Shown piece after piece: positions 1-64,000 of a DNA stretch of 64,000 nt. Made by a program: the position numbers and the translations under genes. This DNA comes from Macrostomum lignano (taxonomy: Eukaryota). The stretch lies in the NCBI GenBank assembly GCA_002269645.1, contig NIVC01000100.1, forward strand, positions 62,001 through 126,000. Direction: 5' to 3'. Positions within the stretch are counted from its first letter, which is position 1. Every line of letters begins with the position of its first letter. The notes below the pieces were generated by a model, which did no database searches, had not been told where the DNA came from, and worked only from the letters and a program-made list of their open reading frames with translations.

Positions 1-40
1 GGGTATTAAAAAAGAATATAATTCAACGAACCCGACTCAG

Positions 41-988
41 GTAAAGCGACGGGAGCGGAAGCAGAGCGAGGAGGCCAGCCTGGAGAGCAACCTGGCTAAG
101 GAGGAGGCCAAGAGCGGCACTGCCGGCAGTCGAACCGGGAAACGCTTAGCGACTCTGGCTTATCTGCGCCGGGATTTGGAATCCACAAAATCTCAGCTGG
201 CTCAGCTTAATGAGGCATTGCTTACCGATCTGCAAGCTTTGCAGGTAAACGCGTCTGACTCATCCTTACTCACCCCTGGTTCGAATCCGTGCGCGGCAAT
301 AATTAAGGCTTGTGCACAGAGATACAAGTGTCAGATGTGATTGTCAGACAAGTGTCAGATATGATTGTCAGACAAGTGTCAGATGTGATTGTCAGACAAG
401 TGTCAGACAAGAGAAACTAGTGTAGTGTCAAAGATGATTGTCAGACAAGTGTCAAGAGAAACTAGTGTCAAAGATGATTGTCAGACAAGTGTCAGATGTG
501 ATTGTCAGACAAGTGTCAGACAAGAGAAACTAGTGTCAAAGATGATTGTCAGACAAGTGTCAAGAGAAACTAGTGTCAGATGTGATTGTCAGACAAGTGT
601 CAAGAGAAACTAGTGTCAGAGATGATTGTCAGACAAGTGTCAAGAGAAACAAGTGCCAGAGATGATTGTCAGACAAGTGTCAAGAGAAACTAGTGTCAGA
701 GATGATTGTCAGACACGTGTCAAGAGAAACTAGTGCCAGAGATTGCCAAATGCAATCCACCCGCAGGCCGCTCGTCCCGACTACGCGAGGCCCTGCGTCA
801 GAGCCCTGGCCCAGGCGGAGGCTCAGCACTTCGACCAGCTGGCTCAGCTGTGCGCTCGCGTCAGCGACTGTTTCGCTGCCGAAGAAGATTTTATTTGTTT
901 AACCGCCGACTCTTACGCTGAGATGACCAAGGATCGATTGAAACAGATTCGGGCGCTAAGTATTGTGGCCGATACAACCGATTCTTAG
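41..988 (+). CDS. BIN3: Bridging integrator 3 (BAR domain), last two coding exons; gene begins upstream of the window
   Basis: Exons 41-244 (ag|GTA...CAG|gtaaac) and 767-988 (cgcag|GCC...TAG) join in phase 0: VKRRERKQ...LLTDLQALQAARPDYARPCVRALAQAEAQHF...KQIRALSIVADTTDS*. This matches the BIN3 BAR C-terminus as recalled (VKRRE...SRLDYFQPSFESLIRAQ...LRALSIVADD). Confidence 0.8.
325..745. repeat. Intronic minisatellite (GATGATTGTCAGACAAGTGTCAAGAGAAACTAGTGTCA-type, mixed unit lengths)
   Basis: Visible tandem units filling most of the BIN3 intron 245-766. Confidence 0.9.
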
Positions 989-1134
989 GCCTTTGTTTAG
1001 CCTTTTTCAATCAGAAAAAACGACTCCTTTGTCTTGAGTGAGATTTTCTTTCATTATTGAAAGGCAGTGATTTGTCTGTAATTTGTCACTGAGTCTTTGA
1101 TACTTAATGTCCCGAGTAATTAAATCTGAGTTGT

Positions 1135-1400
1135 TTGTACTTTAATCCCAGAGTTGTAGATGCTTTAATCCCAGAGCAGTTTGTACTTTAATCCCAGAGC
1201 AGTTTGTACTTTAATCCCAGAGTTGTAGATGCTTTAATCCCAAAGCAGTTTGTACTTTAATCCTAGAGTTGTAGATGCTTTAATCCCAGAGCAGTTTGTA
1301 CTTTAATCCCAGAGTTGTGGATAATTTAATCCCAGAGTTGTGGATAATTTAATCCCAGAGTTGTGGATAATTTAATCCCAGAGTTGTGGATAATTTAATC
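1135..1400. repeat. 23-bp minisatellite TTTAATCCCAGAGTTGTGGATAA and variants
   Basis: About 11 tandem units downstream of the BIN3 stop. Confidence 0.85.
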
Positions 1401-2770
1401 CGCGGTATTTAGTTGTTTGTACTTTAATACCATTGTTGGCACCTGGGATTAAATTATCGATATGTTAGAGTTGTGGATGCCTAAATGCTTTAATGAACTA
1501 TTAGGCGATTTTAAAAATTGATTGATTGAACATCATTATACTCGTGCGTTTGTATCTCAAAATAAATATATTTAAAATTTTATTCAATATGAATGAGACT
1601 ATGGTATGAATAAGCAGTTGTACAGTTTTTTATTTAAGTTAACGAATTTTTGTAATTTTTGACAAAATTTCAGTTTTTGCTACTACGAGTAAATTTGTTT
1701 CACTATTGCTAACAACGTGATCTACATGTATGTATTTTTTTTGTTATATTCCGTCAGTATCTATCTACCCAGATAACACATGTGTCTTTATACTCCAAGT
1801 AAACAGATTTTATACAATATATTAGTTTGATTTTATTTGCTAGTTTTAAAGAATAATATAAAAAACTTTCTATTGTTGATTTTGCTCAAAGTTGACTAAA
1901 ACAAAGCCGAAAAGTTAAAACGGTTTTAATTTAAAAAAAATATTCGATATCTTCGTTCGTTAACGATCGAAAGTTTAAGTTAATGGTGGATTTTGCAAGC
2001 ACGATTGACTTAAGTGTCTGAAATGTTTTTCGTATTTAGAGAAGACGATACATATAAAACATGTTACATAACATTATATTACGTAATGTCGTGAATGTTG
2101 AGGGTGTTATACATAGATTTTAAGAATTATAATAGTTTGTACTTCTCACTTATATGAAGCGTAAAAGGGAATTAAATCAGTAAAAAATATTTGGGCCAAA
2201 AATTCATACAAATATGAGTTGTCAGCCAATATCCACAAGTATGCATATTAGTACATGCGAAACTACAGTTAAATCTGCTGAGTAGTTTATATACTACTAA
2301 AAAGCTAGAGTCGGATAAAGCAAATAAATAAAGCTTCCATGCTATGCATGTTAAAACAAAATAAAAAAATCGATTGTGCCCTGATCGCACAAATAAAAAA
2401 TCATTTAACGTTTGTCATAAACTAGCTACTATACTAGTACTTTTTCTAATTTGGGAGGAAAATGAGTGATTTGAGGTCGTCGATAGAAAATTGCAACTCG
2501 TATTAATCCTACCACGCACAGCAGTGATAACGGCTTGCGCTGCAGGGGGTAGGAAAATGTGGGGTTTAGCAGCGATAAAATGGGGCTTGCGCTGCAGGGG
2601 GTATGAAATTGGGGGTGGTTTTGATGTTGATAGAAAATCACTTGGTCGATAAAAGCCTTATACAAAGAAATAGTTTGTTATAATAAAATAGACTATAAAA
2701 TTGTCCGGTGCGGCTCCTGTAGTCTTGTGTACACTGCTCCACTTTGATATTGATTATCAAAATAAAAGAC

Positions 2771-5700
2771 CTATTCATCCTTGTTTCTGCCGCGCTGTTT
2801 CCGTCGCGCCGCCCGCCGCGTCACGGCGTCCAAACCGGCGCCGAACCTTTTTGCGGCCAAGCCGGCAAAAGCGGCATTCAAGCCGGAGAAAGCTGCCAAC
2901 GCTAGCCAAGATGTGGCCAACCAGAATATCGATGTCGCCACAAAGACTAGCCAAGCTATTAAAAAAATAATTAGCCAAATTCGACAGGCAAAAGTAGGCG
3001 AGCAAGCCTCGGTTGGCTCTAGGCTTTGATCTCCGCTAGCCAGATCCGAAGATTGATAAATGTTATTACAAAGACTTAAGTCTTTGTCGCGCCACAATTT
3101 TCGTAACCAATCGGCTGCTCGTCCGGCGTCCATCGGCACCGAGCTAGCCGGATGTCGGCGAACTCGCCACGCGATGCCGGCTGGAAGTTGACCGCGCAGA
3201 AATTTCAGCTCGCTACTCGGCGGCGGAGACGAATTGGTATCGATGAAGTCTTGCGTCAGATCGTACACGGCGTCTAGGCGGTCTGCGATGCCAGGTTAAG
3301 CAGGTTTGACTGCGGTTAGTACAAGCCTATAGGTTAAATATGTGGTAGTTTCAGAGTACATGTACAAGGTACCCTCACAGCTGATTCGGCGCCACTTTCA
3401 CAGAAGAGTTGGCGCCAACTTCACAACAGAGTTGGCGCCACCTTCAACAGCATATTTGGCGCCACCTCTAACAGAAGATTTGGCGCCACCCCCAACAGCA
3501 GATTTGGCGCACACTTAACAGCAGATTTGGCGCCACCCCTAACAGAAGATTTGGCGCCACTTTCACAGCTGATTCGGCGCCACCCTCAGCAGCAGATTCG
3601 GCGCCATCCTCACAACAGATATGGAAGCAGCTGTTGAGATACCATCTTAATCCCAATCCCTCACTGTCAGTTATTTATACTAAGTCAAAGCTATACACAT
3701 ATACATGTACCTCCTAGTTGCTGTCGCAGATGCACGAAGCCAAGGGTTCGCGGCTGAAGTACCCGCTTTAAAGGCGCCAGGCCCTCTTTCTCGGCGTAAG
3801 CGTCGCTTTGAGCTTTCGTCTGTGGCGTAAAATTCGTGCCCTCTGGGAAGATTAGAATCTGTAAATTTGGCGAAGAAACAACTTTTCTGCATTCTCTACT
3901 CTTGTTTTTCACTTTCGTTCTTCTCTTAAACTACTTCAGCGCTGACTTATTCATTTAACTTCTACTGCTGTCTTGTCTACTCTACTACTGTCTTGTCTAC
4001 TCTACTACTGTCTTGTCTACTCTACTACTGTCTTGTCTACTCTACTACTGTCTTGTCTACTCTACTACTGTCTTGTCTACTCTACTACTGTCTTGTCTAC
4101 TCTACTACTGTCTTGTCTACTCTACTACTGTCTTGTCTACTCTACTACTGTCTTGTCTACTCTACTACTGTCTTGTCTACTCTACTACTGTCTTGTCTAC
4201 TCTACTACTGTCTTGTCTACTCTACTACTGTCTTGTCTACTCTACTACTGTCTTGTCTACTCTACTACTGTCTTGTCTACTCTACTACTGTCTTGTCTAC
4301 TCTACTACTGTCTTGTCTACTCTACTACTGTCTTGTCTACTCTACTACTGTCTTGTCTACTCTACTACTGTCTTGTCTACTCTACTACTGTCTTGTCTAC
4401 TCTACTACTGTCTTGTCTACTCTACTACTGTCTTGTCTACTCTACTACTGTCTTGTCTACTCTACTACTGTATTGTCTACTCTACTACTGTCTTGTCTAC
4501 TCTACTACTGTCTTGTCTACTCTACTACTGTCTTGTCTACTCTACTACTGTCTTGTCTACTCTACTACTGTCTTGTCTACTCTACTACTGTCTTGTCTAC
4601 TCTACTACTGTCTTGTCTACTCTACTACTGTCTTGTCTACTCTACTACTGTCTTGTCTACTCTACTACTGTCTTGTCTACTCTACTACTGTCTTGTCTAC
4701 TCTACTACTGTCTTGCCTACTCTACCGCTGTCTTGTCTACTCTACTACTGTCTTGCCTACTCTACTACTGTCTTGTCTACTCTACTACTGTCTTGTCTAC
4801 TCTACTACTGTCTTGTCTACTCTACTACTGTCTTGTCTACTCTACTACTGTCTTGCCTACTCTACTACTGTCTTGTCTACTCTACCGCTGTCTTGTCTAC
4901 TCTACTACTGGCTTGTCTACTCTACTACTGTCTTGTCTACTCTACTACTGTCTTGTCTACTCTACTACTGTCTTGTCTACTCTACTACTGTCTTGTCTAC
5001 TCTACCGCTGTCTTGTCTACTCTAGTACTGTCTTGTCTACTCTACCGCTGTCTTGTCTACTCTACTACTGTCTTGTCTACTCTACTACTGTCTTGTCTAC
5101 TCTACCGCTGTCCTGCCTACTCTGCTATTGCAATGTCTGCTCCACCGCTGTCTTTTCTATCTTGCCACTAATTTGTCCACTCTGCTACTGTCGTATCTAC
5201 TCTACCTACTCTACCCTTGTGTACTTTTAACGTAACAGTTTAAGGTATATACTTTACCAGTCTAACAGATGTAATCTACCCACGTCAATCTCATTTACCC
5301 CTGACCAGCTCTTGGACGAATTTATCTCATCCAAAACTGACATAATTTAATTATCAAATGTGCCACAATTTCACCTACCGAATTCAACGCACCTGAGTTT
5401 TACAGCCAACGATATTAAAATAATCAACGCATTCCGTAATGTAAGGCTGGTCATGGTCCCAGGCCCGATGCAGAAACATGTAGTGCGCTGCCTGCATGGC
5501 CCAGCCAGGGCCTGGCAAATTCTTCAACTCGTGTTTCATTATAATCTTCAACGTAGATAGGCAGCCAAATCGCATTAACAAATACCAGATGTACATCCAG
5601 TCCAATCGACTTGGATGATTCATAATTATGATTGCACAATCGCGTTTATCGATTGAATCGCCATAGTGACGAAACTTTAAGCCAAGGAAGAGTTCCATTA

Positions 5701-6294
5701 AAGCCTATGATGTTAATAAGAAATTATGTCTGATTGTTTGAGTTTGTTTGACTTCTAATTATTTTAAGCCATGGAAGAACAAGAGTCTTGGGGGAAAAGT
5801 TTCAAGTCACCGGATAAAACCTTTAGCACCTCAGATGAGATTTTAGTGCTTTTCTGGGGTCTTTGACTGTCTTGACTTGACCGCCTCCTAGATGGGTCCC
5901 CCATTGTATTTCTTCGTTTTGATAGCCAAAACAACTTATTTTTGTCTTCAGGGGGCACCACCTACCTAAAGTTAATGATATCAGATAACTTTCAAATTTG
6001 TCCTAGATAACAATAGCCACAGCCTCCCAAAAGCATTTATTTCTTTTTAATAAAACTTGAAACTTAGTAAAAAATTGGTCTTTTTGTTAACTGAGACAAA
6101 AAGTAAATTAAGCTAAAAAAGCAACTTACAGAGGCAAAGGTCAGCCATGCAGCAATCAGTGAGTCCATTGCAAAGCGAAATAGTTTAGGTGAGATGGCCA
6201 ACAGCCATAGCAGAGGGCCCATTAGAAAAATGCACCCAAAATAGCTGCTCAGAAACAATAAAAGAAAGAATATAGCAGGAGCGATATTAAACAT
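2771..6294 (-). CDS. LCLAT1: Lysocardiolipin acyltransferase 1 (AGPAT family), 4 coding exons, ~378 aa
   Basis: Exons 6294-6130, 5704-5393, 3858-3711 and 3282-2771, all GT-AG with consistent phases (0,0,1). Motifs NHPSRLD (NHX4D), GWAMQAAHYMFLHR, LIFPEGT, RLDAVYDLT and C-terminal TM helices. Confidence 0.9.
3378..3612. repeat. ~24-bp degenerate minisatellite with ATTTGGCGCCAC core
   Basis: About 10 units in LCLAT1 intron 3283-3710. Confidence 0.8.
3961..5130. repeat. 20-bp tandem array TCTACTACTGTCTTGTCTAC
   Basis: Nearly perfect units (identical 60-nt lines) in LCLAT1 intron 3859-5392; source of three spurious long ORFs. Confidence 0.97.
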
Positions 6295-8680
6295 TTTTTC
6301 TGTTTCTGAAATAAAAATTGGACGAGAGCACTTTAATGATGAAAGTATAAATTGAAAAGCTAGTCATGAAATTCCTTCTCTTGGTTTTATGCTTCAATAA
6401 TTAACTTGAGTTCTTTTTTTAACAATGGCATAATTGACAAAGATATAGCATATGTCTATAACAAGGCAGTTTAGGCCTATGATAAATCCAATATGATACA
6501 TTTTTAGCAGTAAAGATAAAAGGTCTAAAATGAGATTATACAATATACTAAACCTAAGTTTAAGCTTATCTAAATTATAAGCTTCACTATTGAATGTAAA
6601 TAGAGCAAGTTAAAAAATTGTTCATCAGAAACTTAATTCAAACCAATGATTTTTCTATCAGTTGTAACAAGTCAGTCAAAATAGTAGTAGTATCCAAAAA
6701 ACTCACACTGTGTTTCAAATTGTTGTACTTGTTAATCTAAAAAAATAATGCACAAAGAGACACAGACACACATGTGTCACACTGTCACTGAATTATAAAG
6801 AACTAACCCTAACCTCATATAATAAAAATTACTCAAACTTACCCTTGTAACAACACTTACTCTGATATAAGTAAATATGATCAAGCGAAAAAATTTAACT
6901 CTAAGAGTCTGAACTCATTCATTAACTCTTACTCAATATTCAATAATTACTCTTCATGCAATAAATATTATGTTCATATACTAGGCCTATATCATCATAT
7001 CTTATGGTTATAATGACACATTCCACATAGAGCCAGTCATGTTTACGAATAAATAGCTTTGGTCCCATGAATAAGTGAGACACCAAATACAATCTGGCAA
7101 TGGCAATTGCGAAAATGTTTCAAGTTATATTATATATGCTAATATAATGATATTATTATATTCTTACAAGTTACAACAATTTCACATAAAAAACTTCGAC
7201 AAAAATTAATGCTAATTATTTCTTAAATCTCAATTGCACCAATCCACATTCGATTGAGTTAATGCCAACCAGAATAGGTAGTCTAAAGCATGTGTGTTTT
7301 ATTGTTCATGTATAAACTAAAATGTCAGAGATTTGGAAAGTTAAAAACAACAGTGCGCGATAACTATATTCGCAAATTTAATCAAAACGGCTACAACAAA
7401 AACCGTCTTTTGCAAACAAGCTGCTGGTTTGGAAAAAATAAAATGCTAAAATAATCACAATTTAAATGTATTTGATGCTTGGTATTAAAGCATAAAAAGT
7501 GATAATTTTGCGCGCTATTTTGCATTATTAGAATGTACAGTAGATCGTGCAAAACAGTCTTGTTAACTTAGCTTGATATACATAATTATATATATTAGCA
7601 GTAGAAGCATTATATCTATAAATAATACAGAAATAAAAATAATATAGATACATAATTTTATTAAAAGTTTGTATCGATCAGTTTTTCATCCTTGAAAACA
7701 TGGTTTATGCTGACCTTTATATCAATTAAATCATTTGTTAAAAGTGTATTTTATTGAAATGAGCAGCGAGATTAATTCAGCACTTCAGGTGTCAAGTTTT
7801 TTGCCAAAAATTTTTTGAAGGTATTTTTAGCTTAGTCATATTACTTTTAACTGCTTTAAATACAGAATATTTACAGCTTTATTTATATTTATAGCAATGC
7901 TTGAAAGTAATAGTGTTCTGTATTTCAAAGTAATATTTAACTATAAAAAAGTATAGCTATACTAGTAAGAGTATTTAGTGTTTAGTTGGGCTTCTGGTCG
8001 AAAAAACTAATTCCAGTATTTGATATCATACCTTTTAGATCATCTGTTTTTCACATATAAACATTAATAGTCTACAGTTAAGGGTACTCGACTTAGAAAA
8101 GTACATCCTTTGAACTTGAAGAACAAAAATCAGTTAAAACATTTTCAAACTTTTAAATATAAAAAATACTTAGAATAAAGAATTTTTTATTGTCATCAAA
8201 GTCAAACTTGGTATGGTAAAAAATAGTTACCAGTATTTAAGGACAATTAATTCATGTTTAAATATGAATTTAAACTTAACTTACATATTTATTAAATACA
8301 CATATTTTTAGTATTTTATCAGTAAGGAAAAATTGTTAAAGTACTTTTGCCTATACATAGTATTTTAACCAGTGTTTAATGATTATGAGTACTAATAATT
8401 CTACCACATTTTCATTTCATCAAGTTTCATTTGATTGCCTAAAGTATCATTTGATTTGATTTTATTCCTTTGATCATGATTGTATTCGATTAGATTATCA
8501 TTTGATTTTATATTGCTGTATCTGTGCATCTCATGAAATGTTTAAACAGCTAATACCCTTCATACCTTTCTTCAAGACCTGCATGCGCTGTTGATAAATC
8601 AAGTCTCTATTTCTTTAAATCACACTTGCACACAGCGCACTTAGCATTCAGTATGTTCATCCTCGCATCTGTTCTACCCT

Positions 8681-9805
<1,125 letters not shown>

Positions 9806-10189
9806 GTGGCGAATTTTGTTTAGAGAAAAAACTCTCGATGCGATTAATAGTAGCGATATCTGAGTATTTTTGGCATTTTTTTATTTTTGTAACATTCTGT
9901 ATGACATGATTTCATTTTTCTATTTCCTTTCGCTTGTTCCAACTACAAACGAACTCAGGACGAAATATATCGGTTTAGTTTGAACTTGCTCATCCACTGA
10001 GTACCCATTTTTCATATTGTACGCTAGTAACATTGAATTGGATAGTGGGCTTTCTTGTTTGTTTGTTTGTTTGGGTATTACAATTTCAAACCCATATAGC
10101 TTTTAAAACATTTTGTCTACCAAATTTTGCAGTTCATTTTTATGATACGCGCTCGAACAAGCTCGGGATTAGAGCTGATTAGAGCAGCC

Positions 10190-10805
10190 GTCCCGTCTTA
10201 TCGTATCTGTGTTCATCAAAGGATCCGCCCCATCTTATCTGTGTTCATCAAAGGATCCGCCCCATCTTATCTGTGTTCATCAAAGGATCCGCCCCATCTT
10301 ATCTGTGTTCATCAAAGGAGCCCACACCCATCTTATCTGTGTTCATCAAAGGAGCCCACACCCATCTTATCTGTATTCATCAAAGGAGGCCACACCCATC
10401 TTATCTGTGTTCATCAAAGGAGCCCACACCCATCTTATCTGTGTTCATCAAAGGAGGCCACACCCATCTTATCTGTGTTCATCAAAGGAGGCCACACCCA
10501 TCTTATCTGTGTTCATCAAAGGAGCCCACACCCATCTTATCTGTATTCATCAAAGGAGGCCACGCCCATCTTATCTGTGTTCATCAAAGGAGCCCACACC
10601 CATCTTATCTGTGTTCATCAAAGGAGGCCACACCCATCTTATCTGTGTTCATCAAAGGAGCCCACACCCATCTTATCTGTGTTCATCAAAGGAGCCCACA
10701 CCCATCTTATCTGTGTTCATCAAAGGAGGCCACACCCATCTTATCTGTGTTCATCAAAGGAGCCGCCCCATCTTATCTGTGTTCATCAAAGGAGCCGCCC
10801 CATCT
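10190..10805. repeat. 32/34-bp minisatellite CCCATCTTATCTGTGTTCATCAAAGGAGCCCACA
   Basis: About 18 tandem units. Confidence 0.95.
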
Positions 10806-11148
10806 TTATTCCGCCCATGCAGACCCAATCAACTCATCAAAGTTGCCGCCGAAACCGACATCAAATGAAATGAAATAAAAATAAAAAATCAATCGAAGCA
10901 TCACACAAATTTTCACTTAAAAATCGTTGTCTTACATGTCCGTGATGGCAAAATATTGATTAACCTTCAATTCAAAGTTACTACTTCAACCTATTTATTC
11001 GTCGTTAAATAGACATATCAGCGCGAGGCAAATATCAATTTTTGGAAACAAAGTCTTTGGGGGCGGAATCAAATTGAGAAGCAGTTCTATTTTTGCAATG
11101 TCTGTTCTCGGGCCTTTATGTTGCCACCTAAACACCCAAGACTGCATG

Positions 11149-11220
11149 TCCCTGATGGTCTAGCGGTTAGGATCCCTGGTTTTCACCCAGGTGGCCCGGG
11201 TTCGACTCCCGGTCAGGGAA
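11149..11220 (+). tRNA. trnE-UUC: tRNA-Glu (anticodon TTC)
   Basis: TCCCTGATGGTCTAGCGGTTAGGATCCCTGGTTTTCACCCAGGTGGCCCGGGTTCGACTCCCGGTCAGGGAA: 72 nt, acceptor stem TCCCTGA/TCAGGGA, anticodon stem CCTGG/CCAGG with loop TTTTCAC, GGTTCGA T-loop. Confidence 0.96.
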
Positions 11221-11225
11221 GTTAA

Positions 11226-11233
11226 TTTTTTTT
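11226..11233 (+). terminator. Pol III terminator (T8) of tRNA-Glu
   Basis: Run of 8 T starting 6 nt after the tRNA 3' end. Confidence 0.8.
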
Positions 11234-11719
11234 CGTCGATAAAAAAAATATTACTTATATAACTGCCACAGAATCAGGTGTAAAATAAATACATAATACA
11301 TGTACTGCTTATATGCACTTTCTTTGACAAAGTTTATTTCGATAGTCAAGGCTAATAAAATTACATACAGTGATAGTGATACAGTATGACATTAAATTAA
11401 AGTACATTCATATGCGAAGTTGAACAAATTAATATTACTGATCAATAAGCATTAGCCCTTATTTATACTGAACTTCAGAATTGAAACAGTCAATATTTTG
11501 CACGACGCCTGCGTCGCGATGCTATTAGTAATTAAAATAAAATTCTCTAATTTAAGTAGCAAAAGTAGCATAGCTAGAATACTACGGTAGTTTTTTTCGA
11601 AACGTAACAAAATTCACATCAATGGCCGTTTAAAGTGAATAAAATGAAATGAAAAACGAAGTAAAATTTAAAAGACTTCAATCCGAAAAAAAGCTATTTG
11701 TACCTGTTCTACAACAGAT

Positions 11720-12010
11720 GAGAGATCCCAGTCCATGAACAGGTGGTAGATCCCCAGTCCATGAACAGGTGGTATAGATCCCCAGTCCATGAACAGGTGG
11801 TATAGATCCCCAGTCCATGAACAGGTGGTATAGATCCCCAGTCCATGAACAGGTGGTATAGATCCCCAGTCCATGAACAGGTGGTATAGATCCCCAGTCC
11901 ATGAACAGGTGGTATAGATCCCCAGTCCATGAACAGGTGGTATAGATCCCCAGTCCATGAACAGGTGGTATAGATCCCCAGTCCATGAACAGGTGAGATC
12001 CCAGTCCATA
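11720..12010. repeat. 28-bp minisatellite GATCCCCAGTCCATGAACAGGTGGTATA
   Basis: About 10 tandem units. Confidence 0.92.
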
Positions 12011-12221
12011 TACAGGTCAGAGATCCCTGCACTACAAGTGACACTCTCAAAAATCCATGTTATACAGATCCTACACGTGACTCTTTGATAATTACAGTAT
12101 GATAACAAATGGTGTCATTCTCCATCTCAACATTCTGTCTTGAGCTGCTATAAATTTAATTACTTGTACCAATCAACAGGTAAGTACGCAACAATTTAAA
12201 TACCCTAAAACCAGTTAGCAG

Positions 12222-18952
<6,731 letters not shown>

Positions 18953-19385
18953 TATGAAGAAACGCTGGTATCGAAGCAGAAGCAAAAATATGCAAGTATT
19001 AATGGAAACGTCCTAAATAGTCGTAAAATTGTTGTGGAATTCCAAAACTTAAGTTGCGCTGTTTGCTTAGATACTTAGTATAACAAAATTATTAAGACTT
19101 CTTAGTTAACGTTTCTTAAATTGCTTGTCAAATCTCTAGGTATATAAGTAGTTTTTAACTATAGTTATTTCTATTGTAATATGAAAAAAAATTTCTACAA
19201 ATATTGAGTATTTGCTCTTTTTAACTTCCAAGATTTTTAGGCAATTTATCTGATAACGGGCTTCATGTTGCAGAAATAGTGACATTCCTGAATATTAAAT
19301 AAATATTAAATTTACACAGACGCTCAGATATTAATATATTTGTAGATTCTCGACCTTGTTGGAGGACACCAGATAAAAGCAGAAC
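18953..19385. promoter_or_regulatory. Putative bidirectional promoter between Tectonic and NPHP1, with a weak RFX X-box candidate (19061-19074, GTTTGCTTAGATAC)
   Basis: The divergent ATGs at 18952 and 19386 are only 433 bp apart. The motif resembles the RFX X-box (good right half, imperfect left half). Confidence 0.45.
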
Positions 19386-22300
19386 ATGGGAGATTACGAC
19401 GATTTAAAGAAAAGAATTGATACTTTTATTAAAGAGGTAAAGACCGTAAAGTGCTCATTTTATACATCTAATTAGTATAAGTTACGTAGAAACACAAGCA
19501 TTCAGTCGATTGTATTAATTAGAAGTGAAAAAGAATGCACGTCATTTAATTCAGTGACTATTCTTTTTTATGTCTTCATTTCTATAGACAATGTGTCGTA
19601 ATTTTTTTACTTGCAGTGAATTTAAAGCTTAGCAGTTTTAATGTATGTTAATACGTTGTTATGTTCTGCATGCTGCATGCATTTTATTTTAATTTATGTT
19701 CATTGAATGTTTTTTAAATGTATTAAATTTTTATGTATTACTTGAAATAAAAACATCTTATGTATGTTTGTACGCAGTTTTGCTGTTAAACTGTTGTAGT
19801 AGGAGAGGAGAAAAAGGCCAGAATATTTATTTAGAAGCACTTAGCTAAAGTATATGTCATAGTGTCAATATTGATCTTTTAGTGTCCATGCAACCTTTTA
19901 GGTCAAAGGATTTGCTTCAGGCATTGCTGGAACAAGTACAGAAATCGAAAGCAACCAAAACAAGTAAGCTTCCAGTCAATTAGCAATAGAACTCTACATT
20001 TTTCTTTTATAAACTTGTCCACAGTTTTTAATCTAACCTTGCGATTGCTTTTCAGATATGCTGAACTTCGCACTCAACAAAAAGCCTTCATCAAAGAAGT
20101 CACGGAATTCCAGGTATTAGAATGCTTTTTTGTTAATCTTAAGTTCGAATTTTCTCTCAATTTTATCTACAATATCCTGATTGAATTTCAGCCGGCTAAG
20201 AAAATTTTCTTTTTGGATAAGAAAAAATCAAACTTGGTGAAGTCTCTTCAAGAGGAGCTGGTAAGTCAGCCAATGCTGCCTTTCTATAAATTCATAGTTT
20301 TGTTTTAACTAATGCGATAATTTTTGTTTATTCAGACAAAATCCAGCAAACTGATGGAGAAGCACAGTATCCCTGTTCCACCGGAGCCAGAAGAGGCTGA
20401 AGCTGAAGACAAAGAAGCAGACAACGCCGCGGAAACAACAGCGGAACCGAATGCGGAAGCAGCGGCACCGGCTACTCCGGCTTCAGCGCCGAATCCGGAA
20501 AATTCAGGAGCGGCTGCAGCTGCCGCGGCAGAAGAAGAGGAAGAAGAATACGATGAGGACGAAGAGGAAGAGGAATATGAAGAAGAAGAAGAAGCAGAAG
20601 AAGATCCAGCAGATTCTGCAACAAAACTAAAAAAAGAAGAGGATTCGCAGCAGAAGACCTCAAGCGGCGATGAAACGGCGCCAAAACCGACGCCAAGACA
20701 GGCGGCACCGGCGCCGAGAAAAACAGACGAAGAGTATGATCAACCGGATCATGTGGCTGCAGAAGCAGAAGCTGGAGACAACGAAGAAGAAGAAGAGGAG
20801 GAAGAAGAAGAGGAAGAAGAAGAGGAAGAAGACGATATGCGCTCGCTGGCATCGGACGAGCCGAATCTCTACGAAGTTCTGCACGCCTACACTGGCCAGG
20901 AGTCCGACATGCTGACCATAGTGCCCGGCGAACAGCTACTGGTGCTGCGCGTTGGGTGAGTCCGGGGAGTTCCAAATATTAAAATCTGGTATTGTACTTA
21001 GAATCTGGATTGGGGGTGATGGACCACCTGACCACCTCTCACTCTACAAGAACCTGGCGCCTTCCACCTCTCAACCATGGAAGAACTTGGCGCCTTCCAC
21101 TTCTCAACCATTGAAGAACTTCGCGCCTTCCACATCTCACCCTAGGTGTCTTCCACGTCAAGAAGAACTGGCCACCCAATTCCAATTTTTCAGAGATGAC
21201 GGCTGGTGGTTAGCCAAGAACAGTCGAGGCCACGAAGGCTTAGTACCGTCCAATCTGCTCAAAGTGGTTGACGAGTCCGAGTCTGGAGAAGAAATTGATG
21301 GAGCTGGCGAATCCGAAGAGGACAGCGAATACGAGGATACAGAGAGGCCTGCTGGGACTGCTGATGCAGCTGCTGAGCAGCAAGAGGCAAGTTGATCAAT
21401 GCTGCGTATTCCACATGCGAATTGATTTTGTTTCCTCTTTAAAAAATACAAATGGAAGAGGCCACTGTGATGTGATATCGGAGCTTTAAACTGAGATTAA
21501 TGGGGTGCCCGCTTCAGCACACAGTGGCTCCCACCACTTCAGCACACAGTGGCTCCCACCACTTCAGCACAAAGTGGCGCCCACCGCTTCAGCACACAGT
21601 GGCTCCCACCACTTCAGCACACAGTGGCGCGTCCCTACTTATCACATTCTTCCCACTTTATTCTTGGCAACTAATTCTGAAATAAAATCAACCGAAAAAA
21701 TGCAGCGAGATTCCTGGATGGAGGACAGTGACGACTCGCTATACTCTGACAGCTCAATGTCAGATGGCAGCACTCAGCCAGCAAACCAAATGCTGCCAAT
21801 ATTCGAGGTATTGCTCAATTTAGTAGGACTTTCTTCAAATCTACAGATTTGTAGACTCAAATCATTTCATTATTGATGCATTGCGGATCCAGTGCTGAAT
21901 TATTGTTTTTGCTGATTGTGAGCTCGATTTTTTGATTAAATTTCTTTTAACGATCAATTCGATTTTGTTATCAAAGTAGCCAAATAACTGGCCAAATTAA
22001 ATTAAGGTTTGAGACACGATGATCGACAATCACACCCGCGAAGGGCCAACCTCCAAAGGCGCACAGAGAGTGTACATGTCCTGACGATTAGAAGGTCACG
22101 GCCGCTGTACACTCTGTGTGAGCGTGTGCGATTGCCCACGAGTCAGCGAAATCAGCGCGATAGAGAAACTTGAGACAGATCAGACAATAAACTAGTTTAT
22201 TTCAAAGCGCAGAAAATTTACTTTTGTCTATAATAATTAGAGTTGTCAATTCAATTTCATTCTTCCAGCGTTCGGTTAGCCAGAGCAGCCACCTGCTGTC

Positions 22301-22476
22301 GGGACTTCCATCGGGATTTCGGAACAGCACCCTGGCGAAATGGTTCTACGAAGGTGAGCAGCCACCTGGGTGCCCGTTTGACTTCCTGTGCTGCATGGTT
22401 GTGATGATTTTTATGTGCCTTTTTAAGGTGAATAGACAGACTGGTGCTTAAACAGACAGACACAAGATACAGACAG

Positions 22477-22539
<63 letters not shown>

Positions 22540-22600
22540 CTAAGACAGACAGACACTAAGACACTAAGAAAGACAGACAGACAGACTGACTGACAGACAC

Positions 22601-22631
<31 letters not shown>

Positions 22632-22646
22632 CACAGACAGACAGAC

Positions 22647-22691
<45 letters not shown>

Positions 22692-22694
22692 CTA

Positions 22695-22726
<32 letters not shown>

Positions 22727-22740
22727 TGACTGACAGACAC

Positions 22741-22835
<95 letters not shown>

Positions 22836-22894
22836 CACAGACAGACAGACAGATAGACAGACAGACAGACAGACAGACACTAAGACAGACACTA

Positions 22895-22925
<31 letters not shown>

Positions 22926-22938
22926 TAGATAGATAGAA

Positions 22939-22998
<60 letters not shown>

Positions 22999-25900
22999 GT
23001 CAGACAGCCAGACTGCAGGCATACAGACAGACAGACACACCAAATTCATGAAATACCGATATTTACCGAAATTTCAGTCTCTGCTCAAATGCATGAAATT
23101 TGCTTGAATCATTCAGTAAGTCTATCGTACCATACTCTTACTAAAATGCTGAAGTGTTTAGCGTCGCTACGCCGTGTAGCTGACATGGGATAATCTCAGC
23201 GCTTATAAAATGTTTATAAAATCGGCCCTGTTGTTGTCCATGGTTCCTGCTGTCCATGGCCGTCAAAAAGTTCTAAGAAACCTGTTCATAGACCGTAAAG
23301 TGCTTTACGAGTACTAGTTTCAATCATTCGTTGATTCTAAATGACTCCGCACCAGGTTCCCACGGTCTGTCTGCTCACCTGACTCCGAAACTGTCGCGCA
23401 GTTGCCTTGGTTACAGAGATTTACTAACCAACCCAACAAGTCTTCAGGTATATTGTCGCGTTTCCCAATGTCTTTGAAGATACGCTCGTAATTTCGCATG
23501 GCTGCCATAATCCCGGATTCCTTTAGCGACGCGTTTGTCACTTTTGCACCTTAATGACTAACTTAGCGATATGTACATGATTGTAGCCGGTGGTAAATAT
23601 GGGTTAACCTTAGTGCACAACTGTAGCTATATTTTTTTAAGAATTAGCTCGTAATCCATTAATTTGTTAATAATTGGTAATCGTACAAAATTATTAAATA
23701 ATGCAACCTAAAAACATAACTTGTGTCTCTCTTTTATAAAAATTGTTTTCTTAGAAATTCACTAAATTCCCGGCCTGTAGAAAATTGTTTAATTGCTTAA
23801 AATTCTTTAATCTTAAAATCAAGCAATTTTTTAGACCTATAAGTTTCAATGGTCGTGTTTTGGCTTTTTGTAGCTAATTAACATTTATTGTGCTTATTGA
23901 CTATGCAGCATGTTGAGCTCAAACGCGCTAATTAACATAAAAACTATCTTTATTTATTTTCAATTGACCTTAACAAATTAAAAAATTGTTAGTTAAAAGA
24001 CTTTAAAAAATAACATCCTTTAATTACATTCGAATTAACATTCGTTACTTTTAATTAAATGACTTTACAATAATAAATGAATTACAATTGCAGGTGCAGG
24101 TCAATTCAGCTTAGCTGGCAGCTTGCAGCCAAAACTGGCTCCATCCTGTGCTGCAATGCAGGACGGATGGTGCGCTGCCGCTCAGGTACTGACTGGCATT
24201 GGCAGCAGCGCGTCTCACACGGATATAATACATATTAGTCAACCTGTAGATTTGTTCCCGCGGTTTGGTTAGCAGTTGAAAACAGAGAGGTTAATTAACT
24301 AATCACTTAAAGTTTTTGTCTGGTGTTTTAAAAGTTAATAACAAAAAATATACCTAGTGCTTTAGCAAAATGGCAAAAAGCTAAAACATTTAAACAAAAC
24401 AGCAAAATTTTTACCGGAAACTTCAACTTTAACTAATAGCTAGTAAAATTTTATTAATATCTTTATCTTTTCATCAGTATATTATAGTGTTCGAATTTTC
24501 TGGAAATATTTTTGAAGGCTGAAATTTATTACGTCGTTAGAATGCATTTTAACTAGTATATTAGCTACATGTAAGTCTTCTAAACAGAAGTTTGTAATCG
24601 TCACTTAGGTTGCGAATATTATTGACTAATTAAAAAAATTTAGGATAACTCAAATTTAAACTCTAAACTTTAAACTTCAACTTTAATTCAGTGAACTCTT
24701 AATTAGCTACCTCTAAAATGTTTACTAATGAATTTCCTTGAAAGCACGTCAAAGTAATTTCTAGGCTTCCTCTAAAACAAAAATGGCTTAAACTTTCAAA
24801 TTCCTTTTCAAGTAGTTGAGGTTAGATAGTTAGTTGAAACTAAATTGCATCCCTAGTTTTCCTTTGTCTTAGTGGGTGGCGGTTTTACTCAAGTATTTTT
24901 AAGAATTTTAATTTTAAGTTCAGCTAACAATTCTTTTCCCCATGAAGTTAGCAAAACCTTATTTTGCATATGCGTAATTTAAATATATTTCATTCATTGT
25001 ATCATACAAGTAAATAAATTTGTGAAGCCAAAAACCTAACTAACTATTAATCGTTTTGCTGTTATACTACTACTCGTGAGTAGCAATTATGTTAAAAAAT
25101 ATATTTTAACCTTTTTCTAATTTCAGCTAAAATTTCAATAACCAACTAACAAATTAATTGAGTGATTATGTGCAGATATATACAAAATCATAAATATGCT
25201 AACAACAACGATGCCAGTGTTATTGGAAAAATCTGCTTGAATTTGTTTTATTTCACTCTCTATGACAAAATCTATTACGATATACAAAAATATAGCTAAG
25301 TTTTCCAAATAAAAAAATAGTTATTTTTAATAAAAATTCATAAGAAGATGAAACTAAGAGAAAGACTTTACAGTTTACTTTATAATTTCCAACCTAAATT
25401 TAAATCCGTTTCCTAATTTATTCCAACTAAATAAAGACAGCCGCGCATTCACCGTTACTGTTTTACTCGTTAACTAATCAATGAAGTGCACTGCTAGTAG
25501 CCCAACTGCCGCCCACCCGTAGGTGCGTCCAGTTCCGTCGCGTATTGAAAAATTGTTGCACCTGCAAAAGTGCACCCTGATGCCAGCCGACCTGCGTGAG
25601 TTCGAATCTTATTTCTCAACTGGGTGAAGGATCAATGATTCGGTGTGGGATTGATAGAAACTGTTGGGGGGATTCAATATTTGCGTGTCAGAAGATTAGA
25701 TCGAAAGAATAGCGTGAGAAGATGGGATCAAATATTCTAGCATGGGGAGATGGGATCAAAGATTCTAGCGTGAAGAGATGGGATCAAATATTATAGCGTG
25801 AGGAGATGGGATCATAGATTCTAGCGTGAGGAGATGGGATCAAATATTATAGCGTGAGGAGATGGGATCAAATATTCTAGCGTGAGGAGATGGGATCAAA

Positions 25901-28900
25901 TATTATAGCGTGAGGAGATGGGATCAAATATTCTAGCGTGAGGAGATGGGATCAAATATTATAGCGTGAGGAGATGGGATCAAATATTATAGCGTGAAGA
26001 GATGGGATCAAATATTATAGCGTGAGGAGATGGGATCATAGATTCTAGCGTGAGGAGATGGGATCAAATATTATAGCGTGAGGAGATGGGATCAAATATT
26101 ATAGCGTGAAGAGATGGGATCAAATATTATAGCGTGAAGAGATGGGATCAAATATTATAGCGTGAAGAGATGGGATCAAATATTATAGCGTGAGGAGATG
26201 GGATCATAGATTCTAGCGTGAGGAGATGGGATCAAATATTATAGGTGAGGAGATGGGATCAAATATTATAGCGTGAGGAGATGGGATCAAAAATTATGGC
26301 GTGAGGAGATGGGATCAAATATTATAGCGTGAAAGTGGGATCAAAGATAGCATGAGTATGGAGTCACTCTCAAGGCAAGGCAAGGTGAACGAAATGAAAA
26401 TGAGACGAGGTACATCATGTACTTCGGTACGCACATCGCTGGCCACATCTGCAGCCGTAACCGTGTTGGATCGTTTCGTTCGACTCTGCTTATTCGACGG
26501 CAAAGGCCCCGTGTCCAACGTGCTCACTATTCGAGCCGTGCCAGCCAGCAGAAACAACGACAGAGTCTGGAATTTTGCCAGCCGTCTGGGCGACTCAACT
26601 CCCGGATTGGAGTTTGGAGAGCTGTACCTCAGGTACAACTACGGTCCGAATCATGTCTGCCTCCTGCTTGAGGCCACCATCGTCTGCCCTGAGACCGCAA
26701 CTTCGGGACAGCAGGTGCGCTGTCCTTGTTAGTTTGTTATTTTAGAAGGCCGGGGGGTTGTGTGCATTCCACCAATTCCCATGAGCAGGCACACAAGCGC
26801 AAGGATACGTACACGGTCATACGCACAGGTACATACTCACACAGGAGTGTACAGCGGGGTATGTACACTTCACTGTGCCTTCGGAGGGGATGGCTCTCAA
26901 GGGCGTTAACTAAACAAGCAGTGCCAAGCCGAGATTCCAATTCAGCCCCAAATTAATGTGACTGCACTTGGAATCGAGCCTGCAGGGCCGCTGACACACC
27001 AGATCGAGGTTCGCCCGACTGAGCCTCTCAATTCACTCTCTCACTGAAATGGGACGAATAATCAATCAATTTTATTCACCATTCATTCCTTTTCAGCCAA
27101 CTGGAAATGAGAAACTCGTCGAACTGAGCATTGGTCACGTGACAGTTCCTCTATTCGACGATAACGGCGCTCCTTTGCCGCCAAAGTAAGTGAGTTAATA
27201 TGATCCCTTTAAAATTTGAAGTTTTTCACTGTATTTTTCACTAGTGATTAAATAAATTTGATTTAGAATTAGATTGCACTGCTCTTATGCGGATATTGCA
27301 GGCAGAACTGCGCTCCTCCAATTGACAGTGCAGTGGCTCATTTCAGCAGGTACTGCAGTTTGTCGAAGGAAGACATCAATTGGGATTAAAATTTCACTTT
27401 AGGATGATGCATTTAGTGGGTTTCTTAAACAAGTCTAAGGATAAAAGTGCAAGCATTCGTTTATTTTGAAATAAACACACAGAAAGTAGTCCGTCGAACC
27501 TCCAATCCATATGAGCGTATAGTTCAAATGACGGCTTTTTAAATGCTTGCATTTTTTTCATAACTTTGAAGAATTGTCTAAATTATCAAGTAAAATCGGT
27601 TTCAAGATTTTGTCTATTGCTTAAGCATCTTTCAATGTCGCTATCTAGCTGCATGGTATTAAACAATTGAGTTGAAAAAGTAAACTCTTTCGAATTTAAA
27701 CTCTAAAATTATAGCTAAATTTTTAGAACGCCACAAAACGCTTCTCTTGGTGAATGCATGCTAGTAGAATAATATTGATCATCATATTTGAAAATTTGCA
27801 TCATTTTTTGGCTTTATTGACATTAGGAGTTTGTGAATAAATGTGTACTTTTAATCTATCGCCTGTCATTGACTTACTAATGACACGAAATGTCATGTAC
27901 ATGTACCTGCCTTGTATCGTTGACGCCTACAGTAGTTAAAACAAAATCAATAGTGGAGCCAAAGTGAACATTGCGAATAGCACTACTGAAAGTGTCAAAA
28001 CATCAGTAGAATTTTTACAATACTTTTACTTCTATGAGTTTATTATTTACTTTATACAGGTCGCTCGATTTACAATTGGAGGGCGGAACGCCGTTTGAAC
28101 ATCAGGTTGAAGTTGACTCAAATTTGAGCAAACCTGGAGGTAATAATAGTACGATATTACGCTCGTACTATTGAAATATTTACCAATTAATATATTTTTG
28201 TATTAAAACAAGTAGCTTATTGTTGCTAGATTTACTTTTATTTATAGCCGTTTTCTCTAGTTTACTTGTAATTTTTTTTGTTAAATGACGTGAAAATATA
28301 AATTCATCTACGTTTTGTTTAAGAGCAGTCAAGTATAATTACACCATTTTAAACAAACACACGGCACTTTTCAGTTTCCAACAGGCGTCAATCCCTTTGG
28401 GACGCGCTGGAGTCCAGTTTTAGCGGTAGAACTTTGAAAAAAACAAGAAAAAATCTACTTTTTTTGCTTAAAGCTGAAAAATGTGAAGTTTCTTTCAGAT
28501 TTTCTATTGCAATTTTTCGCGCAATAATAATTACAAAAATATTTTAAATAATCATTGATTTATATTGAATCATTTTTATTAAAATTAGACTTATCTAAAT
28601 TAACAAAATTAAAGCGTCAATTTTGCTCCGACTGCTGTAGTTTAAGTAGTATAAGATGCAAAATTAATTGTCCTTAATTAAATTTATTTTTCCTATTACT
28701 TTTACAGCGAACCAATCAACGGGTGGTTTGTTCAGAGGCTCGCAGCAGAACAAACAGCCAAGAATTCATTTGAAATTCACCATGCCAAATCGAGAAGTGA
28801 AGGAGTTCATGGAGTGAGTATCGAGCTCATTTTCGTATTTTTTATTCTGGTTTACAGTCTATACCTAAATCTAAACTTACTTTAACTAATTTTGATAAGC

Positions 28901-31900
28901 GCAAGTCAATCATGGAGCATCATCTAAGATACCTTCTTGGTGCCTCATTACTAACTTTGGCGCAACATTTCACATGTTAGCGCCTCATCTCTTATTTGGC
29001 ACCTAATTTCTCATCTTGGCGCCTTATCTCTCATCTTGGCGCCTTATCTCTCATCTTGGCGCCTTATCTCTCATCTTCGAGCCTCATTTCTCATCTTGGC
29101 GCCTTATCTCTCATCTTGGCGCCTTATCTCTCATCTTCGAGCCTCATTTCTCATCTTGGCGCCTTATCTCTCATCTTGGCGCCTCATCTCTCATCTTCGA
29201 GCCTCATCTCTCATCTTGGCGTCCTATGTCTCATCTTGGCGTCTTATCTCTCATCTTGGCGTCTTATCTCTCATCTTGGCGCGTCTCATCTCTCATCTTG
29301 GCGTCTCATCTCTCATCTTGGCGTCTCATCTCTCATCTTGGCACCGATCATCTCTCATTTTGGCACCGATCATCTTTCATCTTGGCGCTTCATCTCTCAT
29401 CTTGGCGTCTCATCTCTCATCTTGGCACCGATCATCCCTCATCTTGGCGTCTCATCTCTCATCTTGGCACCGATCATCTCTCATCTTGGCACCGATCATC
29501 TCTCATCTTGGCACCGATCATCTCTCATCTTGGCACCGATCATCTCTCATCTTGGCACCGATCATCTCTCATCTTGGCACCGATCATCTCTCATCTTGGC
29601 ACCGATCATCTCTCATCTTGGCGTCTCATCTCTCATCTTGGCGTCTCATCTCTCATCTTGGCACCGATCATCTCTCATTTTGGCACCGATCATCTTTCAT
29701 CTTGGCGCTTCATCTCTCATCTTGGCGTCTCATCTCTCATCTTGGCACCGATCATCTCTCATCTTGGCACCGATCATCTCTCATCTTGGCACCGATCATC
29801 TCTCATCTTGGCACCGATCATCTCTCATCTTGGCACCGATCATCTCTCATCTTGGCACCGATCATCTCTCATCTTGGCGCTTCATCTCTCATCTTGGCAC
29901 CGATCATCTTTCATCTTGGCACCGATCATCTCTCATCTTGGCACCGATCATCTTTCATCTTGGCACCGATCATCTTTCATCTTGGCACCGATCATCTTTC
30001 ATCTTGGCGCTTCATCTCTCATCTTGGCACCTCATCTCTTATCTTGGCGCCTCATCTCTCATCTTGGCGCCTCATCTCTCATCTTGGTACCGATCATCTT
30101 TCATCTTGGCGCCTCATCTCTCATCTTGGCACCGATCATCTCTCATCTTGGCACCGATCATCTCTCATCTTGGCACCGATCATCTCTCATCTTGGCACCG
30201 ATCATCTCTCATCTTGGCGCTTCATCTCTCATCTTGGCACCGATCATCTTTCATCTTGGCACCGATCATCTCTCATCTTGGCACCGATCATCTTTCATCT
30301 TGGCACCGATCATCTTTCATCTTGGCACCGATCATCTTTCATCTTGGCGCTTCATCTCTCATCTTGGCACCTCATCTCTTATCTTGGCGCCTCATCTCTC
30401 ATCTTGGCGCCTCATCTCTCATCTTGGCACCGATCATCTTTCATCTTGGCGCCTCATCTCTCATTTTTACTTAATTTCGCACCACGACGATTTCTGATTA
30501 ATATTGGAACCTAATTTCTCATCAATGCGCTTCATCTCATACCACGGCGCCTCATAACATCTGGTGTGTCATTATCATTGGGCGCCTTATATCTGTCATT
30601 GTGATTTACTATCGCAAAAAAATTGGCGCAATAAAACCCAATCGGCACTACTCGCAACATACAATGCAGCACATGTCCAAGCACCATCATTGGCAGCATC
30701 GCTCACCTGCAGTTGCACAGCCTCTATAGACACCTGCTAGGCCAAGAGCTTAGCATGGATAGTCGAATTGTTGAACGAGACAGCGCGCCAGTCTACGGAC
30801 CATGTCTGGTTCAATTTCCCGCCATGGCTGACCAACCAGATCTGATGGATCTTATTCGGGTGAGATAACAACATCCTTGTCGTGAGCTGCTGGAGGGGTA
30901 GAAATTGAGTCATACTATATTATACTACGTACATAGTCGCAATCTGATTGGCTGCTGAGGGATAGAAAAACCTATAACGATACAGGGTCGGATTCTGATT
31001 GGCTGCTGAGGGTTAGAAAAACCTATAACGATACAGGGTCGGATTCTGATTGGCTGCTGAGGGATAGAAAAACCTATAACGATACAGGGTCGGATTCTGA
31101 TTGGCTGCTAAGAGATAGAAAGTAATTACTGCTAAACTACGATCAAATGGTAAGGAACTTATTTTCACTTCATTTTAGCGTCGGTGGAACGAATTCGCAA
31201 AACGCGATCGAGCTTTTAGAGTAAGACAATGAAGCTTAATTGAATGATTGGGTTTTTCTCTAAATTGTAAATATTTTGACTTGAATTTCAGAACTTTAAC
31301 AAAAAAACAAACTAATCTTTTTATCCAGAAACCAATAGCCACAGAGACAATGAAGCTGGAGTTTAGCCGCATTGTTAAGTCGACCTATTTTCTTAATCAG
31401 GTCAAGGATTTTCAGCCCTACGTGTTTGGCAACAAGGCGCAGGAGCAGGTAGGTTACTGACGTAATTTACCCGTCAGACACTCATCACACACCTGTTAGA
31501 CATTCATCACACACCTGTTAAACCAGTCATGACACACCTGTCAGACAGTCATCACACACCTGTCAGACAGTCATCACACACCTGTCAGACAATCATCACA
31601 CACCTGTTAGACATTCATCACACACCTGTTAAACCAGTCATGACACACCTGTTAGACATTCATCACACACCTATTAAACCAGTCATGACACACCTGTTAG
31701 ACATTCATCACACACCTATTAAACCAGTCATGACACACCTGTTAGACATTAATCACACACCTGTTTAACCAGTCAGGAAACACCTGTTAGACAGAATCCC
31801 CAGTTTAATTAATCCCATCATAACAAAATCCCAAATCCCTCAGACCCGAGCAAATCTTATCCAGGATTTCCAACGCCGGACAGCCACGGATCCCAGTGGA

Positions 31901-32014
31901 ACAGGTTTCAGCCTGTCCGCCGATTTTGCAGTCGAACCGTTTAGCATGCTCGAGGTTACTATGCCGTTGCTGGGGCCTCATTCAGTACCAGTTATCCCTG
32001 TTGCAGTCGAATGA
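19386..32014 (+). CDS. NPHP1: Nephrocystin-1 (coiled coil, acidic tracts, SH3, nephrocystin homology domain), ~18 exons, ~820 aa
   Basis: Exons 19386-19436, 19902-19963, 20056-20113, 20192-20260, 20336-20955, 21194-21386 (GC donor), 21706-21807 (less certain), 22269-22353, 24094-24185, 25523-25595, 26455-26714, 27097-27185, 28060-28139, 28708-28813, 30670-30859, 31179-31220, 31329-31448 and 31844-32014; phases consistent. Motifs [18 protein letters not shown] (SH3), [20 protein letters not shown]...[28 protein letters not shown]. Confidence 0.9.
21500..21630. repeat. 25-bp minisatellite CTTCAGCACACAGTGGCTCCCACCA
   Basis: About 5 units in an NPHP1 intron. Confidence 0.8.
22060..22130. repeat. 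Dispersed hairpin-containing repeat, copy 1 (related copies at ~26770-26870 on the opposite strand and ~52390-52510)
   Basis: Shares GTGTACATG-CCTGACGATT-GAA...CTGTACACTCTG-GTGAGCGTGTGC with 52395-52455; AGAGTGTACA/TGTACACTCT stem. Confidence 0.55.
22452..23040. repeat. (GACA)n/(GATA)n compound microsatellite
   Basis: Directly visible in an NPHP1 intron. Confidence 0.95.
25700..26345. repeat. 28-bp minisatellite GATGGGATCAAATATTATAGCGTGAGGA
   Basis: About 22 units in an NPHP1 intron. Confidence 0.93.
28975..30470. repeat. Compound 20/22-bp minisatellite TCTTGGCGCCTTATCTCTCA / TCTTGGCACCGATCATCTCTCA
   Basis: Fills NPHP1 intron 28814-30669; source of three spurious ~490-aa ORFs. Confidence 0.95.
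30944..31121. repeat. 51-bp tandem repeat (3.5 copies) beginning CTGATTGGCTGCTGAGG
   Basis: Units start at 30944, 30995, 31046 and 31097. Confidence 0.9.
31475..31790. repeat. CACACCTGTTAGACATTCATCA-type degenerate minisatellite
   Basis: Fills the last NPHP1 intron. Confidence 0.85.
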
Positions 32015-32804
32015 CAAGAAACTGTTTAGCGAACAGAGAAAAAGTAGGAAAAAACTATTCTCTGTATACTATAAGTAGTAGACTGTCGATCAGTCGTACT
32101 AGTTTTTCAAACTTTTATTCCTTCATATTTTTGTAACTCTCTTCACACCAAAATCATTTGTTGTGTTTGTTCTAAATTTGCATTCCCTATCGAAATTCTA
32201 GTGATGAAGTTTTTGCGATAATTTATAATTACTGTATCCAATTATGTACACATAGCAATATTATTCATATTTTAAAATGTAATCATAATCTAAGATTTAT
32301 TTATGAGTTTAAAAAGTTGTCAAAAGTCAAGCAGCGGGTTTTGTTGAGAACGGATTAGGGACATTGTTTCTTAGAAAATATTTAATTGTTTTTTATACAA
32401 AACAGCCATTTTCTCAGACAGTAACTTTCCCGATTTTTGATTTTTGAATCTGTCTCTCGATTCTATTTTTTTTCGGCTGGCAACAGATTGATGTGAATTA
32501 AAGTCTGCAACTGTAAAACACCTTCTATAAAAAAAATTTAATTCTTGATTTGTTACTTTTAAATATTTTAAAAGTAAAACAACGAACCTCTGCAATAGTT
32601 TTTATTTTTGTGGTTGTTAAAAAACTAAAAAATAAATAGCTCGTAAGTGTTACGCAGAGAAAATAAAAACTGAATGCGTATAGACATTTCTTTTTGAAAT
32701 AGAATGTTTATTGAGTTAAGAAAAATAATAGCGCCAGTCGGTGGTACAGTACACTACAGAGAGTTAATTTTGGCGGGCTAGAACTATAAGTCATAAAAAT
32801 ATTC

Positions 32805-33491
32805 TCACTGAGCAATCTGCTCAATAACCCAGTCGGGATTGGCGCAGAAGGTGAACCTATTGTCTACTGGCGTGCCCTCAACGAATCGAGCGTAGGTCAA
32901 CCGCACGTTGCCGACCTCCTTGGAGTTCTCGTAGAACTCGAAGTGATTCGGCTCTACCTTGAAGAGCAGCATGGACTCTGGCGGCGGAATCTTGGAGTCC
33001 TTGTACTGGGCCAGCTTGTGCCTCAGCTCCTGGAATTTCTCCTTGAACTCTGAGTCGATCACCTTGCTCTGGTTGGAGTCGATAGCGCTGAAGTAGCACT
33101 TCAGGTCTGGCGTGAACATCTTCTGGAAGTAGCTGTTGATCACGTGACGGTCTCTGATCATGGAAGTCTCGCCGGCCACGGTCACGTGACGGCCGATTGG
33201 CAGCCAATCAAAGTACAGGCAGACATTTTTATTCTGCGATATCTGGCTGCCCTTGCGGCTGTGCAGGGTGGACAGGAACAGAAAGGAGTTGTCGCAGACG
33301 TCGGCGAGCTGCATGGGCCGCTGCGATGGCGTCATGGACTGCGGGCAGGCCGTGGCGAGGACGAAGGTGTCGGCGTTGCCGAACTGCCCGCATCTGGCGG
33401 CGTCCTTCTGCCAGCGGCGGAACAGGTAGAACGGCTGCGAGAAGCCGCGGCTGATCGCGTCCTTCGGATCGCGGATGGGCTTTGTGTGCGG
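32805..33491 (-). CDS. PNPO-like: Divergent PNPO-like protein, copy 2 (inverted duplicate of 9119-9805; 5' end unresolved)
   Basis: 687 bp colinear with copy 1; by eye 7 substitutions (6 synonymous, 1 Cys>Tyr). Confidence 0.8.
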   Translation of the reverse strand, partial: PHTKPIRDPKDAISRGFSQPFYLFRRWQKDAARCGQFGNADTFVLATACPQSMTPSQRPMQLADVCDNSFLFLSTLHSRKGSQISQNKNVCLYFDWLPIGRHVTVAGETSMIRDRHVINSYFQKMFTPDLKCYFSAIDSNQSKVIDSEFKEKFQELRHKLAQYKDSKIPPPESMLLFKVEPNHFEFYENSKEVGNVRLTYARFVEGTPVDNRFTFCANPDWVIEQIAQ

Positions 33492-33900
33492 CAGCAAAGG
33501 GTGAAGCGGGTGCGGAGGGTGAAGCGGGTGCGGATGGTAAAGCGTGTGCGGAGGGTAAAGCGGCTGCGGAGGGTAAAGCGGGTGCAAATATTTGAAGCGG
33601 GTGAGAAGGGTAAGGCGGATGCGGAGGGTGAAGCGTGTGCGGAGGGTGAAGCGGGTGCGGAGGGTGAAGCGTGTGCGGAGGGTAAAGCGGGTGCGGAGGG
33701 TAAAGCGTGTGCGGAGGGTAAAGCGGGTGCGAAGGGTAAAGTGGGTGCGAAGATTTGAAGCGGGTGTGGAGGGTACATATAGATCGGGTGCAGTGGGTAG
33801 AGAAAATAACCTGTAAGGAGGGTAAAGCGGGTGTGGAGGGTATAATAGGAGAGGAGGGTGAAGCGGGTGGGGAGGGTAAAGTGGCGCAGAGGGTATAACA
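33492..33900 (-). repeat. 17/18-bp CCGCTTCACCCTCCGCAC array 5' of PNPO-like copy 2
   Basis: Same unit as 8681-9118 but a different unit order and number. Confidence 0.85.
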
Positions 33901-34640
33901 GGCTGAGGGTGAAGCAAGTGTCGAGTGTGGAGGGGGTAGGGAGCATGCTTGGGCGCAACCTTGGGATTCACTCGGCCGTTTCTATTGGCAACACACACAT
34001 GTAAGTCGCTATTGGACGGAATAGTAGTCTAGATATTTAGTAAATATCTAAGTTTTGTATGCTTGCTTGCTTGTAAACTGAAGATAAAAGACAAAGAATC
34101 ATACGATTAAAAATGCTTAGTAAACTTCCGATCGGCAGTGAATAGGTGCATGGGTATCTAAAGCTGCAAACTGGTTTTATTGACAATGTACAGAACCAGA
34201 ACGTACTTAGTCTTATCTAGTCGATCAGATCGATCTGGACAAAAGATCCCAGTACAGGAACAAAAAAGGAAATACCGCCATTAAAGAAATCGTGAAGAAA
34301 AATATTAAATTTTTAGAAATATTGCTGTAACAACGTTTTAATAGTAGTTTTTTTAAGAAAATCATTTTAATGGTAAACTTAGTTTTCACACTACTTTGTT
34401 TTACAGCAATCATCCCTATTTAATAATAATGTCAAGGACGACTTAAGTAGAAGGACGGGAAACCTCGTTTCTTAGAAAAGTTTTGAAGGCACTTTTTCCC
34501 GAAAAAATACACTACAAAGATAGGAAGTTTTCATTTTTTCAGCACAAAAATTGTTATTGCGTTTGATAGGAGGCAGATCCAGTGTTCATCTTTTGATATG
34601 TTGTGCCTTTTTTATTGCTCTATCGATATTTATAAAGCTT

Positions 34641-34922
34641 TTTGTTCAGAAAACTAGGATTCTATGTTAATTTTTGATTCTACGTATATTTCCTGTATCT
34701 AAAAATCACAAAAATGCATGACACAGCTCCAATATTTGGTTTTATGAACCTATTTTATCATCTCTGTTACAAAAATTTGCTACACAGTCGGGTAAGAATG
34801 ATAAAATAGACTCATAAAACCAAAGAGCCGAGCCGTGGCATTCTAATGTATTTCAAGCACAAGACACGCGAAAATATACGAAGAATAAGAAATTAACATA
34901 GAATCCTAGTTTTCTGAACAAA
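34641..34922. mobile_element. Putative MITE, ~280 bp with ~55-bp terminal inverted repeats
   Basis: TTTGTTCAGAAAACTAGGATTCTATGTTAATTT at 34641 is the exact reverse complement of 34890-34922, and imperfect pairing continues about 20 bp further. No TSD identified. Confidence 0.6.
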
Positions 34923-34926
34923 GTAC

Positions 34927-35297
34927 CGTTTGATGCGAATGCGTAGCAGACATAGTGCCCCTTGTTGGCCGCTTCACCGCGATGCACAACGACGGCTTTT
35001 AATCGATAGATTGAGGAACGAAGTGATAAAAAATTTTGGATCATAAGCGGAGCGCAATTTTTGCTAGGTAAGTTGGTGTTGTGGATTGCGCCCGATAGAT
35101 TGAGACACACAGCACCTTCGGTTTGCTGAGTATGGTTGTCTTTTCAACAAGCTGGCCTCCTTTGCAAGAAGAACATGGGAGTAGTACACTGCGAGGAGTA
35201 CTAGAGTGACAAAGTGCACCTTCAATTAAGAGTGAGAGGTCTTGTCGATCATCAGTGTTAGAGGGAGCAACTGACACGCTGTGTCTCGTTGAAGAAA
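34927..35297 (-). pseudogene. Ubiquitin-specific protease (peptidase C19)-like C-terminal exon with an internal frameshift
   Basis: ccgcag acceptor and G|gtact donor. One frame gives PCSSCKGG...KTTILSKPKVLCVSIYR; another gives YRLKAVVVHRGEAANKGHYVCY (USP His box). No Cys box was found nearby. Confidence 0.5.
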
Positions 35298-38200
35298 CTG
35301 CGGAATGTTCAAATGAAAAGCAATGCACAATTTAAATTTTTGGAGCAGTTACACTAAAGAAAATTATTATTTTATAAAATTAAGAGAGGCTAATAAAATT
35401 AGTAGGGCTTGAATTGAATAATATGCTGTGAAGACTCAAACTTGTAAGCCAAGAAGGCTAGAATTAGGGTTAGCAATTAGGCAATTAGGCGAACTATAGA
35501 CATTAAGGAATGTGTAGGTATTAAATAAATAAATCATGCAGGTGCTAATAGTAGCTTAAAACCTATCACTTGGTCCCTTAGAACGCCATAATTTTGGACA
35601 TTAGAATTAAAAAATAGTGTTTTACTGATTGGGCACTTGTTCTTATTGGAAAATTTCTCATAAATATAGAAATATTAATATAAACAATACTAATAAATTT
35701 GCCTATTAAAACTTTGTGGCATTCGTAGGATTTTAGAAGAAGGAAGTATACCCTGCAACATATGTGCAGAATATTTATGTGCTAAAGGATTTAGGTCTGA
35801 AATAAATAACGACAATAAATGTTATGTGAAGATGGTTTATATGTTGTTTATTCAAAGCATCACATATAACTTTTCAGTAAAAAGACTTCTTGTTCTGTAA
35901 GGTAGATTTTTTACTTATATGCTTGCATTTTTTACCTAATAATTTAAATGAGTAGCACAATTTCTTAAATATCATGACTTGGCAAATTATTCATAATAAT
36001 AAAGGTTTTCTTAAACTTAAAAGGATTGTATATAAAGAAGAGACTGTAATTTAAACTTTCACTGAGTAGCTATTCCTTTTTTGTTGGTTGAAATCATACA
36101 AAAAGTAATTGAACTTATTAATTTATGGTCCAACTTATCATTTATTGTCCATCTATTGAACTTATCAATTAATTTATTCAATTAATTGAATAAAAGAATA
36201 AGCTTGGAAACTTTTAATTTAATCATCATCTTACAAAGTAAAAAAAAACTTTTTAGGTGCAATTTTTTCATCAAATAATCTGCCAATGTATTAACTTTTA
36301 AAATATAGAAATACTTGCAATTTGGAATATCCAAAGTTCGTTCTTCATGAAGTAATCCTAACAGAATAAGTTGTGGTTTTTTGATAAGAGCAGAATGCTT
36401 CATTTTATGGAAAATTGAGTTCTGACTATTAGTTTGATCATTTTTGCGCATATTTAGCATTAAATCGGTACGCCTGTAGTACAGAACCTTCGGGGTAGTA
36501 AAATCACAGTGTAATAGCATTGCAAGCTGCAGTTTTTGCATGTGCGATTATTTTAAAAAATCGAATGCCAAATTAAACATGTACAAAAAACGATAATACA
36601 AAGAATATTTAACAAATCATCTATCACGAAAGCAAGGATGTCATTTCTGTTATAATCATTTAAAAAAAATTTTTTTAAGTAACTCCGCAAGTTTATTCTG
36701 CATTTTCATATCTAATTTTGTTATAAAAAGGGGTGTCCAATGTGTCCAATGTGCCAGTGCCAGCTTTTATACACACCCTTTATACAGACCCTTAAGTCGT
36801 CCTTGAATAATGTATGTTTATATCAAAAAACAAACCGATAACTTTTGAAACTATTATCTAAGCTGCATATTAAAATAAATATATTTTCCGCTTTTACCGT
36901 TTATAAGTAAAACTATACATTTGTTAAAATCAACTTTTATCAAGATTAACAAACAGTGCAAAATTTAAAAGTGTAAACAAATGCACGTTACTGAACCGGC
37001 CATGACAGTCAAATGTAAAATTGCAGTCAGAATTCACGAAGTAAGGCTTATATGGGCGTTAAAGCTTTAAGCTTAGATCACTAGTCCACTATGATCATAA
37101 TATATATACAGCTGTAAATATCCATTATAAACATTTTTCAAAATGACGTTTGCCATTTCTGTCGCCAGCTGGTCATGTGGCTTTTTTGTAAACCAGCCAG
37201 CCAGAGGCCAGAGCCAGTGAATGGCAGCCACATGAGGGCGAGTCAAGAGACATAAGTCCTTCAAAGAAAGAATTTGAGGGGGTAATACAAAAGGCTAAAT
37301 TCAGATATAATAGGACAGAGAAACCTAAGTTCTAAAAAAGAATAAAGACTAAATTACTGAATTAGCCTAAACATTTGTCATTGAAATATTGCCTTGGGAA
37401 GCTTGGTTTCTTTTTTGTGCAATAGGCAGTGGCATAACTGGGGAGGGGTGGAGGCAATTGCAGTTTCCCTTCTTAGGCAATGACTAGAAAAAATTAAAGT
37501 GGAGACTAGGCCTAAGTGAATTTAATTAAGCCAAAATACAAAGTTAGGCCTAGTTCCTTTATCTTCCTAACCTTCCTTTGGGTCTTTACCTTCCTAAATC
37601 CACCATTTTACCTAGGGATATTATAGCATCTTTATTTAAATTGCATCTTGAAATTAGACATTAGATTAGATACAATTTTGTATTTTAATTTTTGCAAAAA
37701 ACTTTATAGGCCCTACTAGACTATATAACTTTATAAAGATGCTATATAAAATCTTAACTTTCTTAATTGTATTATTGGATTAATTGCAAATATTCTTCTA
37801 TTTTCATTAGTGTTTCCACTTTGGTGTGAATTTGTACCATGCCCAAAAATGTGGCAATATGACCCAAATGCGCAAATAATATTTGGCACAAATCTAAAAA
37901 TATAGAAAGTTTGTACCTAAATTATAACCCTTTCCACATTTTTTGTTGATTTTCACTTTAGGTATTGTTTGTAACAAAACAGACTATGCCTATGGAATGC
38001 AATAAATTTTATAGCCTAATTGTAGCATTGATTTAGAAAAAGTAATTGCCTCATGTCCATGCTATTATTGCCATTTTTGGACCTATTTTTACTAAGCTGT
38101 AGTGTTTTATCTTGTCAAAAATTTGATGATTTATCATTGGGTACTTTGTATGTTAGGTATTTGAGTTTCTTTAAATAGCCTATCTTAATAGACATCACAT

Positions 38201-38604
38201 TACATTAGAGCCTTAGAGGTAAGAGTGATGAACTGATAATAATACAAAAAATATCCATGGTATGAAAAAATAAAAGTTGTTGAATAGAAATACTGATTTT
38301 TATAAAATGTGTTTCTTTTAGAAGTAAAGTTGAATTGTATATAATAAACTTTACTACAAGCAACCAAGTAACATAAATTTAGTAATATTTTTAATAAAGG
38401 TTATTGTCTTTGGAAATAAGGCCTAGTTTGCTGTTTTTTATTTGCAATGGTTATTTGTATATATAGTGTACATCTATATTTATAGTGTAAGCAGGAAAAA
38501 AATTAATAAAAATTAGAGTTTTTATATAATATTAGATAGAATCAATATTTTGGATTAGGTAAAAATTATTGCTTGAATTTGGATCATATATGCATACCCC
38601 CTAG

Positions 38605-38802
38605 ATTTACACTGGCCATGCAACTTACTTTTTGACCAAAATATAACTTACCTGTGAAAGAAAACTGAAGAAAAAATTAATGCTAATTTGGGTAAATGGC
38701 AGGAGTAATTATCACTGTTTTATTAAGGCTAAATGCCTCATCATCTAATTAGTACTAGGTCTTTTGGGTGAGCATTTTTGCAACTTACCCCTGGTCTACC
38801 AC
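38605..38802 (+). repeat. Dispersed ~200-bp repeat with a 28S rDNA-derived core (38690-38753), copy B
   Basis: The core matches the recalled eukaryotic LSU segment GGGTAAACGGCGGGAGTAACTATGACTCTCTTAAGGTAGCCAAATGCCTCGTCATCTAATTAGT at 51/64 ungapped; the flanks align with 58346-58570. Confidence 0.75.
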
Positions 38803-38944
38803 AATTTACTTTGGTCAGATCAGTCAGGTTGACCAGCAGTTGTGCATGTATGATATTTTGGATCCTATCGCCTTTAATAGTATAATTCCTCTGTTTTGTA
38901 CAGCGAACCATGCATACCTTATAATATTTGATGTCATTATTTTC

Positions 38945-41900
38945 ATGAAGCTAACACAAGCAATGAGCGGCAGCTTAGCAGCCGACACTAACAATCCACA
39001 GGCTAAGACGCCTCAGTCATCAACATTTAAGCAACGTCGTTCAGCTGTCAATCAATCAAATCTCAACCTATCTGATTCTGTTAAAAAGTCGAAAAAACGC
39101 AATTCCATGGCTAAAGCTGGCCCAGTGCCAAAGATGAGCTACGCCATGGCTTTGAAACACATTGTTGGCCCGATGCCAAGGGGTGCAGTTGATTCTAATC
39201 AGCCGGACCCAGCTTGGCTACACCAGCGACAGAAACGGCCGCGCCAGCAGCAGCAGCCGCCTAGAAAGAAGGCTTCTCGCCGATCCAGCATTCGAGTTCG
39301 AGGACGCGGACTGAACGATGCAGCTCGAACTCCGGTTGCTATTCGTCAGGCTGGCGCAATGTCTACTGGCCATGCTCTGTCGCCTCCAACTTTGATTGTT
39401 GGCTCAAAGCAGCCGGCTAAGCAGCAGAAAAAGCAGAAGCCATCAATAGTTGCTAGGGAACCTAACGCTACCCCTACTGATGCCGCTGGTACTAATACTA
39501 CTACTGCTAGTAGTAAAACACCGCCTCCACCAACTCCGGCTTCGATATTGAACAAAAAGAAACGAATGACTTGGGCTCAACAATTGCACTCGCCTGCGGC
39601 TAAGCCGCCTCAAAGCGATCCAGCCGAACCTCCGCCAAGTTCGGCGCTAAGAAAGTCAATCCTAGTTCGACGAGCAATGATGGGAGCCGCTGCGAAAGCT
39701 TCTAAGCAACGTGCCGATGACGAGCCTGATATTAATAAAAAGTCTCCCGTTGTTATTAAAGTTAATAAAACGCCGATTGCTACTGCTAGTAGTAATCAGT
39801 CTACAAGCTCGTCTGTTTCTATGCTAACTATGGCGCCAATTGTTGTTGCCAATACGCCAGAGAGAGCTGCTATGACTGCTGCCGGCAATGAGTCAACTGC
39901 ACCACCCGCTGATAATAAACGTCGACGTTCCTCGGTAGCGGCCGCAAAATCGTTGAGAAAGTCGAAATCTATTGGCAAGGTATTTTGAAGTATTATAAAT
40001 GCTCATCAGGTTTAGGAGCGGGAAGATAGTTTAGACACAGATGATCCCATCTTTAAAAAAGTACCTGCATAATTCTGCTTGAAGTTTAGTGCTTTATCAG
40101 TGGATCGCAACTGATTCCACTAAGATTTCATTTAGGAGCCTTTCAATCCAATCCTCAATTCAATACCCCTGAAACTTTCTAACAGTGAACAAAACCAAGA
40201 ATTCGGTGCTAGATTTACGATATTACCCCTAAGAGAATTCCCTCAGAGATTTGATATCCCTAAATAATTCCTCTCGATATATATTACTCATGAAAGAATT
40301 CCCTCCTTGTTTATTACTCCTAGAGAATTCCCTCCTTGTTTATTACTCCTAGAGGATTCCCTTCTTGTTTATTACTCATCGAGAATTCCCTCCTTGTTTA
40401 TTACTCATCGAGAATTCCCTCCTTGTTTATTACTCATCGAGAATTCCCTCCTTGTTTATTACTCATCGAGAATTCCCTCCTTGTTTATTACTCATCGAGA
40501 ATTCCCTCCTTGTTTATTACTCCTAGAGAATTAACTCCTTGTTTATTAGTTTTAGAGAATTCCCTCCTAGATATAATACTCCTAGATAATTCCCACCTAA
40601 ATTTATTACTCCTAGAAAATTCCCTCCTAGATTTATTACTCCTAGAGAATTCCCTCCTTGTTTATTAGTCTTAAAAAATGCCCGCCTATTTTATACTCCT
40701 AAAGAATTCCCTCCTTGTTTTTTTACTTTAGAGAGAATTCCCAAGAATTAATACCCCCTAGAAAATACCCTCCAAGATTTAATACCCCATAGAGGATTTT
40801 TTTGCGAGATTTACTGCTCCCTAAGAGTTTTTAGCGATTTATTACCCCAATAATTTCTCCTGATCTCGCAGGCCCAGCCGAAGATGACCTACGCCATGGC
40901 TTTGCAGCGCGTCGCCGGGCCAATGCCCCGCAGCGCTATGGCTTCCACCACCGCTGCCGTCAGAATTAGGACTAAGCAACATCAACAGCAAAAACGTCGC
41001 TCAAAGAAGCAGCAGTCTCAACAAGCCGGTAAACGGCCTGGGCCGCCCATGTCGACGCTAGAACAACCGACCGCCCCGCCGCCGGCTAAACTGCCTCGAC
41101 TGTCGGCGACCACGGCATCAACAGCAACAACTAACGATTCCGGAGCTGAGGAATCAGCGACTAAGCAGCAACGGCCAGTAGGAGGAGGTCCACGACGAGG
41201 CAGAACAACCGGCCTTTTGGCACGCTCGAAAAGTCTGGCGACTGGCGGACATCTGGCTGCTGCGGCTCACGCGTCTCGCCCTGCCGCTTTGGTTGTTTCG
41301 CATCTGCGTAAATCCGTTGATAGCGGGGTTAGTCAGGTGGTCGTTAAGACGCCACGGGACAAGACACCTGCCAGGACACCCCAAGACAGGACGCCTGCCA
41401 AGACACCCCGGGATAAGACGCCCGCCAAGACACCACGGGACAGGACGCCTGCCAAGACACCTGGCGAGAAGACGCCCGCCAAGACACCTGGCGAGAAGAC
41501 GCCCGCCAAGACACCTGGCGAGAAGACGCCCGCCAAGACACCTGGCGAAAAGACGCCCGCCAAGACACCTGGCGAGAAGACGCCCGCCAAGACACCTGGC
41601 GAGAAGACGCCCGCCAAGACACCTGGTGAGAAGGTGCCCGCCAAGACACCCCGGGACAAGACGCCCATCAAGACACCTGGTGAGAAGGTGCCCGCCAAGA
41701 CACCCCGGGACAAGACGCCCGCCAAGACACCTGGTGAGATGGCACCCCGGGACAAGACGCCCGCCAAGACACCTGGTGAGATGGCACCCCGGGACAAGAC
41801 GCCCGCCAAGACACCTGGTGAGATGGCACCCCGGGACAAGACGCCCGCCAAGACACCTGGTGAGATGGCACCCCGGGACAAGACGCCCGCCAAGACAACT

Positions 41901-44303
41901 GCAACTGGCGAGAAGACACCCCGGGACAAGACGCCCACCAGGGCACCTAGCGAGAAGACTAGCCGGGGCAAGACGCCCACCAGGGCACCTAGCGAGAAGA
42001 CTACCCGGGACAAGACGCCCGCAACAACACCTGCTGAGATGGCGCCCAGGGACAAGACACCTGCCAAGGTACCTGAGGAGAAGACCCCCGTCAAGACACC
42101 TAGTGAGAAGACACCCCGGGACAAGACGCCCGCCAAGACACCTAGCGAGAAGACACCCCGGGACAAGACGCCCGCCAAGACACCTGTCGAAAAGACGCCC
42201 GCCAAGACACCTGGAGAGAAGACACCCCGAGACAAGACGCCCGCCAAGACACCTGGCGAGAAGACACCCCGAGACAAGACGCCCGCTAAGACACCTGGCG
42301 AGAAGACACCCCGAGACAAGACGCCCGCTAAGACACCTGGCGAGAAGACACCCCGAGACAAGACGCCCGCTAAGACACCTGGCGAGAAGACACCCCAAGA
42401 CAAGACGCCCGCTAAGACACCTGGCGAGAAGACACCCCGAGACAAGACGTCCACAAAGACACCTGAGCACAATAATACGCTCTCCAAGTCGCAGTCTGCC
42501 AGCGCTAGTGAAGCAGTGGCAAACACAGCCCACACCCTCGCCGTCCCTGAAAAGCCGGCCAATCGTCAGGGACGAAGCCAAAAGCGCAAAGCGGCCAGAG
42601 ATGCAGAGAACTCGCCAGCCGATAAGCAGCATCAGCAACAACGAGTTGCTCCATCTTCAAACTCGTCGTCTCCTTTGAGACTGTGGAATCCGACTAATGA
42701 TCCCGTCGATGAAGTACCGCCTTCAACAAAGACTAAGACGAAGACCAGCAAGCAAAAAGCTAAAGTAGTTTCCGTCGCTAAGTCGGTTAAATCGACAAAA
42801 ACTCGCACGAACAGCAAGGCCATTGCTAAGGACGCTATTGATTCGGAATCTGAAGTTGTTGGCAAGGCCAATTCAACCGTCGTCAAGAAAAATTCGCGTC
42901 AAAAACGACCCGTCGGCAAGAAACCGATTGTCGAAGAGCCGGCTCAACCAGCGGTTGGCAATTCGACGCGTCAAGCCGCTACGGTTGCTACAGACGCTAT
43001 TTATAATTCTGCCGGTTCAAAGCATACCATTGCCATGGCAACCAACACGGCTCCAACTAAAAATAATTCGCGTCGTAAAGCGGTTGCTAAGCAACCGAGA
43101 GAGCCGGTTATTGCTGATGTCGAAGAGTCGATTGCTAAGGACGCAGTGGTTGCTAACGAAATCCAATCATCTGATACCGTCGCTACTAAAGCTAATACTA
43201 ATAAGCGTCTTCGCAAGCCAATAAGCACTGAAGACAAAACTTCTTTGGCTGAGGTTGCTAAGGACGCTACAAGGTCCAGTCGAGCCATTCCAGCGGCGGA
43301 ACTCGCTGCTCAGCCTGAAATCGTCGAGTCGGTCGTCGAAGACGCCCCGGTTGGTCGTCGAAAGCGACGGGCGGCAGCGCCATCTACGAAGACGGCGGCG
43401 TCGAAAAAGTCCCGCCGCAGCGCCGCTAAGACCAACGAGATTGCTGTAGAATCAAGGGAGACGATTGTTACTAAGGAGGTCGTTGTCAAGGAGACGGTTA
43501 CACGCGGCCGCGCCAAGCGAGCCATGGCTGTTGCAGACGATACCGAATCGCCGGCTAAGAAGCCGCGTCGCGGCGCAGCCAAAAAAGCAGAGGAAGCTCC
43601 AATTGATGCGGAAGCTCCTGTTGCTAAGAGGGCTCCAGTTGCTAAAAAAGCGGCTGCTACTAAGGTACCTCCTACGATCGAGAAAGCTCCTGTTACTGAG
43701 GAACCTTCCGTTGCTAAGAGGGCTCATGCCACACGTAGGGCGGTTGCTAAGGAAGCTCCTGTTGCTGGGGAAGCTTCCGTTGCTAAGAGGGCTCCTGCTA
43801 CAAGGAGGGCAGTGGCTGCTAAGGAAGCTGCTGTTGCTGTGGAAACTTCTATTGCTAAGAGAGCTCCGGCTACGCGAAGGGCGATGGTTGCTAAGGAAGC
43901 TTCTGTCACTAAGGTCAATACTGTTTCAAAGCAGTCTCCAGTTGCTAAAAATGTCACTACTGCCAAGAAAGCTGACGTTGCTAAGGAAGCTCCCGTCACT
44001 AAGAAAGCTGCTGTTGCTAAGGAAGCTCCCGTCACTAAGAAAGCTGTCGTTGCTAAGGAAGCCCCCGTCACTAAGAAAGCTGCCGTTGCTAAGGAAGCTC
44101 CCGTCACTAAGAAAGCTGCCGTTGCTAAGAAAGCCGCCGTCACCAAGAAAGCCGCCGTCACTAAGAAAGCCGCCGTCGCTAAGGAAGCTCCCGTTGCTAT
44201 GCCGGCTGTTCGGGCTAAACGAGCCGCTGCCAAAGTTGCAGAGGAGGCCATTATGGTTTCAGCTGAAGCTAGAGTGACGACCAAACGTGGCGATCGAAAA
44301 TAA
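38945..44303 (+). CDS. Large basic low-complexity protein (~1490 aa) with a KTP/TPAK repeat block and an H1-like AKKA/VAKEAPVTKK tail; no recognised ortholog
   Basis: Exons 38945-39979 (AAG|gtatt) and 40872-44303 (ctcgcag|GCC) join in phase 0. Long open frames with varied wobble bases. The start codon is uncertain (38945 or 38963, or an upstream exon). Confidence 0.75.
40220..40800. repeat. 29-bp minisatellite GAGAATTCCCTCCTTGTTTATTACTCATC
   Basis: Core array 40290-40540 with degenerate flanks, in intron 39980-40871. Confidence 0.9.
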
Positions 44304-46127
44304 ACGGCTACTAACAGTTACCATGGACGCGTTGAGTTGCTAAGGACACGACTATAATAGATAGCGTTCAATCTATTTATCTGTTATTATATGGCTAAGC
44401 GTATTTTTTATGTAACTATTATCTAAACGCTGTGCTCTTATTTATATTGGATGTTGTGAATAATTAATATATGCACGATACTTCAAATGCTTATATACGC
44501 TCGTACGTAATTAGCTAGGGTACCTATTAACTATGTGCGCTTAGTAGCCTCTCATTGTATTTAATAATTGTATTTATAGCTTTGCCAAAACTTGTAATCA
44601 AATGCTCTTATTTACATTTGTTCTTTATGTAGCATTTTAGCAAAGCAAAAAACACACAAGGTGCAAAAACTCATACTATTTTTTTATTTTTTTATTCAGC
44701 TCAATTATACTCGCTTGTCAGTCTCTCTCTCTTCCTAAGTCGGCATTTCTCTAGTTTATAATTTCAATTATTTACGTTTTTTCTAATCTAACAAACGATT
44801 TGCTCATATTTTTGCTATCAACTTTTTTACTGCCTTATAGTTTTATATTTATTTCTCTGCTAAAATAAGCTGTACCCTACTGATATAAGTAGTGTAGCTC
44901 GGTAGGATGGCAATCTTTAATAAGTGTAAGTTTCTTAAAGTAGTGATTTGCATTGTTCCTTGTTAGGTATTGAATTATTTTATTTTTATTTTTAACCACC
45001 GTCATACTATTTATAATCCTTCAAAATTACTAATACTGCTATTAGTAAGCCGTGCGTTGATTCCGTTTATATATATTAACTCATGTGGCAGCAGTTTATT
45101 ATTTTTTAAATATAGCATCAAAATAATTTTGTTACTTATGTATCAACTATTCATTGTTTAAGCATTCAAATATAAGTTGCAACTATCTAAAACAAAATTA
45201 TACTTTATTATTATTCAGCAGCTATATAGCTTATAATCCATTATTACAATTTTTCATTATTACTTTAGTGAATAAAAACTCAATGTCTGTAATCGATGAC
45301 GAGCTTATTTATTTCGATTGTTAATTATTATTGTTAGAATAGCGCGTGTAAATAAGATGATTAACAAGTTTAAATGATATTTAGCTAGCATTTGTAAGCG
45401 ATAATGAACACTTATTAGACATTAAAACTAATTTCAGTCAAATATATATATATATAAAGATACAAACTTTTCAAAAGGGCGTATTAAAAATATCAGTTTT
45501 TCATAATTTGGATTTAGAACGATTTACCCTAGGTACAGGTTTACTGTTATGAAGTTCTACCGCAAAACAATAGAAATTTAAGTGGAAAATCTCGAAATTT
45601 TGTAATGAAGAATTTAAAAAATCAATTTATTCGATGGAAACATCCCGGTTGCTAAGGCATCCGACTTCTCCGCTAAAAACCTAAAGTGACCCTTAATATA
45701 GGTTTTTGTTTTTTTTATAACAATAGCATTTGAAGTAAACCTTGTTGGTTTTTATGCATAGTTTATTATCGGAGTGAAAAAGATCCCAGTTGCACGCACG
45801 CGAACCACTCGCCTCAAGTTACAATATTGAGCATCGAGAATCTGCGGATTCCTCGCGAGCCTTGTCATCTTGTCCTCTCCATCTGGATGTCGCGGCTCCA
45901 CTGCTGCTGCTGCCTCGTCTAAAAAGTTAATAAAGGTTTCGCTTACTAGATTTTGTGGTCTTGATGATTTTGGCTTCGCAAGCACCCGCTACCTATAGTT
46001 TGAGCGACTTCAGCACTACAGGCGACACTTTCATACGATTTTCAAAACAAACAGTTCTAAAAACAACCTTGAAGCTTTAAAATTAAACTTAAATCACTGC
46101 TCGGGCGTTTTAGAAATTTCCCCTTAC

Positions 46128-49100
46128 TTACTGACTACTTTGACGACCAACAGACGCAGTCGACATGTCATGATAATGAGCCCGAGTTTTCTCCCATTTC
46201 AATAGCGATATATGCTCAGCGTGCAGGCCGTCAGATTGATCCGGCGAAGACAGTTCAGGCTTTACTCTGATTGACGATCGCTGCTTCAAACTGCTTGTTG
46301 CCGGTGGTGCCGGACTGTCCACGTGGTTCTGTTGCTTGTCTTGCACACTCGACGTTGCCGCCGGTTCGACAAAGTGTACGTGCAATGCGTCTTGATCTTT
46401 GGGCAAAACTGTCGGTTGGGCGTATGAGGAATCAACTGACGTTTCAGGTGCAGGTAGTGTCACTTCCGGTGATGGAAAAGACGATCGTTGGTCTTGTTCT
46501 CGTTGCTGTTGTTGCGCTTCCGGTTGCACATGCGTATGTGTTACAGGTCTCGGAGCTTCTGGTTGTACTCTTACAATATCCGGCTTAGAAACAGCAGGTA
46601 TTTCTTTTGGTTTCCCACCCAGCAGCAGTAGCAAATGCTTCATCTGCAGCTCCAGATTCGCCAGTTTCTGCCGCTGCTCGTAGATTTCAGTTTCCAATCG
46701 TTCGACGCCGAATGAAGCGTCGGATTCCAGTCGGGTTAATTGACCTTTCAGCTCGGTCTCCAAGCTATTGATGTGCTCTCGTAGGTCTCTGCAAACCTCC
46801 TCGCCGTTCTCCGCTATCTCGTTTTCCATGTGCGCTTTAAGAGCGTCAGCATCGCCTCGATGTCCTTCTACTGAGCGACGCAGTTGCGCTCGACACTGAC
46901 GCAGCTGCTCGGCCTGGTAGGTCAGGAAGCGGCGATACGCCGCCGGGTAGTTGGCGAATTTGGACTGGTTCTGCCACCAGACCGACTGCTGCTGCTTCTG
47001 AAATGTGATACCAAATTAAATGTACTGCAACGTTGTTACTTTTGAATTGATTTATGATGTCTATGACTGTATGGGTATTGGTTATATCCCAGCAAACTTG
47101 TTGGCAAATTGAAACTCAAAAAACGTCTCAATTAGCGTTACCTCGGCCTCTTCCTCAGTCGGCAGTCGGGGCACTTCCCGAAAGCACGGACACCTTCTGA
47201 GCAGCTTCCAGGCGTAGTACGGGAACGACAGCGGCGGCGGAATGGGACTGATCTCAGAGAATTCCTGCAACAGCTCGAATTGGTTCTTTCGCCACAGTCC
47301 GTTGGCTTTGGTGGCCATCTGACTAACCGTATACGTAAACAGCGCAATCAGAAGATTCCACATCACCAGATTGACAATTAGCAAATAGAAGAATATTAGA
47401 ATTCCATTGTAGGCATTGTTGCCGCCCAAATCTGCGCAACCAAGACCGGTTGCTTCCTTGCTCGAGTTGCACGAAGTAAATAGCGTGTTCTCAAACAGAC
47501 CGAACATAAGCGACACTGGCAAAGTGAATATCAGCGTCAAAGACTGTTCGTCTCTGGCGTCTGCGAAAGCTGGAAACAGCAGGTTGAAAAAGAACACGCC
47601 GAATGAGTAGATTAGAACAAACATTATTAGTACGAATGGTAGCAGGTCTTTGAATATCAAACTTTTCAGGATGCAAATTTTTGGTCCTGTGACTCGGAAA
47701 TAGCTTAGCAGTGCAACAAATCGAAAGCCGAGTAGTAAGAACGATGTGCTTAATACCACCTGGCAGCTGCGGTATAGTGAGGCATCGACCACTCGACCCA
47801 GCAGTTTTAAAACGACTCCAGCCCACATCAATGAAAAACCACTGATGTCGAAGTAGTTGAACAAATCTGTAAAATACAGCGGCACCCGCAATCGTTTATG
47901 TCTAATGTAAACGTCCATTATTGCGCTTTTATTAAGAATGTTATCCACTTCCTGTAGTGTTAATGACAGAGCGTAAGCCAGCAGGATGATATCAGCGGCT
48001 GGATGCTCTAGATTCCACTTGAAATCCGTCACGTACCAGGCAAAGTACGCGAGAAAGACGAGGTAGAAAGTCATGTAGATGCCGAACCGTTGTTGAATTG
48101 AAACTTTCGATCGCTTATTCAGCACATTGCACTGCACCTGGACGCCTTGATCCCAGGGCAGCGGGGGCGGCTTGCGCCACTGCCTGTCTACCAGCTGACT
48201 AATGCACTCAGTAGCGTATAGATCATCGCAGTCAAGCATCTCCACCATGTCCATCACGGACATGAAATTTCGATTTTCATTTTTGTTTCGCTCTTCAAGC
48301 CGTTTCGCTTGTCTGGAGTGTCGCTTGTGCTTTCTGATCGCCTTGCCCTCCGCCTCCAGCTCGTCATCGTCGCTGTCGGTCTCCTCAGCGTCGTCATCCG
48401 CTATCATAGGCACCGGCCCCGGAAACTTCGGTCCTAATACGTTCTTCTCGTCCGTAAAGTTTGCCGTTAGGTACTTGAACAGTAGTCTTCTCTCGGTAGC
48501 GTGTGCGTTAACGCATAGATTCTCGAGAACATTTACTACTACATTTAGCGCCTTGTCTCGAACTCTTTTCAACTGTTCGTTCCTCATCAGCTCAACTTTC
48601 GGTCTCAGGTGAATAAGCAGTCGCAGAGTCTCTGGTATGATGTCGAATTGAGGCAGAAGCATCAAATCCGACAGTAGCTTCGGTTTTTCAAAGAAAATAG
48701 CGCATTCGATCAGCGTCAAATGCTCAACAAAGTCCTCCGAGAGCATTCGGAATTTTTCCAGATCTTTAAAGCTTCTCCGCTGTTGTGCCTCCGATTCGTC
48801 CTCTTTTCGCATCAGGATGTAGTTGATCACCTGGTCGCGCATGTCCTCGGCTGCGAATCCGGCTACAATTAGGCTGCGCAGCATCTGGCTCGAGTCGAGC
48901 TCCAGAGCTCGGTAGAGAATCAGCACCTCGGGAGCCTCGCTTGGCGAAGCCTGATTCCCAGCCGTATCGACCATTCGTCTTGAACTGTGATTCCTCTCAA
49001 TGTTGGTGCGTAGACTCAGGTCGGAAAACAGGTTGAGCAGATTTCTAGCACTCTGTCGGTCCGGCAGAGGTAAAGCTCGTCTTGTCGGATCCACTAGGCG

Positions 49101-52100
49101 AAGTATTTCGCTAAGATCGACACCAGAACTGACGGCCACTTCGCACAGGGTCGGCAGTTTGCCGCTCTGGCAGGCATAATCGACGCAGGTCTGATTGGAC
49201 GTCGTGTAGTCTTCGAGCTTGAGACCCTGGCTGAGTAAATAGCTAATATTCTCTTTGTGACCCGCTTCGCATGCAAAGTGCAGACTGGTGGCACCTTTCA
49301 TCGGACCTTCGTTGACTCCAATTGACAACAGCTGGGGCAAACTTAGATCACACAATTGACAGAGCGGCGTCTGCAGATTCATGATGCTGTACCGACTGCA
49401 AAACACGTGAATCGCGTGCAATCCATTGGAGTTTCTCTGCAACTTGCTAAATGCCTTCTTTAATTCCGGTTGGGAAATTCGCTTGAGAATCGATTTTAAA
49501 TTGTTTTCATCCAGTTCGGATGCGAGAAGGCAATTTCTCATCGCTTTGTTTTCGGAAGTGAAGTCGACCCCGGCTTTGATCAGCTGCTCAGCTACATCTG
49601 CCAACTGCCCAACGGAGAAGCTGAATCGCACTCGAGGATCCAATACAAGAAACAGAGCGTGCAGCAGAGTGTTGCCGTCCTTGTCGATGCACTGGTGTTC
49701 ATCAAGATCAATATAGCGGGCGTGAAAGAAGTTAAAGTTCTTAGCCAAACAGGCAATAAACAGCGGGTTTCTGCCGTCTTTGTCAACCATCTTTAATGCG
49801 TCGAATTTGTCCGATTTACCAAACAGCGGATAGATCCGCTCGAACATAGGCACCCCATGAGCTCGATTCAGCGTGCACACGTGCAGGCAGGTTCTGCCAT
49901 CGTCGTCTGTTGATTTGAGCACTTCCAGAATCGCTGCCGAGTCCTTGACATTATCAAATAAGTAGGCTAGCATGCCTTCGGATCTTTCATTGCGAGCTGC
50001 GTAATGTGCGCAGGTCCGGTTCCGATAGCCGCGAAGTGTAAGCGCCGCGTTGCCAACCTTGTTCACCAGTTTGGCCACCGTGCTGACGTCCTGCTTCAGC
50101 AGTGCAATATGCAACGCCGTCGCTTCGTCGGTGTCGCGGCAGAGAAACAGGCTTGGATCGTGATTGGCTACTAGCCATAGCAGCGCCGCTGGCGAGCGTT
50201 CATTATCCGCTGCGTAGTGCGCAATAGTGCGTCTGTACTTACCACCAGGAAGGCTGAGGCACTCCAGACCGAGCTTCTCTAATAACAGCTCGGCAACTTT
50301 GTCGTTTTGCTTTAAGAAAGCGAAATGAACGGGGGTGTCGCCATTATTGTCGGGCACCGTGAACGCGTGCATGTCCAGGTTGTCAATTAGCCACAGTATG
50401 GCGCTTGGACTTCGTTCGTTGAGGGCTGCATAGTGAACTGCGGTGCGTCCTTTGAAGCCTTTTAATGCTAGACAGTCGGTTCCGAGTATTCCAACCAGGC
50501 GTTGAACTGTGTCGACAGTTTGCACCTTGAATGCATAGTGCATAGCGGTGCTAGTCCTCTCTATCGAGGTCAAAAAAATCTCGGGCTCCAGAGTATCCAG
50601 CAGCCAATAGAACGCGCTAGGACTGCGCTCGTTCAGCGCCGCAAAGTGCGCCGCCGTCTGCTTGTTGTCGATTTGTGACCTGAGTCGGCCCCAGCCAGCC
50701 TTAGACACCAGCCTGGCTACAACTTCGGCGGTCTGGTTCCTGAAGGCCCAATGAAGCGGAGTGGTTTCTTCGGCGTCTACGGCGTGAAACAAATGCGATT
50801 CGTGGTTCTCAATCAGATACAGCAGGGCACTGGCGCTGCGCTCGTTAAGAGCAGCGTAGTGAGCCGCTGTGCGCTTGTATTTGCCGCCGGGCAGCTTCAG
50901 ACAGCCTCTGCCCAGTTTTTCTATTAAGGCTATCGCCACGTGAGCGTCTTGCTTCCAGAATGCCTGGTGAAAGGCGCAATCGCCCTGAGCATCGGGAGTT
51001 AAGAGTATCGATTGGTCCTGAGTTTCGATTATCCAAAGCAGGGCGCTTGAGCTCCGTTCGTTCAGAGCAGCATAGTGAGCCGCCGTGCGACCTCGTTCAC
51101 CTCTTTGCTTCAGACAGTCGATGCCCAGCGAGCTAACCAACTCATTGATAGTCTTTCCGCACTGTTTCCAAAAGGCCAGATGGATAGCCGTGTCTCCGTT
51201 TCCGTCGGCGTTGCAGAACATGTCCGACTGTTGATTCTCGAGCAGCCACAGTAGCGGGCCGTGGTTTCTCTCGTTGAGCGTGGCGTAGTGCACCGCAGTG
51301 CGTCCGTTTTCGCCTTGTAGACTGAGACAATCGAAGCCTAGCTTGTCAACTAGGGCCTTGACAGCCGACGCGTCCTGCTTCCAGAAGGCCAGATGAACCG
51401 GGGTGTCGCCGTTGGCGTCCGGCATCAGAAAGTCGTCCGGATTTTCCTGGGTATCAATCAGCCACATCAGGGCCTCGGAGTTGTCCTCGTTCATGGCGAC
51501 CATGTGGAAAGCTGTCTTGTTGGCCTCGCCTTTCACTCTCAGATAGCGACCATTGTCTCTCTCAGCAAGCACCTGCAGAGTTCTCGTGTCCTGAATAGCG
51601 AACACGTATTGTAGGGCGGTGAAATTTTCGTCGTCAGCATCGTCTATGAAGTCACGCTGTTCGAGCCGGTCGAGCAGCCAAAACAGAGCAGCTGGACTGT
51701 TCCGATTCCAGGCTGCGCAGTGCAAAGCCTTGCGACTTTTGCAGCCTTCCAATCGTAGGCAATCGATGCCGAGGTGCTCCACCATCAGCTCTAGGGCGGC
51801 TGGACCAGTTAGAACACCCTGTAAGCGAGCGGCGATGTGTACGATGGTGTCATTCTCTGGGTTTCTAACGGACAGGCAGTCGGCACCGAGGCGGGTCAGC
51901 AGGAACCGCAGCACTGTGAGATCCTCATCTTTGGCTGCTGTCAGAACCGCATGAGTCACCTCTGGATCGCATTTTATTGTCGCAGTCTGTAAACCCGACC
52001 GAATTTTATCGCATAAGCTATTTTGAGTATTCTCATCCTTCGATTGGACGGCCTGGAGTAGCTTGTCATACAATCGCATGCCGGCCTTTGTCACGTGATT

Positions 52101-52112
52101 TCCAACTTCCGT
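46128..52112 (-). CDS. TRP cation channel with ~25 N-terminal ankyrin repeats and a TRPM-type transmembrane/TRP-box/coiled-coil C-terminal half (~1950 aa)
   Basis: Exon 52112-47142 (catttag|ACG...GAG|gtaacg; first ATG at 52079) and exon 46997-46128, phase 0. Ankyrin TAxHxAA/TPxHxA motifs; six TM segments; GPKICILKSLIFKDLLPF; pore LMFGLFE with CNSSKEATGLGC; NLLIALFTYTV...LWRKNQFELLQEF...PIPPPLS; C-terminal coiled coil. Confidence 0.88.
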
Positions 52113-52389
52113 CTAAATGGTTAAGTTATGGGTTACTGCATTAGTCTGCCATATATAGTTTGTGGCATTAGTCTGTTGCACTCAGTCAAAGACAATTAAT
52201 TAGTCTGCCGAGCTTAATTTAAGTTTGGACACTATAGTCTATGGTAACAGTCTGCTGCACATAAGCCTAAAATATAGTCTACTGTATGGCGAGGCGTCTG
52301 AGGCGTCTGATTCTCGCACCACTACCCCTGGTTTAATTCTAGGTGCGGCTATATTAATTTGCGGGTCGTACGATTCCAAATCCCTAAGG

Positions 52390-52510
52390 AACAGTGTGTA
52401 CATGCCTGACGATTTGAAAAACAGGGCCCCTGTACACTCTGCGTGAGCGTGTGCTGGTATAGGTGCGTGCCTGTGTACAGTATTGGCGCGCTTGTATATT
52501 GCCCAGGAGC
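52390..52510. repeat. Dispersed hairpin-containing repeat, copy related to 22060-22130 and 26770-26870
   Basis: GTGTACATGCCTGACGATTTGAA...CTGTACACTCTGCGTGAGCGTGTGC. Confidence 0.55.
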
Positions 52511-53988
52511 CAGCGGAGTGGGGAGCTAGAGGAGCCTCAGCGCTTGTTGTGGGACGAAGTCCACAGTATAGGTCTCCTCCCCGAGTTTACTTTTTATATA
52601 GTCTATGGTATCAGTCAGCTGCACCTAGTCTAAGACACGATTTGCCAAATCAAGCCAATTTTCGCTTTGAACTTACCTCTTACTATAGTGCAATGACAAT
52701 CATCTTGCGAAGCTCTTCACTTAATGGTCAGTTTTAACAAAATCTATTCTGCAGCTAAATATGGTTTTCTATAGATGTTTTATATCGTACTGAAGAACAA
52801 ACTCTTGCGCCTATAGCGGCCTACCTACCCACTCACGCCATAGTTCCATGAGCAAACTATCTCTCTTTCTGTCTCTCTATCTTCTCACCTATCTTTCTCA
52901 CTGTGTGTGTCTTTCTATTTCTCTTGCCCCACTCTTGGCTGTTCGTTCTCTGCAAAAAAATCGTATTAGCATCCACATTGTCTGTTCTTTGCTCTATATA
53001 GTTTACTTCTTTTTAAGCAATACAATCTGCTGCATGGCAGTCTTCCTTTCGACTAAAGTTATGCCTCGAACGGCAATTAAGCTTAACCCGAATATGGACG
53101 AGCTTTTCTCTACAATTCCTATGCCGTCTCTACGGCCATTTTTCCTGCCTTCAGCTGCTTGGCCTCAGCCCTTCTGCCTATACTTTACAACCCCCTGTTT
53201 ATAATGTTTATCGCCCCTATATCTCAAGTGGAATGTTTTCTGTCTGTCTGCACCCATTTAACTCAACAGTAACTATAATTCTCTTTGAGAGGAGGCTTGC
53301 GCAAATGTATGCAATTCCATTTTGTGGAAATTTTTTATACAATAGGCCTTTTTTAATTTGCTTATAGCTATAACTATGTACGCATGTATATGCATCAAGT
53401 GAACCACACACAATTTATATAGAGACAAAAAAGATTCTCTTAGGAATCGTGCTCAAACTCTCTGTTGCTGAAAGTGCAAATACATTTACTTTTTTCTCTG
53501 TAATAAGGCGGCCGACAATTGTTCAGCTTGACTTACTTGACTTAGCTGCAGGGCTGTCCCGGAGGGGATTGTTCAGCACTTGCACCGAAAGACGTTTAAT
53601 TTTTTAAATTTGAAGTGCAGTTGTTAATTGATCTTTAGGAGAGAAAAAGGGTGGGGTCGAGGACGCGGATGTGTGCTGAGAACAGCAACTTCATGCATGT
53701 CATTTTTTTTAGATTTTAAATTTACTTTGAGCTACACGATGCATGATATGCTATATACTGGGTAAACAAGTATTTCAGCCCTCAAATACGGGCTCTCAAT
53801 GAAAATCTTGGCTTTACACTCAATGTATACAGAGCATAAATTGTTTGGTATGTTGTTGAAACTGTTAAGTATTATATCAAGTGGTGCTCTTGATCCAGAC
53901 GATCAGCCAAATTAGAATACGTTGATTTTATTAGTATTTATATGTACATTACATTCCTTTAATAAATCAAATGCTTTAATGCGTAGAG

Positions 53989-54496
53989 CACGAGAATAAT
54001 TTGCTTGCGAGCGAATTGCCCGCTGAGTTTTTTTCCCGCCGAGGTTTGCCCGCAATGCTTTTTTTCCTGCAGCGCATTTATAGCCACGAAGGCTAGATTT
54101 TGTCTGCATCGCCCCCCTCCCAATGCTTTACATGTACTGTGTAAGTCTTATTAAAGAGATTTCCGGTGGCCAATTAAAGCGAGACTGCATTTGTATGAAT
54201 GTTAAATAGCTCAGCACCGATGTAACCCTGCATGTATAGAACTGAATACCTACAAAAATATATATTTGATATGCAGTTACTATAAAAAATTGACATTGAG
54301 TACAGTAAATCTCTTTATTAAGACTTACTATAAGCATTGGGGAGGCAATGCAGACAAAATCTGCCGCGTGGCTAAAATGCGCTGCAGGAAAAAGTATTGT
54401 GGGCAAACCTCGGCGGGGAAAAACTCGGCGGGCAATTAATTCACTACTCGCGGGAAAATTGCACTGCGGGTAAATCTCGGTGGGCAATTCTCATGG
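53989..54496. mobile_element. Non-autonomous DNA transposon (MITE-like) with ~115-bp imperfect inverted arms
   Basis: 54014-54128 (AATTGCCCGCTGAG...CCCGCCGAGGTTTGCCC...CCTGCAGCGCATTT...GATTTTGTCTGCAT...CCCAATGCTT) is the reverse complement of ~54331-54437; weaker pairing extends outwards. No ORF. Confidence 0.7.
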
Positions 54497-56999
54497 ACCA
54501 TTTAATGCCACGTAAATTCTTACCTATTAATTTCAATGACTTGATCCAAATCTCTGACAACTTATATTTATTACGAAAAAAATTGAGCGATTAACTGTGA
54601 AACTATGTTTATTAAATGTATGATGTTAACCAGCGGGTAGGGTCGATTAACTATGGTAAATGCTTTTGGTGAAGTTAAAATTATCAAAGTTGTTGAAATG
54701 CAGAAAAATGTATAAACTGTGTGATTTCAAACTCCTATTTTCTAAGAAAGGTAAAGTTTTAACTGTTCCTAAGTCAGTGGTTAGTCGATTTCTTTTAATT
54801 CCTTTGGACTAACCTTTCAAAAAAAATTAGTTGGCATGGCCAAGCTGGCTAGCTAGCTAGTATTAATATTAATAACTAGGCAACCTAAATCAAGAACAAT
54901 TTATTAATGAAACGTCTAGCCCTAGACTAAACTTGTTTATTGCTTGTAAATATATTTCCCCAATTTTCCCCTGCCCTACTAATCTTAAAAAAAGATAGCA
55001 TTGTCTTGTTCCTGATCGTCAACAGTGCAAAATATCTCGTATTATAAAAACTAATCAAAGATTCAATGTCTCTTGGTAAGATTGTCAGATATGATATAAT
55101 TCTTATAAAACATATAGACTGCATGCATATGCATTATATAAATGCTACAGAAAAGTTTGTGAGCTTTAAAAATTATATAATATTATCAAAATGAGGCCTA
55201 GGGGCATAGAGAAGGGGATTTATCCTTCCCAAGAAACCAAACTTTGTTTTTCTAGTATATGATAGAAATGTCTACGACTACAATGATAATAATTTATCCC
55301 TCTTCCCCAAAAGCCATAGTTCAGAAGGCAACACAAGAAGGTAGATTTCCCAGCATACAAGGGTACTTACCATTTTTAGCATATATCCGGGTATATCCCA
55401 GCATTCATGACAGCAGATGCATTGTGTCAATGGCAATTTTTTGTATTGATGCACAAACCCAGCATATTAATAAGCCAAGGTCTCTGCTGGTCTCATCATT
55501 TTTTTCTTGCATTAAACCCAGCATATAATACACATTCCAAACTATGGCCAAAAGTAACTATACCCCCCCCCCAAAAAAATTTATAGATGCCTAATCAAAA
55601 TAAAAAACAATAGCTAATATAATACTATATTAGCCATAGCATAGGCAAAGCAATTTATACATTTATACTATCTTATCTATTATTAGTTTTTTTAGTCCTA
55701 AATATTATATTATATTTAGGAGGTATAAAAAATATAAAATATATTATAATGTCATTAGCAAGTAAGGATAGAGACTTTGATTTAGTAGCAATGATTTTAT
55801 TCTTTTCTAAGTTATTGATTTATGCAATTTTTTATATTTTAAATATATAAACAGAAAAACTGGAGCTTTCTAAGAACTCTTAGACTAAATAGGTTGCAAG
55901 GAAGAACTCTAGCTAGGCCCTAGCTACTAAGTATTTCAAGCCTAAAAGTCACAAGGAGAACCATAAAAAAGTTAGTTATTATTTTTTGTTTCTCATTATT
56001 TTAAAAGAACTTTCCTTGGTAATATTTAATTAAGCCATATGACTAAGCCTAAACTTGGCTATTTTTTGTATAACAACTGTGTACACTTAATTTTGAATCT
56101 GAAAATTCTATACTAAGTCTTAATACTAAAGTTGGTACGTTGTTTGTCTGTTTGTGTGATACATATCTCCTCCTAGATGACAAGTCAGCGTTGAAACTTA
56201 TATGGGAAAACTGCAAATTTTCCGAGGATGGCAGTGGGCTATTTCAATTTTTTATTTTCAAATTTTAAGATCCCTAAAAAAGCAGAAATTGTAGAACAAT
56301 AGGGGAATATGCCCATCTTGCATAATTTGCAATGATTGCGCCACAACAGCTGGCCTATCTGTGCAGTGTATTCTTTCAGCTGAAAGGGTGTAAGCTTGGC
56401 TGGTTGACATTTTTAGCGATTGCGCCACAACTGTGTGCACTGAGAACTTAACCAAACCCCCTTGTGTTGAGGGTGCTGGGGTGGCAGTGGAATTCAATGC
56501 TTTAAATTGGGATATTTCAAACGCCAACTTTTCCTCAAGTTTTGAACTCTGAGAGAAGAGACTTATATTGCTGGAAAGATCTTTCAATGCTGACTTCGAG
56601 GATATAAGTTGTTTGCTTTAAATATGAAAGCAAAAAGCACTGCATTCAAGAAGAGATTTCCATACTTTTAACTTTCTGCAAAGATTGTACTCATTTTATG
56701 GTTTCAATGGGGGTTCGACCGACCCCCTAACAGTTGGGGGGGGGGTTGAATTTCTAACCTTCACTGCGTATTGGAAGGGGTCGGTCACTGTGTATTGGAG
56801 GGTTGATTTAGATTGCGCAATTTTTTTCTTAACTTTACTGAGATTGATACTGAATGACTATGAAATCGGTTGCGCATTCAATGATTCAATTGGTTCAATT
56901 TTTTTTATTGGCGCCTTTTAACATGCTGCTGTGTGTAGCTCTAACCCTAACCCTAACCATTGAATCCTAAGAGTTTATTCCTTTTGACAGAGAAAATTT

Positions 57000-57310
57000 C
57001 GATTGAGTCCAGTTTCACGGAGAGAATTTCAATGGTTTTCAGTTTCTTGGAGAGGATTTCTGTCTTGCGGAGAGGATTTCGATGGTTTTCAGTTTCACAG
57101 AGAGGATTTCTGTTTCGTGGAGATAATTTTGATGTATTTCTGTTTTACGGAGACAATTTTGATGGATTTTAGTTTCACACAGAGGATTTCCTTGGAGTCC
57201 AGTTTCACGGAGACAATTTCTGTTTTGTGGAGAAGATTTCAATGGTGTTCAGTTGCATGGAGACGATTTCTGTTGCACGGAGAGGATTTCGATAGTGTTT
57301 AGTTTTGCGG
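57000..57310. repeat. Degenerate GGAGAGGATTTC...TTTCAGTTTCAC repeat array
   Basis: Recurring AGAGGATTTC and CAGTTTCAC motifs at irregular ~20-30-bp spacing. Confidence 0.7.
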
Positions 57311-58345
57311 TGAGGAGTTGGATGATGGGATTCAGTTGGTGGATTTCAGGGAATGGAATTCCGGTGATAGGAGTTCTTCCCCTTTCTCCTCCAGCGGAGG
57401 AGTTGGCCTTGTATATGACTAAGATTGTTATCAAAGGCAAAAGTATTCCAAAATTTTCCACTTTTTATTTTCTATATGTTCCAAATTTTCCAGGTTATCT
57501 ACCTTCAAGACTATAGGGGCCAGTTTAAATTAACTTAGTCACTTTGGATTTCTTCTTTGCAAATTCTTGTATCATGGCAATAATAATAAACTACATAAGT
57601 ACATAAAACAAAGCTTATAAAGATCGGATATAGTATTTTTTAATTATTCATTTTATATTAGCTCGTAATTGATATATATATATTTGAACTACTTAGAATT
57701 CTCTAAAATGGCATTAACTTACACTATTTAGCTATAATAATGCATTTTACAAGGAAAGCAAAAGTAAAACTAAAAATAATAGTTTTTAGCAAGAAGCGGA
57801 CTTTTTAAAGTTTAGTAAAATACTCTTATTTCTAAAAATATACTAAAAAATGATATATAAGCAACTTTATGCTTGGTATAAAATTGAAAAAAAACTATAA
57901 TTTTCATACTAGTATGCTTGCCATGATCCAGACTATGGACTAGGCCAAGGATACAAAGTCTAAGGAAAAAAACTAACAAAATTACCATTTGTCTCTTGTC
58001 TTACTATATGATATAAATGTTGATAAAAATAGTTCCCAGATCTGCATTCCTAAATTCTAATATTTCAACCCTTAAAAGTTTAAACTAGGACCTTGACTTC
58101 TACTTGATTCTAATGATATGCATCCTACCTGACCTCTAAACTAAAAAATAGAGAAAATTGGATAGCATATCAATAGAAATTTGATAGTTTGATTCTTTTA
58201 GTGTCATAACTACCTATCAAGTGTTGCATCAGTCAAGACACATGCTATGGCACAACAACCTATAATTTATCATAGAGAATTGTAGTTAGTTTCTATCTGG
58301 CCTCATATCATTATTGCATGAAATCATAAACATACATGCGCAACA

Positions 58346-58570
58346 GTCGGCCGACCGATTTGGTGGCCAACCAAGGAAGTCGCAAAAATACCCACCCAAA
58401 AAAATACCCCCAAGTAATAGTACTAAGTAGCTGACGAGGCCTTCTGTCTTAATAAGACAGTCATAGTTACTCCTGCCGTTTACCCTAAGTTGCGATTATT
58501 TTGCTTTAGGGTTTTTTACATGTAAGTCGCATTTTTGGCCTAAAACTAAGTCGCACGGCCGACCGAAATT
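58346..58570 (-). repeat. Dispersed ~220-bp repeat with a 28S rDNA-derived core (58422-58485), copy A
   Basis: The reverse complement of the core matches the recalled LSU segment at 51/64. Bounded by direct repeats CGGCCGACCGA (58348-58358 and 58556-58566); contains the palindrome CTGTCTTA-A-TAAGACAG (58444-58460). Confidence 0.78.
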
Positions 58571-58666
58571 TCGAGGTTGCGCATGTATGATCAAAATAAA
58601 AAAAATCATTTTGGTATTTCACCTGCCTGGACAGATCTCACGTCGAACACGGAATGGCCCGCCAGG

Positions 58667-63777
<5,111 letters not shown>

Positions 63778-63924
63778 TTGCCGTGTTGTACATTGTGCAT
63801 ACATCTATTGTTGCAGTCTGTGCCTATTTGAAAATAATATGTGTTTTATTGCTTGAGAGAATGTACTTTAAGGCAATTTATGTCCCAACGGACTAATTTA
63901 TTTAATCCACAATTAATGCAACCT

Positions 63925-64000
63925 TGAGAATCGCCCCATACAGCATTTGAGAATCGCCCCGACAACCTTGAGAATCGCCCCAGAAAACACTGAGAATCAC
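63925..64000. repeat. Start of a TTGAGAATCGCCCC-containing array (runs off the window)
   Basis: Four units; shares the GAATCGCCCC core with 60360-61250. Confidence 0.7.

What the first reader, a model, noticed from the sequence alone, without database searches (positions are those of the whole stretch)
46128..52112. Chimeric TRP channel: NOMPC-length ankyrin array on a TRPM-type pore
Seen: ~900 N-terminal aa form roughly 25 ankyrin repeats, including 8 highly similar ~70-aa double units (RTAxHYAALNERS...DTPxHxAFxKQ). These are followed by a pre-S1 segment (MDMVEMLDCDDLYATECISQLVDRQW), S4-S5 GPKI...KDLLPF, a pore with a two-Cys loop, NLLIALFTYT, a TRP box followed by PIPPP, and a C-terminal coiled coil. 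Known: those channel features are TRPM signatures, and canonical TRPMs have MHR/SLOG N-termini rather than ankyrin repeats; long ankyrin arrays typify TRPA and TRPN, where they act as a gating spring in NOMPC. Inference: a domain-shuffled ANK-TRPM channel that may have converged on tethered mechanosensation or a new ligand-sensing mode.
Basis: partly seen in the sequence, partly recalled or inferred. Interest (0 to 1): 0.82.

Follow-up and report, generated by a model that had tools for sequence, protein, structure and literature searches.

The report
Flatworm TRPM-like channel with 25 ankyrin repeats
This is an intact Macrostomum lignano gene for a TRPM-type cation channel whose usual N-terminal SLOG domain is replaced by about 25 ankyrin repeats. 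That layout is already published for the schistosome drug target TRPM_MCLZ, but here the repeat array is about four times longer and the gene belongs to a large, undescribed family expansion.

Summary
On the minus strand, one 1,670-codon ORF encodes about 24-25 ankyrin repeats, a helical linker and an S1-S6/TRP-helix channel. A 144-nt intron joins it to a coiled-coil exon. With a third small exon the CDS reproduces PAA90912.1 (BOX15_Mlig023275g1, "hypothetical protein", 1,967 aa) exactly.

The channel half is TRPM-type. The top 60 PDB sequence hits and the top 50 Foldseek hits are all TRPM. The Ca2+-site residues of the voltage-sensor-like domain are conserved. No SLOG domain is present.

It is not a one-off chimera. 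Flatworms have a published ankyrin-bearing, SLOG-less "TRPM-like" group that includes Sm.TRPM_MCLZ, the meclonazepam target. The window's linker matches that group's MHR3/4 region (hhalign 91-95%) but not the canonical TRPM region directly.

The window gene sits in a divergent clade of at least 19 clusters. Every member whose source was looked up is from M. lignano. Several members have N-termini of about 1,200 aa. The array grew by duplication of a 71-aa two-repeat unit.

Transmembrane-based affiliation with TRPM_MCLZ is only moderate (NJ bootstrap 0.67; HMM scores neutral). NOMPC-like mechanosensation remains untested speculation.

Verdict: a new variant of a known kind, of moderate interest.

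The parts
47142..52079 (-). Exon 1 (aa 1-1646): ankyrin array, linker, S1-S6, TRP helix
   Evidence: Single ORF. ATG at 52079 and donor GAG|gtaacg at 47142/47141. The three-exon CDS equals P0005 exactly.
49140..51965 (-). Ankyrin-repeat array, about 24-25 repeats (aa ~39-980)
   Evidence: Pfam Ank_2 6.8e-60. Self-profile finds 19 repeats between aa 80 and 772. Further repeats identified by eye. Coordinates checked.
50025..51524 (-). Core of seven tandem two-repeat (about 71 aa) units (aa 186-685)
   Evidence: Pairwise identity 38-58%, mean 44%. No residual DNA tandem repeat.
48270..49091 (-). Helical linker (aa 997-1270), a degenerate MHR3/4-like region with a disordered acidic/basic insert
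   Evidence: hhalign against the MHR3/4 of ankyrin-type TRPM-like channels: 95.5%, E 1.6e-8. Without pre-S1: 91.4%, E 9.3e-7. Helical in AlphaFold2, with the insert at low pLDDT.
47190..48269 (-). Pre-S1, S1-S4 voltage-sensor-like domain, S5-pore-S6, TRP helix (aa 1271-1630)
   Evidence: PDB phmmer hits are all TRPM. AlphaFold2 pLDDT is mostly 75-94. Foldseek hits are TRPM. Candidate Ca2+-site residues E1377, N1380, N1408, D1411 and E1606 are conserved.
46998..47141 (-). Intron 1 (144 nt, phase 0)
   Evidence: gtaacg...tttcag boundaries.
46132..46997 (-). Exon 2: post-TRP helices, about 46-residue coiled-coil-type helix, low-complexity Q/P/S-rich tail
   Evidence: In-frame junction. AlphaFold2 helices at model residues 765-786, 795-840 and 847-864. 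If intron 2 is retained, the frame stops at TAA 46130-46128.
45919..46131 (-). Intron 2 (213 nt) as used in the deposited gene model
   Evidence: Donor CA|GTAAGT and acceptor tttttag|A.
45819..45918 (-).
   Evidence: The tail of P0005 maps here. Sequence shown. CDS check.

Best explanation
**What it is**

The locus is an intact three-exon gene of Macrostomum lignano: BOX15_Mlig023275g1, PAA90912.1, so far annotated only as a 'hypothetical protein'. It encodes a 1,967-aa subunit of a tetrameric TRPM-type cation channel.

**Shown**
- The S1-S6/TRP-helix module is TRPM-like in both sequence and predicted fold.
- It keeps the TRPM Ca2+-site residues of the voltage-sensor-like domain, the two pore-loop cysteines and long C-terminal helices.
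- The SLOG/MHR1-2 domain that defines canonical TRPMs is absent. About 24-25 ankyrin repeats take its place.
- The segment between the repeats and pre-S1 is a degenerate remnant of MHR3/4.
- The gene belongs to a strongly supported, divergent clade of at least 19 50%-identity clusters. Every member whose source was looked up is from M. lignano.

**Inferred**
- This clade is an offshoot of the flatworm-specific, ankyrin-bearing 'TRPM-like' group. That group's characterised member, Sm.TRPM_MCLZ, is a ligand-gated cation channel.
- The array grew from a short one of about six repeats. It grew by repeated tandem duplication of a 71-aa two-repeat unit.
- The protein works as a Ca2+-dependent, probably ligand- or stimulus-gated non-selective cation channel.
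- The ankyrin array serves as a cytoplasmic scaffold, partner-binding or regulatory module that replaces the nucleotide-sensing SLOG module.
- The natural stimulus is unknown.
For: **Gene model**
- establish the three-exon model. It translates exactly to P0005.
- One search gives the species and accession.

**TRPM-type channel half**
- PDB phmmer: best hit is the Nematostella TRPM2-like chain 6co7 at 1.2e-19, and all 60 listed hits are TRPM.
- AlphaFold2 with a 28-sequence alignment: pLDDT 77.9, pTM 0.75.
- Foldseek: all top 50 are TRPM3/4/5/8/2, E 2e-13 to 2e-11, about 720-960 aligned columns.
- Candidate Ca2+-site positions are near-invariant across 27 relatives. They are E1377, N1380 (N/D/E/Q among relatives), N1408, D1411 (D/E) and E1606.

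**Architecture**
- No SLOG domain.
- Ankyrin array.
- An exhaustive HMMER search found about 32 whole-profile relatives, then a tier with ANK + PF25508 'TRPM2-like domain' + Ion_trans and no SLOG, then canonical SLOG TRPMs.
- P0220 is 1,380 aa with H946 and Y1038, matching the published Sm.TRPM_MCLZ (PMC10788528).

**Link to the TRPM-like group**
- Linker homology to the ankyrin-type MHR3/4 region.
- NJ tree: window clade bootstrap 0.945, or 0.995 with three further M. lignano proteins. The split between all ankyrin-type channels and canonical TRPMs has bootstrap 0.67.
- The gene has three exons, as reported for Smp_333650.
Against: - Affiliation with the TRPM_MCLZ group is not secure on the transmembrane region. 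NJ support is only 0.67, on a long branch and with no outgroup.
- Window-family transmembrane regions score about equally, and on average 5.7 bits lower, against an ankyrin-type HMM than against a canonical-TRPM HMM.
- BLASTP identity to TRPM_MCLZ is 24%, no better than to canonical TRPMs.
- Pfam does not detect PF25508 or Ion_trans in the window protein itself.
- No Pfam TRPM_tetra match supports the coiled coil.
- There is no expression or functional data. The N-terminal half could not be modelled.
- The S4 histidine required for meclonazepam activation is an alanine here, read from the alignment. Pharmacology cannot be transferred.
Confidence: 0.72

Rival explanations
1. Convergent tethered mechanosensor. 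The roughly 25-repeat array acts as a NOMPC-like spring linking the channel to the cytoskeleton, and force gates the TRPM-type pore.
For: - Array length of about 24-25 repeats approaches NOMPC's 29.
- Several paralogues keep N-termini of about 1,200 aa.
- The best PDB hit of the array is NOMPC 5vkq at 5.7e-26.
Against: - The NOMPC hit is the sum of six weak stretches, the best 31.7 bits at roughly 20-25% identity by inspection. It mainly reflects NOMPC's own array length.
- The family is large and N-terminal length varies from about 750 to 1,270 aa.
- Some copies lack ankyrin repeats altogether (P0003).
- The closest characterised relative is ligand-gated.
- No localisation or physiology is available.
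- Whether M. lignano has a true TRPN was not tested.
Confidence: 0.12
2. Independent origin. The Macrostomum clade gained, or ancestrally retained, its ankyrin array separately from the TRPM_MCLZ group, and is a distinct lineage beside TRPM.
For: - The transmembrane region shows no HMM preference for the TRPM_MCLZ group.
- The window clade is a long isolated branch, and the midpoint root falls on it.
- PF25508 is undetectable in the window protein.
- Himmel et al. infer loss of ankyrin repeats before the TRPM-TRPS split. An early-branching retainer is therefore conceivable.
Against: - The linker profile matches the ankyrin-type MHR3/4 region (91-95%) but not the canonical one.
- One window-family member, P0016, is picked up directly by the MHR3/4 profile.
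- All ankyrin-bearing relatives whose source was looked up come from flatworms.
- M. lignano also carries clear ANK+MHR3/4 intermediates.
- A single replacement of SLOG by ankyrin repeats is more parsimonious.
Confidence: 0.13
3. Artefact or dead gene: an assembly or annotation fusion of an ankyrin gene with a channel gene, or a pseudogene.
For: - M. lignano gene models for this family are often fragmentary or fused.
- No transcript evidence was examined here.
Against: - Repeats, linker and channel lie in one 5-kb uninterrupted ORF.
- A near-identical second genomic copy exists (P0154).
- Many paralogues share the same domain order.
- Functional residues are conserved.
Confidence: 0.03

Closest known systems
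Sm.TRPM_MCLZ (Smp_333650) and the flatworm 'TRPM-like' clade (PMC10788528, PMC11731825, PMC12861061)
   Same: - N-terminal ankyrin repeats instead of SLOG/MHR1-2.
- An MHR3/4-type linker with a shared RQFDxxP motif.
- TRPM-type S1-S6 and TRP helix followed by a PPP stretch.
- No C-terminal enzyme domain.
- A three-exon gene.
- Known only from flatworms.
   Different: - About 24-25 repeats against about six in P0220, counted by eye.
- 1,967 aa against 1,380 aa.
- Only 24% identity in the transmembrane region.
- The linker is too degenerate for Pfam PF25508.
- The S4 histidine needed for meclonazepam activation is an alanine here.
- The window gene belongs to a separate, strongly supported clade in which every looked-up member is from M. 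lignano.
- Transmembrane-based grouping with TRPM_MCLZ is only moderately supported.
Canonical TRPM channels (TRPM2/4/5/8/3)
   Same: - Sequence and predicted fold of the channel module.
- GPKI S4-S5 motif.
- Pore-loop cysteine pair.
- Ca2+-site residues in S2, S3 and the TRP helix.
- Long C-terminal helices.
   Different: - No SLOG/MHR1-2 domain.
- A long ankyrin array is present.
- MHR3/4 is recognisable only through intermediate profiles.
- No NUDT9H or kinase domain.
NOMPC / TRPN
   Same: A very long N-terminal ankyrin array (about 25 against 29 repeats), followed by a helical linker and a six-transmembrane TRP channel.
   Different: - The channel module is TRPM-type. 5vkq is not among the 60 best transmembrane hits or the 50 best fold hits.
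- Similarity between the repeat arrays is generic.

Membership tests
TRPM (canonical melastatin family) | TRPM-type S1-S6 plus TRP helix | tested here: met
   PDB phmmer top 60 are all TRPM, best 1.2e-19. Foldseek top 50 are all TRPM. The nearest hits outside the ankyrin-bearing relatives in the 1.84-billion-protein search carry SLOG.
TRPM (canonical melastatin family) | N-terminal SLOG / MHR1-2 domain (Pfam LSDAT_euk) | tested here: not met
   No LSDAT_euk hit. A SLOG profile iterated from P0068 hits 59 relatives but no member of the window family.
TRPM (canonical melastatin family) | MHR3/4 (Pfam PF25508 'TRPM2-like domain') | tested here: inconclusive
   No direct Pfam hit, and hhalign against canonical MHR3/4 is not significant. 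A transitive link exists through ankyrin-type channels: 95.5%, then 99.9%. Paralogue P0016 is hit directly. Most Foldseek alignments exceed the model's 865 residues in column count, so they are likely to extend into the linker.
TRPM (canonical melastatin family) | Absence of ankyrin repeats (Himmel et al. 2020) | tested here: not met
   Ank_2 at 6.8e-60. About 24-25 repeats.
TRPM (canonical melastatin family) | C-terminal tetramerising coiled coil (Pfam TRPM_tetra) | tested here: inconclusive
   No TRPM_tetra hit at E<=10. AlphaFold2 predicts a 46-residue helix plus flanking helices after the TRP region.
Flatworm 'TRPM-like' group (TRPM_MCLZ clade) | Ankyrin N-terminus without SLOG on a TRPM-type channel | tested here: met
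   Published architecture.
Flatworm 'TRPM-like' group (TRPM_MCLZ clade) | Linker homologous to that group's MHR3/4 | tested here: met
   hhalign 95.5%, E 1.6e-8. With pre-S1 removed: 91.4%, E 9.3e-7.
Flatworm 'TRPM-like' group (TRPM_MCLZ clade) | Transmembrane region clusters with TRPM_MCLZ rather than canonical TRPM | tested here: inconclusive
   The NJ bipartition has bootstrap 0.67, with no outgroup. HMM scores show no preference, with a mean of 5.7 bits lower against the ankyrin-type model.
Flatworm 'TRPM-like' group (TRPM_MCLZ clade) | Meclonazepam-pocket S4 histidine (H946 in Sm.TRPM_MCLZ); defines the orthologue, not the group | tested here: not met
   In the BLASTP alignment, H946 faces an alanine in the RFVA segment.
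TRPN / NOMPC | TRPN-type channel module | tested here: not met
   5vkq is absent from the 60 best sequence hits and the 50 best fold hits of the channel half.
TRPN / NOMPC | About 29 ankyrin repeats forming a spring tethered to microtubules | not testable with these tools
   The repeat number is comparable. The only N-terminal model was unusable, at pLDDT 43. Tethering needs experiments.
TRPA | TRPA-type channel module | tested here: not met
   No TRPA1 chain appears among the best channel-half hits. TRPA1 matches only the repeat array.
TRPS (soromelastatin) | SLOG-bearing, ankyrin-free sister family of TRPM | not tested
   No labelled TRPS sequences were available for a tree. The architecture (ankyrin repeats present, no SLOG) does not fit the published description.

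The most novel reading that the evidence does not exclude
In a free-living flatworm, a lineage-specific radiation of TRPM-like channels independently evolved NOMPC-length ankyrin arrays. These arrays would work as force-transmitting or length-tuned gating springs on a melastatin-type pore. That would be a second, convergent origin of tethered TRP mechanotransduction. The naturally varying repeat number among paralogues would provide a built-in test series.
Probability: 0.1. Interest if true: 0.8.

Novelty: new variant of a known kind. Interest (0 to 1): 0.42.

Why it matters
Textbooks and phylogenetic surveys state that TRPM is the one TRP family without ankyrin repeats (Himmel et al. 2020). 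Flatworm parasitologists have recently shown an exception in the drug target TRPM_MCLZ.

This locus shows that the exception goes much further in a free-living, genetically tractable flatworm:
- There are dozens of paralogues.
- The arrays reach about 25 repeats.
- The MHR3/4 linker is caught in the act of degenerating.

Three things follow:
- It gives a natural series for asking what the cytoplasmic N-terminal module contributes to TRPM gating.
- It shows how repeat arrays expand, through two-repeat unit duplication.
- It offers free-living models for a channel group that is an anthelmintic target.

Tried and rejected
- **AlphaFold2 of the N-terminal 1,028 aa without an alignment.** It gave pLDDT 43 and was unusable. 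The repeat count therefore rests on sequence profiles.
- **Generic ankyrin profiles.** A profile built from recalled consensus repeats was too insensitive. A profile iterated from the window's own repeats was too specific. Neither could count repeats in paralogues.
- **Tandem Repeats Finder on the DNA.** It found nothing in the gene.
- **Word-indexed protein searches.** They returned only 4, 24 and 6 hits. The family picture comes from the exhaustive HMMER search.
- **A 71-sequence alignment.** The tool failed, so a 28-sequence alignment was used instead.
- **Supplementary FASTA of PMC12861061.** It is not held, so no labelled TRPA, TRPC or TRPN outgroups were available and no rooted tree was made.
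- **NOMPC as donor of the ankyrin array.** NOMPC is the array's top PDB hit. I rejected this as evidence because the score is a sum of six weak stretches.
- **Opisthorchis P0034 as a long-ankyrin orthologue.** It turned out to be a TRPM_MCLZ-type gene model with two tandem channel modules.
- **PF23317.** This precomputed Pfam accession is shared by window-family and TRPM_MCLZ proteins, but could not be identified in the local Pfam copy.
- **Literature search for Mlig023275.** No papers were found.

Full report
**1. What is in the sequence**

On the minus strand, one ORF of 1,670 codons (47082..52094) is followed by a 233-codon ORF (46128..46829). A canonical donor (GAG|gtaacg, last exon base 47142) and acceptor (tttcag|AAG, first exon base 46997) join them in frame. 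The intron is 144 nt and phase 0.

The frame is open from 52112, and the first ATG is at 52079. The database protein P0005 is identical to this product. It continues through a second donor (CA|GTAAGT, 46132/46131) into a 100-nt exon at 45918..45819. Concatenating the three exons reproduces P0005 exactly, at 1,967 aa.

P0005 is PAA90912.1, 'hypothetical protein BOX15_Mlig023275g1' of Macrostomum lignano. A near-identical second genomic copy (g2) exists. The window is therefore flatworm DNA, and the gene is annotated but uncharacterised. A full-text search for the gene identifier found no paper.

**2. The N-terminal half**

- Pfam sees only ankyrin families (Ank_2 6.8e-60, eight stretches).
- A profile built from the protein's own repeats finds 19 repeats between aa 80 and 772.
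- About five further repeats are visible at about aa 44 and about 775-985. The total is about 24-25.
- Residues 191-690 are seven tandem units of about 71 aa, two repeats each. They share 38-58% identity (mean 44%) and have more diverged units on both sides.
- Nothing repeats at the DNA level, so the duplications are old.
- An AlphaFold2 run without an alignment was useless (pLDDT 43).

**3. The channel half**

A 502-aa query running from pre-S1 to the coiled coil hits only TRPM chains among the 60 best PDB sequences. These range from the Nematostella TRPM2-like chain 6co7 (1.2e-19), through TRPM2, 8, 5, 4, 3 and 1, to TRPM7 (5e-5). The alignments run from S1 to beyond the TRP helix.

AlphaFold2 with a 28-sequence alignment gave a confident model (pLDDT 77.9, pTM 0.75). 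It shows six transmembrane helices, a pore helix, a continuous S6-TRP helix and long C-terminal helices. Foldseek against the PDB returned TRPM4, 3, 8, 5 and 2 for all 50 listed hits (E 2e-13 to 2e-11, about 720-960 aligned columns). NOMPC, TRPA1, TRPC and TRPV are absent from both lists.

I recall the five residues that bind Ca2+ in the voltage-sensor-like domain of TRPM2, 4, 5 and 8. I mapped them through the alignment. Their counterparts here are E1377, N1380, N1408, D1411 and E1606, and they are nearly invariant in 27 relatives. The pore-loop cysteine pair is present here but only in some paralogues.

**4. Relatives**

An exhaustive HMMER search of 1.84 billion representative proteins used a profile of the linker plus channel. 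It found 1,332 hits, in three tiers.

- **Tier 1.** About 32 representatives match the whole profile, linker included. Those looked up are all M. lignano. Several have N-termini of about 1,100-1,270 aa with strong ankyrin scores. Some are shorter, and one tandemly duplicated copy has no ankyrin repeats at all.
- **Tier 2.** These proteins have ankyrin repeats, Pfam PF25508 ('TRPM2-like domain', that is MHR3/4) and Ion_trans, without SLOG. They come from M. lignano, cestodes and trematodes.
- **Tier 3.** These are canonical TRPMs with SLOG and MHR3/4 and no ankyrin repeats.

One tier-2 cluster, P0220 from Schistosoma, is 1,380 aa with H946 and Y1038. This matches the published Sm.TRPM_MCLZ.

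**5. What is already known**

Himmel et al. [quoted passage not shown] Flatworm pharmacology papers nevertheless describe Sm.TRPM_MCLZ (Smp_333650), the target of meclonazepam. They report that it has 1,380 aa and three exons. They also report that it lacks MHR1/2-SLOG and carries N-terminal ankyrin-like repeats instead. A 2026 paper proposes calling this clade 'TRPM-like'.

**6. How the window gene relates to that group**

In favour of a shared origin:
- The window-family linker profile matches the MHR3/4 profile of ankyrin-type channels. The values are 95.5% and E 1.6e-8, or 91.4% and E 9.3e-7 with pre-S1 removed. Both share an RQFDxIPa motif.
- The ankyrin-type MHR3/4 profile in turn matches canonical MHR3/4 at 99.9%. 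The window linker does not match the canonical profile directly.
- One family member, P0016, is picked up directly by the MHR3/4 profile.
- Both are three-exon genes, and all ankyrin-bearing relatives whose source was looked up are from flatworms.

A neighbour-joining tree of 144 channel regions (278 columns, 200 bootstraps) gives:
- the window clade at 0.945, or 0.995 with three more M. lignano proteins;
- the TRPM_MCLZ clade at 1.0;
- the M. lignano ANK+MHR3/4 group at 1.0;
- the split between all ankyrin-type channels and the remaining 89 tips at 0.67. Those tips are SLOG-bearing TRPMs plus fragments in which no ankyrin repeat was detected.

Against a shared origin:
- The tree has no outgroup, and the window clade is a long branch.
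- Window-family channel regions score no better against an ankyrin-type HMM than against a canonical-TRPM HMM (mean 5.7 bits lower).
- Identity to TRPM_MCLZ is 24%.

I therefore treat common origin with the TRPM-like group as the best-supported reading (about 0.7). I do not treat it as settled.

**7. Mechanism**

Shown:
- The protein is a TRPM-type pore-forming subunit.
- It has conserved Ca2+-site residues and C-terminal helices suited to tetramer assembly.
- It has lost the SLOG module and has a very long ankyrin solenoid in its place.

Inferred:
- It forms a Ca2+-dependent, non-selective cation channel gated by an unknown stimulus.
- The array is a scaffold, partner-binding or regulatory module.
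- The array grew by two-repeat unit duplication from a short ancestral array of about six repeats.

The mechanosensory 'gating spring' idea is not excluded, but it has no support beyond repeat number. The array's best PDB hit is NOMPC (5.7e-26). That score is the sum of six weak stretches, the best 31.7 bits, and mainly reflects NOMPC's own array length. The size and length variability of the family argue for sensor diversification.

The S4 histidine needed for meclonazepam action is an alanine here. Drug sensitivity should not be assumed.

**8. Verdict**

The gene is a new, extreme variant of a known kind: flatworm ankyrin-bearing TRPM-like channels. It is not a categorically new chimera. Interest is moderate (0.42).

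The most novel reading still open is convergent tethered mechanotransduction. I give it about 0.1 probability.

Noticed in passing
window 1-64000, e.g. 3961-5210, 15888-17198, 28983-30464, 60336-61266: The window is packed with long minisatellite arrays. Tandem Repeats Finder gives 46 rows with score >=200, with periods of 17-40 bp and up to 70 copies. Many of them create spurious ORFs in three frames.
   Followed up: partly
window 8681-9805 (+) and 32805-33998 (-): A PNPOx-like ORF (Pfam PNPOx_N ~5e-10) occurs as an inverted duplicate. The C-terminal ~230 aa are identical, and each copy is preceded by an 18-bp repeat array. This suggests a recent inverted segmental duplication about 24 kb apart.
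   Followed up: partly
window 40884-44303 (+): A 1,139-codon ORF lies next to the channel gene. It is made largely of KTPAKTPGE/KTPRD and AKKAAVTKK repeats and has no Pfam match. Its function is unknown.
   Followed up: partly
window 59529-60293 (+): An ORF with BTB (2.4e-31) and BACK (1e-33) domains, probably an exon of a Kelch-like gene.
   Followed up: no
P0034 / P0165 (Opisthorchis viverrini): These gene models contain two complete linker-plus-channel modules in tandem behind one ankyrin region. They are probably the mutually exclusive exons 3a/3b of TRPM_MCLZ mentioned in PMC12861061, merged by the gene predictor.
   Followed up: partly
L001 2477-4795 and 10001-11896 (M. lignano NIVC01000217.1): A tandemly duplicated family member (P0003) starts in the linker and has no ankyrin repeats. 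One copy runs into a GRHRK minisatellite.
   Followed up: partly
P0068 (Clonorchis sinensis): This is a canonical SLOG+MHR3/4 TRPM with an extra N-terminal ankyrin match (Ank_2 1e-7). It sits among canonical TRPMs in the tree. Ankyrin repeats and SLOG can therefore coexist in a flatworm TRPM.
   Followed up: partly
Precomputed Pfam column for P0001, P0006, P0065, P0220 and others: Accession PF23317.2 is listed for both window-family and TRPM_MCLZ-clade proteins. It is absent from the local Pfam copy, so its identity could not be established.
   Followed up: no
Literature: PMC12424676: A planarian gene annotated 'nompc' is expressed in ciliated sensory neurons. I did not check whether it is a true TRPN or an ankyrin-rich TRPM-like channel named after its best BLAST hit.
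   Followed up: no
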